Shown here: positions 1 to 64,000 of the stretch, in pieces | Layout of the letters: each line of letters opens with the position of its first letter | How positions within the stretch are numbered: position 1 is the stretch's first letter | Assembly: GCA_902560315.1 (NCBI GenBank) | Contig: CACELG010000004.1 | Location: 8,038-72,037 of the forward strand | Length of the DNA stretch: 64,000 nucleotides | Origin: an uncultured SAR86 cluster bacterium | GTDB taxonomy: Bacteria; Pseudomonadota; Gammaproteobacteria; Magnimaribacterales; D2472 | Direction: 5' to 3' | Made by a program: the position numbers and the translations under genes | The notes under the pieces: generated by a model | The model's input: the letters and a program-made list of their open reading frames with translations, nothing else | Database searches by the model: none | Told to the model about the DNA's origin: nothing

Positions 1-1259
1 ATTACTAAAATTCCAGGTGTAAATAATCCGGTGAAATTTTGAATATATTGAAATATTTGGTCTGAGTTTCCAAGAATTGGTTTTGCCATTACTAAAGCAA
101 TCAACATTGATCCTACAACTGAACTTCTACCAATTTTAATTAATGAAGATTGGGATATTTCATTTTTAGAAAATGATCTACATATATCCATTGTAAAAAT
201 TGTGCTTATACTATTTGTCATCGATGCTAATGAAGAAACAATTGCTGCAATTAAAGCAGCAAAAGTTAAACCTAATAAACCACTTGGTAATAATTCAATC
301 ATCATAGTTGGGTATGCTTGGTCTGTTTTTTCAAGGACTGGGAAAAGAACAGCTGCACAAATACCTGGAAGAACAATCACCAATGGCATTAGCAGCTTTA
401 AATAAGCTGCAAACATAACGCCTTTTTGAGCTTCTTTGATAGATTTTGCCCCAAGTGCTCTTTGTGTAATGTATTGATTAAATCCCCAATATGCGAAATG
501 ACCTATCCAAACTCCAGCTCCAATTAAAATCCATATTCCAGGAAGATTGTTATAAGAGGGATTATCTGGTGATAAAATCATGTCAAACTTTTCAGGCATC
601 TGTTGATAAACTTCAAGCATTCCATCTCCAATATATCCATTACCAATTTTTGTTAAAGCAATGTATGAAACTGCTAAGCCGCCAAAAATAAGAAGAACTA
701 CTTGAACAATATCTGTCATTGCGACAGCTTTAAGACCGCCCGATAAAGAGTATGCTAATGATAAAGCTGCAAGCAAAATCATTCCGTTTACTAGGGATAA
801 TCCGGTAAGCGTATTAATTGCTATTGATCCCAACCAAAGCACGGCTGTTAAATTAACAAATATATAAACGGTTAGCCAAAAGAAAGATAAAACTAAGCTT
901 ACTCTTTTATCAAATCTTTGCTCTAGAAATTGTGGCATTGTATAAATCTTTTTTTCTAAAAATAAAGGTAAAAAATATTTAGCCATAACAATTAAAGCTA
1001 TCGCAGCAGTTAACTCCCAAACTGCTATTGCCATACCAACAACAAATCCTTGACCTGACATCCCAATAATTTGTTCTGCAGAAATATTAGCAGCAATTAA
1101 TGATGCACCAATTGCCCACCATGGAAGAGATCTTCCTGCTAAAAAATAATCTTCTGCACTTCTTTCTGAACCTGATTTATTTCTCGATACATATGTTGCT
1201 AATGAAATTATCCCAACACAATACAATCCAACGATTATCCAATCTAAAGTATTAAACAT
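1..1259 (-). CDS. Sodium:solute symporter (SSS family, SGLT-like sugar/inositol transporter); 3' end runs off the left edge
   Basis: Not in the ORF track (truncated). Manual translation from ATG at 1259: MFNTLDWIIVGLYCVGIISLATYVSRNKSGSERSAEDYFLAGRSLPWWAIGASLIAANISAEQIIGMSGQG...YTMPQFLEQRF, the classic vSGLT-type N-terminus. AGGGA RBS upstream. Confidence 0.93.
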   Translation of the reverse strand, partial: MFNTLDWIIVGLYCVGIISLATYVSRNKSGSERSAEDYFLAGRSLPWWAIGASLIAANISAEQIIGMSGQGFVVGMAIAVWELTAAIALIVMAKYFLPLFLEKKIYTMPQFLEQRFDKRVSLVLSFFWLTVYIFVNLTAVLWLGSIAINTLTGLSLVNGMILLAALSLAYSLSGGLKAVAMTDIVQVVLLIFGGLAVSYIALTKIGNGYIGDGMLEVYQQMPEKFDMILSPDNPSYNNLPGIWILIGAGVWIGHFAYWGFNQYITQRALGAKSIKEAQKGVMFAAYLKLLMPLVIVLPGICAAVLFPVLEKTDQAYPTMMIELLPSGLLGLTFAALIAAIVSSLASMTNSISTIFTMDICRSFSKNEISQSSLIKIGRSSVVGSMLIALVMAKPILGNSDQIFQYIQNFTGLFTPGILV

Positions 1260-1351
1260 ATATCCCTATGTATTTGAATTTAAGGCATATTGTACCAATT
1301 TATAAATGTTTCTACGTAATAAAATAGTATGGTTTAAAAGAAATTTTAGGC

Positions 1352-1379
1352 AAAAAAAAACAGAGACTTGCTCTGTTTT
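1352..1379 (-). terminator. Intrinsic terminator of the putative sRNA
   Basis: Minus strand AAAACAGAG-CAAGT-CTCTG followed by a 9-T run. Confidence 0.8.
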
Positions 1380-1573
1380 CTTAGTTCGATTCCTCAGGGG
1401 TCTAAAGTGAGATTTTCTTTAGCGCCTTGGATTCTTTCTCTTGAATCCTTGGTGGATCTACAAGCTATTTTTTCTCATCGACTCTTGTAAATGCTTTCAC
1501 CCTTCGGTCTCTTCTTCTGGCTTCTCTCTAGGTCTCCTGTCTGCAGTTAGTCACTAGTCGGTTGCCATCCGTA
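1352..1573 (-). ncRNA. Putative ~220-nt structured, purine-rich small RNA (family unassigned)
   Basis: No ORF. Sigma70 promoter directly upstream. Stems UUUACAAG/CUUGUAGA, GGAUUC/GAAUCC and CUAAAG/CUUUAG with A/G-rich loops. Ends in an intrinsic terminator. The 5' end is estimated from the -10 box. Confidence 0.75.
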
Positions 1574-1579
1574 TTAGTA

Positions 1580-1607
1580 ATATTACTCCTACTAGAAATC
1601 TTGTCAA
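1580..1607 (-). promoter_or_regulatory. Sigma70 promoter of the putative sRNA
   Basis: Minus strand TTGACA-N16-TAATAT with A/T tracts upstream (UP-element-like). Confidence 0.75.
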
Positions 1608-1694
1608 CACTTTTTTGAAAAAAAGTTATAGTTTTTTTTAGGAAATAAAAAATTGGTATTTATTTTTATTTATATGTATAAAATGTATATAAAT

Positions 1695-2837
1695 ATGCAC
1701 ACTTTTTTACCAAGAAATCCTCCTATTAAGAACTACAGGACTAAGAGAGTTTCGTTATTAAAAATAAGTGATATTGCATCTCATCTTCCAAAATTGCTCT
1801 TAACAAATAAGGTTCAAACTACTATCAAAAAATTAAATAAAAATAGTTTATCTGTTGACTATCTTGTAAAAAATAAAAAAGAAAAAGAAATTAAACTTGC
1901 TATGTCTCATTTAAGCTTTATTGCCCATGCGTATATTTGGGGAGGTAATAAACCTGAAAAATTACTTCCTGAAGTTATTGCTAAACCATGGGTAACTTTA
2001 TCTAAGTATCTTGGTAGACCTCCTATTCTAAGTTACGCAAGTTATTGTCTTGATAACTGGTATAAGATTGATAATAAAGAGCCTATATCTCTAGATAATG
2101 TGGCATTAATAAATAACTTTCTTGGAGGTGTTGATGAAGACTGGTTTGTAACAATCCATGTTTGCATTGAAGACGCTGCTAGTGAAGCGATTGATTCAGC
2201 AACCAAGTTATCAAAATTAAGTAAGCAACATAAAATAGAAGATTTTTCAATTTACCTTAAAAAAATATCTAAATCATTAAAAAAAGTTAATCGCATTTTT
2301 TCGAGAATGCCTGAAAAATGTGATCCATATGTTTACTATCACAGGGTAAGACCCTATATATTCGGGACAAAAGATAATCCAGACTTAAAGAAGGGTTTGA
2401 TTTATGAGGGTCAATTTAATAATAAACCACAGTTTTTTAGAGGAGAAACTGGAGCACAGAGCAGCATAATACCATTACTCGATGGAGCTCTTGGAATTTA
2501 TCATACTAATGATAGTTTGAGACATTATTTAAATGAAATGAGAGATTATATGCCTCCCAAACATCGAAAGTTGATTGAAGATGTTGAAAAAAGATCTAAA
2601 GCAAAAGAATTTATTAGTAAATCTAAAAAATTAATGAATGAATATAATCTTTGTTTAGAAGAAATAAGAAAATTTAGAGCTCAACATCTTGAATATGCAG
2701 CATCTTATATTCATAAACAAGCACAAATAAAAAATACTTTTGGTACAGGCGGTTCTACTATAAGAGGGACAGGCGGAACTCCATTTATGAAATATTTAAA
2801 GAAACATAGAGACGAAACTCAAAAACAAAAAGTTTAG
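1695..2837 (+). CDS. Indoleamine 2,3-dioxygenase (IDO) family heme dioxygenase
   Basis: Motifs ILSYASYCLDNW, DEDWFVTIHVCIE, GETGAQSS, FRAQH (proximal His), GTGGTPFMKYL. Start moved from TTG 1653 to ATG 1695 (MHTFLP matches the IDO N-terminal FLP motif). Confidence 0.9.
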   Translation: MHTFLPRNPPIKNYRTKRVSLLKISDIASHLPKLLLTNKVQTTIKKLNKNSLSVDYLVKNKKEKEIKLAMSHLSFIAHAYIWGGNKPEKLLPEVIAKPWVTLSKYLGRPPILSYASYCLDNWYKIDNKEPISLDNVALINNFLGGVDEDWFVTIHVCIEDAASEAIDSATKLSKLSKQHKIEDFSIYLKKISKSLKKVNRIFSRMPEKCDPYVYYHRVRPYIFGTKDNPDLKKGLIYEGQFNNKPQFFRGETGAQSSIIPLLDGALGIYHTNDSLRHYLNEMRDYMPPKHRKLIEDVEKRSKAKEFISKSKKLMNEYNLCLEEIRKFRAQHLEYAASYIHKQAQIKNTFGTGGSTIRGTGGTPFMKYLKKHRDETQKQKV

Positions 2838-3121
2838 ACTCCTTCTACTACAGTAAAAATTCTATTAGCTGAATCCTCGACATGTTTGAGAGCTGATTGA
2901 TATTCTTCTGAGTTATAACAATCTATTGCGTGTTGATATGAATCAAATTCAACAATAACAGTTCTTTTATATCCCTTTATCTCATATTCTGTTTGCTTAC
3001 CGCCTCTTGCAAGGAAAGTTCCAGAATTCTTTTTAACTATTTCTGAAGCTTTTTCGACGTATTTATAATATTCATCCTGATTATGAATATTTGCTCTTAC
3101 AACCCAGTAACCTTTTGGCAT
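2834..3121 (-). CDS. DUF1330 family protein
   Basis: KGYWV...Y..Y...A...V....G.FLARGG...E......RTVIVEFDS...A..CYNSEEYQ pattern. Confidence 0.85.
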   Translation of the reverse strand: MPKGYWVVRANIHNQDEYYKYVEKASEIVKKNSGTFLARGGKQTEYEIKGYKRTVIVEFDSYQHAIDCYNSEEYQSALKHVEDSANRIFTVVEGV

Positions 3122-3122
3122 A

Positions 3123-5315
3123 TTATTTTCTTCTAAGTCTCATCTCATGAAGAATTGGTTCAGTGTATCCACTGGGTTGATATTTTCCTTTAATAGCAAG
3201 TTCGCATGCAGCTTTAAAAGCTATTCCGTCATATGAAGGAGCCATTTTTTTATAATTAACATCATTTTTGTTTTGCTGATCAACCTTTTTTGCCATTTTT
3301 TTCATAGTCTCAACAACTTCAACTTCTGAACATAATCCGTGATGAAGCCAATTTGAAATATGTTGACTAGATATTCTACATGTAGCTCTGTCCTCCATTA
3401 GGCCAACATCATTAATGTCAGGAACCTTTGAACAGCCTATTCCTTGATCTACCCACCTAACAACGTATCCCAATATACCTTGTGCATTGTTTTCTAATTC
3501 AGCAGTTATTTCCTCTTGTGATGGCATCTTATCTTTTTTCAAAAAAGGTATATTAAGAAGATCATCCAACTTAGCTTTATCTCTATTGATGATTTTATCT
3601 TGTTGATCTTGAACAGATATCTGATGGTAATGCATTGCATGAATTGTTGCTGCTGTTGGAGAAGGTACCCATGCACAATTAGCTCCTGCTTCAGGATGCA
3701 TTGTTTTAGTTTTATACATATCTAACATTTCATCTGGCATTGGCCACATTCCTTTGCCTATTTGAGCATTTCCTTTAAATCCAGTTTCTAGGCCTATATC
3801 AACATTCCAATTCTCATATGCATTTATCCATTTTTGATTTTTCATATCTGCCTTTGTAACCATTGGGCCTGCTTCCATACTAGTGTGAATTTCGTCCCCT
3901 GTTCTATCAAGAAAGCCAGTGTTAATGAAAATTACTCTGTGTTTAGCAACCTCTATACATTCTTTGAGATTTACAGTTGTTCGTCTCTCTTCATCCATAA
4001 TACCCAATTTGACTGTATTTTCAGGTAGATTAAATATCTTTTCTATTTCAGAAAAAAGATCACAAGTAAATTGAACTTCATCTGGGCCATGCATTTTAGG
4101 TTTTACAATATATATGCTCTTTGTTTTAGAATTTTTGTATATGCCATTACCAATAATGTCATGTATTGATATGCATATTGTAAAAAATGCATCCATTATC
4201 CCTTCTGGAACTTCATTTCCTTTTTCATCTTTAACAGCCGGGTTAGTCATTAAATGGCCAACATTTCTAACTAACATTAGACTTCTTCCTGGAAGAAGTA
4301 TCATCTTTCCATTCTTCAGTAAATATTTTCTATCGGGATTTAATTCTCTAGTTATAAATTTGCCGCCCTTATCAAATGATCTCTTTAAATTGCTTTTCAT
4401 CAGACCTAACCAATTTCTATAAACAATAATCTTATCTTCTGCATCTACTGCAGCTACTGAATCTTCACAATCTTGTATTGTTGTTATTGCAGACTCCATT
4501 AAGATATCTTTTATGCCTGCTAAATCCTCTTGACCAATAGGACTTGATCTATCAATTTGTATTTCAAAATGTAGATTATTGTTTTTAAATAATAAGCCAT
4601 ATGCTCCTTCTCCCTTGTCCTTATAGCCTACATACTGATCTTTATTTTTCAAATTCACACTTGAGCCATCTTTTAAAGTTATGAGTAATTCACTGTCTAT
4701 AAATTCAAATTTAATAGCATCGTTATATGTGCCTTCTTCCATCGGAATTATTTCATCTAGAAATTTTTTAGCGAAAGCAATAACCTTTTCACCTCTTACT
4801 GGGTTATAGCCCCCCTCCCTTTTTGCTCCATCTTCCTCATCAATAATATTTGTACCATACAAAGCATCATATAAACTGCCCCATCGTGCATTTGCAGCAT
4901 TTAATGCAAATCTTGCATTCATTACAGGTACAACCAGCTGAGGACCTGCAATTTTTCTAATTTCTGGATCTACATTAAATGTTTTAATAGTAAAATCACC
5001 GCTTCTTTGATGAAGATATCCAATGTCATTTAAAAACTTCTTGTACTCTCCTAAATTAAATTCTAAATTCCTATTTTTAATATGCCATTCACTTATCTGA
5101 TCTTGTAATTCCTTTCTTTTATCAAGTAACTCTTTATTTCTATCTGAAAATTTATTTAATAAATTTTCGAATGAGCTCCAAAAATAATGAGGTGATATAT
5201 CCAAGCCTGGTAAGATTTCGTCCTTAACAAAGTCTTGTAAACTTGAAGAAATTTTTAAACTAATATCATTTGGTGAATGTTTATTGGAATTAAATAATTT
5301 TGAAAGAAATTTCAT
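3123..5315 (-). CDS. glcB: Malate synthase G
   Basis: IAGPQLVVPVMNARFALNAANARWGSLYDALYGT, IYIVKPKMHGP, MDEERRT, NTGFLDRTGDE, LMEDRATCRISSQH; 730 aa. Confidence 0.97.
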   Translation of the reverse strand: MKFLSKLFNSNKHSPNDISLKISSSLQDFVKDEILPGLDISPHYFWSSFENLLNKFSDRNKELLDKRKELQDQISEWHIKNRNLEFNLGEYKKFLNDIGYLHQRSGDFTIKTFNVDPEIRKIAGPQLVVPVMNARFALNAANARWGSLYDALYGTNIIDEEDGAKREGGYNPVRGEKVIAFAKKFLDEIIPMEEGTYNDAIKFEFIDSELLITLKDGSSVNLKNKDQYVGYKDKGEGAYGLLFKNNNLHFEIQIDRSSPIGQEDLAGIKDILMESAITTIQDCEDSVAAVDAEDKIIVYRNWLGLMKSNLKRSFDKGGKFITRELNPDRKYLLKNGKMILLPGRSLMLVRNVGHLMTNPAVKDEKGNEVPEGIMDAFFTICISIHDIIGNGIYKNSKTKSIYIVKPKMHGPDEVQFTCDLFSEIEKIFNLPENTVKLGIMDEERRTTVNLKECIEVAKHRVIFINTGFLDRTGDEIHTSMEAGPMVTKADMKNQKWINAYENWNVDIGLETGFKGNAQIGKGMWPMPDEMLDMYKTKTMHPEAGANCAWVPSPTAATIHAMHYHQISVQDQQDKIINRDKAKLDDLLNIPFLKKDKMPSQEEITAELENNAQGILGYVVRWVDQGIGCSKVPDINDVGLMEDRATCRISSQHISNWLHHGLCSEVEVVETMKKMAKKVDQQNKNDVNYKKMAPSYDGIAFKAACELAIKGKYQPSGYTEPILHEMRLRRK

Positions 5316-5343
5316 TGCTAAATTATAACAATTATTGAATGTT

Positions 5344-6474
5344 TCATACGTCTATAATTTTTGATATATCATATGACCAAATATTTTTAGTTCGATTAAA
5401 AATTACATTCGTATATTTCATAAGCATATTCCTGATAAATATTAGCAAAGGATTGCTTAAATGATTTAGTTTTGCTTGGTTTAACGACTGCTTACTTATT
5501 GATTTTATTCTCTTTATCCTAACTTGTTGGTATTTGTTTTGAGCTTGATTAAAGTTATTTTTGTATTTTTTTAATAAATTGCCAAAAATGAATGCGTCCT
5601 CTAATGCTAAACAACCACCTTGTCCTAAAAATGGCACAATTGGATGTGCTGAGTCCCCAATGAAGGTAATATTATTATTAAATAAACTTTTTATTTTAGG
5701 TCTAATATAAACACCCCATTTATATATCTCATTTGAATCTTTTATAGTTGGATACATGTCTATTATCGAAGATGGTATTGTAGAAAATAAATCTTTAAGA
5801 CTACCTTTCTCTTTCCACGATTCATTAAAGCTATTTTTATCTTTGATAGCTGCTATTAAACTTATTTTATTTTTATCTATTGGATAACTCACAATATGGA
5901 AATTAGATCCTAAATGAAAATTTATTTTATTCTGATGAGATGGCATTATTGTTCTCCAAACAGAATATCCACTATATTCAGGTTTAATATTTGATATAGA
6001 TAATTTTTTTTTGCATATAGACCTTATGCCATCACATGCAGCAATATGATTAACATTCCAATTTGTTTTATTAGAAAAATAAATAGTTTTATTTGTTAGA
6101 TCGAGATCAACTAATTCATGGTTAAAAAGAATTTCTCCGTCTAATGCTAAATAATTTTCTAATAAAACACTATGAAGATTTTTTCTTGAACTTGTAACCA
6201 CATTGGTTGAAGTTTCAGTAATTATCTTATTATTTGAATGGAAAACTGCATATCCTGGTTGAGCTGATACCTGTTTAAATCTTTTATCTAAATCCAATTT
6301 TTCTAAAACTTTAAGTCCATTAGGAGATATTGAAATTCCTGCTCCATACTCACTAATTTTTTTAGATTTTTCAAAAATTATACAAGGAATATTATTTTTT
6401 TTTAAAATATTGCCCAATGCAAGACCGCCAATTCCTGCTCCAATAATGCTTATATGATTTGAATAATCTTTCAT
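5344..6474 (-). CDS. FAD-dependent monooxygenase (group A flavoprotein, salicylate/3-hydroxybenzoate hydroxylase-like)
   Basis: GAGIGG, GAGISISPNG, ACDGIRS, GDSAHPIVPFLGQGGCLALEDA. Start set at the ATG of MKDYS. Confidence 0.85.
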   Translation of the reverse strand: MKDYSNHISIIGAGIGGLALGNILKKNNIPCIIFEKSKKISEYGAGISISPNGLKVLEKLDLDKRFKQVSAQPGYAVFHSNNKIITETSTNVVTSSRKNLHSVLLENYLALDGEILFNHELVDLDLTNKTIYFSNKTNWNVNHIAACDGIRSICKKKLSISNIKPEYSGYSVWRTIMPSHQNKINFHLGSNFHIVSYPIDKNKISLIAAIKDKNSFNESWKEKGSLKDLFSTIPSSIIDMYPTIKDSNEIYKWGVYIRPKIKSLFNNNITFIGDSAHPIVPFLGQGGCLALEDAFIFGNLLKKYKNNFNQAQNKYQQVRIKRIKSISKQSLNQAKLNHLSNPLLIFIRNMLMKYTNVIFNRTKNIWSYDISKIIDV

Positions 6475-6496
6475 ATAATTATTATGCCTTATATAT

Positions 6497-6522
6497 AAAA
6501 AAGGAGGCATAAAGCCTCCTTT
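6497..6522 (-). terminator. Intrinsic terminator after the 6545-7309 gene
   Basis: AAAGGAGGC-N5-GCCTCCTTT with a T run on the minus strand. Confidence 0.75.
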
Positions 6523-6544
6523 AAATTTATTATAAGATTGTTAT

Positions 6545-7309
6545 TTAACTTGGTGATCTCATTGACATTCCAAAGTATGATCTTGCATTAGTGCATGAAA
6601 AACCTTTTAAATTTGCTGAAGCTTCAGAGTCAGCAAGTTTATCTTGATATAATTTTTGGCTTGTTCCTCTCTCTGAGATAGATGACATATACATCAATCT
6701 TATGAAATCAACCCCATCTGGTAATACATATCCAGCAGCTGGCACAATCATTTTTCTGCCGACAGTATCGCCTTGTGTTTTAGCAAAAATAGCAAAATCT
6801 TTGTATAAATCATATACCTGTCGCATGTCATATCCATCCTCTAAAGAACAATCAGCATAAGTAGCATACATCATATTTCCAGCGTCCATTGATGCAGGTA
6901 ATGATATAGCCCATTGCCATGTATCTACCTGTCTGCTATTTGTAACAGGCAATGATTCAAGAAGTTTTGGACCTCCGCCTGTAATCCAAGTTTCCATACC
7001 TTGAAATTGAGCTACTGGGGTTGGCCATGTGCTAACCCACATAACATCAGCGCTACTCATATCAGAATGAAAATATGGTTGAAGTAATGCAACTGTCATC
7101 GAGTCATAAGTTTCACCTTGACCATCTGCCCATTTTGCAAATTTTCCATACCAGGCTGCTAAGTCATTAATATCTTTATTATCGTTAAAATTGCCTATGT
7201 AGTATTCAGCCTTGTTCCAATCTGGTTCATATTTATATTCTGGTGTTTCGTGATCATCTGCTATAGCTATAAAACTAAACATCAGAGCTAAACTTAAAAA
7301 GTATTTCAT
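6545..7309 (-). CDS. Secreted hypothetical protein with two internally similar alpha/beta (NIPSNAP/ABM-like) domains
   Basis: Signal peptide MKYFLSLALMFSFIAIA. The two halves share an EYY/YAD-C...D(V/F).W/R pattern. Resembles 21431-22315. Confidence 0.6.
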   Translation of the reverse strand: MKYFLSLALMFSFIAIADDHETPEYKYEPDWNKAEYYIGNFNDNKDINDLAAWYGKFAKWADGQGETYDSMTVALLQPYFHSDMSSADVMWVSTWPTPVAQFQGMETWITGGGPKLLESLPVTNSRQVDTWQWAISLPASMDAGNMMYATYADCSLEDGYDMRQVYDLYKDFAIFAKTQGDTVGRKMIVPAAGYVLPDGVDFIRLMYMSSISERGTSQKLYQDKLADSEASANLKGFSCTNARSYFGMSMRSPS

Positions 7310-7390
7310 ATATATCTCCCTTGTTATTTGATTAATTAATATAACATTATAAATGTATAAATAAATTACATTAATGTATATTTTTTATAG

Positions 7391-8338
7391 TTAATTTATT
7401 AAGCCGTAAAGATCGTATTGTGATACAAAATTCCATATTTCATTAGAAGCACTTACGTTATATTCTGCTGTGGAGGGCCAAGTATGTCCCATCGTTGGAT
7501 GAAGAATTAGTTTTACATTTACGTTGTTTAAACAATTTATATAAGTATCGTAAAGAATTAAATCAAAATCATTTGAGTATTTAATTAGTCTGTCTGGATC
7601 TGAGCCGCAAGAATTATAATTTACCCAATAATCTATAACATCAGGAATGCTTTTAGAGCCTGCATTACCATCATATGGAACAACGTAATCAAGCAGACCA
7701 TGAATCTGTAATACTGGTGTAGGATGAGAAGGAGAGCAATCATCATAAGTTCCAAAGGTCATGGAACCTGTTACAGATGCAATTGCAGCAAATTTCTCTC
7801 CAAGATTACAAGCTAAGTGATAGCTCATATATCCACCATTAGACATTCCAGATGAATATATTCTAGTTTCATCAATCATAATTTTATTTTTGGTAAAATT
7901 AATTAATGTATCAATAAATTCTATATCTTTGACTGTACTTTTTGATGTCCAACCACCAACATTCCAATGTGAAGATAATGTGTCTGTTGTTGCCCCTTGA
8001 GGATAAATAATCACTAAATTATTAGAATCAGCAATTGGTATATAGTTTGTATAACTGAAGTGTCTATATGCAGAAGAACCATAACCATGAAGAGCAAATA
8101 ATACTGGAATACTAGAATTGTTATCTAAATTTTCAGGTATATAGATATAGTAGTGTCTATCGAGGTTATCATGTTTTAAGTCACACTTTTGAAGATTTTC
8201 AATTGAAGTATTTTCACAACTTTCATTATTAGTATTTGTATCTGGTGGGCTTACAGATTGATTATCAGAATTTGAGGATCCACCTCCACCGCATGAAGAT
8301 ATGAGAAATAACAATAAAAATTTTGTTGTAGACTTCAT
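7391..8338 (-). CDS. Lipoprotein esterase, PHB depolymerase/LpqC-like alpha/beta hydrolase
   Basis: Lipobox LISSC-GGGG, LHGYG oxyanion motif, YPQG, GMSNGG nucleophile elbow, IHGLLDYVVPY, GHTWP. Confidence 0.85.
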   Translation of the reverse strand: MKSTTKFLLLFLISSCGGGGSSNSDNQSVSPPDTNTNNESCENTSIENLQKCDLKHDNLDRHYYIYIPENLDNNSSIPVLFALHGYGSSAYRHFSYTNYIPIADSNNLVIIYPQGATTDTLSSHWNVGGWTSKSTVKDIEFIDTLINFTKNKIMIDETRIYSSGMSNGGYMSYHLACNLGEKFAAIASVTGSMTFGTYDDCSPSHPTPVLQIHGLLDYVVPYDGNAGSKSIPDVIDYWVNYNSCGSDPDRLIKYSNDFDLILYDTYINCLNNVNVKLILHPTMGHTWPSTAEYNVSASNEIWNFVSQYDLYGLIN

Positions 8339-8348
8339 CTTTGTATGT

Positions 8349-8424
8349 TGGTGCGGTACGCCGGTCTCGAACCGGCGGCCTTCTGCTTGGCAAGCAGACG
8401 CTCTACCAACTGAGCTAGTACCGC
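8349..8424 (-). tRNA. tRNA-Gly(GCC), 76 nt, encoded CCA, discriminator A73
   Basis: Cloverleaf: acceptor GCGGTAC/GTACCGC, D arm GCTC/GAGC, anticodon arm TCTGC-TTGCCAA-GCAGA, T arm GCCGG-TTCGAGA-CCGGC. Confidence 0.95.
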
Positions 8425-8435
8425 ATTGGTGAGTT

Positions 8436-8464
8436 AATATACTCCTTTAAACATCTGCTTTCAA
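8436..8464 (-). promoter_or_regulatory. Sigma70 promoter of tRNA-Gly
   Basis: Minus strand TTGAAA-N17-TATATT, 11 nt before the tRNA 5' end. Confidence 0.75.
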
Positions 8465-8482
8465 CAGTGTAAATATTGAATT

Positions 8483-8962
8483 TTATTCGAATGATATTTC
8501 CTGTATATCTTTAAATTTACCGGTGATATCTCTTTTTGAAACTATAAAAGATGATGGTTCTATATGAAGTGGTATTGCTATTTCAACAATAGCTGAGCTA
8601 ACAGGACCTCCCATATGTTTTCTATCTTCATAACCAATATGTTGATAAGTTGCATAAAAGGGATTTCCTATCCCAATTGCATAAAGGTATTTATTATCCT
8701 TGCCAAAAACTTTAATAGCATAAGTATCATCATCACTTAAAAATTTTATTTTTTTTAGTAATCTTTCATTTGGTTTATCAACCTTAATTTTTTTTATAGA
8801 GAAGTTGCTTGGAGAACCATCAAAAGAAATAATATAAGCATCATTAAATGGATTTGCATGAATTTTATTAAGTTTTTGCTTATCAATGACTTCATTTGAT
8901 TCGACTGACCAAGATAAACTAAATATCACTGTAAAAAATACTATATTTTTTTTGATTACCAT
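8483..8962 (-). CDS. Secreted hypothetical protein, translationally coupled to the M64 peptidase
   Basis: N-terminal signal sequence; 7-nt overlap with the upstream gene; beta-rich, with a GNPF...IAIP pattern. Confidence 0.6.
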   Translation of the reverse strand: MVIKKNIVFFTVIFSLSWSVESNEVIDKQKLNKIHANPFNDAYIISFDGSPSNFSIKKIKVDKPNERLLKKIKFLSDDDTYAIKVFGKDNKYLYAIGIGNPFYATYQHIGYEDRKHMGGPVSSAIVEIAIPLHIEPSSFIVSKRDITGKFKDIQEISFE

Positions 8963-11007
8963 CTTTCCCAGTTTATCCCCCAGGTTCCACCCATTGGACC
9001 ATTGATATACCCATAATCATATTGCGTTCTGTCAGTTGGATTAGTACCCCACTGCTCAGAATTATAATCATACCAATAAAAATCTGAATTAAATAAACCT
9101 TCATAAAAATCATCGGTATCTGTCACATCGTCTGGCGCCGTAACTGTTCCTGTTAAGTCATCAACTCGCCAAGTATAAACCTTAACAGAATTATCAGATG
9201 GTCTATTAAAAGTAATTTGGGTTTGATTTTCTAATGTGGGATCCTCTACTCCGTCAATATACCATTTTAATCTTAATTTTGATGAATCATATGCAACATC
9301 TATATCAATATCAAAACCTGTTCTTGATCCGGCATCATCTGAAATAAAACCTACATCATCTCCATAAACAAAACCTTGATTATGAATTGAACCAATTGCA
9401 AACCCCTCAACATTAACTTCACCATATTGATCAGTATTAACTTCCATAATTGTTAAAAATTTTGGTCTGTAATTATCGAATTCACCATAATAGTTTCCTT
9501 CAAATAAACCAACTTGATTACACATTGGATTTCTTCCAGTTCTATTTCCATTTGCATCATAAACGTTATAAAGACAATCACATGCAGTTGGATCATCATC
9601 ATCGTCGTCATAAAGTCCAACCGTCCCATCTGACCAGTTATAGCAAACGTTAAAAGTACTTCCAGCAACATTTGTTAAATCGTCAATATGATGTTTCCAT
9701 TTTACTTGGGATGGATCTGACTGGGTTGTTGTATTGACATTCCTATCTGCCCAGAAACTAACATCTCTGTCATCATCTGATATATATTCATCGCCCATTT
9801 CGCCATGAGCATGTCCAAGCTCATGCATAAGAACATATTCAGTTCTTGTACCAATTGGTTGAATATTGGTATTTCCTAAATTTACACCTCTGCCATCAAT
9901 CATTGTTAATACAGAGACAAGATCATTTTCTGAAAATAATTCATCAAATACTGATGTATTGATATCGCTGGAACCAATGCAATAAACATCTTCATCCCAG
10001 TCATAACATCCTGTTTCGATTGAAGCTAATGAAGTGCCATCAGGGTTTACAGGCTCTGCAACAATAATATCAAAATATCCTGCAAAAAATTCTGATACAT
10101 CAGAGTCATTAAGACCGTTAATTGACCTTAGCAAGGCATCTCTAAAATTTTCTAAATCAGAATTTGTTCCATTTGTCGGACTTTCTTCTAATGAATCAGC
10201 TACAAATAAATAATCAGTTCTTCCAAAAGATGCATCACCTCCAACAAGATAATAAACATAATAATCTTTATCAGTAGTTGTTCCAGAGTCAAAACCATCG
10301 CTTTTATCATCATCCATTGGAACTGTTACAATTTTTTTGTCAGCAATGAACCACGAATTGAATGTATCTGAACTTACAAGATCTCCATCTGATACTTTAA
10401 GTTCTGCACTTAATAATCCAGCATTAATTAAACCTGATAAATCAAGAGTTACTTCTCCAGTTCCTTCACCAGTGGAAACAAATGAAGTTGGAATATCTTC
10501 TTGATTTACACTTGCAGAAAAAACTAAATCAATATCATCATTATCAACATCTGAGAATGTTATTGAATATTTTGGATTAGATTCAAAGATTAAGTTGTTT
10601 TTATCTAAATTTGTCTTTGATGTCATTAAAATTTGAGGACTATCATTTACTGCGTTAACTGTAATAGAAACTGTACTACTTCTAGTTATATTTTTTTCAG
10701 AAGCAGTAACTGAATATGTAAATTCATCTTGTCCAAAAAAATTAGTATTCGGAGTGTATGAAATTGCAGCATTGATAGTAGAAAAAGTAAGAGTTCCATT
10801 AGAAGTTGAACTGGTTAAAGAATATTCAAGTGTAACGACTTCATTGGCACTTGCTGCCATCGATCCATTATAAGAAGTATCTTCATTGGTTGAAAATGTA
10901 TTTTGAGCAAGTGTTAAAGCAAAGGGTACTTTTGCGCCGCCTCCTCCACCTCCTCCACCACATGAAGAGATAATGATTGCAATCAATAATAATTGTTTCA
11001 AACGCAT
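8956..11007 (-). CDS. Surface lipoprotein with cadherin-like/Ig (Big_9-type) repeats and an M64 (IgA-peptidase-like) zinc metallopeptidase domain
   Basis: Lipobox IISSC-GGGGGG; TNEDT...YTPNTNFFGQDEFTY...VNAVND cadherin-like repeat; VLMHELGHAHGEMGDEY (M64-type HExxH...DEY); VGLFEGNY...YRP...IM. Confidence 0.8.
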   Translation of the reverse strand: MRLKQLLLIAIIISSCGGGGGGGGAKVPFALTLAQNTFSTNEDTSYNGSMAASANEVVTLEYSLTSSTSNGTLTFSTINAAISYTPNTNFFGQDEFTYSVTASEKNITRSSTVSITVNAVNDSPQILMTSKTNLDKNNLIFESNPKYSITFSDVDNDDIDLVFSASVNQEDIPTSFVSTGEGTGEVTLDLSGLINAGLLSAELKVSDGDLVSSDTFNSWFIADKKIVTVPMDDDKSDGFDSGTTTDKDYYVYYLVGGDASFGRTDYLFVADSLEESPTNGTNSDLENFRDALLRSINGLNDSDVSEFFAGYFDIIVAEPVNPDGTSLASIETGCYDWDEDVYCIGSSDINTSVFDELFSENDLVSVLTMIDGRGVNLGNTNIQPIGTRTEYVLMHELGHAHGEMGDEYISDDDRDVSFWADRNVNTTTQSDPSQVKWKHHIDDLTNVAGSTFNVCYNWSDGTVGLYDDDDDDPTACDCLYNVYDANGNRTGRNPMCNQVGLFEGNYYGEFDNYRPKFLTIMEVNTDQYGEVNVEGFAIGSIHNQGFVYGDDVGFISDDAGSRTGFDIDIDVAYDSSKLRLKWYIDGVEDPTLENQTQITFNRPSDNSVKVYTWRVDDLTGTVTAPDDVTDTDDFYEGLFNSDFYWYDYNSEQWGTNPTDRTQYDYGYINGPMGGTWGINWERW

Positions 11008-11022
11008 AACTTAATTATATAT

Positions 11023-11051
11023 AAAAAAAGAGGGACTAAGCCCTCTTTTTT
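11023..11051. terminator. Bidirectional-type stem-loop between the TonB receptor and the M64 gene
   Basis: AAAAAAAGAGGG-ACTAAG-CCCTCTTTTTT. Confidence 0.75.
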
Positions 11052-11068
11052 ATTTTCATTATTTTACC

Positions 11069-14029
11069 TTAAAACTTATACCTAAAGCCTAATCTGTGAA
11101 TTGGGCCATGATCTTGAGATAAGAATAACATCTCTTCATATCTTGCATATAATCTTGTTGGTTCATCATTTAAATTCTGAACTTCAAAGAAAACTACTGC
11201 GTCTTCATTTATGTTATAGGCCATTGACAGATCCCATTGGTTTCTTTCTTCAACATATAAAGGCTGATCATAGTTACCAAAACCTGCAATAGTCTCACCT
11301 CTAGTATTTAAAGCAATTCTTGCTGTAATTTTTGTATCTTCGTAGAAAAGAGAAAAGTTACTTGAATCACCTAAACCAGGTAATATGAATTGACGGCTTG
11401 TATCATATCGATCAATCTCAACATCACCACCAGATACAAATGTTGCATTAATCTGAGTACCAAAACCAGAATCTCCAAAGAGATGCTGTAACACAACCTC
11501 AAAACCATCAACCGAACCAGATTCTAAGTTTAGAGGTCTTGTAATTTCGAAGATTGCTAATGGATCAGAACTTGTACCATCTAAATAACCAGGCTCACAT
11601 CTCCACCAACCATCATAATCACATGCACCGTATGGGAAACCATTTGTAACATCAATTCCTCTAGACATTGCTACAGCAACCCAACCCATATGTTGATATA
11701 TATTCATCCATGATTGAGCCCATAAAGCTTGCTGAGAAACACAATCACCTGATCCCCATTCACCTGGGAATCCTGGATCAGGTCTACCAGCTTGATCCCA
11801 TGCCTGAACACATGCCTGAGCAAAGGCACCAATTTCTCCATTAGCTGGATTAGTTAAAGCATCGATACTTCCAGTTGAAACATCAGAACTAATAAAGTTA
11901 TCAATATCTTTTCTAAAGTAATTTAATGAAAAATAACTTCCTTCATCATAATAATATTCATAAGCTATATCTAAATTTTCAGACTCTAATGGTTCTAAAC
12001 CAGGGTTGCCACCTGATGCAGTTGGTATTAAATAATCTCTATTACCAAATTGAAACGAACTTCTTAGATCTTGTAGAGATGGTCTACCCATTGATTTACC
12101 ATAACTAAGTCTTAACACCTGATCATCAGTTAATTCGTATGCCATTGCTAGTTGAGGTAAGACAATATCGTTACTTCCAGATCTTGCAGCAGCGACCTCA
12201 CCACCATTAGGATAAATGAGTCCATTTATCATATCCCATCTAATTACAGACGGAGTTGCTTCAAGAGCCGTTGAAGTTGTATTAGACTCTTCATACCGAA
12301 CTCCTGCAACAACATTAAGGGGTTTATTGTTAATCATAAACTCCATATTTACCTGAATAAATGCTGCATCAAGGGTTTCTTCAACCATATCATTCACATC
12401 AATTGGTCCAGCGCTAATATCTCCGAAATTTGCTATCCAATCTGCCAGAGCAAGATCTTTATTAATAGCAAAATAATATGCAGGTAAACTAGGATTATCT
12501 CTAAAAGCACTCATAAAACCATCTAGAGAAGTTCTTGTTAACATTGCGCTACTTGCTGCAGTTCCAGGCGTAGCGTTATTAATCTCCTCCATTCTAATAT
12601 CATGAAAAACTGAATCAGCTCTTGAAACTCCAAATTCTACCGATTTTATTGATTCACTAATTTTGCCATCTAAATTTTCCCATAAACCTTTAAATTGAAA
12701 CTGTTCCATTTGGTTCTCTTTAAATGCGTCTCTATAATAAAGAGAGCCATATGTATAATCATCTGTATCGAAAGTTCTATCGTATATGAAAGAATTTATT
12801 CCAGATGTTCCTCCATTAAAATGAGTAATGGTTGCAGTTGCAGGAGCAACTAATCCCATCTCATTTGGCAATTCAGTTCCTTCTTTTTCTGCAGACGAAT
12901 CATGATAATCAAGAACGAAAGTTAGAGCATCTGAGTAATTCCATTCTAAATTTAAACCAACAGATTGATTTAGGTTTTCAGTATCGCCCCATATCAATTG
13001 GTGATCGTATCCTCTATCACCAACAGTGACATCTGTATAAACACCATTTTCATTAATTGTTCCAAGTGTTGTTGTCCAACCACCCAGCCAAGATCCAAAC
13101 ATTTGACCTACTGAACTAAATTCAACTTTTGAATATGTGTAATCAACTGTAGCAATTAAATCATCTGAAAATGAATACTGCATGGTTAATTGAGCATTGG
13201 TTCTTTCTCTATCATTTTCTTTAATCTGATATGCTGATGGTTCTTGATAAAAAGTTTTACCATCTGCTCTTTGATTGTTATCTGTAATACCTGCAGCAGT
13301 TTTATCAACTCTTGAATATCCTTCAATTGCTGCCATATCTTCTACAGATAACCAGTTTGATTCTCTTGTTCCTTCTTCTATATTATTCCTATCTTGGAAG
13401 GATCCTGATATTGCAAAACCAAAGTTACCAAAATTAGAACTATGAACAAAATTTACTTCAGGTTTTAGGTCTTCATTGCTTGTTGAGTCATTAAGAACAT
13501 CAACAGAAAAAGAGCTAAGGCTTCCATCAATCGATAATGGTTTTGTTGTAACCATATTTATAGTTGATCCTATACCGCCTGAGGGTAATGAGCTATTAGT
13601 TGATTTATAAACTTCAACAGCTGCAATACCATGGGAAGATATGTCTCCAAAATTGAAAGATCTTCCGCCGCCCCATTGTCCAGGGACAGTAGGCATTTGA
13701 CGACCGTTAAGTGTAACTAAATTTAACTCAGGGCCAAATCCTCTAACAGCAACTCTTTCACCCTCAACGTTACTTCTATCAATACCAATACCAACGACTC
13801 TGGCTAAAGATTCTGCTAAATTGTTATCTGGAAATTTACCAAAATCTTCAGCAGTAATAGCATCAACAACACCGACGTTATTTCTTTTAATATCAATTGC
13901 GCTTATAAGACTTTTTTTGATTCCAGTTACTACAACCTCTTCAACATCGTCGTCCGATTCATTATCTTGAGCGATAACAATAAACGACATTGGTAATACC
14001 AATAATAATGATAATAAATACTTATTCAC
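11069..14029 (-). CDS. TonB-dependent outer-membrane receptor
   Basis: Signal peptide; TonB box EEVVVTG; plug VVDAITAEDFGKFPDNNLAESLARVVG, VTLNGRQ; C-terminal RLGFRYKF. GTG start with GGGGG RBS. Confidence 0.96.
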   Translation of the reverse strand: MNKYLLSLLLVLPMSFIVIAQDNESDDDVEEVVVTGIKKSLISAIDIKRNNVGVVDAITAEDFGKFPDNNLAESLARVVGIGIDRSNVEGERVAVRGFGPELNLVTLNGRQMPTVPGQWGGGRSFNFGDISSHGIAAVEVYKSTNSSLPSGGIGSTINMVTTKPLSIDGSLSSFSVDVLNDSTSNEDLKPEVNFVHSSNFGNFGFAISGSFQDRNNIEEGTRESNWLSVEDMAAIEGYSRVDKTAAGITDNNQRADGKTFYQEPSAYQIKENDRERTNAQLTMQYSFSDDLIATVDYTYSKVEFSSVGQMFGSWLGGWTTTLGTINENGVYTDVTVGDRGYDHQLIWGDTENLNQSVGLNLEWNYSDALTFVLDYHDSSAEKEGTELPNEMGLVAPATATITHFNGGTSGINSFIYDRTFDTDDYTYGSLYYRDAFKENQMEQFQFKGLWENLDGKISESIKSVEFGVSRADSVFHDIRMEEINNATPGTAASSAMLTRTSLDGFMSAFRDNPSLPAYYFAINKDLALADWIANFGDISAGPIDVNDMVEETLDAAFIQVNMEFMINNKPLNVVAGVRYEESNTTSTALEATPSVIRWDMINGLIYPNGGEVAAARSGSNDIVLPQLAMAYELTDDQVLRLSYGKSMGRPSLQDLRSSFQFGNRDYLIPTASGGNPGLEPLESENLDIAYEYYYDEGSYFSLNYFRKDIDNFISSDVSTGSIDALTNPANGEIGAFAQACVQAWDQAGRPDPGFPGEWGSGDCVSQQALWAQSWMNIYQHMGWVAVAMSRGIDVTNGFPYGACDYDGWWRCEPGYLDGTSSDPLAIFEITRPLNLESGSVDGFEVVLQHLFGDSGFGTQINATFVSGGDVEIDRYDTSRQFILPGLGDSSNFSLFYEDTKITARIALNTRGETIAGFGNYDQPLYVEERNQWDLSMAYNINEDAVVFFEVQNLNDEPTRLYARYEEMLFLSQDHGPIHRLGFRYKF

Positions 14030-14144
14030 AAAAACCCCCTAGGTAAATGTACATTGAATATGCTTATTAAACTTTTTTGATTAAATCATGTCAAGGTAAA
14101 ATATATATTATATAAACATACTTTAAAGATAAGATTTGATGAGA

Positions 14145-15068
14145 TTATGAATCAATAAATTTAAGAGTTTCTTCTCCAAATTCAGACCACCAATCCATGC
14201 CCATTAAGTGGATTTTTTCAAGGTTTTCTTCAGAGTCATCGTCTAAGAATCTATTAATTTTTCCTAGAGGAGAATTTATTCTAAGATAATTATCAGTGAA
14301 GAATTCATTTGAAATTTCATTATGAATTTCCGAGTCTAATAGCATTCCCATAATATCATTTCTTAGCCAACCAACGCCTCCCCATTTTGTAGATGTGTCT
14401 CCATTTATTTTATTTTTATTTTGTCCAGATCCTAAGCTTAAGATTTTGATATTATTTGTCTCTAAAATTTTTTTTGAGTATGAAAAACCAATTAAAGTTG
14501 GATTATTTGTAATTATACTTCCATCTATCATCCACGATTTGTCTTGCATTTGATATGTAGGAAAATACATTGGGGCTGCACTTGAGGCGGCGATTGCGTC
14601 TTTAAAAGTTACTTCTGGTGTATTTGAAGAATCAAAAACGACATGACTTCTTTTTTCAATATCATAGGCGTAACATAAAAAAGGTTTGTTAGATTCTCTT
14701 AGTGTGTTTTTTTTGAAGATTTCATCTAACATCTCTAATCTACCATCGCTTTCATATCTTGGTCTAGCTTGAAATAAAGATGCTTTATCCCAGAAAAAAG
14801 AACTTTTCATTATTTTATCTAAATAACTTTTTGTCCAATAGCTCTTAACTTTATCAGCTGAAAATCCTCCGAATGCAAAACAAGCAGCATTAAATGCTCC
14901 AGCACTTGTACCAATAAACATATCAAATATATCTGAAACTTTCTTACCACTCTCAGCTTCCAATTTTTTTAAAAAAACAATCGATGCTATTGTCCTTACA
15001 CCACCACCATCAAAACATATAATCTTTTTATGATTAAACTTTGAAAGGAAACTAAAAAAATTCTTCAT
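14145..15068 (-). CDS. Patatin-like phospholipase
   Basis: DGGGVR, GTSAG (catalytic Ser), ASSAAPMYFP, IDGSIITNNP. Confidence 0.92.
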   Translation of the reverse strand: MKNFFSFLSKFNHKKIICFDGGGVRTIASIVFLKKLEAESGKKVSDIFDMFIGTSAGAFNAACFAFGGFSADKVKSYWTKSYLDKIMKSSFFWDKASLFQARPRYESDGRLEMLDEIFKKNTLRESNKPFLCYAYDIEKRSHVVFDSSNTPEVTFKDAIAASSAAPMYFPTYQMQDKSWMIDGSIITNNPTLIGFSYSKKILETNNIKILSLGSGQNKNKINGDTSTKWGGVGWLRNDIMGMLLDSEIHNEISNEFFTDNYLRINSPLGKINRFLDDDSEENLEKIHLMGMDWWSEFGEETLKFIDS

Positions 15069-15376
15069 CGCGTTATTTTTTTATTTAAGAATTCTGAAGC
15101 TTCTTTTACACTTCCAAGATTAATAACATCTTTATATCCAATATCAATAAGAATATCTGTAGCTTTTTGAGACCTATTTCCACTTCTACAATATAAAAAT
15201 ATACGATTATCTTTATTGGTACTATTCTCAACTAACGCTATGTCTTGCCATTCTATGTTAATCGCACTTTCGACATGCCCTGATTCAAATTCTTGTGGAG
15301 TCCTAACATCAATTATGATTGGATTACTTGCAAATAATTGAAAACTTAATAAAAGAAGAACTAATGATTTTTTCAA
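15065..15376 (-). CDS. Secreted single-domain rhodanese (PspE-like)
   Basis: Signal peptide; IIDVRTPQEFESGHVESAINI; YCRSGNRS active-site loop. Confidence 0.88.
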   Translation of the reverse strand: MKKSLVLLLLSFQLFASNPIIIDVRTPQEFESGHVESAINIEWQDIALVENSTNKDNRIFLYCRSGNRSQKATDILIDIGYKDVINLGSVKEASEFLNKKITR

Positions 15377-15382
15377 TTTCTT

Positions 15383-17062
15383 TTAAGCCCAGTCATTTAA
15401 AATCATGTCAGCAGCCTTTTCACCAATCATAATTGTTGGAGCATTAGTATTTCCTCCAATCAAGGTAGGCATTATTGATGCATCAACAACTCTTAGACCT
15501 TCAATACCATGAACTTTTAAATTGTTATCAACAACAGCCATTTCATCATTACCCATTTTACATGTTCCAACTGGATGATAGACAGTGTCAGCTTCTTCTC
15601 TAATAGCTAATTCAATATCATCATCATTGGTTATATCAATTGGTCTCATTGTATGCGCAGACGTATACTTGGAAAAAGATTCTTTGTTGAGAATTGTCAT
15701 CATTTGCTTATAACCAGCGATCATATCTTGCATGTCATCAGGATGAGATAAAAATTTTGGATCAATATTTGGGTCTTCAAATGGATCTGAAGAATTAAGA
15801 GTGACTTCACCTCTTGACCTTGGTCTTAAAAGACACATATGACATCCTAGGCCATGACCCCAGAGTTGAGTTCTTCCATGATCAACAACCATAGTTGGAA
15901 TAAAATGTAACTGAATATCTGGAATGTCTTTTTCTTTATTTGATTTAATGAAACCTCCGGCCTCTGCAATTGTCGAAGTGAACAACCCAGTTTTAGCAAA
16001 AATATACTTTAATATCTCAAATGGAAATTTAAAAAATATTGATTTTAAAGACATCCCAATTAGTTCCATTGAGTTATATCTATGAACTGTAAGGTAATCT
16101 ATGTGGTCTTGTAAATTTTTACCAACACCAGGTAAGTCATGCTGATGTTCAATATCATGTTTTAGGATTTCTTCAGCTGGACCGATTCCAGACCTAAGCA
16201 TTATTTGTGGCGAACCAAAAGCTCCTGATGATAAAAGAACTTCTTTGTTAGCATTGACTGTAAAGTGCTCGCCATCTTTATTAATACATTCAACTCCAAC
16301 AGCTTTTTTATTTTCAATAATGATTCTATTAATATTTGTATCTGTCATGACCGTTAAATTGTCTCTATTTAAAATTGGAACTAAATATGCTTTAGCAGTA
16401 CTGCACCTTTTACCATTTTTCTGTGTGCATTGATAAAATCCTATTCCCTCTTGATTTTCTCCATTAAAATCTTCGTTATATCCAAATACTTCCGAGCCAG
16501 TTTTAACAAAATCTTTTACAGGATTATTCTCATGCCTTATTTTTGATACATTTAAGGGTCCGTCTTGACCATGAAAATCATTATCAAACATTTCATTATG
16601 TTCAGCCTTTTTAAAATAAGGAAGAATTTCATTATATGACCAACCCTCATTTCCTAATTCAGACCAGTGATCATAATCCCATCTATGTCCTCTAACATAT
16701 AACATTGCATTTATAGAACTAGATCCCCCTAACGTTTTGCCTCGAGGCTGAAATCCTTTTCTGTGTTCAAGAGACTCTGATTCAACTTTATGGACTCCAC
16801 CAGCAGAATCAACAACAGCTGCCTCAGGCTCTGTAACAATAACTTTTTCAAATTCTTTTTGAGGCACAGTTTCATAATTCCAACTTACTGGGTTATTCTC
16901 TCCAAAAAATGCAAATCCAATAGGAATATGTATTCTTGGATCACTATCCTTTGAGCCTGCTTCAATTAAGCAAACTTTATAATCAGGATTTGAACTTAAC
17001 CTATTTGCAAGAACACAACCAGCTGAGCCCGCGCCTAAAATTATAAAATCATATTTTTCCAC
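15383..17062 (-). CDS. GMC-family oxidoreductase (AlkJ/BetA-like alcohol or choline dehydrogenase)
   Basis: GAGSAGCVLANRLS, PRGKTLGGSSSINAM, GKNLQDH, YHPVGTCKMG, GLRVVDASIMP, GGNTNAPTIMIGEKAAD. Confidence 0.93.
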   Translation of the reverse strand: MEKYDFIILGAGSAGCVLANRLSSNPDYKVCLIEAGSKDSDPRIHIPIGFAFFGENNPVSWNYETVPQKEFEKVIVTEPEAAVVDSAGGVHKVESESLEHRKGFQPRGKTLGGSSSINAMLYVRGHRWDYDHWSELGNEGWSYNEILPYFKKAEHNEMFDNDFHGQDGPLNVSKIRHENNPVKDFVKTGSEVFGYNEDFNGENQEGIGFYQCTQKNGKRCSTAKAYLVPILNRDNLTVMTDTNINRIIIENKKAVGVECINKDGEHFTVNANKEVLLSSGAFGSPQIMLRSGIGPAEEILKHDIEHQHDLPGVGKNLQDHIDYLTVHRYNSMELIGMSLKSIFFKFPFEILKYIFAKTGLFTSTIAEAGGFIKSNKEKDIPDIQLHFIPTMVVDHGRTQLWGHGLGCHMCLLRPRSRGEVTLNSSDPFEDPNIDPKFLSHPDDMQDMIAGYKQMMTILNKESFSKYTSAHTMRPIDITNDDDIELAIREEADTVYHPVGTCKMGNDEMAVVDNNLKVHGIEGLRVVDASIMPTLIGGNTNAPTIMIGEKAADMILNDWA

Positions 17063-17143
17063 TTTGACAATCTCTCCAAAAAAACTATCTAATAAGTTTA
17101 TGTTTTAGAATCATAACTGTAAACTTTGTTTTAAACATTTATT

Positions 17144-17893
17144 ATGAGCACATTTTATATCTTTTTATTAATTTGGGTTGCAATTGCATTAGCAACATTT
17201 ACTTATTTATTTTTTGAAAATGCTCCATATGGAAGACATATTAAAGATGGTTGGGGTATAGAAATTCCTGCCCGACTTGGCTGGGTTATGATGGAATCAC
17301 CATGTGTTATTTTAATGGCAATCTATGCTCTTATTGTGAGAGATCAATTAGAAATAATTCACTATATATTTCTTCTAATTTGGATGACTCACTATGTTCA
17401 TAGGACATTTATATATCCATTTTTAATTGAATTAACCAACCCAAAAATGCCAATTTCAATAGCATTTTCTGCCATCTTTTTTAATATTATTAACGTAAGC
17501 ATTCAAGCATTTGGTATTTTTTACTTTACTCAATATTCAGATAATTGGGCATCATCCCCAGTATTTATAATAGGTTTATCAGTTTTCTTAATTGGCATGT
17601 ATATAAATATAAGATCTGATTACATTATTGTAGCTATGAAAAAAAGAAATGGGCCTGGTTACCATGTTCCAGATGCTTTTTTATATAAATATTTATCTGC
17701 ACCAAATTATTTTGGTGAGATTATTGAATGGTTAGGGTGGGCTATCTTAACTTGGAGTATTTCAGGAATAGTCTTTTTGATATGGGTTATAGCAAATCTA
17801 TTCCCGAGAGCTTTAGCTCATCATAAATGGTATAAGAAAAAATTCAGTGATTATCCAAAAAATAGGAGAGCTATTATTCCAGGAATTATTTAA
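17144..17893 (+). CDS. Steroid 5-alpha-reductase family (SRD5A/DET2-like) membrane reductase
   Basis: APYGRH, GWVMMESP, HYVHRTFIYP, PNYFGEIIEWLGWA, NLFPRALAHHKWY; multiple transmembrane segments. Confidence 0.9.
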   Translation: MSTFYIFLLIWVAIALATFTYLFFENAPYGRHIKDGWGIEIPARLGWVMMESPCVILMAIYALIVRDQLEIIHYIFLLIWMTHYVHRTFIYPFLIELTNPKMPISIAFSAIFFNIINVSIQAFGIFYFTQYSDNWASSPVFIIGLSVFLIGMYINIRSDYIIVAMKKRNGPGYHVPDAFLYKYLSAPNYFGEIIEWLGWAILTWSISGIVFLIWVIANLFPRALAHHKWYKKKFSDYPKNRRAIIPGII

Positions 17894-18893
17894 TTAATCC
17901 TAATTCTCTAATCTGCTCGGCAATTTCTATAATAGATTCTTCTGCAGGCCTTGGTTTCCAGCCAAGAATATCCTTAGCATTTGTTGCATCTCTGACACTT
18001 CTTACTCGTCCAACATATGGAAGAGAAAATCTTAATTCTTTACTAAAAACTGCTAGTAAAGGAGTAATCCATGCTGGAACACTGTATTTTGGTGCTTTAT
18101 CAAAACCGTTAGCTCTTAGGATTTTTGCAACATCCTTATACCAAAGATCTTTTTCACTTAAAGCAAATCTTTTCCCATTGCTATTTGGATTTTGCATTGC
18201 AAGTATATGTGCAGCGGCAACATCTCTTACATCTACGTATCCAAATTGAATTGGAACTCCAACTGGCATTTTTCCAGTTGCAACCAATTCAATAGCTTTA
18301 TTTGATTCCCCAATATCCCCCGACAATGATGGACCAATTACCAAGGCAGGATTTATTACAGCAAGTTCAAAGGGATTATTTTCTTCTTTTACAAAATCCC
18401 ATGCTGCCATTTCTGCAAGTGTTTTACTTTTTGCATAATGATTAATAGTATCTTTATTTGGATCTGACCAATCACTTTCATCATAGTATTCTTTAAGGAC
18501 AGTGGTTTCATAAATTGCAGCTACTGATGATGTAAGAACCACCTTTTTTAAATTATGTTTTTTTGCAAACTTTAGAGCTCTTTTTGCACCAGATACTGCC
18601 GGCCCAACAAAAAATTCCTCACCATGGTTTGCTAATGCCAAAGGGGATGCAACATGCATTAAATAATCGCAACCTTCCATACCTTCATCCCATCCGTCAT
18701 CTTCAGTAAGATTAAAAGTAAAAATTTTAAGGTTTTCTGTAGGAGTATTATGTTTTTTAAGAGCATCATATATTTCATCTTTTCTTTCAGGAGATCTTAC
18801 TGAACCATTAACAGCATAACCTTGATCAAGAAGTTGCTGAATACAATGCAAGCCGATATAGCCTGTTGCTCCTGTTACTAAAACTTTTTCCAT
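17886..18893 (-). CDS. Extended SDR, NAD(P)-dependent aldehyde/carbonyl reductase (dihydroflavonol-reductase-like)
   Basis: VTGATGYIG, HVASP, TSSVAA, YAKSKTLAE, VDVRDVA. Confidence 0.88.
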   Translation of the reverse strand: MEKVLVTGATGYIGLHCIQQLLDQGYAVNGSVRSPERKDEIYDALKKHNTPTENLKIFTFNLTEDDGWDEGMEGCDYLMHVASPLALANHGEEFFVGPAVSGAKRALKFAKKHNLKKVVLTSSVAAIYETTVLKEYYDESDWSDPNKDTINHYAKSKTLAEMAAWDFVKEENNPFELAVINPALVIGPSLSGDIGESNKAIELVATGKMPVGVPIQFGYVDVRDVAAAHILAMQNPNSNGKRFALSEKDLWYKDVAKILRANGFDKAPKYSVPAWITPLLAVFSKELRFSLPYVGRVRSVRDATNAKDILGWKPRPAEESIIEIAEQIRELGLIK

Positions 18894-18907
18894 ATTAAAT
18901 CCTTATA

Positions 18908-20266
18908 TTATTGAGTATCTAAATTATATCTTGATTTTTCAATTGCTGATGCATATCCAATTATTGCCTTATCAGTCCAGCGATCTCCAATAATTGAAAT
19001 TCCTACAGGAAACTTATTAATTTCAAAGTAAGGGATTGTTATGTGAGGCATCCCGTTATGTGCAGCATAACCCCCACTACCAAATTCAAGAGAGCTATCA
19101 ATAGCAATATAATCCCCTCCATCATAATTTATTTTCCAAGCAGGACCTCTGGTGAGACCAATAAAGGCATCTAAATCATATTTATGTATAAGATCTTTTG
19201 TAGACTTATAAGACTTACTTATTTTGTATTTAGACCAAAAATATTTTAAATAACTAGTGCTTTCGATGGAGTCATAAAAAATGTTTTGTCCAAAATATGG
19301 CATAACAATATCTTTATTAGCATTATTGAAATCAATTATGTCCGTAAGTTTTTTCATAGAAGAATTAGCATTTTTTAGATATTCTTCCAGTCCTACTCTG
19401 AACTCGAACAGAAGAACATAAGATTCAGCTTCTCCAGGATAATCCCTATCATCGTTTATCAAAATTACTTCACCACCTAAAGAATTAACAATTTCTTTTA
19501 ATTTTTTATGTAATTCAATAACTTGTGGATTTAAGTTTTTTGAGTCCAACAAGCCTAATCGAACACCTTTGAGAGAAATATTCTTTGTTGCATTAGAAAA
19601 ACTAAAATCAAAATTAGTTGGTATTAAAGAAGTAGCCGGATCATTTTCATCATATCCTGAAATAACTTCTAATGTTTTTGCAACAATATCAACATTTGCT
19701 CCCATTGGCCCAGCTGTATCCTGAGAAGAGGATATTGGAACAATACCAGATCTACTAACCAAACCTTTGGTTGGTTTCATGCCAACAATTCCATTTACAG
19801 ATGATGGACATGAAATTGATCCGTTTGTTTCAGTACCAATTGCAATATCTACAATCCCCATTGAAACAGCAACAGCAGATCCGGAACTTGAGCCACAAGG
19901 ATTATAAGCATCATCTATGAAATGCTTAGTTTGACCACCAACACTTGACCAGCCGCTAACTGAATCATCAGATCTAAAGTTTGCCCATTCAGATAAGTTT
20001 GCTTTCCCAAAAATATAATAATTTGCTCTTTTTAATTTATTTATTATGAAAGCATCAGTTGCTGCAATGTTATCTTTAAGTGCCAAGGATCCAGCAGATG
20101 TAACTTTGCCGCCAATATCGATATTATCTTTAATAACAATATTAATTAAGTTGGTATCATATGGACTGTGGTAAATCTCTATAAGAGAATTCTTTTCATC
20201 ATTAGATGCATTAACCAATATTGAAAAAAATAATAAAAATGTATATGAATTTAACTTTTTAAACAT
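18908..20266 (-). CDS. Secreted amidase-signature family enzyme
   Basis: IKDNI, GKANLSEWANF, CGSSSGSAVAV, GTETNGSISCPS, QDTAGPM; signal peptide. Confidence 0.9.
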   Translation of the reverse strand: MFKKLNSYTFLLFFSILVNASNDEKNSLIEIYHSPYDTNLINIVIKDNIDIGGKVTSAGSLALKDNIAATDAFIINKLKRANYYIFGKANLSEWANFRSDDSVSGWSSVGGQTKHFIDDAYNPCGSSSGSAVAVSMGIVDIAIGTETNGSISCPSSVNGIVGMKPTKGLVSRSGIVPISSSQDTAGPMGANVDIVAKTLEVISGYDENDPATSLIPTNFDFSFSNATKNISLKGVRLGLLDSKNLNPQVIELHKKLKEIVNSLGGEVILINDDRDYPGEAESYVLLFEFRVGLEEYLKNANSSMKKLTDIIDFNNANKDIVMPYFGQNIFYDSIESTSYLKYFWSKYKISKSYKSTKDLIHKYDLDAFIGLTRGPAWKINYDGGDYIAIDSSLEFGSGGYAAHNGMPHITIPYFEINKFPVGISIIGDRWTDKAIIGYASAIEKSRYNLDTQ

Positions 20267-20280
20267 CTCTTATGTAAAAA

Positions 20281-21366
20281 TTATTCTAGAGCTTCTTTTA
20301 CTCCAGGATGAACAATTCTTCCATCGAGAATATTTAGACCATTTCTCAAATGTTCATCAGAATCAAGAGCATTTTGAATACCATTATTTGCAAGATTTTC
20401 AACGTATGAAAGCGTGACTTTATTAAGAGCTTCAGTTGCTGTTAATGGAACAGCACCAGGCATGTTTGTTACACAGTAATGAACAATATCATTTTCTAAG
20501 AATGTTGGATTATCATGAGTAGTTGGCTTACTTGTTTCAAAACACCCACCTTGATCTATCGATACATCAACCATTACAGTCCCTGGATTCATGGAAGACA
20601 ACATTTCTCGTTTAACAACTTTAGGAGCTTCTTTTCCTACAACGTAAACACTACCAATTACTAAATCAGAGTCATTGATTGATGACTGAATTGATTCTTG
20701 AGTAGAGAGTACATACTCAATATTATTAGAGCCATATTTTGATTGAAGTTCATCGAGTTTTGATTGAGATGAATCAACAACCTTTACCATTGCATTGTTA
20801 TCTATCGCTTTGAGAATAGATTGAGTCCCTGAAACACCAGCACCAATGACCGTAACAACTCTTGGATCTATATCTTCCATTTTTCCTATCATTACCCCCT
20901 TTCCTTTATTGTGTTTAAGTAAATGATATGAACCAACAATAAAAGCAAGTTGGCCTGCAATAGTGCTCATCGGAGCAAGTAAAGGCATTGAACCATCTGA
21001 TGATGTTACTGTTTCGTATGCAATACCTGTAACTCCAGTATCAATTAATTTTTTTGCATTTTCAGGATCTCCAGCCAAATGAAGATAAGTAAAAAGAGTT
21101 AAATCATTCCTTAAAAATTTATACTCATCTGGTATCGGTTCTTTAACTTTTACAATCATTTCAGATGATTTATAAACATCTTCGGCGGAATCTATTAATT
21201 TTGCACCAGCAGATATATATTGATCATTCAAGAATCCAATATTTGCTCCAGCATTTTTTTGAATTAAAACATCATGGCCTAAGCTGACAAGTGATTGAAC
21301 AGAATTAGGTGTAAGACCTACTCGATTCTCGTTATTTTTAACCTCAGAGGGAACTCCAATAATCAT
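20281..21366 (-). CDS. ald: Alanine dehydrogenase
   Basis: IGVPSEVKNNENRVGLTP, VKVKEP, FTYLHLA, LLAPMS, DVSIDQGGCFETS, HYCVTNMPGAVP. Confidence 0.96.
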   Translation of the reverse strand: MIIGVPSEVKNNENRVGLTPNSVQSLVSLGHDVLIQKNAGANIGFLNDQYISAGAKLIDSAEDVYKSSEMIVKVKEPIPDEYKFLRNDLTLFTYLHLAGDPENAKKLIDTGVTGIAYETVTSSDGSMPLLAPMSTIAGQLAFIVGSYHLLKHNKGKGVMIGKMEDIDPRVVTVIGAGVSGTQSILKAIDNNAMVKVVDSSQSKLDELQSKYGSNNIEYVLSTQESIQSSINDSDLVIGSVYVVGKEAPKVVKREMLSSMNPGTVMVDVSIDQGGCFETSKPTTHDNPTFLENDIVHYCVTNMPGAVPLTATEALNKVTLSYVENLANNGIQNALDSDEHLRNGLNILDGRIVHPGVKEALE

Positions 21367-21387
21367 AATAAGTAAAATGTACCATAA

Positions 21388-21420
21388 AAAAAAGAAGCTG
21401 CATAAAGCAGCTTCATTTTT
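21388..21420. terminator. Intrinsic terminator downstream of 21431-22315
   Basis: A run, GAAGCTGC-ATAAA-GCAGCTTC, T run. Confidence 0.7.
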
Positions 21421-21430
21421 TTAAGAAAAA

Positions 21431-22315
21431 TTAATCTCTAGATGTAAAATCAGGCATAAATTCTTTATTGTCGCCTACGTAGAATGTCCAACCATGATAA
21501 ACATCTGGAACTTCTGAGCAGGTTGCAAATTCACTAAATAAAGGAAACATTTCGTCTCTGACATCATTTTCAAATGATTCAGTTGCTTTATCCATTGCAT
21601 CTTTACCCTTTGTAAAATTACCCCAAAGAAAATCAACATCAGCATCTACATGAGAGCCATCTTCATTTTTATATGCAAAATAATTAGCAAATGAATAACC
21701 AGTTCCATTATAGTCAGAATTACTTACTGCATTAGTAAAACCAGGTAAAAATGCTTCAGCATCAGTTCTACCAGACTCATCAATATAATTACATTGATAG
21801 AATTCAGCATAAAAATATCCACTTTCATTAACATCGCCATATGTATTGGGTAAAATTGGATATACGCCGTCAAAAGAGTTTCTTCCTTCTCCATCACAAA
21901 CCATTACATTAGAATATTGTTCAGCCCATGCTTGCGCATCTTTATTTTGAACCCAGGCATTCCACTCAGCATCTGCTTCTTCTTTTGAGTTCCAATTTAA
22001 TTCCCACCATAATGTATCTCCAAATGCATTTGTGTCAGCTGCAGGAACGTATCCCCAAACACCAAATAATGACTCTGCAGTAATTAATTTCTGCCAATCT
22101 GATATCATCTTAGTTGCATTTTCAGCATTAAAATCTGCTCCAGCTTCACAAGCCATAAATTCTGCAAAAGCTTTACCACCTGTGCTTTCTAGTGCATCTA
22201 CAAATTCTGAATAGCTATTATCTTCTGCTGTAGGTTCAACAGCCATCTCATTTGAACAACTCGCAATGAAAAAAGCACCCAGTACACCAGTTATTATTAA
22301 TTTATTTTTAAACAT
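21431..22315 (-). CDS. Hypothetical lipoprotein with two tandem NIPSNAP/ABM-like domains
   Basis: Lipobox FIASC; repeats AEFMAC...LWW...VMVCD and AEFYQC...DFLW...FATCS. Confidence 0.6.
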   Translation of the reverse strand: MFKNKLIITGVLGAFFIASCSNEMAVEPTAEDNSYSEFVDALESTGGKAFAEFMACEAGADFNAENATKMISDWQKLITAESLFGVWGYVPAADTNAFGDTLWWELNWNSKEEADAEWNAWVQNKDAQAWAEQYSNVMVCDGEGRNSFDGVYPILPNTYGDVNESGYFYAEFYQCNYIDESGRTDAEAFLPGFTNAVSNSDYNGTGYSFANYFAYKNEDGSHVDADVDFLWGNFTKGKDAMDKATESFENDVRDEMFPLFSEFATCSEVPDVYHGWTFYVGDNKEFMPDFTSRD

Positions 22316-22345
22316 ATTTTTCTCCTCTAAATATATGTGTTTTAT

Positions 22346-22711
22346 TTATGATTCAACATGGAATAATTTTGTGTATATTCTCCAGGTATCTTCTTTTTTT
22401 AAAAAAGAGAATGAATCTATAAAAGTCATTCCCAAGTATGCCTCTCTTATTTGAACAATTGCAGTGTCTCCAACTATTTCACATGAAATTATCTCTAGAA
22501 ATTCCTCATCTCCTTTCTCTTTTGGCGAAGGTTGTTGAGCATCAACAAAGCCAGCAAAATCGTCAAGATTCATTTCATGCAGCCCATCAGGCAAGTAACC
22601 AGAGATCATTGCGTTTTCATCAAAAGCTTCTTTAATTTTTTCAGAGTTTGACTCACAACATCCTGCATAATAAAGATCTATGCATTGTTCTATTTGCTCT
22701 TGGTTTGTCAT
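22346..22711 (-). CDS. NTF2-like (lumazine-binding/SnoaL-like) protein
   Basis: IEQCIDLYYAG......IKEAF...A.ISGY...IVGDTA.V.I....GMTFIDSFSFLK....W.I..KLF. Confidence 0.8.
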   Translation of the reverse strand: MTNQEQIEQCIDLYYAGCCESNSEKIKEAFDENAMISGYLPDGLHEMNLDDFAGFVDAQQPSPKEKGDEEFLEIISCEIVGDTAIVQIREAYLGMTFIDSFSFLKKEDTWRIYTKLFHVES

Positions 22712-23019
22712 TAAATATCTTTAGGTACTCCAAGCCTCTTTACACTTTGGACAACTCCGTCCCATCCTCCAACAAGTAATGGATCTAAAATGTCTGCAAT
22801 ACCAGTATCTATTCTCCATTGAAGATAGGTTTCATAATTTTCTAATGTTTTCCAATCCTCAATAAGAGTGAAGGTATTTGTCTTCTCCTCAAAATAAACA
22901 TCAATTCCATTACACCCTTCAAAGGCTCTTGTATCTACCAAAGCTTCTTTGAAAACATTTGCCATGTCTTCAGCCATGCCTTCATTCGCTTTGAAGTCTG
23001 CTATAACTAAGTATTCCAT
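22711..23019 (-). CDS. Antibiotic-biosynthesis-monooxygenase (ABM)/quinol monooxygenase-like protein
   Basis: DTRAFEGC......F.LIEDW....YETYLQWR pattern; ferredoxin-like periodicity. Confidence 0.78.
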   Translation of the reverse strand: MEYLVIADFKANEGMAEDMANVFKEALVDTRAFEGCNGIDVYFEEKTNTFTLIEDWKTLENYETYLQWRIDTGIADILDPLLVGGWDGVVQSVKRLGVPKDI

Positions 23020-23133
23020 TTATATCTCCTTATATTCATAAATCTCTTAAGTTTGTATAAGATACTACTATATTGAACATATATCGATATATTTATGTTT
23101 AAAATATATCAATATTTTTATACAACTTTAAAA

Positions 23134-23529
23134 ATGAATACAGCTAAAGATCTTATCCAAAAATGGCATGAAGTGTTAAAAAATGACGATCAGGGTTTAT
23201 TGAAAAATCTTATTGCAGATGATGCTTTATTTTCATCACCGGTAGTTTTTACACCCATGGAGGGAAAAGAGATAACCATGATGTATTTATCCGCTGCTGG
23301 TCAATCATTCAATATGGAGAAGTTTCAATATACGAAAGAGATTCATGATGGCATGAATTCTGTTCTTGAATTTGAAACCTATATCGATGACATATCAGTC
23401 AACGGAGTTGATATTATCGAGTGGAATGAAGAAGGAAAGATTGTAAACTTTAAAGTTATGATCAGGCCGTTTAAAGCAGTACAAAAAGTACAACAAAAAA
23501 TGGTAGAAGCGTTAGAAAGTTTGGGTTAG
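23134..23529 (+). CDS. SnoaL-like/NTF2 family protein
   Basis: LLKNLIADDA.FSSPVVFTPMEGK...VLEFE......VNGVDII.WN..GKI..FKVMIRP; start moved to ATG 23134. Confidence 0.82.
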   Translation: MNTAKDLIQKWHEVLKNDDQGLLKNLIADDALFSSPVVFTPMEGKEITMMYLSAAGQSFNMEKFQYTKEIHDGMNSVLEFETYIDDISVNGVDIIEWNEEGKIVNFKVMIRPFKAVQKVQQKMVEALESLG

Positions 23530-23771
23530 CTCTTATCCCTAGGTCTTGATTCATTTACAACTAAACTTCTTCCATCAACCTCAGTTTCGTTTAATGCTTC
23601 AATAGCAGCTTCGCCACCATCACTCATTTCAACAAAACCAAAACCTCTAGAACGTCCAGTTGCTCGGTCTGTGATAATTTTTGCAGAAGTCACAGTACCG
23701 TGTTCAGCAAAAACATTTTCTAAATCTTGGTCTGTTAATCCCCAAGATATGTTACCTACGTATATATTCAT
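23526..23771 (-). CDS. Single RRM (RNA recognition motif) RNA-binding protein
   Basis: RNP2 IYVGNI, RNP1 RGFGFVEM, AIEALN, GRSLVVNESRPR. Confidence 0.93.
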   Translation of the reverse strand: MNIYVGNISWGLTDQDLENVFAEHGTVTSAKIITDRATGRSRGFGFVEMSDGGEAAIEALNETEVDGRSLVVNESRPRDKS

Positions 23772-23868
23772 TAAATATCCTTATTAAAAAATGCATCTTA
23801 CATTAAATATGCTAATAATAGTTAAAAACTTTTAATTTAATTTATTTTCTTTTAATCTTATTAAATAT

Positions 23869-24156
23869 ATGGAAATTAACTGGAAAGTAGTTGGCTGGAT
23901 TATTGATATGATCTTAAATGGAATTATTTGGCTTATCATTGCAGCATTTTTACTTCCGTTGATTGAAGTTACAGATCAATGGACAAGAAAAGCTGTTAAA
24001 TTTATGGGTAAAGCTGACGATTGGATAAGAAAATTCGCAGATAACTCATTTGAATGGATTCAAAGGAAGAATCTGAAAATTTTATTTGCTTTCTTATTTG
24101 TGATTCTTTTTGGAATTCTTGCTCAGCTAGAAATAATTCCCAAGTTGATTACATGA
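23869..24156 (+). CDS. Small hypothetical membrane protein
   Basis: 95 aa with two hydrophobic segments; fills the gap between flanking genes. Confidence 0.55.
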   Translation: MEINWKVVGWIIDMILNGIIWLIIAAFLLPLIEVTDQWTRKAVKFMGKADDWIRKFADNSFEWIQRKNLKILFAFLFVILFGILAQLEIIPKLIT

Positions 24157-24159
24157 AAA

Positions 24160-25191
24160 TTAAATCTCATCGGAAAATATATTATTACCATTAATATCAT
24201 TTAATGATATCTCAACTTTTTCTGATTCAGTATTTATTTTAATCAAACCAAAATTCTCAAAATTATATATTTCTGTTATTAAAAGCTTATCCTTTTCTAC
24301 AAGTAACTCTCTTGTTGTCTTTGGTATAAAGTTAATAATGAATTCTGGAATATATTTAAGGAAATTGCTAATTCTTGCAGCCTTTACTGGTTTGTTAAGT
24401 GAAGAGGATGTCAATTCAACTAATGAATCTTTTTTATATAAGCCTCCTTTATGCCTATCCCCAGAGATTATTAAACTCTTGGTTTCAACAGAATTTAAAG
24501 TTTTAATGATCTTTGATCTTTCATGAGGAAAAAGATTCCATCTTTCAAAAACATGTTCAGTTGGTAGGACTTGAATTGAAGACAATACCAATATTAGATC
24601 TGATTCTTCTTCTATAACTTCTTCAAACCATTTCCATTGAACATTTCCTAAAATGGTTGTATCAGGATTATCTGTTGGGGTATATGGGAATTTATCAGAA
24701 GTTAATTTAGACCTAAAAAATCTTGTATCAAGAACTATAAGATTTATCTTAAAGCCCTCAATGTCTAATATTTCATTAAAATAAAGGCCATCTCTTGAAC
24801 GTCTAATATCATCTTTTGGAATGTCCCAAAAATTTAAAAATAACTTTTGTGCTTCTCTTTTATTTTTGAAGTCTGCACCACCGTCATTTATTCCGTAGTC
24901 ATGATCATCCCAAATGCTGATAACTTTTTTTTCTTTCAGCCATTTTGGAAATTTAGATGCTTGGACTAAGTAACTTTGTTTTAGCTTTTTTAGATCTCCA
25001 CTTGGAACATCTCCGTATACATTATCTCCAAGAAACATAAATGCATCGACATCTTTACTTTCAATAGATTTCCAAATAGGTTGAGGAAACTCTTGATCAA
25101 TACATGAACCAAATCCAATTAAATATTCTTTTGAATAAGTTAGGTTTGAAGTAAATATAGATAGAACAAAAATAAATATTTTAAGCTTCAT
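24160..25191 (-). CDS. phoD: PhoD-like alkaline phosphatase/phosphodiesterase
   Basis: FGSC, FLGDNVYGD, WDDHDYG, LDTRFFR, LGNVQWKW, ISGDRH; start moved to ATG 25191 (MKLKIF, signal peptide). Confidence 0.85.
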   Translation of the reverse strand: MKLKIFIFVLSIFTSNLTYSKEYLIGFGSCIDQEFPQPIWKSIESKDVDAFMFLGDNVYGDVPSGDLKKLKQSYLVQASKFPKWLKEKKVISIWDDHDYGINDGGADFKNKREAQKLFLNFWDIPKDDIRRSRDGLYFNEILDIEGFKINLIVLDTRFFRSKLTSDKFPYTPTDNPDTTILGNVQWKWFEEVIEEESDLILVLSSIQVLPTEHVFERWNLFPHERSKIIKTLNSVETKSLIISGDRHKGGLYKKDSLVELTSSSLNKPVKAARISNFLKYIPEFIINFIPKTTRELLVEKDKLLITEIYNFENFGLIKINTESEKVEISLNDINGNNIFSDEI

Positions 25192-25246
25192 ACGTCTATT
25201 ATATCTTTTTCTTAATGGGGATAAAAAAGCCCAACTCAGAAAAAAA

Positions 25247-25669
25247 TTATTTCCAAGTCCCGTATTCACTTCTTCCTTTTTTTCTAAGTCCGTAAGGACC
25301 AGCAAAATAAATTGTAATTGGCTTAATGCCTGGTTCTAAGTCAACTCGGTGTAAATTATCAGCACTTCTAAAACCTATATAGAATTTTCCACGCCATTTT
25401 CTTTCTTTTTTAATGTTTGTCTCCCAGTAACCACCACTTAAAATAACTGTAATATATGGAAAGGGATGATTATGCAGTCCAATGCCATGGTCATTATCTA
25501 TAATATGATTAATAAATATATTGAAAGGAAACCATTTTGGTCTTTTTCTAAATAGTAAATAATACCTGTCAGTCCATGGTTTAGCTAAGTGATATTCTGG
25601 GTGTGAAAGACCTCTGTCCATCACAACTCTTTTACGTCCTAATTTCTCCATTATCTTAAGAAAAAACAT
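25247..25669 (-). CDS. Cupin-fold protein resembling a family common in marine phages
   Basis: LGRKRVVMDR...DRYYL...FPFNIF.NH.......LHNHPFPY.TVILSGGYWE...HRV; start moved to ATG 25669. Confidence 0.65.
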   Translation of the reverse strand: MFFLKIMEKLGRKRVVMDRGLSHPEYHLAKPWTDRYYLLFRKRPKWFPFNIFINHIIDNDHGIGLHNHPFPYITVILSGGYWETNIKKERKWRGKFYIGFRSADNLHRVDLEPGIKPITIYFAGPYGLRKKGRSEYGTWK

Positions 25670-25686
25670 ATTAATTATAATGCCAT

Positions 25687-25712
25687 AAAAAAAGCCCACT
25701 AGTGTGGGCTTT
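25687..25712 (-). terminator. Terminator downstream of tRNA-Glu
   Basis: AAAGCCCAC-N4-GTGGGCTTT with a T run on the minus strand. Confidence 0.8.
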
Positions 25713-25721
25713 ATTGTAAAT

Positions 25722-25797
<76 letters not shown>

Positions 25798-25809
25798 AGG
25801 ATGGGATGT

Positions 25810-25837
25810 ATTATATGGAATCATAAAAGATTATCAA
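25810..25837 (-). promoter_or_regulatory. Sigma70 promoter of tRNA-Glu
   Basis: Minus strand TTGATA-N16-TATAAT. Confidence 0.75.
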
Positions 25838-25844
25838 AGCATAT

Positions 25845-26570
25845 TTATTTTAATTTTTTCTTAATTCCCGATAAAAAACCTCTCATAAAACTTGCCTCCA
25901 TTTCATCAGGCTGGAGTCTTGTAAACATTCTTTTAATCCTAGAAATAATCTTCTTTGGGTTGTCAGGATCTATTACATCAATATCAATTGCTGTCTCTAT
26001 AAAATGATCTATTAACATCTGTAGTTGCTTTGAATTAACCTCAGGATAGTCTCTCCATTCCTTATTTTGATTTATTGATGATGCCTTATGAATCTCATAA
26101 GAAATAATCTGAGCAGACATAGCTAAATTAAGAACTGGGTATTCGGGATTTGCAGGTATTTCTATTAATTTATTTGTTAACTCAAGCTCATCATTCGTAA
26201 GCCCCCTATCCTCTTTTCCAAAAATAATTGAAACTTCTTTCTTTGAGCCTACTTCTTCGCAAATATCTTTTGCTGCAGTTTCTGCATCCATCAATGGCCA
26301 TTGAATAGACCTATCCCTTGAAGAAGTTGCATAAACAAAGGTGCTATCCATTATTGCATCTTTTATTGAAGTAAAAATCTTTGCGTTTTCAAGAACATCT
26401 GTGGCATTTCCAGCAAGCGCATTGGATTCTCCAGAAGGAAAAACCCTCGGATTAACTAAAGATAATCTTTTTAAACCCATTGTTTTCATAGCTCTTGCAA
26501 CAGAGCCTATGTTTCCAGGATGAATGGTATCTACTAAAACTATATTTATTAAATTAGTTTGCAAACTCAT
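25845..26570 (-). CDS. trmJ: tRNA/rRNA 2'-O-methyltransferase TrmJ (SPOUT)
   Basis: IVLVDTIHPGNIGSVARAMKTMG, IFGKEDRGLTNDEL, IPANPEYPVLNLAMS; divergent from suhB as in other Gammaproteobacteria. Confidence 0.92.
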   Translation of the reverse strand: MSLQTNLINIVLVDTIHPGNIGSVARAMKTMGLKRLSLVNPRVFPSGESNALAGNATDVLENAKIFTSIKDAIMDSTFVYATSSRDRSIQWPLMDAETAAKDICEEVGSKKEVSIIFGKEDRGLTNDELELTNKLIEIPANPEYPVLNLAMSAQIISYEIHKASSINQNKEWRDYPEVNSKQLQMLIDHFIETAIDIDVIDPDNPKKIISRIKRMFTRLQPDEMEASFMRGFLSGIKKKLK

Positions 26571-26605
26571 ATAACTATTATCCTCATTTCTATTACAATA
26601 GCGAC

Positions 26606-27394
26606 ATGTCAAAACAAGCTTTGTTGAATGTAAACCAGTTGGCTGCTCGAAAAGGTGCGGCTGAGTTAGAATTTGCTGTAAAAAAAGTTCATAGCCTTGA
26701 GGCTTCTAAAGGCGGTCCTGAAGGCTATCTGAAAGCAATCGAAAGAAGGGTTGAAGATCTAGTATTTGAAGAAATCCAAAAATTTCATCAAGAAGATAAT
26801 TTCTTAAGTAGTCAGCAAGGTCATGTTATTAATAATTCAAACTTAACATGGGTATTAAAGCCTATTGATGGCAAGGAAAACTTTCTAAATGGTTATCCTC
26901 ACTTTTCAATCTCTTTGTGTTCGGTGATCGATAATGTTGTTACATCAGCAGTGATAATTGATCCAATTAGAAGGGAAGAGTTTTCAGCATACTCTGGTGG
27001 TGGTGCAAATTTAAATAATAATAAGATTAGATCTAGTAAACAAAATAATTTAGAAGAATCTATTCTATCTTTTTCAAAATCAAATAAAGTTGAAGAATAT
27101 GATTTTGAAAAATCATATAAAGAGTTATCCAATCAAAAGCTTAATATGCGAGAAAGTGGATGTTTATCTCTAGATCTTTCATATGTTGGAGCTGGAAGAT
27201 TAGATGGCACTTGGGCTTACGATAAAAACTTAATGGATATTGCTGCTGGAGCTTTAATTGCTCAAGAAGGCGGAGCATTGGTAAGTAATTTCAATGGTGA
27301 TCCAAAATTCCTAGAAGGAAATAATATAATTGCATCGGCATCAAAGATATATAAATCAATTTTAAAATCTGTAAAACCGTATTTTAAAGCTTAA
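26606..27394 (+). CDS. suhB: Inositol monophosphatase family protein SuhB (divergent)
   Basis: WVLKPIDGKENFLNGYPHFSISL, RESGCLSLDLSYVGAGRLDG, DIAAGALIAQEGG; synteny with trmJ and secF. Confidence 0.85.
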   Translation: MSKQALLNVNQLAARKGAAELEFAVKKVHSLEASKGGPEGYLKAIERRVEDLVFEEIQKFHQEDNFLSSQQGHVINNSNLTWVLKPIDGKENFLNGYPHFSISLCSVIDNVVTSAVIIDPIRREEFSAYSGGGANLNNNKIRSSKQNNLEESILSFSKSNKVEEYDFEKSYKELSNQKLNMRESGCLSLDLSYVGAGRLDGTWAYDKNLMDIAAGALIAQEGGALVSNFNGDPKFLEGNNIIASASKIYKSILKSVKPYFKA

Positions 27395-28305
27395 GGCATT
27401 CCATCAAAATCCGCCCCTTCTGGTTCTGGTAAGGCAAGATCGTCTTGAGTTAATGTTAAAGACATCAACATATTTGCAACTACGTATATTGAAGAATAGG
27501 TTCCTATTAAAACTCCAATTATCAAGGCTAAACTAAACCCTTTGATTAGCTCTCCACCAAAAATAAATAATGCGAATAGAACTAGTAACGTTGTAAATGA
27601 TGTAACCAAAGTTCTGCCTAGAGTTTGATTTAAAGACAAATCAATCAAATCTATTGGTTCAAGAACTCTCTCAGTTCTAAAATTTTCTCTTATTCTGTCT
27701 GATACAACTATCGTGTCATTTAAGGAATAACCTATAACTGCCAGAAGTGCTGCTAAAACTGTTAAATCAAAATCCCAACCAAAAATAGAAAACAACCCAA
27801 GTATTATCACAACATCATGAGCTAAAGCAGTTACAGCTCCGAGAGCAAACTTATATTGAAACCTAAAAGCAACATACATAAGTATCATAAATAAAGCTAC
27901 AACCATACCCAGCCCACCTTGATCTCTTAGTTCATCTCCTACTTGAGGGCCAACAAATTCAACTCTCTTTAATTCAATTGTAGTTTCTTGATTGTTAAGA
28001 ATATTAAATATTTGTTCTCCAACCGAACTATTACCACTTTGATCAGCAACTTTAATAAGCACATCTAAGTTAGTACCAAAATTCACAACTTGTGAATCAG
28101 GATATCCATTTTCTTCTAAACTATTTCTAATTGATTCTAAAGAAACAGGAGATTCGTATGAAACTTCTATTAAAGTACCTCCACTAAAATCTAAACCCAA
28201 ACTTAGACCTCTTAAGCCTAAAGATAAAACAGAAATAATAAATAAAGATATTGAAATTAGACTAGCTATTTTCCTGTATTTCATGAATTTAAATCTAATA
28301 TTCAT
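27391..28305 (-). CDS. secF: Protein translocase subunit SecF
   Basis: GLDFSGGT, FVGPQVGDEL, IGYSLNDTIVVSDRIREN, GTYSSIYVA. Confidence 0.96.
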   Translation of the reverse strand: MNIRFKFMKYRKIASLISISLFIISVLSLGLRGLSLGLDFSGGTLIEVSYESPVSLESIRNSLEENGYPDSQVVNFGTNLDVLIKVADQSGNSSVGEQIFNILNNQETTIELKRVEFVGPQVGDELRDQGGLGMVVALFMILMYVAFRFQYKFALGAVTALAHDVVIILGLFSIFGWDFDLTVLAALLAVIGYSLNDTIVVSDRIRENFRTERVLEPIDLIDLSLNQTLGRTLVTSFTTLLVLFALFIFGGELIKGFSLALIIGVLIGTYSSIYVVANMLMSLTLTQDDLALPEPEGADFDGMP

Positions 28306-30161
28306 TATATTTTTAACACCTGAATATTTTTATTGCCATATACTAAATTTACCATTGCTCTTGTACACATTATCGCCGTAAACATTGAAGTTATAATTCC
28401 AATGGATAACGTTATGGCAAATCCTTTTACAGGTCCGGTTCCAATAATGTATAAAATTAAAGCTGTTATTAACGTTGTTACATTTGCATCAAAAATTGTT
28501 ACAAATGCTCTTGAGAAGCCATCTCTTATTGCTGTTTGAGGATCTTTTTCTTTAAGTTCCTCCCTGATCCGTGAAAATATCAAAACATTCGCATCAACGG
28601 CCATGCCAACTGTTAAAACGATGCCTGCCATACCAGGTAATGTTAAGGATGCTCCAAGTAACGACATAATTCCCGTAATCAATACCAAATTAATTATCAA
28701 TGATATATTTGCTGCCAACCCAAATATTCTGTAATAAAAAATCATAAATAGTACTACTAAAGAAAAACCAATCATTATTGATTTCATACCTAGCTCAATA
28801 TTTTCTTTACCCAAGCTAGGGCCAACAGTTCTTTCTTCAACAAATTTCATTGGCGCTGCAAGTGCACCAGCTCTTAATAACAAGGCAAGCTCACTTGCCT
28901 CAGCAGGAGACCCTACTCCTGTAATTCTAAAACTTGTTCCTAAAACTGCTTGCACAGTAGCAAGGCTTATTATCTTTTTTTCTATGTATGATGTTTGTTC
29001 AATAACATTTTTGCCTTCTGGATTAGTTACAAGCTCAGACTTAGTTTTTTGCTCTACGAAAAGAACACCTAGTCGCCTTCCAATATTTCCAGAGGTTGCT
29101 TTTTGAATGGCTCTTCCGCCTTCCATATCAAGAGTGATATTAACTTGAGAAAAACCACTTTCATCAAACCCAGTACTAGCATTTGTCACCCTGTCACCAG
29201 AAACAACTACCGCTTTTTCAAGAAAAGCAGTTTGGAATTCATTTTCTTTAAAACTAAATTCTTCTTTTCTTAATGGGGAGGTTCTTGTATTTGCTTCAAG
29301 TCTAAATTCTAAATTAGCAGTTTTACCAATAATTTTTTTAGCAGCTGTTGGATCTTGAACGCCAGGAAGTTGTACAACAATTCTATTTGATCCCTGTCGT
29401 TGTACTATAGGCTCTGAAACACCAAGCTCGTTTACCCTATTTCTTAATGTAATTAAGTTTTGTCCAACTGCGTAATCTCTAATTTCTCTTAATGCAATGT
29501 CAGAATATTCAAGCATAAGTACATTGCTACTTGGTTTTTCTGTAATGATGTATTGAACTCCATTAATTACTGGGCTGTCATCTCTAAATCTTTTAAGTCC
29601 TCTGTTGTAACTTTGGTTATCTGAGAATTCAAAATTAAGCTTTAAATCTTTAATTGATGATTTATCAAATTTTATTCTGTCCTCTTTAAACGATTTTCTG
29701 TATGTGTCTAGTAATAATTCAAGTCTTCCCTGTTGAGCTGTATCAATATCAACCTCAAGAAGAAAATGGACTCCACCAGATAAATCAAGTCCTAACTTTA
29801 CAGGATTAGCTCCAAGGTCTTTGAGCCATTGTGGAGTTGCTGGTTCTAGAAAAAGAGCAATAATCACCCTGTCTAATAAAGCATTTTGTAAAATAGTTTT
29901 TGAACTTAATTGAGTATCAACATCCTGGAATTTAATTACTATTTTATTTTCACGTAAAAAGATATCTTCATATTCAGTATTTGAGTCTTCAAGAATATTT
30001 TCTAAATCATTCAACAGCGATTGGTCTGCTGACCTGCCTGAATCTGTATATGCAACTTGAATAGATGGTTGAGTTGGATATAAATTTGGAAGCGCATAAA
30101 TTGAACCCACTATCAATATAACTAGTATTAATAAATATTGGTATATTGAAAATTTATTCAC
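28305..30161 (-). CDS. secD: Protein translocase subunit SecD
   Basis: LGLDLSGGVHFLLEVD, RNRVNELGVSEP, LRAGALAAP, GMAVDANVLIFSRIREE. Confidence 0.97.
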   Translation of the reverse strand: MNKFSIYQYLLILVILIVGSIYALPNLYPTQPSIQVAYTDSGRSADQSLLNDLENILEDSNTEYEDIFLRENKIVIKFQDVDTQLSSKTILQNALLDRVIIALFLEPATPQWLKDLGANPVKLGLDLSGGVHFLLEVDIDTAQQGRLELLLDTYRKSFKEDRIKFDKSSIKDLKLNFEFSDNQSYNRGLKRFRDDSPVINGVQYIITEKPSSNVLMLEYSDIALREIRDYAVGQNLITLRNRVNELGVSEPIVQRQGSNRIVVQLPGVQDPTAAKKIIGKTANLEFRLEANTRTSPLRKEEFSFKENEFQTAFLEKAVVVSGDRVTNASTGFDESGFSQVNITLDMEGGRAIQKATSGNIGRRLGVLFVEQKTKSELVTNPEGKNVIEQTSYIEKKIISLATVQAVLGTSFRITGVGSPAEASELALLLRAGALAAPMKFVEERTVGPSLGKENIELGMKSIMIGFSLVVLFMIFYYRIFGLAANISLIINLVLITGIMSLLGASLTLPGMAGIVLTVGMAVDANVLIFSRIREELKEKDPQTAIRDGFSRAFVTIFDANVTTLITALILYIIGTGPVKGFAITLSIGIITSMFTAIMCTRAMVNLVYGNKNIQVLKI

Positions 30162-30166
30162 TTTAT

Positions 30167-30463
30167 CTATTTAATTGAATCAATAGTGCCTTTTGGAAGA
30201 ATGTTTGCAATGGCCGACTTCTGAAGTTTAAAAACAACATTATCACTTACTTCAAGTGAGATATATTCTCCTTTAATAGCTTTAACTTTTCCAATAATCC
30301 CACTAGCAGCTATAACTTCTGCTCCTATATCAAGATTTGAAAGCATTTCATTGATTTCTTTATTTCTTTTATTTTGTGGTCTGATTATCACTATATACAT
30401 AAATAGCAATAAAAAACCTAAAAAAAGTAGTGGTGAGAAAAGTGAGGGTGCTGCTCCTTCCAT
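30167..30463 (-). CDS. yajC: Preprotein translocase subunit YajC
   Basis: IIRPQNKR, SGIIGKV, KSAIANILPKGT; operon position. Confidence 0.92.
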   Translation of the reverse strand: MEGAAPSLFSPLLFLGFLLLFMYIVIIRPQNKRNKEINEMLSNLDIGAEVIAASGIIGKVKAIKGEYISLEVSDNVVFKLQKSAIANILPKGTIDSIK

Positions 30464-30471
30464 AATAAATC

Positions 30472-31587
30472 CTATATTGGCCCATTGGGCATATCTAAAT
30501 TTCGTTTATTATAAAAGTCTTTTAAGAACTTCGCGAATAAATTATCTTTTATTGCATTTCTAATGTCTCTCATTAAAGACTGATAATAATAAATATTGTG
30601 ATATGTCGCGAGCATGGATCCGAGTATTTCATTGGTTCGATGCAAATGATTAAGATATGCCCTGCTATACTTCTGAGATACTTTGGAGTCACAATTTTTA
30701 TCTATAGGTTCATCACTATCTTTATATTCTGCATTTCTAATATTTATAACGCCCTCGGAGGTAAATAATTGTCCATTCCTTGCATTTCTTGTTGGTAAAA
30801 CGCAATCAAACATATCAATCCCATACCTAACAGCCTCAACGATATCCTCTGGTGTTCCAACCCCCATAAGATACCTTGGTTTATCTTTTGGCAACTTATC
30901 AGACATGAATTCTAGTATTTCAGTTTTTTCTTGTTTTGACTCCCCAACACTCAAACCACCTAGGGCAATTCCATCAAAGTCAATATCTATTAATCTATTT
31001 AGTGAATCTTCTCTTAAATCTTTATACATTCCTCCCTGAACAATACCAAATAAAGCGGATTGAGATTTATGAGCAGCCTTACATCTTTTTGCCCATCTCA
31101 TAGAAAGCTCCATTGATGTTTTTGCCTCTTCGTGACTTGACGGGTAATTAGTACATTCATCAAAGGCCATAATGATATCTGAACCAAGATTTTCTTGAAT
31201 CATTATTGAGTCCTCTGGTTTCATAAATATTTTTTTTCCATCATATGGAGAGCTAAATTTAACGCCTTCTTCAGAAATTTTAGCTAAATCTCCTAAACTC
31301 CATACTTGAAAACCCCCAGAATCAGTTAATATAGGTTTTTCCCAGTTCATAAATTTATGAAGTCCGCCTTGATCTCTTATTAATTCATCGCCAGGCCTTA
31401 ACATAAGATGAAAAGTATTACCTAAAATAATTTCTGAGTTAGTTTCGTCTAGATCATCAACTGTTAGTCCTTTAACAGTTCCATTTGTACCAACTGGCAT
31501 AAAAGCAGGAGTATGTATAATTCCTCTTGAAGTTTTAATCTCAGATTCTCTTGCAATTTCTACAAAATTATTAGTTTTAAATTTCAT
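30472..31587 (-). CDS. tgt: Queuine tRNA-ribosyltransferase
   Basis: [53 protein letters not shown]. Note the C-terminal Zn site reads CDSKVS rather than CxCxxC. Confidence 0.97.
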
Positions 31588-32593
31588 TTTTTTTCAAAAG
31601 CATAGCATCCCCATAAGAAAGGAACCTATATTTTTTTTCAATTGCTATTTGATATATATTCTTCATATTTTTAAAACCAATAAAGGCTGAGACAAGCATT
31701 AATAAAGAAGACTTAGGTAAATGAAAGTTTGTTATCAAAAGATCAATAGCCTTAAACTCAAATCCAGGATATATAAACAGTTTAGTATAGCCCTTAAAAC
31801 CTTTATCATGATTTAAGAAAGCTGTTTCAAGCGCCCTAGTAGCTGTAGTCCCAACAGCAATTACTTTTTTTCCTTTTGCCTTAGTTTTTTTAACTTTATC
31901 TATGATCTCTGGTTCTACCTCTACAAATTCTTCATGGATATTATGGTCCTTTATTTCATCAACCTTAACTGGTTGGAAGGTTCCAGCTCCCACACTTAAA
32001 TTGATATTTACTATATCAAGTCCCTTTTTTTTGATTTTATCTAATAGCTCCTCATCAAAATGAAGTCCAGCAGTTGGAGCAGCTACAGAGCTTTGTAAAT
32101 CTTTGTTTTCATATACTGTTGCATATCTTAGTTTATCTAATTCTTCGTCTATTCTTTTTATGTATGGAGGAAGCGGGATATGACCAATGCTATTAAAAAC
32201 TTCCACTGGATCATCTTCAAATTTAAGAATAAAAAAATTATCTTTTCTATCAATGCACATGGTTTCATAATTTTCTATAAAGATTCTGGTGCCAATCTTT
32301 GGGCTATTACCTGATTTGATTTGAACAAGTGCCTTATTATTTTCCATGAATCTCTCAAGCATCACTTCTACCTGACCACCTGAATCTTTTTTACCAAAAA
32401 TTCTTGCTGGAATAACAGAGGTATTGTTTAAAACTAATAAATCACCCTCATCAAAATAATCTAGAATATCTTTGAAAAATTTATGCTCGATTTCATTATT
32501 ATAAACAAGTAGTCTGCTTGCACTTCTTGATTCAAGTGGATACTCAGCAATAAGCTCCTCTGGCAAGTTATAGTCAAAATCAGAAGTTTTCAT
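31577..32593 (-). CDS. queA: S-adenosylmethionine:tRNA ribosyltransferase-isomerase
   Basis: [55 protein letters not shown]. Confidence 0.97.
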
Positions 32594-32641
32594 GAGTTGC
32601 AGATTTTAAAATAGATAATACTTGGCTACAATGCTCGGCTA

Positions 32642-32726
32642 GCCCCATTGGCGGAATTGGTAGACGCGCGCGATTCAAAATCGCGTTCCTTCGGGAGTAT
32701 CTGTTCGACTCAGATATGGGGCACCA
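32642..32726 (+). tRNA. tRNA-Leu(CAA), 85 nt, long variable arm, encoded CCA
   Basis: Acceptor GCCCCAT/ATGGGGC, anticodon arm CGCGA-TTCAAAA-TCGCG, T arm ATCTG-TTCGACT-CAGAT. Confidence 0.96.
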
Positions 32727-32969
32727 ACTCAAATTTATGATTATTTTTTATTCATTTTTTATCTAAAAATAAAGACTAAAGTAGTAAAACTACAAAAAAT
32801 TAATTGCTTAAACGCCTTTTTTAAAAGGATTTATAAATATTTTGACATACTGTAGGTATTTATTGTTAAATGTACTACATCAAGTCGCTTTGCTGTAAAT
32901 TTGGTTAGTTTGGGCACAAACTCTTCTTACATTTTACAGACGCCCGGCAAATAAATCATAGGAGAATTT

Positions 32970-34865
32970 ATGAACACTTTAAATAGGGTTGTTCTGTTAT
33001 CTAGTTTTTTTGTCATTGCCTCTTGTGGCGGTGGCGGTGGCGGAGGCGGCTCCGAGGATCCATATACTCCTCCAACTCCATCAAACAGTGCACCCACAAT
33101 CACAAATACCGTATTTAATATTTCTGTTGAAGAAAATCAAACTTCTGCATTTACAATTTCAGCATCTGATTCAGATGGTGACACACTAACCTACTCTTTA
33201 TCCGGAACAGATAGCGCTCTCATGAGTGTTTCTTCTAGTGGTGTTGTAACATTCAACTCAGCACCAGACTTTGAAAATCCATCTGATTCTAACTCTGACA
33301 ATGTTTATGAGGTTACAGCAACAGTCTCTGATGGCTCATTAACTGATTCAGAAAGTTTTATGGTTACAGTCACAAACGATACTTCAGATGATGTAACAAC
33401 AGAGGGTTTCGATGGCACACTAGTTGCTGCAGGTCCAGTTCAAGGAGCAACTATATGTATTCAAGTAGAAGCTGGAAACTGTACTGGAGCTCAATATACA
33501 ACTTCAACTTCACAAGACGGAACTTTTTCATTAACAGTTGACTCAGGCACTACTGGAGTCCTTCGAGGTGAAGGTGGATTTGACCCTGTTACAAATCTTC
33601 AATTTGGTGAGGGCGATAGTCTTGCCCTGGGTCAACCTGTTACTGATCAAAGCTTAGTTATTTCTGCTATTAGTCAACTTATGAATGAAGACAATAGTAC
33701 TGATTATGATTCATTCAAAACTAAATTAGGTATTGATCCATCTTTTATGATTAGATTTGATAATCCATTTTCTAATCTCGATAATGCAGCAAATAACAAA
33801 GCTGCTGTAATTAATACACAACTAGTTGTTTTAGGTGAGGTATTAGAAGAGATCCACACAGTTAACACTGGAAGCCGCGGTAATAGGGTTGCTGATGCGA
33901 TCATTGGAAGATCAACAACAGAGACATCTCTTGGCGATACTACTTTTATAAAAGATCTTTTAACAAATTATGACACTGAATTTACACCATCAAGTCAACA
34001 ATTAATCGATTTATCCTCAGGCATATCAGCTTATATGCAAAAAATTAATGCTAACTCCACTAATTCACATTCACATTTCTTGCAAGTTGGTGTGTCTGAG
34101 CTTAAAACTCTAATGAGTGCTGTTATGGATGGCACTGCCTCATCTACTGAATTAGATAAATTAGTTTTTAATACTATCGATTGGATTAATGATGATACTT
34201 CATGGAGTGGTGGAACGATTGCCGATAACGAATCAAACCTTAATGCAATGAACTATACTCTTTCAAACGCTGGAAGTGTGAATTATTTGGTAGATAATGT
34301 TGATCCTTCCAATACAGAATTTATAATCTATGTAAAAGAGGGAGATGTCATTAAATTCGAAGCTTCTACTGCTCTTCAATCAGGTCATCCGTTTAAGATG
34401 TCAACAGTTCAAAATGCTACTAGCACTGATTCAGGTCAAATTGGAACTGCTGAAGGATGGAATCAGGATACGATGACTTTAACTGTGAGTTCATCAACTC
34501 CAGAAACTCTTTATCCCTATTGTGATTTTCACTCTGGAATGTATTTAGAGGGAAAAATCGTAAAAGTATCTTCATATACTCAGGCGAATATTGATATTAC
34601 AAGTTCTACTGATGCTCTTCAAGTTAAAGGAACAGTTGCAACTGGTCCTTTTAAAGGTGCATCTGGTTATACCTATAAAGTATATCTAAATTCTCAGGGC
34701 GGGTCAGAACATACTCATACTTTTCATGAATATCCGGGATTAACTTTTTATATGCCTGCTGATCAAGGATATCATGGCTCTGAAACATCCAGTACAGATA
34801 CACCATTTAAAGCAAAATCTCACTATGTAACAACCGGTGATGACAGTATTAGTGACGATTATTAA
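32970..34865 (+). CDS. Surface lipoprotein: cadherin domain, prealbumin-like domain, helical region and C-terminal cupredoxin-like domain
   Basis: Lipobox VIASC-GGGGGGGG; SDSDGDTLTYSLSGTDS...PDFENPSD...YEV cadherin repeat; GHPF...YCDFHSGM; AGGAG RBS. Confidence 0.75.
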   Translation: MNTLNRVVLLSSFFVIASCGGGGGGGGSEDPYTPPTPSNSAPTITNTVFNISVEENQTSAFTISASDSDGDTLTYSLSGTDSALMSVSSSGVVTFNSAPDFENPSDSNSDNVYEVTATVSDGSLTDSESFMVTVTNDTSDDVTTEGFDGTLVAAGPVQGATICIQVEAGNCTGAQYTTSTSQDGTFSLTVDSGTTGVLRGEGGFDPVTNLQFGEGDSLALGQPVTDQSLVISAISQLMNEDNSTDYDSFKTKLGIDPSFMIRFDNPFSNLDNAANNKAAVINTQLVVLGEVLEEIHTVNTGSRGNRVADAIIGRSTTETSLGDTTFIKDLLTNYDTEFTPSSQQLIDLSSGISAYMQKINANSTNSHSHFLQVGVSELKTLMSAVMDGTASSTELDKLVFNTIDWINDDTSWSGGTIADNESNLNAMNYTLSNAGSVNYLVDNVDPSNTEFIIYVKEGDVIKFEASTALQSGHPFKMSTVQNATSTDSGQIGTAEGWNQDTMTLTVSSSTPETLYPYCDFHSGMYLEGKIVKVSSYTQANIDITSSTDALQVKGTVATGPFKGASGYTYKVYLNSQGGSEHTHTFHEYPGLTFYMPADQGYHGSETSSTDTPFKAKSHYVTTGDDSISDDY

Positions 34866-34887
34866 TTGCGTCTAACTGCATGCATTG

Positions 34888-34917
34888 AAAATGCGGCCAA
34901 TTGGTCGCATTTTTTTT
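34888..34917 (+). terminator. Intrinsic terminator
   Basis: AAAATGCGGCC-AATT-GGTCGCATTTT plus a T run. Confidence 0.8.
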
Positions 34918-35221
34918 AATATCTTCTTAAATTTTTTGCTAACTTCTTTGCAAACTTTTTATATTGCTTCATTGCAGAATTATAATCTCTAGTCTGATAT
35001 CTATCCGCCAAAGAGTAACCATCCCAATAATATATAGAAAAAAGACCATCATTTTTTATTTCCAGTTCAACTGAAGCTGGATCTGCATTTTCATTCGAAT
35101 TCTCAAAAATAGTTACTTTGTTATCAGATACTTCACATGAAGTATTATTTAAATCATTAAAAAAGGATTTATGAAGGTTAAAAAATTTTATCTTATCTTC
35201 ACTTATGTTTGTTTTGGTCAT
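34916..35221 (-). CDS. Hypothetical protein
   Basis: ~101-aa ORF at the end of the long minus-strand operon; no motif recognised. Confidence 0.55.
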   Translation of the reverse strand: MTKTNISEDKIKFFNLHKSFFNDLNNTSCEVSDNKVTIFENSNENADPASVELEIKNDGLFSIYYWDGYSLADRYQTRDYNSAMKQYKKFAKKLAKNLRRY

Positions 35222-35450
35222 ATGAATGATGCCTGCCAACTTTAAAGGATCTTAATTCTGAATGCTTTGTTTTTCTCCCTCTAACTCTTTTACGCCATAA
35301 ATTAAAACTATTTCTATTGAGATTGTCTCTCATGATCTTAACAACTTCATCATGAGATAAATTAAATTGTGCCTCAATTGCATCAAACGGAGTTCTGTCC
35401 TCCCATGCCATTTCAATAATCCTTGATATGTCTGCTTCAGATAAATTCAT
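35199..35450 (-). CDS. DUF2805 (TIGR03643) family protein
   Basis: RIIEMAWEDRTPFDAIEAQF...EVVKIMR......SFNLWRKRV.GRKTKH. Confidence 0.9.
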   Translation of the reverse strand: MNLSEADISRIIEMAWEDRTPFDAIEAQFNLSHDEVVKIMRDNLNRNSFNLWRKRVRGRKTKHSELRSFKVGRHHSYDQNKHK

Positions 35451-36518
35451 TTAATTTGATAATAAGACTATATTATTTGCTGCATTATCATAGGTAAAGT
35501 AAGCATCTTGGAGATGTCTTTTGCCATTAGGTTCGAAAGGTTCACGAGCATGCAAGACTCTTAAACTTGCAACCACTAGAGCCTCTCCCCCATTAAGTCT
35601 AAAAGTTGAATGATATTTTTTGTCATGTACTCTTGATGAAATTTCATGATATGCCTTATAAAATTCGCCCACGCCATCTTTTCTTGGATCTATCATTTGC
35701 ATTAATTGATTTGAAAATCTAAAACTTTCGATTGTTCCATCACTTGCACACTTGATTAAAGGAGCCTCAGCATAAGTTTCATTGTCTTCATCAAATTCTC
35801 TAAATGGGACATTAAAATTCTGAAGAATAGAGAAATATTCTGGTATATCGTCTTTTAAATCTTTTACAACTTGCCACCCGTCAACAATTATAGATTCTCC
35901 ACCCTCACATTCATTTTCTAACATATGCAAAACCTGAACGCTTGGTTGTGAGTTATAACTGGCAAAGTCATTATGAGGCGGGAGTCCTTTTGGAGTATGC
36001 GCAACATTATATATATGGCCTGTAACAGAAACATTGTGAATTCTTTCAAAAAGAACTTCATTTATTGGTCCAAGTCTTTTAGCAAGCAATTCTAATGAGT
36101 TTGATTCTTGTGGTGCATTTTTAAGAATAATGACGCCGAAAGTCACAAAAGTTTTAAGGGCTTCAAGTGCTGTTTTTTTACTATCTAGAAATTCTGACCA
36201 ATTGTATTTTTCTGGTTCAAATTCATTTGGCCATGAACTATGTTTAGGATAGCGAGGTAAATGCAATTTTTTGATAAGATCAATTGGAATAAAAGTTTTA
36301 TGATCGTCAGGCCAAATAATATTAATGTTATTTCCGATTTCTTCTACATGCTTTGGAGCTATATCAACTGGAACTGAATGTAATAAAAATTGTTTTTCCT
36401 GGGTCTCAGTAATTCTACATTCATCGCACTGACAATTATCTCTGAGCCATAAAAAAGGAAGATCATATTGATTTGACCCATCTGACAAAAGAATTGAATC
36501 CTCTTTAATTTCTATCAT
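35451..36518 (-). CDS. Gamma-butyrobetaine dioxygenase-like Fe(II)/2-oxoglutarate dioxygenase (TauD family)
   Basis: N-terminal Zn module WLRDNCQCDEC...W.DDH; LPPHND; GGESIIVDG; RVLHAR; RHLQDAY. Confidence 0.88.
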   Translation of the reverse strand: MIEIKEDSILLSDGSNQYDLPFLWLRDNCQCDECRITETQEKQFLLHSVPVDIAPKHVEEIGNNINIIWPDDHKTFIPIDLIKKLHLPRYPKHSSWPNEFEPEKYNWSEFLDSKKTALEALKTFVTFGVIILKNAPQESNSLELLAKRLGPINEVLFERIHNVSVTGHIYNVAHTPKGLPPHNDFASYNSQPSVQVLHMLENECEGGESIIVDGWQVVKDLKDDIPEYFSILQNFNVPFREFDEDNETYAEAPLIKCASDGTIESFRFSNQLMQMIDPRKDGVGEFYKAYHEISSRVHDKKYHSTFRLNGGEALVVASLRVLHAREPFEPNGKRHLQDAYFTYDNAANNIVLLSN

Positions 36519-37246
36519 AAATAAATATCAAATCTTGTTGTTTTACCTATTACTTGATAATTAATATTACTATAATTTTTTTTAGACTTTAAAGGCCTTT
36601 TTAAAATTATTTTTTTATAATTGCTTTCCATAAAGCTACTAATAAATTCATCTTCATTGTTTTCTAAATTTTCAAGTTTCAAAATTTTTGTTATTGCATT
36701 TATGTTTCCTGATTTCTTGATATTTTTTTTTGTAATTGGGTACATAGGATCTAAATAAATAACATCTAATTGTTGGTTTTTTCTCTTATAAACATTAATA
36801 GAATCATCATTTATAAAATCTAAATTTTTTAATTCAGGAATATCCTTTTTTGCTCTAAAAATAGCATCACTAACAAGGCAAAATAATATTTTACTCTGTT
36901 CAACTGCAATGACTCTATGTCCAAGAGATAAAAAAATCATAGCATCAGTTAACAATCCAGCAGTTGCATCAAAGATGGTTAATTGATCATTATTTTTGCC
37001 TAAAGCTTTTTTTAAATTACTTTCATGCTGAGCACGTTTCATTCTCCACCCTAAAGCTCCTTTTAAAAAATTAATATGGAGAATTTCACGAGGATTTTTT
37101 GAATCTTTTATAAAAGAAAGGCCATTTGAATCATAGACCAAATAGTGACTTTTTTTAGGTTCATCAAAAACTATATTTGATTCAAGATGATCTGAGATAT
37201 TTTGAATGTTTTGATCGATGTTTTCTTTTTTAATATAAATTTGCAT
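36515..37246 (-). CDS. rsmJ: 16S rRNA m2G1516 methyltransferase RsmJ (YhiQ)
   Basis: FDATAGLLTDA, VIYLDPMYP, ILKRPLK, GKTTRFDIY. Confidence 0.85.
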   Translation of the reverse strand: MQIYIKKENIDQNIQNISDHLESNIVFDEPKKSHYLVYDSNGLSFIKDSKNPREILHINFLKGALGWRMKRAQHESNLKKALGKNNDQLTIFDATAGLLTDAMIFLSLGHRVIAVEQSKILFCLVSDAIFRAKKDIPELKNLDFINDDSINVYKRKNQQLDVIYLDPMYPITKKNIKKSGNINAITKILKLENLENNEDEFISSFMESNYKKIILKRPLKSKKNYSNINYQVIGKTTRFDIYL

Positions 37247-38035
37247 TTACATTAATAATAAAATAACTCCTAGCAAAACTCTATAAAGAACAAATGGGAC
37301 CATTCCAATTTTTTCTACAAAACTTAAGAAAAGCTTGATTGTAAAGAAAGCAAAGATCATTGAAGTTAAAAATCCAGTTATCAATATTAAAAAATCAAAT
37401 TGAATATCAGTATTTTGCATATCTATTACAAGCAAGACCAATGCACCGAGTATGGTTGGAATACCTAACATAAATGCAAATTTGGATGCATCTTTTAAAT
37501 TTAATCCAATTAGTAATGCTGCTGTAATTGCTGTTCCTGATCTTGATGCACCTGGTATGAGAGCAAAACATTGGAATGCGCCAATAAATAATGCTGTAAA
37601 TAAAGTAATTTCATATATTCCTTTACCAGATTTATTTCTTAAAAAAGCCAAAAATAAAATAGCTGCAAAAATTAAATTAGATATAGCTATACTCTCTATA
37701 CTAAAAATTCTTTGTTCAATTAAGTCTTTAAAAATATATCCGACAAGTACTACTGGAATCGTTGCTATTAATAACTGGAATGTTAAATTTTTATATTTCT
37801 GTAAGTCGATATTTTTAGTTAAAACTGATTGAGTCATTAAAAAAATATCTGATTTAAAATAATATATTACTGCTGCTAAAGTACCAGCATGGACAGATAT
37901 ATCAAAATATAAACCTAAGTCGTTTGTGCCAAATAATAATGATGGTAAAAGCAGATGTGCAGAGCTCGATATCGGAAGAAATTCAGTTAGCCCCTGAATT
38001 AAGCCAAGAATAAAACTAAGTAAGAAATCACTCAT
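37247..38035 (-). CDS. uppP: Undecaprenyl-diphosphatase
   Basis: GLIQGLTEFLPISSSAH, HAGTL, FALIPGASRSG. Confidence 0.96.
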   Translation of the reverse strand: MSDFLLSFILGLIQGLTEFLPISSSAHLLLPSLLFGTNDLGLYFDISVHAGTLAAVIYYFKSDIFLMTQSVLTKNIDLQKYKNLTFQLLIATIPVVLVGYIFKDLIEQRIFSIESIAISNLIFAAILFLAFLRNKSGKGIYEITLFTALFIGAFQCFALIPGASRSGTAITAALLIGLNLKDASKFAFMLGIPTILGALVLLVIDMQNTDIQFDFLILITGFLTSMIFAFFTIKLFLSFVEKIGMVPFVLYRVLLGVILLLM

Positions 38036-38459
38036 TTAATTTTTTAAATTTAGTTTTTTCTTCATACGATGGATTTGCATCTTTAGGATTAAACTTTGTT
38101 AAGTCGACTCCTTCTTTTATAAATATTTCTTTAGCTTTCAATGCAATAGAGTCTGCATCAAAATCATCTATATTTTCATCTTTAATTGAAATTAGAGGCT
38201 TTTCTAAAGCGACTGCTAATCCTTTCATATAACTAGCAACGGTTCTAGTTGCTGTATAAGAATTTTGATTATTTGCAAAAGCAAATAGATCTATTTCTTT
38301 AAGAGTAAAGGTTTTATTAAGTCCTATATTGCTTAAAAACATTTCCCAATTAGGTCTTTCCTTTCTTTGGTGCGTCATTGAACATGAATTTATTTCGTCG
38401 TTCAAAACTACACTCACTGAGGTTCGATCACCAGAACTTTTCATTGCTAGAATTTTCAT
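38028..38459 (-). CDS. tsaB: Short, divergent TsaB (YeaZ)
   Basis: MKILA..SS....SV; NSYTATR in place of GSFTGxR; KGLA.AL.KPLISI; directly downstream of adk. Only 143 aa. Confidence 0.65.
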   Translation of the reverse strand: MKILAMKSSGDRTSVSVVLNDEINSCSMTHQRKERPNWEMFLSNIGLNKTFTLKEIDLFAFANNQNSYTATRTVASYMKGLAVALEKPLISIKDENIDDFDADSIALKAKEIFIKEGVDLTKFNPKDANPSYEEKTKFKKLNE

Positions 38460-38461
38460 AT

Positions 38462-39106
38462 CTATATCTGAGAAGAAATGCTATTAAATACTTCATCAAC
38501 TTTTTTTGATCCATCAACTTTAAAAAACTTTAAACTTCCATCATTTGATAAGCTTGCATAAAAGTCGGTTAATGGTTTTGTTTGTTCGTGATATACGCTA
38601 AGTCTTTTTAAAACGGTATCTGGTTTATCATCTTCTCTTAGAATTAAAGGTTCTCCTGTTTCATCATCTATTCCTTCATTCTTTGGTGGATTAAAGTCTA
38701 TGTGATAATTTCGACCAGAAGATGGATGCACTCTCCTGCCTGACATTCTATTAACAATAGTTTCATCTTCAACAAATATTTCAATAACATGTGTGAAATT
38801 AATTCCCATATGAGCTAATTGTTCTGCTTGACCAATTGTTCTAGGTACGCCATCAAACAAAGAACCTTTTGCACAATCTGGTTTGGTAAGCCTTTCTTTA
38901 ATTAAAGATCCAATAATGTCGTCTGAAACCAAGCCTCCAGAATCAAGAATATTTGAAACTTTTACTCCAAGATCGCTGCCAGATGCAACTGCCTCTCTTA
39001 ACATATCGCCAGTACTAATTTTGGGTATGTCACACATTTCACATATTAAATCTGCCTGTGTTCCCTTCCCAGCACCTGGCGGACCTAATAAAATAATATT
39101 ATTCAT
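38462..39106 (-). CDS. adk: Adenylate kinase
   Basis: GPPGAGKGTQA, ISTGDMLR, DGVPRT, SGRR, REDDKP. Confidence 0.98.
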   Translation of the reverse strand: MNNIILLGPPGAGKGTQADLICEMCDIPKISTGDMLREAVASGSDLGVKVSNILDSGGLVSDDIIGSLIKERLTKPDCAKGSLFDGVPRTIGQAEQLAHMGINFTHVIEIFVEDETIVNRMSGRRVHPSSGRNYHIDFNPPKNEGIDDETGEPLILREDDKPDTVLKRLSVYHEQTKPLTDFYASLSNDGSLKFFKVDGSKKVDEVFNSISSQI

Positions 39107-39480
39107 TTCTCTAATACAACCATAGCGATAACATAATTGCTCTCATCTGAAAGACTAACATGTGTTTTAGTTATCCCCAAGTTGCTCATATAGGTATCAA
39201 GCTCATCAATCGCATTAAATATTGGCTTACCTTTGTTATCTCTTAAAATTTCTATATTTTTCATACTAACTTCTTTTCCAACACCGGTACCAAGCGCTTT
39301 TGAAACTGCTTCTTTTCCAGCAAATTGTTTTGAAAGAAAAAAAGTTTTTTTATCTTTACTTAATTCATTAAAAATATTCAATTCATTTTGACTAAGAATT
39401 TTTTTAGCAAACTTATCAACTGAGCTAATTTTTTTAATTCTTTCAATCTCTACGATGTCTGTTCCAATACCAAATATCAT
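39103..39480 (-). CDS. acpS: Holo-ACP synthase
   Basis: GIGTDIVEIERI, FAGKEAVSKALGTG, HVSLSDE. Confidence 0.95.
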   Translation of the reverse strand: MIFGIGTDIVEIERIKKISSVDKFAKKILSQNELNIFNELSKDKKTFFLSKQFAGKEAVSKALGTGVGKEVSMKNIEILRDNKGKPIFNAIDELDTYMSNLGITKTHVSLSDESNYVIAMVVLEK

Positions 39481-40172
39481 TGTTTAATCTTTTTAAATAT
39501 TTTCCTACTAGCTAAATCCTTCCCCTCAAGACAAATACTTATAGCTTTTGTAGTTATTTCTTTTAAATACTCCCTTGGAATTTCTTTAAGTTTTCTTTTT
39601 TTTAAATTAATAATATCTTTACCAGTAAAATTTGAATTCTTTGATTTTCTAAAGCCTCTTTCTGAAACAAATGAATAACCAGATTCAAGTTCTATTGGAT
39701 TGTTTTCATCTATATCAACATCATAATCAAATCCATATCCAAGCATATCTAGCAAGTCTAATTCAAAATGTCTTAATGTTAATTCCAGATTTTTTTTATT
39801 ATTAATATCTTCAAGAAATTTATCGTAAAGCAAAAATAATTCTTCGTGTTTTGCGTCCTTAGGAAGAAGTTTAATTAACAATTCATTTATATAAAGCAAG
39901 CTATAACTTACTTTAGACATACTGTTTGAGGAGTCTGCTAAATTTCTATCAATACTAGTTAATGTTTTTAATTCAGATCTTCCTGAAAAAGTTATATTTA
40001 GTTTATGGAATGGAACTAAGTATCCAAAAAATTTTGATTTAGGTTTCTTTGCTCCTTTTGCAATGAGAGACATCTTCCCACTATTTTTTGTAAAAACATC
40101 AGCAATCATACTTGTCTCACCGTATGACCTGTGATGAAGAAGAAAACACTGGTCAGTATTACTTTGACTCAT
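39477..40172 (-). CDS. recO: DNA repair protein RecO
   Basis: FLLHHRSYGETS, G...IAKGAKKPKS, LRHFELDLLDMLGYG; follows era. Confidence 0.93.
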   Translation of the reverse strand: MSQSNTDQCFLLHHRSYGETSMIADVFTKNSGKMSLIAKGAKKPKSKFFGYLVPFHKLNITFSGRSELKTLTSIDRNLADSSNSMSKVSYSLLYINELLIKLLPKDAKHEELFLLYDKFLEDINNKKNLELTLRHFELDLLDMLGYGFDYDVDIDENNPIELESGYSFVSERGFRKSKNSNFTGKDIINLKKRKLKEIPREYLKEITTKAISICLEGKDLASRKIFKKIKQ

Positions 40173-41067
40173 AATTACCGCCAACACCTAAGCTTTGAAT
40201 AAAGCCTGAATCGGTATTCCAATTTTTTTTAACCTTAACCCATGTTTTTAAAAAAACTTTTCTATCTAATTCTTCTTCCATTTCTTTTCTTGCTTCTTTT
40301 CCTATTTGTTTTAGAACATCCCCACCTGAGCCAATAACAATTTGCTTTTGTGATTTTCTATTAACATATATTGTGGAATGAACTTCAGTAATATCATTTT
40401 TATCATCAATCAAGTCAATTTGAACATAAGTATCGTGAGGTAATTCATCTCCAAGTTTTCTTATAATTTTTTCTCTGATTAATTCAGAAAACATGAATTT
40501 TTTATCTTTATTATTAATTTCAAAATTATCATCATAAATATGGTTGTTTTCTGGAAGATTATTTTTAATGACGGATATTAAGTCATCTAAGCCATTATTT
40601 GTTTTAGCCGATATCAATAAGATCTCCTTAAATTCAAAAGCCATAGAAATTTTATCCATAAAAGGCAATAATTTATTTTTATCTTCAACTTGATCAATTT
40701 TGTTAACAACGCATATAACCTTTTGATCTTTTTCCTTAAGTTTTTCAAGAATTAATTCATCGTCCTTATCTAAACTTAATCTTTGTAATACAAAAAGCAC
40801 AATATCAGAATCTTCAATAATACTTTGAGCAGATTTATTTAAAATTTTGTTCATCGTCTTTTGAGATTTAACATGCATTCCTGGCGTATCAATAAAAATC
40901 ATCTGATTATTGTCATTCGTTTTAATTCCAAGAATATTATTGCGTGTTGTTTGAGATTTCCTAGAAGTAATAGATACTTTCCTTCCAAGAATAGCATTTA
41001 ATATTGTTGACTTGCCTACATTTGGCTTACCAATTATAGAAATATAACCGCAATATTCTTTAAGCAT
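40159..41067 (-). CDS. era: GTPase Era
   Basis: GKPNVGKST, QTTR, DTPG, NKID, KH domain ELPH...SQKQIVIG. Confidence 0.97.
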   Translation of the reverse strand: MLKEYCGYISIIGKPNVGKSTILNAILGRKVSITSRKSQTTRNNILGIKTNDNNQMIFIDTPGMHVKSQKTMNKILNKSAQSIIEDSDIVLFVLQRLSLDKDDELILEKLKEKDQKVICVVNKIDQVEDKNKLLPFMDKISMAFEFKEILLISAKTNNGLDDLISVIKNNLPENNHIYDDNFEINNKDKKFMFSELIREKIIRKLGDELPHDTYVQIDLIDDKNDITEVHSTIYVNRKSQKQIVIGSGGDVLKQIGKEARKEMEEELDRKVFLKTWVKVKKNWNTDSGFIQSLGVGGNYESK

Positions 41068-41719
41068 TATTTGATTTAAGATGAGTTAACACTGCCTGTG
41101 CTGCAGCTCTTTCCGCTTGTCTTTTTGAATTGCCAGATGCAATAAAACTAATTTCATTTAATTCAATTTTGCAATCAAATCCATCTTTAAGCTCTGTTAT
41201 TTGATATATGGGAGGACTTAATTTTTTAGATTGCAAAAGTTCCTGTAATTCAGTTTTGGAGTCCCTAAACTCGTCATTAATAGTGATTTGAGATAATTCT
41301 GTTTTAAATAGGTCTTGAATAAATTTATCTGCAGAATCCCATCCACTATCCAAGAATACTGCACCAATAATTGATTCAATTGTGCCTTCTAAAATTGAGT
41401 GTTTTCTATTATCAGATAAGTTTGATGTTCCTTTTGAAAGACTAATAAATTTAATTACATTAAGCTCCCTTGCTTTCTTTGCTAATGTTTCGCCTTTGAC
41501 AATGGATGATCGCATTCTAGTCAAGAGTCCTTCAGTTTCATTTGGAAATTTTAAAAATAAGTACTTTGATATCGATGCATTTAGGATCGAGTCTCCTAAA
41601 AACTCCAGTCTTTCATTATTAGATGAGCTATTTGAGCTTTTATGTATTAAGGACAATTCTAATAATTTAATATTATTAAAGGTGTAGTCCAATTGCTTTT
41701 CAAGATTTTGTAATTCCAC
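41060..41719 (-). CDS. rnc: Ribonuclease III
   Basis: NERLEFLGDSIL, ESIIGAVFLD, DSKTELQE dsRBD. Confidence 0.96.
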   Translation of the reverse strand: MELQNLEKQLDYTFNNIKLLELSLIHKSSNSSSNNERLEFLGDSILNASISKYLFLKFPNETEGLLTRMRSSIVKGETLAKKARELNVIKFISLSKGTSNLSDNRKHSILEGTIESIIGAVFLDSGWDSADKFIQDLFKTELSQITINDEFRDSKTELQELLQSKKLSPPIYQITELKDGFDCKIELNEISFIASGNSKRQAERAAAQAVLTHLKSNNA

Positions 41720-42669
41720 TATTTAATTTTTCCAGCTTTTTCAAATGAAGGAAGGCAAAGATAACATTCCCAACTCATCCAAATATAATCTGCTCTTCCA
41801 AAAAAGTTTTCTCTGGGAACAAATTCTACATCCCTTCTGCTGTCATTCGAATTGTCTCTATTGTCACCCATCACAAAGTAGTGACCTTGTGGAACAGTCC
41901 ACTCTTGTGGATTTTGTTCATTAAGTCCTCTAGTATTTCTTATTATATATTCTGCATTACCTATCTTTTCAGAATATAAATCCCCTATTGCATCAATTTT
42001 ATTTATTTTAATTTCGCCAGTGGACTGATATATAACTCTTCTGTCAAAAGAATACTCTTCAGAATCGATAAAGTCTCTTTCTAAAGCAATTCCATTAAGA
42101 TAAAGTCGTTTATTAATTATTCTAATAGTATCTCCAGGCTTCCCAATTAGTCGCTTGATATAAGGCACAGGATTATGCGGAGGCAATATAACCACAGGAT
42201 CACCATATTGAGGATCTTTTCTGAAATAATTTGGAGTGCCAATCCTATTTACTTTAAGACCATATGCGTATTTGTTTACTAATAAGAAATCGCCTTTTTT
42301 TAACTGGGGTTCCATTGATCCAGAAGGAATCTGGTATGGTTCATATAAGAAAGTTCTTAAGATAAAAATTATTATTATAGGAATAAAATAGCCTCTAGCA
42401 GTTGATGAAATCTCACTATTCTTAAGAATAAAGCCGAGAACCATAACTATAAATGCAATAACTGAACCAACCAATAAAACAATTCCTAAATCTCCAGAAT
42501 TAACAAATATGCTATAGAGTAATGCCGCTCCAGAAATAAAACTCAACGTAGAAATATATCTAACTACAAAAGGCTCAGTTGCCTCATTGCTAATTGTAAA
42601 TCTTATCCAGCTAACTAAGCATATCGTCATCCCGAGTATTCCAACAATAAATAATGGATCAGATAACAT
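41719..42669 (-). CDS. lepB: Signal peptidase I with an extended multi-TM N-terminus
   Basis: EPYQIPSGSMEPQL (Ser), YIKRLIGKPGD (Lys), GDNRDNSNDSR. Confidence 0.93.
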   Translation of the reverse strand: MLSDPLFIVGILGMTICLVSWIRFTISNEATEPFVVRYISTLSFISGAALLYSIFVNSGDLGIVLLVGSVIAFIVMVLGFILKNSEISSTARGYFIPIIIIFILRTFLYEPYQIPSGSMEPQLKKGDFLLVNKYAYGLKVNRIGTPNYFRKDPQYGDPVVILPPHNPVPYIKRLIGKPGDTIRIINKRLYLNGIALERDFIDSEEYSFDRRVIYQSTGEIKINKIDAIGDLYSEKIGNAEYIIRNTRGLNEQNPQEWTVPQGHYFVMGDNRDNSNDSRRDVEFVPRENFFGRADYIWMSWECYLCLPSFEKAGKIK

Positions 42670-42670
42670 A

Positions 42671-44458
42671 TTATTTTTCCGAGTTAAAATAATTTAAAAA
42701 CGCATCTTGTGGGATAGACACCTTCCCTAGTTGCTTCATTTTTTTCTTACCTTGTTTTTGTTTTTCAAGTAATTTCATTTTCCTTGTTACATCTCCTCCA
42801 TAAAGTTTTGCAGTAACATTCTTTCTATAAGCTTTAACAGTTTCTCTAGATATAATTTTAGCACCTAAGGCTACCTGAATTGGAACATCAAACATCTGTC
42901 TAGGTATTAATTTTTGAAGATTCTTTGCTATTTCCCTTGCTTTGGATGTTGAGAATGATTTATGAACTATCATTGATAAGGCATCAATTTTATTATTATT
43001 AATTAATACATCTATTTTAGTTAAATCAGATTTTTGAAACCCAATCAAAGAATACTCTATAGATGCGAATCCTTTAGTAGATGACTTAATCTGGTCAAAA
43101 AAATCAATTATTACAGAAGATAATGGCATCTCAAAAACAATAGATACCTGATTACCAAAATATTTCATGTCTTTTTGAATTCCTCTTTTTGAAGTACAAA
43201 GTGTAATAATATTTCCCACATATTCATTTGGAGAAATAATTGTAGTATTAACTATCGGTTCTCTAATTTCATCAATCTCATTTGGGGTTGGTAATTGTGA
43301 TGGATTATCACATTTAAGAATTTCGCCATCTGTTTTTAATACCTCATATTCAACTGAAGGAGCCGTAGAAATTAAATCAAGATCATATTCTCTTTCAAGC
43401 CTCTCTCTGACAACCTCCATATGAAGTGTACCTAAAAAGCCACACCTAAAGCCAAAACCCAGAGCATCTGATACTTCTGGTTCATAAACCAGTGAACTAT
43501 CATTTAATACTAGTTTTGAAAGAGCATCTCGAAATTTTTCATAATCATCAGAATTTAAAGTAAATATTGAAGCAAAAACTTTAGGGTTAACTCTCTTAAA
43601 GCCAGGTAATGCCTCTGTGCCTTCATCATTTGCATCTATAAGAGTATCTCCGACCGGTGCGCCTTTAATATCTTTAATGCCTGCAACTAGATATCCTACC
43701 TCACCGGCAAATAACTCACCTTTAGAAACCTTTTTGGGAGAAAAAATTCCAATATCATCAACAATGTGAGATTGATTATTTGAATGGATTTTAAACTTTT
43801 GTCCTTTTTTTATTTTTCCATTTTTAATTCTTATTAATGAAACAACACCAAGATAAGAGTCAAACCATGAATCGACTATTAAAGCTTGTAATTTAGAATT
43901 AGACTCGCCTTCTGGACATGGTATATCAGAAATTAATTTATCTAATAATATATCCACTCCTTCGCCTGTTTTGGCGCTTACTAATGGTGCCTCATTTGCA
44001 TTAATTCCGACCATTTCTTCTATTTCATCCTTAACCCGATCAGGCTCAGCTTGAGGAAGATCAATTTTATTAATAACTGGCACAACCTCTAAGCCTTCTT
44101 CCACTGCTGTATAACAATTTGCCAAGGTTTGAGCTTCTACTCCTTGAGAACCATCAACAACTAATAACGCCCCTTCACAAGCTGACAAAGATCTGGAAAC
44201 TTCATATGAGAAATCTACATGACCAGGAGTATCTATAAAATTTAAAAGGTATTTAACACCGTCTTTTTCGTAGTTTAGTGATACTGCTTGAGCTTTAATT
44301 GTAATCCCTCTCTCTCTTTCAATGTCCATAGAATCTAATATCTGATCCTCCATCTCCCTTGATGAAAGTCCACCACAAAATTCTATCAACCTATCAGACA
44401 GGGTTGATTTCCCATGATCAATATGGGCTATCACAGAAAAATTTCTAATATTCTTCAT
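42671..44458 (-). CDS. lepA: Elongation factor 4 (LepA)
   Basis: [51 protein letters not shown]. Confidence 0.98.
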
Positions 44459-44511
44459 AATTCGCAGCTATTTTACAAGCAAACCATGAAAATAAGTAAA
44501 TATAGTTTTTA

Positions 44512-45915
44512 CTAATTAAGGGTTATTGAGGTAATTAGTCTGCTTCCATTTCTTATTAAATGAATGGCTATCTTATTTCCAGATGAAAAATTATTTAGTG
44601 CTTCATTAAATGAATCAACACCATTAACATCGAACTTTTTGCCCTTATACTGAATCATTGTAATTATGTCGCCTCTATCTACCTTTCCTGAAGCAGCTGA
44701 GTTTGGATTTACCCTTGAAACAATTACACCATCTGGCATATTTGCCATAGATGGATTATCACGATCAATATCTACGACTTTTAATCCAATTGGATCCGAT
44801 GAAGACTGAGTCTTGGCAGGAATAAACGTTTCATTGTTTATAGGAAGTTCGCCAAGAACAAAATCAAGAGAGATTTGTTTTCCATCTCTGATAACTTTTG
44901 CAGATGCTCTTGAATCAGGTTTAATCTGACCAACAACATGAGGAAGATCGGAACTAAATTTAATTTCTTTGTTGTCAAATTCAATAATGACATCACCAGG
45001 AACTAATCCAGCCATATCAGCAGATTCACCTTCTTCAACGTCATTAATTAATGCTCCGTAGGGTTTCATCATACCAAGCGCGTCGGCTAAATCACTATCT
45101 ACTTCACTCATTCGAACACCAAGATAGCCTCTTGAAACTTCACCACTATTGATAATTTGATCAGCTACGTCTATAGCAACATTTATAGGTATAGCGAATG
45201 CCAAGCCCTGATATCCCCCACTTCTTGAATAAATTTGTGAATTTATACCAACAACTTTCCCTTCTAAATTAAATAAAGGTCCTCCAGAGTTACCAGGATT
45301 AATAGCTACATCAGTTTGAAGAAAAGGAACATAATTTCCAATATTATTATTTTGGATGCTTCTTCCCTTAGCACTAACTATTCCAGCAGTTACTGAGAAG
45401 TCAAAACTAAATGGCGATCCAATTGCAATTACCCAGTCACCTACCTTTAATTCATCACTATTACCAACATCAACGGTTGGTAAATTCTTTCCTTTTACTT
45501 CTAAAACAGCAAGATCAGACAACTGATCAACTCCAATTATCTCAGCAATATATTCTCTTCTATCTGATAAAGATACGACAACTTCTGTAGCGTCTTCAAC
45601 AACATGAAAATTAGTCATAATATAGTTATCTTTTAGAATAAAACCAGATCCATATGAGACTGCTTCTCTTTTTTGTTGAGGTGCATCCCTAAATTCTCTC
45701 GGTATACCAAATCTTTCTAACATTTCATCTGGTATTCCGCCATATCCGTATGAGGATCTTTGTGATACCTCTTTCTTTGCAGTTATATTTACAACTGCAG
45801 GTGCAGAACTATCAACTAGTTCTGATATGTTTTCTGGTAAATTTCCAAAGACATAATTAGATGATGTAATTGCAAAAAACAGAATTATTAAGCCTTTATT
45901 TAAAATTTTATACAT
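44512..45915 (-). CDS. degP: DegP/MucD-type serine protease with two PDZ domains
   Basis: GSGFI, TNFHVV, DLAVL, QTDVAINPGNSGGPL. Confidence 0.92.
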   Translation of the reverse strand: MYKILNKGLIILFFAITSSNYVFGNLPENISELVDSSAPAVVNITAKKEVSQRSSYGYGGIPDEMLERFGIPREFRDAPQQKREAVSYGSGFILKDNYIMTNFHVVEDATEVVVSLSDRREYIAEIIGVDQLSDLAVLEVKGKNLPTVDVGNSDELKVGDWVIAIGSPFSFDFSVTAGIVSAKGRSIQNNNIGNYVPFLQTDVAINPGNSGGPLFNLEGKVVGINSQIYSRSGGYQGLAFAIPINVAIDVADQIINSGEVSRGYLGVRMSEVDSDLADALGMMKPYGALINDVEEGESADMAGLVPGDVIIEFDNKEIKFSSDLPHVVGQIKPDSRASAKVIRDGKQISLDFVLGELPINNETFIPAKTQSSSDPIGLKVVDIDRDNPSMANMPDGVIVSRVNPNSAASGKVDRGDIITMIQYKGKKFDVNGVDSFNEALNNFSSGNKIAIHLIRNGSRLITSITLN

Positions 45916-45921
45916 TTTTAA

Positions 45922-46605
45922 TTACTTATTTGCTGATTCAGCTATGCTCAAAGCTGATGAAAGTGAAATATTACCATAGAGCGTTAAAACTCTTCCATCA
46001 TTTAACGGAACTAAATAAATCATTTTATTTCCGTGTTTCCAATATCTTATTTGTTTAATACCAAAATTCTTATTTTCTATACGTAATTGGAAGCTCTCAT
46101 TTCCTTTTGAATGAATATAGCCATTATCTGAGTTACTTTTATAACCAACATTTTGGAGGTCTAGTGGATTCTTTGATGACATGTAATTTGGGTCATTAAT
46201 AATATTCATTATGTGATCTGCAAGATATTCATTCGATTTTTCAGCGGTGTTCTTGGCTTCTTTGCTATTTATTGCAGACGAAATCTGCTTTGATGAACTG
46301 ATATTTATATCCATTCTAGAAAAATCGACGTTATTTATAAATGTTAAAGTTAACAATACAGATGCTGCAGCGGTTAATGCATTTGTGAACCATATGTTTG
46401 AAAAAGCATTCTTAATATTCTTCTTAGTATCTAGCGCAATAACATTACTTGATTGCTGACCTACAGCAGCTCCTATAAGGCTATACATTGAAATTTGTTT
46501 CTGTAAGCTCTTATCTTTATTAATAATATCAATTAACTCATCAACCTCAGCAGCATTTAACTCACCATCATATAGAGCTGAAAGTTTTTCATTTATTTCA
46601 TTCAT
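45922..46605 (-). CDS. rseA: Anti-sigma-E factor RseA/MucA with a C-terminal RseB-like domain
   Basis: EKLSALYDGEL...YSLIG N-terminus, a TM segment (ALTAAASVLLTLTFI), EYLADH, then a C-terminal TLYG...A.SIAES pattern. Confidence 0.8.
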   Translation of the reverse strand: MNEINEKLSALYDGELNAAEVDELIDIINKDKSLQKQISMYSLIGAAVGQQSSNVIALDTKKNIKNAFSNIWFTNALTAAASVLLTLTFINNVDFSRMDINISSSKQISSAINSKEAKNTAEKSNEYLADHIMNIINDPNYMSSKNPLDLQNVGYKSNSDNGYIHSKGNESFQLRIENKNFGIKQIRYWKHGNKMIYLVPLNDGRVLTLYGNISLSSALSIAESANK

Positions 46606-47173
46606 TTGTAATAAGCTCCTTTTGCATAAAATCTATAATAGACTCTCTTGCTCTAAATATTCTTGAACGAACAGTTCCAATTGGAGTGTCTGTTATAACA
46701 CTTATATCTTCATAACTTCTTCCTTCGACCTCTCTTAAAGTAAATGCTGTTTTAAGAGATTCTGGCAATGTATTAATAAAATTTTTTATTTCATTTAAAG
46801 ATTGTTTATGAATTACAGCAGATTCTATATCCTCAAATGAGCTAATATCAATTTCAGCTTGCTCAATAGAAGTATTTATTTTTTGTTTTTTATATCCAGA
46901 ACTAGCTACAAAATTTTTGGCTAAATTTATTGCGATCCTGTAAACCCATGTAAAGAATGCGCTATCGCCTCTAAATGAATCTAGTTGTTGCCATACTTTT
47001 ATAAAGGTTTGTTGAGATAAATCTTCAGAATCTTCTTTTGATTTTGTAAAAGAAAATAATGTTGCATATACTCTCGGATAGTATTTATTCACTAGTATGC
47101 TAAATGCTCCTTTGTTACCATTTTTTGCTTTTTCTATTAAAACGGAATCAATATCATCTGAATTTTTTTTCAT
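46598..47173 (-). CDS. rpoE: ECF sigma factor RpoE/AlgU
   Basis: AFSILVNKY, FRGDSAFFTWVYRIAIN, AFTLREVEG.SYEDI, PIGTVRSRIFRARE. Confidence 0.95.
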   Translation of the reverse strand: MKKNSDDIDSVLIEKAKNGNKGAFSILVNKYYPRVYATLFSFTKSKEDSEDLSQQTFIKVWQQLDSFRGDSAFFTWVYRIAINLAKNFVASSGYKKQKINTSIEQAEIDISSFEDIESAVIHKQSLNEIKNFINTLPESLKTAFTLREVEGRSYEDISVITDTPIGTVRSRIFRARESIIDFMQKELITNE

Positions 47174-47194
47174 GTAATTATGTTTCCTATGCCT

Positions 47195-47222
47195 TCTGAC
47201 AAGAAATATACTTAAAAGTTTC
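47195..47222 (-). promoter_or_regulatory. Autoregulatory sigma-E-type promoter of the rpoE operon
   Basis: Minus strand GAAACTT-N16-TCAGA, matching the GAACTT-N16/17-TCnRA consensus; overlaps the sdhE stop codon. Confidence 0.75.
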
Positions 47223-47469
47223 CTTGTTTTGAAAATGTTTTTAAATTTTTATTAATAAAGTCTTCGTGTTGTTTATTTCCTAGAGACTCGTTTTTAAATA
47301 TAAAATCATACAACTTTTGATCATCATAGTTTAAGATTTCATCAAATACTGATAAGTCATCACTGCTTAATTTTTTAATAGAAGTTAAAGAAAACTCTCT
47401 TAACAAAAGATCAATCTCTCTCATGCCTCTTCTGCACTTCCAGTTAATTCTGTTTATTTCATCATTCAT
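47212..47469 (-). CDS. sdhE: FAD assembly factor SdhE
   Basis: WKCRRGMREIDLLL...F..IL...DQ.LYDF. Confidence 0.92.
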   Translation of the reverse strand: MNDEINRINWKCRRGMREIDLLLREFSLTSIKKLSSDDLSVFDEILNYDDQKLYDFIFKNESLGNKQHEDFINKNLKTFSKQGNF

Positions 47470-47503
47470 TGGTTAAAATAAAGTTTTACATCATAGATTT
47501 TAC

Positions 47504-48295
47504 TTGAAAACAGATATTCATAATAATTTAATAGAATTTGGAACACATCATATAAATGATTGGTGTGCATTAAATGTTGTTGGTGATTTAATAAAAGTAG
47601 AAGAGTTTCTTCAAGGTCAACTTACTTCTGATATCAGTATAATGACTAATAATACCTCCCAGCTATCGTCTATCTGTAATGAGAAGGGCCAGGTTATAGC
47701 TGATTTTATAACATACAAACTAGACAATAAATTTAAAATAATAATTAAAAAGACCTGTGTAGAGCTCTTTAAAGAGGAATTAGCTCCATTTGCAAAGTTT
47801 TTTTTTACAACATTTGAATTATCAGACGACAAAATCATTGGCAAAGTATCAAAAAAAGATAATTCTATGCCTTGCTATAGTTCAAACGATCTTTTTCAGA
47901 CTTCAATAGAGCTAAATAGCAATGAATTAAGTCAAGGAAATTCAATAAGTTATGAAAATTGGATCGTTGCGCATAAGTTATTGGGTATTTTCTTTCTTAA
48001 TAAAGAAGATTCTGGAAAATATAGACCTTTGGAGATAAATTTTGACAATTTAAGAGTTTCTTTTGAAAAAGGTTGCTATAGAGGACAAGAAATAGTTGCA
48101 AGAATGAAATACCTAGGAATCAATAGAAGAAAATTTTGTACATTTACAACAGAGAATGATTTCAATGAATTTTCAAAGATCAAAATTTTAGGTGAAACAA
48201 TTAAACTTAAAGAAAAAAAGATATTTAATGCTATTGTGAAAAGAGACGAACTGGATGAAATTAAAAAATTATCTGGCATTATTGATATTTACTAA
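47504..48295 (+). CDS. ygfZ: Folate-binding Fe-S/tRNA-modification protein YgfZ
   Basis: FLQGQLTSD, CNEKGQV, SFEKGCYRGQEIVARMKY. Confidence 0.9.
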   Translation: MKTDIHNNLIEFGTHHINDWCALNVVGDLIKVEEFLQGQLTSDISIMTNNTSQLSSICNEKGQVIADFITYKLDNKFKIIIKKTCVELFKEELAPFAKFFFTTFELSDDKIIGKVSKKDNSMPCYSSNDLFQTSIELNSNELSQGNSISYENWIVAHKLLGIFFLNKEDSGKYRPLEINFDNLRVSFEKGCYRGQEIVARMKYLGINRRKFCTFTTENDFNEFSKIKILGETIKLKEKKIFNAIVKRDELDEIKKLSGIIDIY

Positions 48296-48297
48296 AA

Positions 48298-58690: not shown

Positions 58691-59689
58691 ATGAGCTCAT
58701 CAGTAAAAGTTGTAGTTACAGGAGCAGCTGGTCAAATTGCATATTCATTAATTCCAAGACTGGTAGATGGGAAAACATTCGGGAATAAGATAGTTGATTT
58801 GTCATTGGTTGAAATTCCTCAAGTTGTAAGCAAACTTGAGGGACTAGTAATGGAATTAGAAGATTCATACTTTCCAAATATGGGGGACGTTTCTTATACA
58901 GATAACTTTGAAGAAGCATCAAAAGATGCGGACTGGTTTCTCCTAGTTGGAAGCATACCAAGAGGAATAGTTTACAACGGTAAAAAAATAGAAGAAAGAT
59001 CAGATCTTTTGAGTATTAATGGTGGAATTTTTGTTGATCAGGGTAAAGCAATTGGCGCTTATGGAAAAGAGAATGCAAAAATACTTGTGGTTGGAAATCC
59101 TGCTAATACAAATGCTTTAATTGGAAAAGATGCTGCAAATAATAACTCTCAAACTTGGTTGGCAATGACTATGCTAGATTCAAATAGGGCAAAATCAGTT
59201 ATTGCAAAGAAAACAAATAATAATATTTCAGATGTCTCTAATATGATTATTTGGGGTAATCATAGTCCAACAATGTATCCAGATGCAGAAAATGTAGTTA
59301 TCAACGGTGAACTAGGAAGTTCTATAATCAATGATATGGAATGGATAGAGTCTGATTTCATTCCAACTGTTCAACAACGAGGTAAGGCAGTGATAGATGC
59401 AAGGGGCGCATCTTCAGCCACTTCTGCTGCCAAAGCAGCTATTGATACGGTAATTGCCTGTGAAAGTCCTACAACATCTGGGGAATGTTTTAGCGCAGCA
59501 ATTGCAAGTGATGGCTCATATGATGTCCCAGAAGGCCTCATTTGTGGTTATCCTCTAATAACTTTAGATGATGGTACTATTGAAATCAAAAGAGATGTAT
59601 CTCTTTCAGACTTTGCAAAGTCAAAATTCAAAATATCAATAGATGAGTTAATCTCTGAAAGAGAGGCTGTAAAACATCTAATGAAATGA
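58691..59689 (+). CDS. mdh: Malate dehydrogenase (type 2)
   Basis: VTGAAGQIAYS, ERSDLL..NG.IF, VVGNPANTNA, WGNHSPTMYPD, QQRG..VI.ARGASSA.SAA. Confidence 0.95.
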   Translation: MSSSVKVVVTGAAGQIAYSLIPRLVDGKTFGNKIVDLSLVEIPQVVSKLEGLVMELEDSYFPNMGDVSYTDNFEEASKDADWFLLVGSIPRGIVYNGKKIEERSDLLSINGGIFVDQGKAIGAYGKENAKILVVGNPANTNALIGKDAANNNSQTWLAMTMLDSNRAKSVIAKKTNNNISDVSNMIIWGNHSPTMYPDAENVVINGELGSSIINDMEWIESDFIPTVQQRGKAVIDARGASSATSAAKAAIDTVIACESPTTSGECFSAAIASDGSYDVPEGLICGYPLITLDDGTIEIKRDVSLSDFAKSKFKISIDELISEREAVKHLMK

Positions 59690-60147
59690 TAAAAAAAGAA
59701 AAAATTCTCTTAAGTTATATAGCAAATATTATTGATGACGAAAAACCACGTCATATTTTTATTCAAACAAAACTAGATATATCAAAACTTTTAAAGAGAA
59801 TTGAAAAATTAAATATTGAAACTTTATCAATTGGTCCTGATACCAAAAATATATCAACTGAAAATTTTGATTTGTTTATAATCTTAGATGATGTGGAATT
59901 CTCAGAAGCTGACATAGGCACTGTAAAAAATCTTATCAGTCAAAAAATTGTAATTTTTACTGATTTTATAAACGATAAAATAACAGACGAAACTATGTTA
60001 AAGCTAGGTCTTCAAACTGAATTAAGAGATAAAACTAATAAGCTAAAATGCTATTCCTATAATTTAAAGACATATAACAACAAAAGAGCTTGGAATAATC
60101 CTAAAGGTTGGGCCAATCCAGAAAATTTTGATAAATTTAGATGGTGA
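59686..60147 (+). CDS. DUF6231 family protein
   Basis: C-terminal YSYNL.TYN.KR.WNNPK.WANPENFDKFRW. Confidence 0.8.
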   Translation: MIKKEKILLSYIANIIDDEKPRHIFIQTKLDISKLLKRIEKLNIETLSIGPDTKNISTENFDLFIILDDVEFSEADIGTVKNLISQKIVIFTDFINDKITDETMLKLGLQTELRDKTNKLKCYSYNLKTYNNKRAWNNPKGWANPENFDKFRW

Positions 60148-60153
60148 TTTTTT

Positions 60154-61644
60154 CTAAGACTTTAATTGCGGAAATAATAAAACATCTCTTATTGATGATT
60201 GATTAGTTAATAACATAACTAACCTATCTACTCCCATACCAACACCTACAGCTGGAGGCATGCCATGCTCCAATGCAGTTATGTAATCATGATCATAATC
60301 CATTGCCTCTTTATCGCCAGAATCTTTGGCAGCAACCTGATCTTCAAATCTTGAGGCTTGATCATCAGGATCATTAAGTTCACAAAATCCGTTAGCAAAT
60401 TCTTTTCCACCTATAAATAGCTCAAATCTATCAGCATAGTCAGGATTTTCTGTATTTCTTCTTGATAAAGGTGAAACTTCAACTGGATACTCCGTAACAA
60501 AAGTAGGATCTATAAGTTTATCCTCAACAGTTTCTTCAAAAACTTCAAGGATCATTCTCCCAATCCCCCAGCTTTTTTCAATTTTAATTTTTTTATTTTT
60601 TAGAAATTCTTCTATTTTCTTTTTATTATTTAAATCCTCTCTAGATATATCTTTGTTATGCTCTATAACTAATTCTGATAATGTAGCTTGTTTAAAATTA
60701 CTTAGATTGATCTTTGAATCGCCCCACTCAATTTTTGAATCACACTCAGCAGCTTTAGAAGCACTTAAGATGATATCTTTAGTTAAGTCCATTTGATCTT
60801 GCATGCTTGCATATGCTTCATACCACTCCATCATGGTAAATTCAGGATTATGTTTAGTTGATAAACCTTCGTTTCTGAAACTTCTATTAATCTCAAAAAC
60901 CTTTTCAAATCCTCCTACCAGAAGTCTTTTTAAATAAAGCTCTGGAGCTATTCTTAGGTAAAGATCTTGGCCTAAAGCATTGTGTTGAGTTATAAACGGT
61001 CTTGCCACTGCGCCTCCAGCCAATGGATGCATCATTGGGGTTTCAACCTCAAGATAACCACGCTCATTCATTTTTGTTCTCATGGAATCAATAATTTTTG
61101 TTCTTTTAATAAAAATTTCTTTTGTATCAGTATTGGTCATAAGATCAAGATATCTTTGTCTATATCTTGCTTCGATATCAGTTAATCCTTTGAATTTTTC
61201 AGGCATAGGTCTTAATGATTTTGTAATCATCTCTAAATCCCAAACATCTATTGTCAATTCATCAGTTTTAGTTCTAAAAATGGTCCCTGAAACTCCAACA
61301 ATATCTCCAAGATCCCAGGTTTTAAAATCCTCATATACACTTTCTTCTACATTGTTTTTGGTAACATATATTTGAATATCGCCAGAAGAATCTCTTAAAG
61401 TTGCAAAGCTCGCATTGCCCATTACCCTTTTTAAAACAATACGGCCAGCAACTGAAATATCTTTTATTTTTTTCTCAACCAGCTCCTCTTTAGAAAATTC
61501 ATCATACTTCTCATGAAGATCTTTAGCATTATTCTCAGGTTTAAAAGAATTACCATAAGCGTTACCCTTATCTCTTAGCTGCTCTAGTTTTTTTCTTCTT
61601 TCTTCAATTAGTGCTTTTTCGCCACTTAAATTATCTTTATCCAT
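60154..61644 (-). CDS. lysS: Lysine--tRNA ligase (class II)
   Basis: YRQRYLDL, LYLRIAPELYLKRL, FRNEG.ST.HNPEFT, GMPPAVGVGMGVDRL. Confidence 0.98.
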   Translation of the reverse strand: MDKDNLSGEKALIEERRKKLEQLRDKGNAYGNSFKPENNAKDLHEKYDEFSKEELVEKKIKDISVAGRIVLKRVMGNASFATLRDSSGDIQIYVTKNNVEESVYEDFKTWDLGDIVGVSGTIFRTKTDELTIDVWDLEMITKSLRPMPEKFKGLTDIEARYRQRYLDLMTNTDTKEIFIKRTKIIDSMRTKMNERGYLEVETPMMHPLAGGAVARPFITQHNALGQDLYLRIAPELYLKRLLVGGFEKVFEINRSFRNEGLSTKHNPEFTMMEWYEAYASMQDQMDLTKDIILSASKAAECDSKIEWGDSKINLSNFKQATLSELVIEHNKDISREDLNNKKKIEEFLKNKKIKIEKSWGIGRMILEVFEETVEDKLIDPTFVTEYPVEVSPLSRRNTENPDYADRFELFIGGKEFANGFCELNDPDDQASRFEDQVAAKDSGDKEAMDYDHDYITALEHGMPPAVGVGMGVDRLVMLLTNQSSIRDVLLFPQLKS

Positions 61645-62742
61645 TTATACGCCTGCTTTTAATGATGATTTCATAAAATCATCTAAGTCTCCATTTAAAA
61701 CTGCTGTTGTATTACCTGTTTCATAATTAGTTCTTAAATCTTTAATTCTCGACTGATCCAATACATAAGATCTAATTTGACTTCCCCATCCTATATCAGA
61801 CTTACTATCCTCAAGAATTTGTTGTTCTTCATACTGTTTTTGTAATTCTAACTCGTAAAGCTTAGATTTTAATTGTTTTAATGCATTTTCTTTATTTTTA
61901 TGTTGTGATCTATCGCTTTGTGATTGAGCCACAACACCTGATGGGATATGGGTCAGTCTAACGGCAGAATCTGTTTTATTAACATGTTGGCCTCCAGCCC
62001 CTGAAGCTCTATATGTGTCTGTTCTTATATCAGCCTTATTAATATTTATTTCAATTGATTCATCAATCTCAGGTGATATAAAAACAGATGCAAACGAAGT
62101 ATGTCTTCTATTACCAGAATCGAAAGGAGATTTTCTTACCAATCTATGTATACCTGTTTCAGTCCTTAACCATCCGTAGGCATGGTCTCCATCTACGTGC
62201 AATGATGCTGATTTTATACCTGCAACATCACCATGAGATATTTCTACTAATTCTGAGGAGAAGCCTCTATTCTCAGACCACTTAGTGTACATACGTAATA
62301 ACATTTCTGCCCAATCTTGTGCTTCAGTTCCGCCTGAGCCAGACTGAATTTCTATATATGCTGATGAAGAATCCATTTTGTTTGTAAACATTCTGCTAAA
62401 TTCAAGTTCTTCAATAGATGATGTTATATCTTTAACTTCATTAAAGATTTCTTCTAAAGAAGAGTCATCACTCTCTTCAATAGAAACATCTAATAGGACT
62501 ATTGAGTCAGATAATTTATCAGAAACTTCATTAAAAGAACTCAGTGCCTTTTCAATACTAGTTTTTTCCTTGCTAAGTTTTTGAGAAAGTTCTAAATCTG
62601 ACCAGACCTTTTCTTCAGAAAGATCACTTTCAATTTGATTTAGTCTATCTTTTTTAGAATCAACTAAAATAACGTTATCCTTAATATCTTTTAATCTAAT
62701 TTCCAAATCAGATAAATTTGATTTTAGTTCATTAATATCCAT
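61645..62742 (-). CDS. prfB: Peptide chain release factor 2, encoded without a programmed frameshift
   Basis: Continuous 365-aa ORF; SGSGGTEAQDWA, HRLVRKSPF (SPF motif), GAGGQHVNKTDSAVR. Confidence 0.97.
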   Translation of the reverse strand: MDINELKSNLSDLEIRLKDIKDNVILVDSKKDRLNQIESDLSEEKVWSDLELSQKLSKEKTSIEKALSSFNEVSDKLSDSIVLLDVSIEESDDSSLEEIFNEVKDITSSIEELEFSRMFTNKMDSSSAYIEIQSGSGGTEAQDWAEMLLRMYTKWSENRGFSSELVEISHGDVAGIKSASLHVDGDHAYGWLRTETGIHRLVRKSPFDSGNRRHTSFASVFISPEIDESIEININKADIRTDTYRASGAGGQHVNKTDSAVRLTHIPSGVVAQSQSDRSQHKNKENALKQLKSKLYELELQKQYEEQQILEDSKSDIGWGSQIRSYVLDQSRIKDLRTNYETGNTTAVLNGDLDDFMKSSLKAGV

Positions 62743-62744
62743 GT

Positions 62745-64000
62745 TTAATTATTTTCTTTAATATAATTAAAAATTGAATCATCTGAGGCAGTCAACTGGA
62801 CAGCAACTTCTTTTTTTGAAATGACCTCTTTTAAATTATTTGGAATTTCATTAATGCTTATACCAGCTTTTTTTAACGCGTCAGGAAATTTTGCTGGATG
62901 AGCTGTTGAGAGAATGACAGTTTGATTTTTTAATTTATCTTTAAGGATATTTATAGCTTTTGCAGCAACAGCAGTATGAGGATCCATCACATAGCCATAT
63001 TTGTTGTTATAAAATTTCATAGCGTCAAAAGTTGAGTCATCATCAATGCTATAGCTCATAAATAAATCTGTTGATTTTTGCCACATTGCATCGTTAATTT
63101 TAATGCCTTGATTTGGAAATTGTTTATATAGATTTGAACAATCTTCGCTATTACGATTTAAGTAAAAATCATATATTAATCTTTCAAAATTACTTGCAAC
63201 ACTTATATCCATACTTGGAGAAGTTGTTTCAGAAACTATTTTCTTTGAATAATCATTATTTTTAAAAAATCGATCTAGGATATCGTTGCTATTAACTGCA
63301 ACTATGATCTTTTCTATAGGCATGCCCATTTTTGAAGCTGCATAACAAGCAAATACGTTTCCAAAATTACCTGTTGGAACTGAAAAATTTAAGGGATTTG
63401 ATAATGCATTTATTTTTAGCGATGCATAAAAATAATAACAAATTTGACCAATTATCCTCACCCAGTTTATAGAATTAACTGCTAAAAGATATTGATCATC
63501 CTTTAGGAAATTTCTTTCTTTAAAACCCTTTTTAACAATATCCTGACAATCATCAAAAGTTCCACTAACTAATACAGGAAAAACATTTGGTTTATTTACA
63601 GTTGTCATTTGTTTTCTTTGTATCTCAGACATATTGCCATCAGGAATTAAAATAAAACTTTTAATTAATTCAAATTCCTTACAGGCATCAATAGCAGCAG
63701 AGCCTGTATCACCAGATGTTGCACCAAAAACAACGGCTGTCTTGTTTTGAGCTTGTAGAGTTTTATTAAAAAAAGCTGCAGCTAACTGTAAACCAAAATC
63801 CTTAAATGCTGCTGTAGGACCATGGAATAATTCTAAAACTTTGGTCGATTCATCAATATCAAAGATCTTAATGAGATCTTTTTGAGAAAAATCATGCCAT
63901 GTATTATTAAGTACCTCCTCAACCTCACTATCCGAGAAAGAGGAATTGGTAAACATTGGTACTATATATTTAGCAACATCTAAAAATGTATCTAATTTTT
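62745..64000 (-). CDS. thrC: Threonine synthase; 5' end runs off the right edge
   Basis: LELFHGPTAAFKDFG (PLP Lys), ATSGDTGSAA, VNSINW.RI, VPTGNFGN, DPHTAV, TAHPAKF. The frame stays open to the window end (KLDTFLDVAKYIVPMF). Confidence 0.95.
   Translation of the reverse strand, partial: KLDTFLDVAKYIVPMFTNSSFSDSEVEEVLNNTWHDFSQKDLIKIFDIDESTKVLELFHGPTAAFKDFGLQLAAAFFNKTLQAQNKTAVVFGATSGDTGSAAIDACKEFELIKSFILIPDGNMSEIQRKQMTTVNKPNVFPVLVSGTFDDCQDIVKKGFKERNFLKDDQYLLAVNSINWVRIIGQICYYFYASLKINALSNPLNFSVPTGNFGNVFACYAASKMGMPIEKIIVAVNSNDILDRFFKNNDYSKKIVSETTSPSMDISVASNFERLIYDFYLNRNSEDCSNLYKQFPNQGIKINDAMWQKSTDLFMSYSIDDDSTFDAMKFYNNKYGYVMDPHTAVAAKAINILKDKLKNQTVILSTAHPAKFPDALKKAGISINEIPNNLKEVISKKEVAVQLTASDDSIFNYIKENN

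Follow-up and report, generated by a model that had tools for sequence, protein, structure and literature searches.

Between the gene for a sodium:solute symporter (SSF) and a divergent gene for an indoleamine 2,3-dioxygenase-like protein (IDO), the minus strand of the window (the whole stretch of 64,000 nucleotides of SAR86 DNA that was analysed) carries some 220 nucleotides that a first-pass annotation had described as an unannotated, purine-rich RNA gene with several hairpins and had taken for a protein sponge, possibly in carbon regulation. What RNA is this, is it independent of the genes around it, and what might it do? The first of these questions was answered by a cmscan search at E<=1 with permissive filters, using Rfam models including those for CsrB/Rsm, CrcZ and 6S RNA. 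The model of the IMES-1 RNA motif (RF02034) matches positions 1376-1567 (minus strand) with 189.8 bits (E 7e-43), which exceeds the gathering score of 81 bits, and the match spans model positions 1-191 of 191. That the flagged stretch is the gene for IMES-1 RNA is thus virtually certain, and the IMES motifs, named earlier as one of several leads, were the correct one. The CsrB/Rsm, CrcZ and 6S models that had been proposed for the same check gave no match at E<=1; the only other entry at that threshold was a chance match of AgrB, whose 22.9 bits fall short of its gathering score of 40; it covers the terminator only and was rejected.

The IMES-1 motif was reportedly described by Weinberg, Perreault, Meyer & Breaker in 2009 in Nature 462:656, a paper that is said to have ranked the IMES RNAs with the most abundant ones in their hosts and to have reported GOLLD as well. 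Under the name IMES-1 or its variants no relevant paper was found in the open literature. The main text of Dupont et al. 2012 (ISME J, PMC3358033) describes an 'abundant' metatranscriptome ncRNA, taken from Shi, Tyson & DeLong 2009, in the glycolysis/glucose-uptake region of SAR86, and infers an RNA-based control of carbon assimilation. Clade and genomic neighbourhood (glycolysis, glucose uptake) are held in common with the RNA described here, and this common location, the one ground for the equation, suggests that the ncRNA of Dupont et al. is IMES-1. Given the RF02034 match and the 2012 report, the finding is genuine but not new: the stretch is a strongly promoted, highly structured ncRNA gene that is already catalogued as the marine IMES-1 of SAR86, and the label 'unannotated' has to be withdrawn, as the sugar-locus context in SAR86 has also been published (PMC3358033). 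Additional copies elsewhere in the genome, tandem paralogues and loop palindromes (see below) are not reported in the main text of that paper. The window copy shares with RF02034 the full-length model match, the helices, the conserved blocks and the marine origin; it shows no difference of kind from most IMES-1 RNAs, except that it has AAGGCG where most have AAGGAG.

To place this copy within its family, 90 IMES-1 copies were gathered from SAR86 single-cell genomes (SAGs), MAGs and marine metagenomes (Tara, GOS, JGI), of which the 64 distinct copies make up alignment A1. The first genome-scan pattern was loose, and about 100 of the at least 119 loci that it listed are chance matches; the true homologues among the matches listed (119 genome loci) belong to SAR86 SAGs/MAGs or to unclassified marine Gammaproteobacteria, from which a restriction of IMES-1 to SAR86 cannot be claimed. 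Besides the window copy, 19 copies in 15 SAR86-type genomes score 180-202 bits, and a scan of IMG/VR yielded seven matches, none of them a true IMES-1. The window itself is 95.2% identical over 8 kb to the SAR86 SAG AG-343-G10. SAR86 had been named as the host clade before, correctly in view of the homologues in SAR86 SAGs/MAGs, and the host is a marine gammaproteobacterium of this clade with the gene on its chromosome. The promoter, three hairpins and the terminator are conserved across the 90 copies (Table 1).

Table 1. Predicted and matched features of the IMES-1 locus in the window
Feature	Position	Strand	Evidence and remarks
SSF sodium:solute symporter gene, runs off window start	3..1259	-	Pfam PF00474, E 5.6e-59
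Intrinsic terminator (predicted), stem ACAGAG(C)/(G)CUCUGU then U8-9	1352..1376	-	Sequence; MFE fold pairs stem
IMES-1 RNA core	1376..1567	-	Rfam RF02034, model positions 1-191 (cmscan)
Four-way junction	1393..1506	-	P2 encloses P3, P4 and P5 (Rfam structure)
P2 closing helix	1506-1501 with 1398-1393	-	Rfam structure
P5 hairpin CUAAAG/CUUUAG, loop AAAAUCUCA	1402..1422	-	Loop UCUC invariant
P4 hairpin GGAUU/AAUCC, loop CAAGAGAAAG	1429..1448	-	Loop GAGA invariant
P3 hairpin AUUUACAAG/CUUGUAGAU, 19-nt conserved loop AGAGUCGAUGAGAAAAAAUAG	1456..1492	-	Compensatory change in 6/9 pairs
Self-complementary hexamer GUCGAU in P3 loop	1477..1482	-	90/90 copies self-complementary counting G.U
Purine-rich linker GAAGAAGAGAC between P1 and P2	1507..1517	-	Invariant AGAG; holds (ARN)3 runs
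P1	1518..1567	-	Rfam alignment: outer stem, internal loop, inner stem, 20-nt loop
P1 outer stem UGGC/GCCA	1567-1564 with 1521-1518	-	Compensatory changes in 4/4 pairs
P1 inner stem CUAG(U)/(C)CUAG	1557-1553 with 1532-1528	-	Compensatory changes in 4/5 pairs
Palindrome CUGCAG in P1 terminal loop	1541..1546	-	Identical in 64/64 distinct copies
Predicted transcription start, invariant A	1572..1572	-	8 nt downstream of -10; column A10 of alignment A1
-10 hexamer TAATAT	1580..1585	-	Promoter scan; 16-nt spacer from -35
-35 hexamer TTGACA	1602..1607	-	Promoter scan; identical in 72/72 copies with upstream sequence
A/T-rich tract, UP-element-like, phased A and T runs	1608..1650	-	Sequence and 20-copy alignment
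Indoleamine 2,3-dioxygenase-like gene, divergent, upstream	1674..2837	+	Pfam PF01231, E 1.4e-91
81-aa RRM_1 protein gene	23526-23771		tblastn

The view that IMES-1 is a transcription unit of its own, with a near-consensus sigma-70 promoter and an intrinsic terminator, is supported by the invariant -35 hexamer, the 16-nt spacer, the near-consensus -10 hexamer and the invariant terminator, and by the tandem copies, each of which has its own promoter and terminator. The promoter pointed out in the first-pass annotation (TTGACA-N16-TAATAT on the minus strand, with A tracts upstream) is present at 1607-1580 and scores 10/12 matches in the promoter scan; in the family (n=72) the -10 hexamer reads TAATAT in 51 copies, TATTAT in 10, TAGTAT in seven and TATATT in four. 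Upstream of the -35 hexamer, A and T runs are conserved in an alignment of 20 copies, and the mean A+T content of the 39 nt concerned is 88% (72 copies) versus 68% for the window; the tract may act as an UP element. The promoter looks constitutive and very strong. Judging from its geometry, transcription would be driven by these three elements from about 1572, the putative start, and would be stopped near 1352 by the hairpin and U-tract, so that the transcript would be some 220 nt long. The claimed terminator is likewise present (1376-1352); its stem is invariant in 64/64 copies and therefore shows no covariation, and it was not listed by the consensus scan of the window because it has fewer than three G-C pairs.

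The RNA is predicted to fold into a 5' two-part hairpin (P1) followed by a four-way junction (P2-P5); its loops and joining strands are almost invariant, purine-rich and poor in U. In the 64 distinct copies 90.7% of the cells are paired according to the Rfam structure, compared to 24-50% in slid controls, and compensatory change is found in 20 of the 42 pairs, a number that was reached in none of 500 shuffles; both conservation and covariation of the stems in relatives, which the first-pass annotation had proposed to look for, are therefore strong. The three hairpins described there (UUUACAAG/CUUGUAGA, GGAUUC/GAAUCC and CUAAAG/CUUUAG) are indeed present and correspond to the Rfam helices P3, P4 and P5, with 97% of the cells paired in P3. 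Missing from that description were P1, the two-part hairpin at the 5' end, P2, the helix that closes P3-P5 into a four-way junction, and the membership in a curated family. P1 has a conserved 6x6 internal loop (AACCGA/AGAGAA). The two outer and inner G-C pairs of P2 are invariant, and in the middle of the helix two positions mostly lack Watson-Crick pairing (G.A/A.G in the window). The strands joining the helices of the junction (GUGAAAGC, CCACCAA and AAGG(A/C)G) are invariant or nearly so. The window copy contains all of the conserved blocks AACUGCAGAC, GGGUGAAAGC, CCACCAAGG, AAUCUCA and GACCCC, which show little or no variation in A1, partly by construction because three of them served as search patterns. 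Two tertiary contacts were considered. A pseudoknot between UCGA of the P3 loop and UCGA of the 3' tail was rejected because the tail stays CUCGA in clades in which the loop has GUAUAC or GUUAAC. Kissing of the P4-loop GAGA with the P5-loop UCUC is not claimed: both are invariant, and the flanking position, where a change would add a pair, is changed in only 4 of 64 copies, which is too weak. The fold also differs from that of 6S RNA (RF00013, no match), as a hairpin plus a four-way junction is not a rod with a central bubble.

Composition was examined on the 222-nt stretch 1573-1352, with mononucleotide shuffles (n=2000) for comparison. Purines make up 62.6% of it, a value within the highest 3% for windows of this length on either strand, and the six GAGA, four GGA and (ARN)3 runs quoted in the first-pass annotation are all found in the sequence, with (ARN)3-4 runs at three places. 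The GAGA count is high (shuffle mean 1.85; 20 of the 2000 shuffles reach six), whereas that of GGA shows no enrichment in this copy (shuffle mean 4.8). In the family, 71.6% of the unpaired positions are purine and 11% are U, compared to 52% purine at paired positions. The minus strand of this stretch contains no ORF of 20 aa or more, in agreement with the earlier description as ORF-free; since, in addition, variation follows the helices, a small-peptide reading was rejected.

Another important point is the genomic context. The gene lies head-to-tail upstream of the SSF symporter gene, as stated before, and is also divergent from the IDO-like gene, a type of gene that is the divergent upstream neighbour in 30 of the 90 copies. 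In most genomes IMES-1 adjoins genes for pyruvate kinase (pyk), an SSF symporter, a GH3 beta-glucosidase and glucokinase, and in most relatives pyk stands between IMES-1 and the SSF gene; the window copy, in contrast to most, is found directly before the symporter because pyk is missing at this locus. The position in the leader of one class of genes is not constant. Other downstream neighbours include a GMP-reductase-like gene and a FAD monooxygenase gene, three copies converge with the gene that follows, 11 have another IMES-1 next downstream, and copies also occur away from sugar genes. The gene is present in several copies, its diverged paralogues are maintained in tandem in different genomes, and the closest paralogue lineages differ at the 5' end and in P1. 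In view of these varied contexts, and of the copies away from sugar genes, we consider it very probable that IMES-1 is an independent trans-acting RNA and not the leader of the adjoining sugar genes. The best explanation overall, and one in which we have good confidence, is that the stretch is an IMES-1 gene that forms its own transcription unit and encodes a trans-acting RNA. Of the earlier interpretation, the independent, ORF-free, structured RNA gene thus stands, and the novelty and the membership in the CsrB/Rsm, CrcZ or 6S families do not.

With respect to function, the reading that we tentatively put first, without calling it probable, is that IMES-1 may be an abundant scaffold that binds or titrates a protein by displaying conserved single-stranded purine blocks to an RNA-binding protein. 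The displayed blocks would be the repeated CCAAGGA plus the GAGA/ARN runs. This reading draws on the purine content of the unpaired positions, the invariant loops and junction strands, the conserved GGA, the (ARN)3-4 runs and the gene for an RRM_1 protein in the window. GGA is conserved at three columns of A1, namely 141 (stem P4), 163 (single-stranded J4/5) and 197 (stem P2); it is lost at column 163 in the window copy, and titration of a protein is made less plausible by the lack of GGA enrichment in this copy and by the location of two of the three conserved GGA in stem strands. A tblastn search for RNA-binding proteins in the window and the collected loci gave, apart from a single CspA-like match, hits to RRM proteins, and the gene for the single-RRM protein was the only RNA-binding protein gene seen near the copies. 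In two metagenome contigs it lies at a distance of 6-8 kb from IMES-1, but the linkage is loose, the distance being 22 kb in the window and the association being confined to 2 of the 79 other loci. The single-RRM protein RbpB of Bacteroides, which binds a multicopy sRNA family (FopS/GibS) that controls sugar use (PMC11697453), was counted as a precedent: in both systems the RNA family is multicopy and the genome encodes a small RRM-1 protein, and sugar utilisation is a likely common theme. FopS RNAs, however, are short seed-plus-terminator sRNAs, whereas IMES-1 has a 190-nt junction fold. A tertiary fold, a ribozyme or an assembly of RNA alone would account for the invariant loops just as well, and the U-poor single strands could merely guard against RNase E-type cleavage.

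A lead that was not in the first-pass annotation concerns the pairing of IMES-1 RNAs with each other. The P3 loop, the largest loop of the RNA, contains a hexamer that takes five forms in the 90 copies (GUCGAU in 64, GUCGAC in 13, GUAUAC in 11, and GUUAAC and GUCGGC in one each), all of them self-complementary when G.U is counted; its central pair is CG in 56, AU in seven and UA in one of the 64 distinct copies, and 100% of the cells are paired when the hexamer is paired with itself, versus 0.5-89% when it is slid. The P1 terminal loop holds the palindrome CUGCAG (self-duplex energy -9.9 to -13.1 kcal/mol), which may have a role in RNA-RNA pairing as well and, being invariant, offers no covariation. 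Together, the two loop palindromes suggest self-association of the RNA. Apart from one position inside a stem, these two loop positions are the only ones with conserved self-complementary hexamers, and the UCGA of the 3' tail does not co-vary with the P3 loop, so that an intramolecular partner is unsupported. The far-reaching form of this idea, in which IMES-1 would self-associate through its palindromic loops into homodimers or larger assemblies whose quaternary structure is essential (which is compatible with protein binding), we hold to be rather unlikely; the specific contact, i.e. pairing via the P3-loop hexamer (GUCGAY, GUAUAC, GUUAAC) and the P1-loop CUGCAG into a homodimer or higher assembly, is likewise doubtful. 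Precedents exist in the homo-oligomeric bacterial RNAs ROOL, GOLLD and OLE (PMC12286853) and in the palindromic pairing of HYER1 (PMC12990946). With ROOL, GOLLD and OLE the common element would be possible intermolecular contacts via self-complementary loops, for IMES-1 a sequence-based lead, and IMES-1 is far smaller (about 220 nt). On the other hand, few independent changes (about four events) underlie the hexamer pattern, self-complementary hexamers are not enriched overall (8.5 per sequence versus 7.6 in shuffles), the shuffle statistics are inflated by related sequences, and a 6-bp kissing contact may be too weak in vivo (-5.9 kcal/mol for GUCGAU with its two G.U pairs).

Alternatively, the IMES-1 copies might be sibling base-pairing sRNAs that use their conserved single-stranded blocks as seeds on mRNAs, perhaps those of carbon metabolism. 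The maintenance of diverged paralogues in tandem, as in the Qrr, PrrF or FopS sRNAs (for FopS, PMC11697453), would be in line with this, as would the divergence of the nearest paralogue lineages in the 5' end and P1 and the combination of a strong terminator with long invariant single strands. Nevertheless, we think this unlikely: nearly all loops and junctions of the 190-nt four-way-junction fold are conserved and not one seed, the purine-rich unpaired parts resemble ribosome-binding sites instead of complementing them, and pyrimidine blocks are limited to UCUC and CCACC.

Still less likely is the proposal of the first-pass annotation, by which IMES-1 would be a sponge of the CsrB/Rsm type (for CsrA) or the CrcZ type (for Hfq/Crc) that sets the carbon-source priorities of SAR86. 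The neighbourhood of pyk, symporter, beta-glucosidase and glucokinase genes is suggestive in this respect, and IMES-1 is reportedly abundant and is multicopy, as are CsrB/CsrC and RsmX/Y/Z, and has several GGA (family median 6, range 4-9). Its two CCAAGGA blocks are separated by 22 nt, a spacing that a CsrA dimer could bridge. The (ARN)3-4 runs would suit the distal face of Hfq, and purine/A-rich single strands next to carbon-metabolism genes are also found in CrcZ/CrcY of Pseudomonas. The main text of Dupont et al. (PMC3358033), with its inference on carbon assimilation, points the same way. However, no model of these families matches (nor does that of 6S RNA), CsrB/Rsm RNAs are strings of GGA hairpins whereas IMES-1 is a four-way junction, and the number of GGA in the window copy is not above chance (4 versus 4.8). 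The best match to the GacA/UvrY box (TGTAAGN6CTTACA) in the 228 nt upstream of the start has 4/12 mismatches, so that a GacA box is considered absent, and the sigma-54/CbrB motif (TGGCA-N7-TGC) that goes with CrcZ/CrcY was not found, the promoter being a constitutive-looking one of sigma-70 consensus. AAnAAnAA, the other hallmark of CrcZ/CrcY, is missing in 60 of the 64 distinct copies, among them the window copy. Membership in the CsrB/Rsm, CrcZ and 6S types is therefore not upheld. Some copies, moreover, lie away from sugar genes. Genes for Hfq, CsrA, ProQ and Crc were not found by tblastn in the window or in any of the fetched loci (about 1 Mb), a weak point because these represent only a small part of a genome; the SAR86 papers and supplements searched contain no mention of csrA or hfq.

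Finally, a role of IMES-1 as a leader acting in cis, by way of a riboswitch or attenuator with a terminator that would govern read-through to the sugar genes downstream, is highly improbable and largely refuted by the context described above: at least 31 of the 90 copies directly precede pyk or the symporter gene in the same orientation, with the terminator in between, and the complex, highly conserved junction could be an aptamer, but other copies are convergent with the next gene, in tandem or before unrelated genes, the terminator stem is invariant and strong with its U8-9, neither the MFE fold nor the alignment pointed to an anti-terminator pairing, the symporter gene seems to be served by a separate extended -10 (TGgTACAAT at 1297-1289), and Rfam files RF02034 as 'Gene' and not as 'Cis-reg'.

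The identification as such has no discovery value, since the RNA has been in Rfam since its 2009 description and its SAR86 sugar-locus context was printed in 2012. What is added here is that IMES-1 is multicopy with tandem diverged paralogues, that it also occupies sites away from sugar genes, that its promoter appears constitutive and very strong, that membership in the CsrB, CrcZ and 6S types fails, and that it has two loop palindromes, one of which is kept by covariation. An isolate of SAR86 with a closed genome exists (Magnimaribacter mokuoloeensis HIMB1674, PMC11582366), and the function of IMES-1 is therefore now testable. SAR86 accounts for a sizeable fraction of surface-ocean bacteria, and IMES-1 is reported to rank with its most abundant transcripts. 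If the RNAs do pair with each other through their loops, a leading transcript of a clade that is itself among the most abundant in the ocean would work as a homodimer or higher RNA assembly, and IMES-1 would be a small behavioural relative of ROOL, GOLLD and OLE.

The RNA gene in the window is IMES-1, in SAR86, and as such was already known: when the entire window was compared with Rfam 15, the IMES-1 RNA motif (RF02034) was the sole non-tRNA match, with a score of 189.8 bits (gathering score 81) and an E value of 7e-43 over model positions 1-191 of 191, so the RNA is catalogued and not, as the first-pass annotation had it, unannotated. The Rfam family reportedly originates from Weinberg et al. 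2009. Under permissive filters (cmscan, E<=1, positions 1100-1900) the sole further match was one to AgrB, of 22.9 bits, which fell on the IMES-1 terminator, and there was none to the CsrB/Rsm, CrcZ, 6S or other IMES models; the Rfam comparison that had been proposed as a check thus returned IMES-1 and none of the CsrB/Rsm, CrcZ or 6S families. As to tRNAs, the scan of the window at gathering thresholds gave Gly and Glu only, and a tRNA-Leu (CAA) found by ARAGORN was missing from it.

Features of the window that bear on IMES-1
Feature	Position	Strand	Basis or remark
SSF sodium:solute symporter gene	3-1259	-	Pfam; downstream, same strand as IMES-1
TGgTACAAT, extended -10-like motif	1289-1297	-	between IMES-1 terminator and symporter start codon (1259)
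Terminator hairpin ACAGAG(C)...CUCUGU with nine U	1376-1352	-	sequence reading
IMES-1 RNA (RF02034)	1376-1567	-	Rfam 15
Closing helix P2	1501-1506 with 1393-1398	-	Rfam alignment
Hexamer GUCGAU in the 19-nt P3 loop	1482-1477	-	self-complementary
Putative transcription start, invariant A	1572	-	inferred; alignment of 64 copies
-10 TAATAT	1585-1580	-	promoter scan; 16-nt spacer to TTGACA
-35 TTGACA	1607-1602	-	sequence reading; promoter scan, site at 10/12 matches
IDO-like (indoleamine 2,3-dioxygenase) gene	1674-2837		Pfam; upstream, divergent from IMES-1
81-aa single-domain RRM_1 protein (PF00076, 67 bits)	23526-23771	-	RNP2 IYVGNI, RNP1 RGFGFVEM
tRNA-Leu (CAA)	32642-32726	+	ARAGORN

The feature itself is real and had been well described. 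The promoter with its preceding A/T-rich tract, the three hairpins and the terminator are all present on the minus strand (reading of 1200-1800), and any ORF on that strand of the IMES-1 stretch is shorter than 20 aa. Purines make up 62.6% of the 222-nt stretch 1573-1352 (top 3% of such windows), (ARN)3 runs occur in three places and GAGA occurs six times, as reported, against 1.85 expected from mononucleotide shuffles (six reached in 20/2000). The four GGA were also recovered, but they are no enrichment (4.8 expected by the same shuffling). The three hairpins correspond to P3, P4 and P5, which in the Rfam alignment are the arms of a four-way junction closed by helix P2; this helix and P1, a two-part hairpin with a conserved 6x6 internal loop at the 5' end, had been overlooked.

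A genome scan by sequence pattern (one genome per GTDB species) gave at least 119 loci, mostly chance matches, among which IMES-1 copies were confirmed by nhmmer with the window sequence and by cmscan. Among the matches listed there were at least 19 copies (180-202 bits) in at least 15 genomes, 11 of these 15 labelled as SAR86 cluster, three as unclassified marine Gammaproteobacteria MAGs (TMED226, NP51, SAT1358) and one single-cell genome (SAG) as Pseudohongiella. In the latter ('uncultured Pseudohongiella sp.', locus L010, contig CACAEJ010000016.1) a typical IMES-1 of 192 bits lies beside a GMP-reductase-like gene, the same context as in NP51; either the host label is doubtful or IMES-1 extends beyond SAR86. 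The window itself (32% G+C) shares 95.2% identity with SAG AG-343-G10 across 8 kb, and its remaining genes are ordinary chromosomal ones (secDF, tgt, queA, adk, uppP and others). With 62 further loci from marine metagenomes (Tara, GOS, JGI; stricter pattern) the set comprised 90 copies, 64 of them distinct and full length.

These 64 were aligned (mean column identity 84%) and pairs were counted on the Rfam structure plus the terminator; three sequence blocks had served as search patterns, which makes their invariance partly a matter of construction, and the helices had not been so used. Paired cells amounted to 90.7%, against 24-50% with the partners slid, and changes on both sides occurred in 20/42 pairs, a value reached in 0/500 shuffles: 4/4 pairs of outer P1, 4/5 of inner P1, 6/9 of P3 and two pairs each in P4, P5 and P2. 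Conservation and covariation of the stems in relatives, on which the first-pass annotation had staked its reading, were therefore found. The terminator stem showed zero variation. In P2 the two middle positions are mostly non-Watson-Crick (G.A/A.G in the window) and flanked by invariant G-C pairs, and may form a tandem sheared-pair motif at the junction's base. Purines account for 71.6% of unpaired positions (A 46%, U 11%) and for 52% of paired ones.

Conservation of the promoter equals that of the RNA, with TTGACA and a 16-nt spacer in 72/72 copies, the -10 versions TAATAT (51), TATTAT (10), TAGTAT (7) and TATATT (4), and a mean of 88% A+T in the 39 nt upstream; it is a strong sigma-70 promoter, probably constitutive. 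The genes around it vary. The usual order in relatives is the IDO-like gene, then IMES-1, pyruvate kinase, the SSF symporter, a GH3 beta-glucosidase and glucokinase; the locus of the window and that of its closest relative lack pyruvate kinase, and in the window IMES-1 indeed stands head-to-tail upstream of the symporter. Downstream of the 90 copies we found pyruvate kinase (26), another IMES-1 (11), a GMP-reductase-like gene (8), the SSF symporter (5), an FAD monooxygenase (4), something else (22) or the contig end (14), and in three genome copies the next gene is convergent. On the other side, DUF1330 and malate synthase G genes come after the IDO-like gene (Pfam), and many SAR86 genomes keep this block (window 1674-5315) upstream of IMES-1. 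The TGgTACAAT motif suggests that the symporter has a promoter of its own; the consensus scan omits it for want of a -35. One SAR86 SAG contig bearing IMES-1 (L059) also carries three tandem glutamine riboswitch aptamers (RF01739, 66-69 bits each; 3102-3277, +) before a 202-aa ORF and, by its translation, an apparent ammonium-transporter-like gene.

IMES-1 is also multicopy. Tandem pairs were found at two genome and nine metagenome loci (among them L061 1619-2113, L103 2213-2729, L121, L132, L146, L156, L159, L168 and L179), and in each pair both copies have a promoter and a terminator of their own. First members cluster apart from second members, at a distance of 8-12%, and these clusters reappear from contig to contig, which indicates old paralogues, both kept, rather than recent duplicates. 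AG-343-G10 has two near-identical copies 9.5 kb apart on one contig (L081 132-323, L114 6659-6850), and the counterpart of the second would fall just outside the start of the window; AG-892-E05 has two about 5 kb apart (L019, L060). Many metagenome contigs break off inside IMES-1 (L124, L125, L127, L152, L153, L154, L157, L158, L162, L165, L170, L175), as expected of a repeated gene, which suggests that this repeat breaks short-read SAR86 assemblies.

Since IMES-1 has a strong promoter and a terminator of its own, keeps a complex fold, is multicopy and stands beside differing genes, it is best read as a trans-acting stable RNA, and very probably is one. As to how it acts, we rank first, tentatively, a scaffold that would bind or titrate protein: loops and junction strands are nearly all invariant and purine-rich, CCAAGGA occurs twice at a distance of 22 nt, three GGA positions are conserved in the family, and there are the ARN runs. 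[quoted passage not shown] In Bacteroides, a single-RRM protein acts with multicopy sRNAs in sugar use (RbpB-FopS, PMC11697453), which is a precedent; RRM_1 as IMES-1 partner counts as a lead rather than as evidence.

A new lead, on balance unlikely, is that IMES-1 molecules may pair with each other loop-to-loop. The P3-loop hexamer is self-complementary in 90/90 copies through five versions (GUCGAU 64, GUCGAC 13, GUAUAC 11, GUUAAC 1, GUCGGC 1); in the alignment its central pair is CG 56, AU 7 or UA 1, its outer pair G.U 46 or G-C 18, and all its cells are paired (0.5-89% with the partners slid). Intramolecular pairing is impossible for a palindrome without spacer. As an internal partner only UCGA in the 3' tail came into question, and it was rejected, being constant in clades with a changed loop. 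Besides the P3 loop, conserved self-complementary hexamers occur in the P1 loop (invariant CUGCAG) and inside stem P5, and at no other position. Together this suggests pairing between molecules, but the pattern goes back to no more than about four independent changes, palindromic hexamers are not enriched overall (8.5 per sequence, 7.6 in shuffles) and the commonest version, GUCGAU, is weak (-5.9 kcal/mol). Such contacts are known in ROOL, GOLLD and OLE (PMC12286853) and in HYER1 (PMC12990946).

The sponge idea of the first-pass annotation finds neither support nor refutation here, and a protein sponge specifically of the Csr or Crc type is a weak candidate. GGA is at chance level in the window copy, and membership of the Csr, Crc and 6S families fails where testable: no Rfam model of theirs matches, and CA motif, GacA box and sigma-54 promoter are lacking. 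Nor were csrA or hfq found in the window and fetched loci, which are a small part of a genome. That IMES-1 is a leader or riboswitch is hardly credible, given its independent promoter and intrinsic terminator, its several copies and the variety of its neighbours.

What is already in print covers the RNA, its host and its main context, but not its function. Dupont et al. 2012 (PMC3358033) describe a non-coding RNA, abundant in metatranscriptomes, from the glycolysis and glucose-uptake region of SAR86 and infer RNA-based control of carbon assimilation; by its genomic location that RNA is probably the IMES-1 seen here. The existence of a SAR86 isolate (PMC11582366) now makes the function of IMES-1 testable.

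Follow-up and report, generated by a model that had tools for sequence, protein, structure and literature searches.

An A73 Discriminator in the tRNA-Gly(GCC) Gene of SAR86 Marine Gammaproteobacteria

U73 is an identity element for E. coli's glycyl-tRNA synthetase (GlyRS), an (alpha-beta)2 enzyme, for which the U73A change costs approximately 11-fold. The same base serves as an anti-determinant against bacterial D-aminoacyl-tRNA deacylase (DTD), the activity of which is approximately 100-fold higher when Gly-tRNA(Gly) has A73. An earlier note on the present sequence had invoked both roles, and the literature bears them out. Kuncha et al. (eLife 2018) counted A73 in 239 and U73 in 231,855 of 232,109 bacterial tRNA-Gly genes and termed U73 invariant, and these counts, in which A73 is rare, agree with the statement of the note that bacterial tRNA-Gly nearly always has U73. 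Later reviews stated that U73 is needed "in all bacteria" against DTD or described U73 as the bacterial state. A tRNA-Gly(GCC) gene with A73 in 64 kb of DNA from an uncultured SAR86 cluster bacterium (the whole analysed stretch, hereafter the window) raises the questions of whether this base is genuine, what kind of tRNA carries it, and how it is tolerated.

The tRNA-Gly(GCC) gene and its discriminator base

ARAGORN placed a tRNA-Gly(gcc) gene on the minus strand, exactly over the interval in Table 1, as one of three tRNA genes in the window. The Rfam tRNA model (RF00005) matched it from end to end (72 bits, E=8.7e-14) with all pairs standard, and the tRNA pattern had 0 chance matches in 100 shuffles. 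In the RNA sense, the tRNA reads GCGGUAC-UA-GCUC-AGUUGGUA-GAGC-G-UCUGC-UUGCCAA-GCAGA-AGGCC-GCCGG-UUCGAGA-CCGGC-GUACCGC-A-CCA. The cloverleaf has stems of 7/4/5/5 bp and keeps G18G19 and T54-T55-C56. The glycine identity set of G1-C72, C2-G71, G3-C70, C35, and C36 is complete, and the U73 that marks bacterial elongator tRNA-Gly is replaced by A73. The perfect cloverleaf, the acceptor pairs, the GCC anticodon, A73, and CCA described in the earlier note, which gave no strand, were confirmed by ARAGORN, Rfam, and the sequence. The minimum-free-energy fold (-36.4 kcal/mol, z=-3.06) matches the cloverleaf in the acceptor and D stems; its anticodon and T stems are each two pairs longer, and the seven-base loops are not reproduced. 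The tRNA-Glu and tRNA-Leu genes of the window also encode CCA. The sigma-70-like promoter candidate upstream was not significant against shuffles of this AT-rich DNA (3 found, 2.0 expected).

Table 1. Positions of the tRNA-Gly(GCC) gene, its parts, and its neighbours in the window
Feature	Position	Strand	Evidence or remark
tRNA-Gly(GCC) gene, 76 nt, encoded CCA	8349..8424	-	ARAGORN; Rfam RF00005
Discriminator base A73	8352	- (T on + strand)	Direct sequence reading; variant-free in DNA runs and RNA-library contigs
3' CCA, genome-encoded	8349..8351	-	Sequence
Anticodon GCC (positions 34-36), reads GGC and GGU	8389..8391	-	ARAGORN
Sigma-70-like promoter candidate, TTGAAA-17-TATATT	8436..8464	-	Consensus scan, 10/12 matches; its end lies 12 nt upstream of the 5' end of the tRNA
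Downstream neighbour, PHB-depolymerase family esterase	7391..8338	-	NCBIfam match below cut-off; synteny anchor, not part of the tRNA
Upstream neighbours, 159-aa ORF of unknown function and 683-aa tandem-95-repeat protein	8483..11007	-	Synteny anchors

A claim about a single base merits a check against reads, as the earlier note had proposed, and this check showed that A73 does not stem from faulty assembly. A unitig covering position 8349 to 8425-8429 with 0 differences and no variant at 8352 was present in each of four independent runs of marine metagenomes. The k-mer depth of the tRNA unitig was 47-192, against approximately 4-20 for the strain-specific flanks (10-20 times), which indicates that the tRNA is common to many co-occurring genotypes. 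Three of four metatranscriptome assemblies also held the tRNA with A73 unchanged; since their contigs include flanking sequence, precursor RNA and DNA carry-over are not separable in these libraries. A metagenome collection, which lacked a positive control, returned 0 records with C, G, or T at position 73 in the same 3' half. We found nothing in favour of a sequencing or assembly error or of a mutation private to one strain. Since the four runs are identical, the metatranscriptome contigs show the same base, and at least 11 other genomes (SAGs and MAGs from differing groups and methods) carry the identical tRNA, we regard this explanation as refuted.

Conservation in SAR86, decoding role, and occurrence of A73 in other bacteria

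A search for tRNA-Gly(GCC) followed by A73-CCA, in which each GTDB species was represented by one genome, gave at least 119 matches. Among the matches listed, the identical 76-mer occurred in at least 11 SAR86 SAG or MAG species representatives. Six of these 11 are labelled SAR86, four Gammaproteobacteria or gamma proteobacterium (including SCGC AAA168-P09), and one Hyphomicrobiales, and all are joined to SAR86 by synteny; the contig labelled Hyphomicrobiales is, thus, mislabelled. A twelfth genome, a SAR86 MAG from 1000 m (L140), differs by four substitutions, which leave the tRNA 95% identical and A73 in place. C31-G39 is changed to G31-U39 in this genome, together with two T-loop bases. A73 is fixed in every SAR86 genome sampled: the inspection of position 73 in other SAR86 genomes, which the earlier note had suggested, gave A73 in 12/12 matches listed, under a scan pattern that itself required A73.

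The gene order around the tRNA was the same as that of the window in all 12 SAR86 loci among the matches listed. Homologous DNA was present on both sides of the tRNA in nine of the 12 loci, and in the other three the sequence block ends beside the tRNA. Homology extended over the esterase side in 10 loci (the tRNA lies near the block end in L080 and L100) and over the upstream side in 11 (near the block end in L131). The protein-coding flanks are merely 64-78% identical in nucleotides, whereas the tRNA is 100% identical (95% in the variant), which indicates strong purifying selection and vertical inheritance. Judged from these comparisons, tRNA-Gly(GCC) belongs to the core genes of the sampled SAR86 (Magnimaribacterales) genomes, has been inherited vertically, and is under strong constraint. 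The window itself has 29-35% G+C and contains ordinary genes of a chromosome, for malate synthase G, SecDF, Tgt/QueA, LepA, LysRS, RF2, and ribonucleotide reductase. The ribonucleotide reductase beta protein has identical counterparts in GCA_902522145.1 and TARA assemblies; exact-protein look-ups with two other ORFs of the window returned no record, probably due to a difference in the start codon.

This conservation bears on whether we are dealing with an accessory or mobile tRNA of a phage, island, or array, with a canonical U73 tRNA-Gly(GCC) working elsewhere in the genome. In favour of this, 58 viral contigs of IMG/VR carry A73 tRNA-Gly(GCC) genes, and such genes also lie inside 14-22-gene tRNA arrays of other bacteria (L081, L141, L162, and L146). 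However, the SAR86 gene is a lone tRNA with housekeeping-type neighbours, and 12 deeply diverged genomes share its location. These neighbours are the esterase, the repeat protein, and a TonB receptor, and include no integrase or phage gene. The elevated k-mer depth is what is expected if the whole clade shares the tRNA. Moreover, SAR86 genomes are streamlined (1.1-1.7 Mb), which makes a redundant copy unlikely. Clustered tRNAs, integrase or phage genes, and a variable location, by which mobile or array-borne tRNAs are recognised, were all missing here, and we consider this origin very improbable.

The body of the tRNA is bacterial. Its D arm is identical to that of E. coli glyV, and the whole tRNA is 71% identical to glyV, 53% to an archaeal tRNA-Gly of Poseidoniia, and 67% to a second archaeal tRNA-Gly. 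An identity of 53-67% does not indicate an archaeal-type body, and a bacterial body implies that A73 arose in place and not via an imported archaeal tRNA.

The decoding role appears to be ordinary. In 21 annotated ORFs of the window, GGT (35.5%) and GGC (18.0%) together account for 53.5% of glycine codons, all read by the GCC tRNA, and there was no second GCC tRNA in the window or the related loci. The canonical features and this share of codons indicate a mainstream elongator, which is neither specialised nor accessory. Non-proteinogenic tRNA-Gly of the staphylococcal type has lost G18G19 or the T-loop consensus, has a weakened T stem, and exists besides a proteinogenic copy. None of these traits was found in the SAR86 tRNA. 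The unusual discriminator is the only feature in favour of a non-translational specialist, such as a tRNA that donates glycine in the manner of the tRNA-Gly species of the staphylococcal cell wall. In contrast, G18G19, T54-T55-C56, and a G+C-rich T stem are all kept, and without another GCC tRNA in the window or related loci, GGU and GGC, 53% of glycine codons, fall to this one. A specialist function is, therefore, improbable in the extreme, and the non-standard role raised in the earlier note found no support.

The occurrence of A73 in other bacteria was tallied by hand from the labels and tRNA sequences of the 119 matches listed. Approximately 60 belong to Patescibacteria/CPR, 32 to archaea, as expected, and 12 to SAR86; three mycoplasmas, four gut Alphaproteobacteria, and a few singletons are also among the matches listed. 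Three high-GC gammaproteobacterial MAGs with a similar T arm (L081, L141, and L162) carry the A73 gene within their tRNA arrays of 14-22 genes and were rejected as relatives on this account. The earlier note had named one finding as fatal to its proposal, namely, that A73 is common in Gammaproteobacteria whose GlyRS and DTD are standard; this was not found among the matches listed. Its description of A73 as the archaeal and eukaryotic state held in part: A73 is rare in bacterial counts, but is also found in Patescibacteria, some mycoplasmas, and gut Alphaproteobacteria. A literature search found no paper on A73 in SAR86 or on these other bacterial exceptions. The presence of A73 in Patescibacteria indicates that the "bacterial" rule describes well-sampled cultured phyla and not the domain. 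We concluded that SAR86 is part of the wider evidence that an artefact of sampling underlies "U73 in all bacteria".

A73 is likewise common in metagenomic tRNA-Gly(UCC), the other isoacceptor considered. A metagenome scan for A73 UCC tRNAs gave 120 loci from many lineages. None of these 120 loci was SAR86-like; their tetranucleotide correlation with the window was at most 0.78, while true SAR86 loci have 0.76-0.90. The best low-GC UCC candidate (L207) was rejected as SAR86 because it encodes RNase Y and is, thus, not from a gammaproteobacterium. The marine runs that contain the present SAR86 population were compared with a gamma-like A73 UCC tRNA (L223), and a 3' half ending in A73-CCA was found at depths of 38-153. 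One such UCC contig runs into tRNA-Thr, similar to the gammaproteobacterial glyT-thrT. These results are suggestive of a gamma-like A73 UCC tRNA in these runs, the host of which may be other than SAR86.

Glycyl-tRNA synthetase, deacylase, and the tolerance of A73

NCBIfam scans of 40 ORFs found no GlyRS or DTD in the window, and tblastn with E. coli DTD and an approximate sequence of the Thermus alpha2 GlyRS found neither of them in the window or related loci. Information on the synthetase was available from the first SAR86 isolate. Ramfelt et al. (ISME J 2024) listed 280 CheckM gammaproteobacterial markers in their Table S1. In the part of this table considered here, PF02091 (GlyRS alpha) and PF02092 (GlyRS beta) are undetected in the closed genome of HIMB1674. 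Of the 47 genomes shown, 44 score zero for both markers, and these 44 are the true SAR86 genomes. The remaining three, which score 1 for both markers, have 45-49% G+C and an estimated 3.5-4 Mb. They are not SAR86: two of the three are classified as Pseudohongiellaceae UBA9145 in the taxonomy table of the paper, and none is given a SAR86 family. The main text, which discusses DNA repair and leaves GlyRS and tRNA unmentioned, states that HIMB1674 lacks 28 markers, 27 of which show a systematic absence from 732 SAR86 genomes. The same list of missing markers includes the SRP54 M domain and FtsY. These two are almost certainly present but divergent in SAR86, and their entry in the list is probably a failure of the HMMs in a fast-evolving lineage. 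Therefore, a "No" in the table denotes non-detection by HMM and not proven absence.

Since GlyRS is indispensable and glyQ and glyS are undetected, SAR86 would have to use the dimeric alpha2 type, and we infer that glycine is charged by such an enzyme in this lineage. The alpha2 GlyRS of Thermus and the bacterial-type alpha2 GlyRS of jakobid mitochondria charge A73 and U73 tRNAs alike, and the archaeal and eukaryotic alpha2 GlyRS pair with A73. The replacement of glyQS by an alpha2 GlyRS would thus remove the need for U73 on the side of the synthetase. The earlier note had suggested an altered or alpha2-type GlyRS. For the alpha2 type, the non-detection of glyQ and glyS in HIMB1674 and the 44 SAR86 genomes shown in that part of the table is strong, albeit indirect, support. 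Similarly, the lineage seems to have switched its glycine identity code, as the note had put forward, insofar as A73 is present and the (alpha-beta)2 GlyRS is undetected.

SAR86 may instead have kept an (alpha-beta)2 GlyRS that is too divergent for the CheckM Pfam models and whose acceptance of A73 is a result of co-evolution. The lineage is a fast-evolving one, and the essential SRP54 M domain and FtsY are also undetected in the table. Furthermore, a fused E. coli alpha-beta enzyme supported mitochondrial function in yeast, in which the mitochondrial tRNA-Gly has A73; the (alpha-beta)2 fold is, thus, not absolutely incompatible with A73. However, GlyQ ranks with the most highly conserved proteins of bacteria. 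In the part of Table S1 considered, both subunits are jointly missing from a closed genome and from the 44 SAR86 genomes shown, whereas the three non-SAR86 genomes score 1 for both. We consider a divergent (alpha-beta)2 enzyme to be improbable, and favour the replacement by an alpha2 GlyRS.

The second constraint on U73 is DTD. Archaea are without canonical DTD, and Mollicutes have alpha2 GlyRS only and, except for A. laidlawii, are missing dtd. No dtd (PF02580) was found within the window or related loci, and DTD lies outside the marker table of Ramfelt et al., the supplements of which do not contain the word "deacylase". A search seeded with E. coli DTD listed matches from Enterobacteriaceae only. 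A HMMER scan of 1.84 billion cluster representatives gave 12,074 DTD-like clusters, which are without names. One DTD representative with a low-GC, proteobacterial-looking composition (P0197) was considered as SAR86 and rejected because it belongs to Succinatimonas/Succinivibrio of the Succinivibrionaceae. We speculate that the constraint from DTD has been relieved in SAR86, through the loss of dtd, as in Mollicutes, or through a DTD with an altered N73 preference. It is doubtful, but conceivable, that SAR86 retains a bacterial-fold DTD alongside A73 Gly-tRNA(Gly), with a re-tuned discriminator preference as in eukaryotes or with other protection. If so, one of the most abundant bacteria of the ocean would have reinvented the DTD-tRNA code switch independently.

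Taken together, we propose that this gene is a core proteinogenic tRNA-Gly(GCC) in which U73 changed to A73 in place, and that the change is tolerated via an alpha2 GlyRS and a relieved DTD constraint. We assign a probability of approximately 70% to this explanation. The single-copy gene would be transcribed, probably from its own promoter, and matured by RNase P, with CCA addition unneeded, and would decode GGC and GGU, about half of the glycine codons. A point substitution would have converted the discriminator of an otherwise bacterial body. The replacement of the (alpha-beta)2 GlyRS by an alpha2 GlyRS would have ended the role of U73 as an identity element, and the DTD constraint was probably also relaxed, by the loss or re-tuning of DTD. 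A73 would then have become fixed and may now be held by co-adaptation. The relaxation of both U73 constraints after the replacement of GlyRS is, thus, the most likely mechanism.

Positive selection may also have fixed A73, for example, as an escape from TacT-type acetyltransferase toxins that read U73, and this is compatible with the explanation preferred above. Both U73 and A73 occur in Mollicutes, which fits drift after the loss of constraint rather than selection. A73 was, however, retained in the lineage with four other changes, and the specificity of TacT was previously shown to be set by U73 and G71. We regard a selective driver of this type as unlikely.

SAR86 is a free-living gammaproteobacterium that is abundant worldwide and has been isolated in culture, and its sampled genomes break the U73 rule. 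Its A73, together with the apparent replacement of GlyRS, provides a natural experiment on the DTD-discriminator model in a culturable lineage. The absence of dtd would confirm the DTD-constraint model phylogenetically in a lineage that is not parasitic; the presence of dtd would call for a revised model. Moreover, annotation based on tRNA identity and the engineering of orthogonal pairs, when they assume a bacterial U73, would misjudge lineages with A73.

Comparison with known glycine systems

The SAR86 tRNA resembles E. coli tRNA-Gly(GCC), encoded by glyV/X/Y/W, in its length of 76 nt, D arm, 5-nt variable loop, and TTCGAG T loop as well as in G1-C72/C2-G71/G3-C70, C35, C36, and the encoded CCA. 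It differs from E. coli in its A73; the E. coli system combines U73 with an (alpha-beta)2 GlyRS and a DTD held off by U73. A73 is shared with archaeal and eukaryotic cytosolic tRNA-Gly, as may be the dimeric GlyRS. However, unlike archaeal tRNA-Gly, SAR86 has a bacterial body, and the D and T loops differ. In Thermus thermophilus, the alpha2 GlyRS charges A73 and U73 equally, and yet the tRNA keeps U73, in contrast to SAR86. G10, U16, and C50-G64, which are read by the Thermus GlyRS, are all present in the SAR86 tRNA; since E. coli tRNA-Gly also has them, the systems are not told apart by these features.

The change from U73 to A73 in mitochondrial tRNA-Gly (Gogoi et al. 2022) is similar to that in SAR86 in being an in-place transversion in a tRNA of bacterial ancestry, in a changed GlyRS/DTD environment. 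The driver proposed for mitochondria is compatibility with eukaryotic DTD, whereas SAR86 has no known partner of this kind.

Metamycoplasma orale, M. faucium, and Mycoplasma enhydrae are bacteria with A73, similar to SAR86, and they have an alpha2-only GlyRS, as SAR86 presumably does. In contrast to the free-living gammaproteobacterium SAR86, they are host-associated Mollicutes with a documented loss of dtd and with A73 in both their GCC and UCC tRNA-Gly. By analogy, these three mycoplasmas provide the best precedent for bacteria of a lineage to which the U73 rule does not apply.

A73 tRNA-Gly(GCC) in other bacteria

Patescibacteria/CPR accounted for roughly 60 of the 119 genomes with an A73 tRNA-Gly(GCC), among the matches listed, in a hand tally from the record titles and tRNA sequences (L059-L177; one genome per GTDB species). 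Therefore, a whole bacterial radiation breaks the "invariant U73" rule. We found no mention of this departure of Patescibacteria/CPR from U73 in the literature searched. The A73 state is also present in extant Alphaproteobacteria, as in mitochondria; the genomes concerned are gut and rumen MAGs of Ca. Enterousia and relatives (L125, L147, L152, and L166). Their A73 tRNA-Gly(GCC) bears on the published scenario of a mitochondrial change from U73 to A73.

Two loci carry questionable labels. The record titled "Hyphomicrobiales" (L067; 33.5% GC) shares synteny with the SAR86 locus, and the tRNA-Gly of L137, titled "Neomarinimicrobiota", is identical to that of Poseidoniia archaea (L070 and L101). 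These two records are probably taxonomic mislabels or the result of mis-binning.

In four MAGs, the A73 tRNA-Gly lies within an array of 14-22 tandem tRNA genes (Table). One of the gammaproteobacterial array genomes is a 6-Mb Ca. Rariloculaceae chromosome, and all three gammaproteobacterial arrays contain an odd 95-nt tRNA-Ile(TAT) call.

Other features of the window and of SAR86

The tandem-95 repeat protein gene keeps its position in most SAR86 loci, with a nucleotide identity of only ~64-66%; it adjoins a TonB-dependent receptor gene. The patatin-like ORF adjoins a rhodanese gene and a choline-dehydrogenase-like gene. Upstream of the malate synthase G gene, this SAR86 chromosome carries IMES-1, a marine environmental RNA of unknown function.

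Features of the window and tRNA gene arrays
Feature	Sequence	Position	Strand	Remarks
IMES-1 RNA motif	window	1376-1567	-	full-length; 189.8 bits vs gathering score 81
Tandem-95 repeat domain protein	window	8956-11007	-	683 aa; directly upstream of tRNA-Gly(GCC)
Patatin-like ORF	window	14145-15068	-	best match CBASS cGAMP-activated phospholipase, 136 bits, below cut-off 200
Tandem tRNA array	L081	2202-4716		high-GC gammaproteobacterial MAG
Tandem tRNA array	L141	3780-6136		high-GC gammaproteobacterial MAG
Tandem tRNA array	L162	6680-7987		high-GC gammaproteobacterial MAG
Tandem tRNA array	L146			Planctomycetaceae MAG

In Ramfelt et al. (2024; Table S1, PMC11582366), the closed SAR86 genome is described as lacking 28 gammaproteobacterial markers. 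Among these are RadA, RecN, RuvABC, MutS/MutL, Rep, ClpB, PrfC, SspB, PrmA, and PrmB; FtsY and the SRP54 M domain are also listed, but these two have more likely diverged than been lost.

A73 tRNA-Gly(UCC) in metagenomes

One identical A73 tRNA-Gly(UCC), GCGGCTGTAGTTCAATGGTAGAACGCTAGCC..., was common to many metagenome contigs (L200, L208, L220, L228, L233, L241, L253, L260, L268, L273, and others). These contigs range from 44% to 61% G+C, which points to a gene carried by phages or shared widely in some other way.

When the marine metagenome runs X1, X2, X3, and X7 were compared against L223:44-120, a gamma-like tRNA-Gly(UCC) 3' half ending in A73-CCA was found at depths of 38-153. This gamma-like tRNA may be the UCC isoacceptor of SAR86. 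One marine contig runs on from the 3' half into tRNA-Thr (GCTGATATAGCTCAGTTGGTAGAGC), a junction that resembles the glyT-thrT arrangement upstream of tufB.

What the first reader, a model, noticed from the sequence alone, without database searches (positions are those of the whole stretch)
45922..46605. RseA fused to the C-terminal domain of RseB: a rewired sigma-E stress switch
Seen: the operon is rpoE-rseA-degP with no rseB or rseC. After the RseA N-domain, TM and EYLADH segment, residues ~146-227 (45922-46170) read LQNVGY...HSKGNESFQLRI...KHGNKMIYLVPLNDGRVLTLYGNISLSSALSIAES. This parallels the RseB C-terminus as I recall it (WLPQGF...YSDGLFSFSVNV...RTGRRTVSTSVRDNAEITIVGELPPQTAKRIAEN). Established: RseB's small C-domain grips the periplasmic tail of RseA and blocks its cleavage, while its large LolA-like N-domain senses LPS. 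Inference: the protective domain is tethered in cis and the LPS-sensing domain has been discarded, giving a one-protein anti-sigma module with a different input. An autoregulatory sigma-E promoter is retained.
Basis: partly seen in the sequence, partly recalled or inferred. Interest (0 to 1): 0.7.

Follow-up and report, generated by a model that had tools for sequence, protein, structure and literature searches.

The report
SAR86 anti-sigma-E with RseB-like tail
In the abundant marine bacterium SAR86, the membrane protein that holds the envelope-stress sigma factor in check ends in a small domain that most resembles the RseA-gripping half of its usual partner RseB, while no separate rseB gene sits in the operon, so two regulators may have merged into one.

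Summary
ORF 45922-46605 (-) encodes a 227-aa RseA-type anti-sigma factor. It lies between rpoE and a DegP/MucD protease gene, with no rseB or rseC. The window is from a SAR86 cluster bacterium, and all 32 SAR86 genomes recovered share this gene order.

Residues about 148-227 form a conserved domain of six strands plus a C-terminal helix.

Evidence that it resembles the RseB C-terminal domain:
- Two AlphaFold models give E. coli RseB and P. aeruginosa MucB as the best PDB matches (prob 0.97-1.0, but E about 0.04).
Shuffled and 54 unrelated controls score E 0.04 or worse.

Evidence that weakens this:
- HMMER finds no RseB.
- Pfam hits are below threshold and favour DUF4367 over MucB_RseB_C.

The homology is therefore remote: well indicated, not proven.

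Not tested: cis-binding of the preceding helix, loss of LPS sensing, and genome-wide absence of rseB. The rpoE-rseA-mucD order without rseB is already known in Xanthomonas and Stenotrophomonas.

Verdict: partly supported. It is a new variant of a known system, found only in SAR86-type contexts and in every SAR86 locus recovered. Interest is moderate.

The parts
47195..47223 (-). Sigma-E/AlgU-type promoter-like motif, GGAAACTT-N16-TCAGA. It overlaps the sdhE stop codon (47212-47214) and lies 22 nt upstream of the rpoE ATG.
   Evidence: Read from the sequence. The GGAAACTTTT and TGTC blocks sit at identical spacing in 28 of the 29 SAR86 loci examined; L025 reads GGCAACTTTT. Part of the -35 block is also coding sequence for SdhE, so only the TGTC block is independent evidence. 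It resembles the Xanthomonas consensus GAACTT / TCTCA (PMC4229105). No transcription start was mapped.
46598..47173 (-). rpoE, an ECF sigma factor of 191 aa
   Evidence: Pfam Sigma70_r2 and Sigma70_r4_2. The best NCBIfam match is TIGR02939 RpoE at E 4.5e-52, which is below the equivalog cut-off.
45922..46605 (-). RseA-type anti-sigma-E factor with an RseB-C-like C-terminal domain (227 aa plus stop codon)
   Evidence: More than 1000 homologues of 215-233 aa were found, all with this same architecture.
46396..46605 (-). Cytoplasmic anti-sigma domain, residues 1-70 (RseA_N)
   Evidence: Pfam PF03872 at E 8.4e-9, 36.3 bits against a cut-off of 24. hhalign to E. coli RseA residues 3-51 gives E 8e-5.
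46327..46392 (-). Single transmembrane segment, residues 72-93 (WFTNALTAAASVLLTLTFINNV)
   Evidence: A hydrophobic stretch in the sequence. AF2 predicts a helix at 76-91. The TAAA motif is invariant in the family.
46195..46263 (-). Periplasmic amphipathic helix, residues 115-137, containing EYLADH. It is the candidate counterpart of RseA/MucA helix alpha-I.
   Evidence: AF2 predicts a helix here; in the periplasmic model, pLDDT averages 75 for window residues 120-129 and 89 for 130-139, with pTM 0.72 for the construct. A conserved S-x-E-A ... L-x-x-H-(V/I)-(M/L) pattern is present. Sequence similarity to E. coli alpha-I is not significant.
45925..46164 (-). C-terminal periplasmic domain, residues 148-227, RseB-CTD/DUF4367-like. 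It has six beta-strands and a terminal helix.
   Evidence: Foldseek ranks RseB and MucB chains first for two separate models. hhalign gives E 2.9e-5 to RseB 224-313, with controls. DUF4367 hits 14 of 15 members and MucB_RseB_C hits 3 of 15, all below threshold. It is the most conserved soluble part of the protein.
44512..45915 (-). degP/mucD-type periplasmic serine protease (467 aa, trypsin domain plus two PDZ domains). Its start codon is 6 nt after the rseA stop.
   Evidence: NCBIfam TIGR02037 Do-family at 431.8 bits, above the cut-off of 416.2. Pfam Trypsin_2 and PDZ_2 x2.
42671..44458 (-). lepA, followed by lepB, rnc, era and recO. This is the canonical downstream neighbourhood of rpoE-rseABC in Gammaproteobacteria.
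   Evidence: E. coli has the same order, rpoE-rseA-rseB-rseC-lepA-lepB.

Best explanation
This is the sigma-E/anti-sigma-E envelope-stress module of a SAR86 bacterium, in a compacted form.

The anti-sigma factor keeps four canonical features: the RseA N-terminal sigma-binding domain, one membrane span, a juxtamembrane stretch, and a conserved periplasmic helix. After that helix, the usual disordered RseA tail is replaced by a small six-stranded sheet plus helix. This domain belongs to the RseB C-terminal-domain/DUF4367 kind.

The most likely origin is a deletion within an ancestral rseA-rseB(-rseC) operon. The deletion would have removed the RseA tail, the RseB signal peptide, the LolA-like lipid-binding N-domain and rseC. 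It joined the RseA-gripping half of RseB to RseA in frame.

Inferred mechanism: the tethered domain folds back on the preceding helix, as RseB-CTD binds RseA helix alpha-I in trans. This would turn the periplasmic part into a compact, protease-resistant cap. Sigma-E release would then depend on a site-1 protease overcoming or unfolding this cap, without the separate LPS-displaceable RseB checkpoint.

Shown: the domain architecture, conservation, synteny, and the remote profile and fold similarity to RseB/MucB CTD. Inferred: origin by fusion, cis-binding, the protective role, and loss of the LPS input.
For: - Anti-sigma identity: RseA_N is above the Pfam threshold.
- Gene order: rpoE-X-degP-lepA, with 8-nt and 6-nt junctions.
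- Synteny: identical in all 32 SAR86 genome loci and in the deepest relatives found.
- Absence nearby: no RseB, MucB or RseC similarity in the window or in about 570 kb of SAR86 loci.
- Fold: the AF2 periplasmic model has pLDDT 81 and pTM 0.72, with a helix, six strands and a helix. Foldseek ranks 1-9 are all RseB/MucB chains (prob 0.97-1.0, 60-78 columns, rmsd 2.7-6.6 A, below 3.5 A for most, 17-22% identity). The full-length model gives RseB or MucB at 10 of the top 11 ranks.
- Which RseB domain is matched: no LolA or LolB structures appear in the lists, so the match is to the RseB-specific C-domain. This is an inference.
- Profile comparison: hhalign gives E 2.9e-5, prob 74%, over 77 columns onto RseB 224-313. 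Controls are negative.
- Deep members of the family carry W-[IVL]-P-V-G-F, closer to RseB WLPQGF and MucB WLPPGF.
- Conservation: the C-domain is the best conserved soluble region, at 0.49 mean pairwise identity against 0.36 for the N-domain.
- Literature: the MucA/RseA alpha-I to CTD contact is the universal primary binding determinant (PMC7400510).
- Reality of the ORF: it is intact, without indels, in independent marine metagenomes, and metatranscriptome contigs touch it.
Against: - No Pfam model reaches its gathering score on the C-domain. The window protein gives no MucB_RseB_C hit even at E<=10.
- Across 15 relatives, DUF4367 hits 14 (best E 2.7e-5) and MucB_RseB_C only 3 (best E 3.6e-3).
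- The HMMER profile against all PDB sequences does not find RseB or MucB.
- A C-domain profile search of 1.84 billion representative proteins found no RseB-length protein, so no intermediate links it to a bona fide RseB.
- Foldseek E-values (0.03-0.1) are above its usual significance level, and hhalign probability is below 90%.
- The helix is not significantly similar to E. coli RseA alpha-I.
- Helix-to-domain contacts could not be examined.
- In RseB the cleavage-site region of RseA is buried by the N-domain, which is absent here, so protection is not a given.
- Absence of rseB elsewhere in the genome was not tested.
Confidence: 0.55

Rival explanations
1. The C-terminal domain is a DUF4367-family sensor or protein-interaction domain. 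On this reading it was acquired, or retained from an older anti-sigma architecture, independently of rseB. It binds an unknown periplasmic ligand or partner rather than the protein's own helix. RseB was simply lost, as in Xanthomonas-type rpoE-rseA-mucD operons.
For: DUF4367 is the most frequent and strongest Pfam hit: 14 of 15 members, best E 2.7e-5, and 20.6 bits against a cut-off of 22.1 for the window protein. E. coli RseB-C and MucB-C do not hit DUF4367 at all, so by HMMER the two families are distinct. Operons with rpoE-rseA-mucD and no rseB exist elsewhere. The near-invariant surface motif RYWKHGNK-IYLVPL-DGR--T-YGN is more conserved than a purely structural role requires.
Against: The hits cover only the C-terminal half of the DUF4367 model and stay below threshold. 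The best solved-structure matches are exclusively RseB and MucB. The profile-profile alignment covers the whole RseB CTD. The domain sits exactly where rseB is expected. DUF4367 accompanies a LolA-like domain in B. subtilis SsdC (bioRxiv 10.1101/2025.01.13.632879), which parallels the RseB N-domain plus C-domain arrangement. The two families may therefore be one superfamily, and the two readings may not exclude each other.
Confidence: 0.25
2. The resemblance to RseB is convergent or generic, reflecting a small antiparallel sheet plus helix. On this reading the SAR86 tail is a lineage-specific periplasmic domain of RseA with no evolutionary or mechanistic link to RseB.
For: All similarity measures lie in the twilight zone: 18-22% identity, Foldseek E about 0.04, hhalign probability 74%, and a negative HMMER result. 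Roadblock/LC7-type alpha/beta domains follow closely in the Foldseek list.
Against: Out of 350,542 PDB chains, the top ranks are taken by the one protein family that is the known partner of RseA and the expected neighbour gene. This holds for two independent models. The sequence alignment is collinear over the whole domain and includes the W/L-x-P/N-x-G-F, Y-S-x-G-x-x-F and G-(E/N)-x-x-x-x-x-A-x-x-I-A motifs. Shuffled, reversed and 54 unrelated controls all score far lower.
Confidence: 0.12
3. The ORF is an assembly or gene-calling artefact, for example a frameshift that merges rseA with a decayed rseB.
For: Merged products do occur in databases. P0329 is a 462-aa product with RseA_N, RseA_C, MucB_RseB and MucB_RseB_C domains in an E. 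coli-like contig.
Against: The same 215-233-aa architecture occurs in more than 1000 non-redundant proteins and in 32 SAR86 species genomes, at 41-95% identity and with strong purifying selection on the tail. Independent metagenome contigs show no indels. No remnant of the N-domain is present; only 6 nt separate the stop codon from degP.
Confidence: 0.01

Closest known systems
E. coli RseA/RseB (rpoE-rseA-rseB-rseC; PDB 2P4B, 2V42/2V43, 3M4W)
   Same: The ECF sigma-E gene is followed by, and translationally coupled to, a single-pass anti-sigma factor with an RseA_N domain. lepA-lepB-rnc-era-recO lie downstream. The SAR86 tail aligns with RseB residues 224-313 and has the same six-strand-plus-helix composition as the RseB CTD.
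   Different: There are no separate RseB or RseC genes, no LolA-like lipid/LPS-binding N-domain, and no detectable RseA_C region. The RseB-like domain is covalently attached after the periplasmic helix. Identity to RseB-CTD is only about 18-22%.
P. aeruginosa AlgU-MucA-MucB-MucC-MucD (PDB 6IN8, 6IN9, 6JAU)
   Same: The operon ends in a DegP-type protease (MucD) placed before lepA. MucB chains are among the top structural matches. MucA helix alpha-I binding to the MucB CTD is the primary contact (PMC7400510).
   Different: mucB and mucC are absent as genes. Only a CTD-like module remains, and it sits inside the MucA-like protein.
Xanthomonas campestris / Stenotrophomonas maltophilia rpoE-rseA-mucD operon
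   Same: The three-gene order is the same, with no rseB. The operon is autoregulated from a GAACTT / TC-N-N-A type promoter (PMC4229105).
   Different: I could not check whether their RseA carries an RseB-C-like tail. No Xanthomonadales protein was hit by the SAR86 C-domain profile at E<=1e-3.
Pfam DUF4367 (PF14285) proteins, e.g. B. subtilis SsdC (LolA-like domain plus DUF4367)
   Same: DUF4367 gives the strongest HMMER similarity to the SAR86 tail, although sub-threshold. In SsdC, DUF4367 accompanies a LolA-like domain, just as RseB-CTD accompanies the RseB N-domain. From my own recollection, untested here, DUF4367 also occurs at the C-terminus of zf-HC2 anti-sigma factors of Firmicutes.
   Different: The hits cover only half of the model and are below the gathering score. 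The anti-sigma domain here is RseA_N rather than zf-HC2, and the organism is a diderm gammaproteobacterium.

Membership tests
RseA/MucA anti-sigma-E factors | N-terminal RseA_N anti-sigma domain (PF03872) | tested here: met
   E 8.4e-9, 36.3 bits against a cut-off of 24, residues 5-69. hhalign to E. coli RseA residues 3-51 gives E 8e-5.
RseA/MucA anti-sigma-E factors | Gene immediately downstream of rpoE, with a single membrane span | tested here: met
   There is an 8-nt overlap with rpoE. A hydrophobic segment at 72-93 is predicted helical.
RseA/MucA anti-sigma-E factors | RseA_C periplasmic region (PF03873), including the RseB-binding helix alpha-I | tested here: not met
   No PF03873 hit at E<=1. 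hhalign of the helix region against the E. coli RseA periplasmic domain gives E 0.84. A helix exists at the equivalent position, but its equivalence is only positional.
RseA/MucA anti-sigma-E factors | Sequential cleavage by DegS/AlgW and RseP | not testable with these tools
   No degS or rseP was seen in the parts of the window that were annotated. The rest of the genome was not available.
RseB/MucB C-terminal domain (PF17188) | Match to the family HMM above the gathering score | tested here: not met
   The window protein gives no hit at E<=10. Three of 15 relatives hit at E>=3.6e-3, and P0239 reaches 13.8 bits against a cut-off of 30.1. True RseB and MucB CTDs score 86-102 bits.
RseB/MucB C-terminal domain (PF17188) | Profile-profile similarity over the whole domain | tested here: inconclusive
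   hhalign gives E 2.9e-5 and prob 74% over 77 columns onto RseB 224-313. Controls score E>=0.036. The result is clearly above background but below the usual 90-95% probability. The RseB profile had low diversity (Neff 1.9).
RseB/MucB C-terminal domain (PF17188) | Fold: six-stranded antiparallel sheet plus a C-terminal helix, superposable on solved RseB/MucB CTD | tested here: inconclusive
   The AF2 model has six strands and a terminal helix at pLDDT 83-94. The top Foldseek PDB hits are all RseB or MucB (prob 0.97-1.0, rmsd 2.7-3.5 A over 60-72 columns), but E is 0.04-0.13. The tool does not report which RseB residues were aligned.
RseB/MucB (whole protein) | Secreted two-domain protein with a LolA-like N-domain (PF03888) that binds lipid/LPS | tested here: not met
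   There is no N-domain, no signal peptide and no separate gene. No tblastn similarity was found in the window or in 32 SAR86 loci.
RseB/MucB (whole protein) | Binds the periplasmic helix of RseA and inhibits site-1 cleavage | not testable with these tools
   Model coordinates and PAE are not returned. Only indirect hints are available: pTM 0.72, and pLDDT averaging 75 and 89 over window residues 120-129 and 130-139 of the helix.
DUF4367 (PF14285) | Match to the family HMM above the gathering score | tested here: inconclusive
   The isolated tail scores 20.5-20.6 bits against a cut-off of 22.1 (E 7e-4). Fourteen of 15 relatives hit, best E 2.7e-5, but only model positions about 52-109 of 110 are covered.

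The most novel reading that the evidence does not exclude
SAR86, one of the most abundant bacterial lineages of the surface ocean, may have collapsed the two-protein RseA/RseB checkpoint into one polypeptide. The RseA-gripping C-domain of RseB would be tethered in cis as an intramolecular cap, and the LPS-sensing N-domain discarded. Sigma-E activation would then run on a single input, or on a new ligand read by the invariant RYWKHGNK...DGR..T.YGN surface, rather than on the OMP-and-LPS AND gate of E. coli. This would be a natural minimal design of a regulated-proteolysis switch, produced by genome streamlining.
Probability: 0.35. Interest if true: 0.7.

Novelty: new variant of a known kind. 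Interest (0 to 1): 0.55.

Why it matters
The RseA/RseB/DegS/RseP cascade is the textbook example of regulated intramembrane proteolysis with two-signal integration (unfolded OMPs and off-pathway LPS).

A natural RseA carrying only the RseB C-domain in cis would do three things:
- It would separate the anchoring function of RseB from its lipid-sensing function.
- It would show how a streamlined genome simplifies an essential stress switch.
- It would give a compact, single-chain construct for structural and biochemical study of how RseB-type domains control site-1 cleavage.

It also corrects the annotation of a protein family of more than 1000 sequences whose tail is currently unannotated. Finally, it bears on envelope-stress sensing in an uncultured lineage that is a major component of ocean bacterioplankton.

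Tried and rejected
- Direct HMMER routes failed to link the tail to RseB. These were Pfam at E<=10 on the window tail, phmmer of the protein against PDB (only spurious RecA-repeat hits), and hmmsearch of the periplasmic profile against PDB (only chance hits to glutamate receptors).
- A C-domain profile search of 1.84 billion representative proteins found only the same architecture of about 215-233 aa plus fragments. It found no RseB-length intermediates.
- I tried to build a diverse RseB profile. The metagenome scan returned only E. coli gut contigs. The last protein search returned only Enterobacteriaceae at 79% identity or more. The RseB profile therefore had Neff 1.9, which limits hhalign probability.
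- Equivalence of the EYLADH helix with RseA alpha-I was not significant.
- Distant family members were scanned for stronger Pfam hits. None exceeded threshold.
- I tested whether RseB and MucB CTDs hit DUF4367. They do not, so the relation between the two Pfam families stays open.
- Literature searches for SAR86 with RpoE or anti-sigma, and for natural RseA-RseB fusions, found nothing relevant.
- The artefact explanation was rejected on conservation and on independent assemblies.
- rseP and degS were not found in the annotated parts of the window. This says nothing about the rest of the genome.

Full report
**What is there**

The window has about 32% G+C. It comes from a SAR86 cluster gammaproteobacterium. 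The anti-sigma protein is 95% identical to that of single-cell genome AG-343-G10, and all 32 genome loci recovered carry SAR86 or unclassified Gammaproteobacteria MAG titles.

On the minus strand the genes run as follows:
- sdhE, 47212-47469
- rpoE, 46598-47173
- the 227-aa ORF of the finding, 45922-46605
- a Do-family DegP/MucD protease, 44512-45915
- lepA, lepB, rnc, era, recO

rpoE and the ORF overlap by 8 nt. The ORF's stop codon and the degP start codon are 6 nt apart. There is no space for rseB or rseC, which in E. coli lie between rseA and lepA.

**The protein**

- Residues 5-69 match Pfam RseA_N above threshold (E 8e-9).
- Residues 72-93 are a hydrophobic span.
- The remaining 135 residues are periplasmic.
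- No RseA_C match exists.

More than 1000 database proteins of 215-233 aa share the whole architecture. The deepest relatives found by a C-domain profile search of 1.84 billion representatives sit in the same ung/ygfZ/sdhE/rpoE/X/degP/lepA context. The architecture therefore appears confined to SAR86-type lineages, and it is present in every SAR86 locus recovered. No RseB-length protein was hit.

Across 37 representatives, the C-terminal domain is the best conserved soluble part: 0.49 mean pairwise identity, against 0.36 for the sigma-binding domain. It carries a nearly invariant RYWKHGNK-IYLVPL-DGR--T-YGN block.

Independent marine metagenome contigs reproduce the ORF without indels. Two metatranscriptomes contain small contigs that overlap it.

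**Is the tail RseB-like? Evidence for**

- *First model.* An AlphaFold model of the full protein was confident only in the periplasmic part. Its best real PDB matches were E. coli RseB (2P4B, 3M4W, 2V42/43) and P. aeruginosa MucB (6JAU, 6IN9).
- *Second model.* A model of residues 100-227, built on a more diverse alignment, reached pLDDT 81 and pTM 0.72. It shows a long helix (115-137), six strands and a terminal helix. Foldseek ranks 1-9 were all RseB or MucB chains. Probability was 0.97-1.0 over 60-78 columns, rmsd was 2.7-3.5 A for most hits, and identity was 17-22%.
- *Which RseB domain is matched.* No LolA, LolB or LppX structure appears in the lists. The match must therefore be to the RseB-specific C-domain rather than to its LolA-like N-domain. 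This is an inference, because the tool does not print the aligned residues. MucB-CTD is described as a six-stranded sheet, a small two-stranded sheet and one helix (PMC7400510), which fits.
- *Profile comparison.* hhalign of the SAR86 C-domain (37 sequences) against an RseB/MucB alignment gives E 2.9e-5 and probability 74%.
- *Controls.* Reversed and ten column-shuffled templates give E 0.09-0.6. Among 56 single-sequence targets, RseB is the best non-self hit (E 9e-5) and the next best is 0.036.
- *Deep family members* read W-[IVL]-P-V-G-F where RseB has WLPQGF and MucB has WLPPGF.

**Is the tail RseB-like? Evidence against or limiting**

- HMMER never links the tail to RseB at significance.
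- Pfam MucB_RseB_C is hit by only 3 of 15 members (best E 3.6e-3). DUF4367 is hit by 14 of 15 (best E 2.7e-5), always just below its cut-off and over only half of the model.
- Genuine RseB and MucB CTDs do not hit DUF4367.
- Foldseek E-values of about 0.04 are not significant on their own.

I conclude that the tail belongs to an RseB-CTD/DUF4367-like kind of domain, with RseB/MucB CTD as the closest solved structure. Strict family membership is unproven. DUF4367 accompanies a LolA-like domain in B. subtilis SsdC (bioRxiv 10.1101/2025.01.13.632879). That mirrors the two-domain layout of RseB and suggests the two Pfam families may be one superfamily. I could not test this.

**Origin and mechanism**

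The position of the gene, the missing rseB, the retained periplasmic helix and the RseB-CTD-like tail are most simply explained by an in-frame deletion in an ancestral rseA-rseB(-rseC) operon. No intermediate sequences were found, so this remains an inference.

MucA/RseA helix alpha-I binding to the CTD is the universal primary contact. However, RseA residues 142-151, around the DegS site, are buried in the pocket of the N-domain, and lipid A binds the N-domain (PMC7400510). A cis-tethered CTD could therefore clamp the helix and rigidify the periplasmic region. Whether that protects the site-1 cleavage site is open.

The helix (residues 115-137) has a conserved S-x-E-A...L-x-x-H-(V/I)-(M/L)-x-(V/I)-(I/L) face and high model confidence. 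This is compatible with packing on the domain. Its similarity to E. coli alpha-I is not significant (E 0.84), and contacts could not be inspected.

**Promoter**

GGAAACTT-N16-TCAGA lies at 47195-47223 (-). It overlaps the sdhE stop codon and sits 22 nt before rpoE. The GGAAACTTTT and TGTC blocks keep the same spacing in 28 of the 29 loci examined, and L025 reads GGCAACTTTT. The motif resembles the Xanthomonas sigma-E consensus. Part of the conservation is confounded by SdhE coding sequence.

**Comparison and novelty**

The rpoE-rseA-mucD order without rseB is known in Xanthomonas and Stenotrophomonas (PMC4229105), so that part is not new. I found no report of an RseA-type anti-sigma factor ending in an RseB-C-like domain. 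The family's tail is unannotated in the databases.

I rate it a new variant of a known kind, of moderate interest. It is attractive for specialists in envelope stress and in genome streamlining. The key mechanistic claims are still inferential, and the genome-wide absence of rseB is untested.

Noticed in passing
window 47173-47503: The arrangement here is very compact. ygfZ (47504-48295, +) and sdhE (47212-47469, -) diverge from a 34-nt spacer. sdhE ends 38 nt before rpoE, and the sigma-E-type promoter overlaps its stop codon. The pairing of sdhE and ygfZ next to rpoE is conserved in all SAR86 loci that reach that far upstream.
   Followed up: partly
P0329, P0258, P0255: Three E. coli-like database proteins look like merged neighbouring genes. 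One is 462 aa with RseA_N, RseA_C, MucB_RseB and MucB_RseB_C domains. One is 404 aa with RseB plus RseC domains. The third is 419 aa. They are probably frameshift or gene-calling merges of overlapping genes, not real fusions.
   Followed up: no
P0249: This 170-aa metagenome protein has an unrelated, membrane-protein-like N-terminus. Its last 34 residues are a SAR86 RseA C-domain end (KNIFLIPLSNGRLLTLYGNISPKSAVMIAKTIK). It is likely a chimeric contig.
   Followed up: no
window 45137-45269 (degP): One metagenome contig (run X6) skips 131 nt inside degP. Several contigs break at about 45270-45290. This suggests strain-level variation or a repeat-like assembly breakpoint in the protease gene.
   Followed up: no
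window 8956-14029: A 986-aa TonB-dependent receptor (11069-14029, -) is followed by a 683-aa protein with Big_9 and M64-peptidase-like domains. That protein has a lipoprotein-like N-terminus with a poly-Gly run (8956-11007, -).
   Followed up: no
window 21431-22315: This 294-aa ORF on the minus strand has no Pfam family at E<=1e-5.
   Followed up: no
window 45925-46164; alignment A2/A4: The block RYWKHGNK(M)IYLVPL-DGR--T(L/I)YGN is almost invariant across SAR86 at 41-95% overall identity. This is far more conserved than the corresponding RseB segment (RTGRRTVSTSVRDNAEITIVGE), which hints at a specific binding surface.
   Followed up: partly
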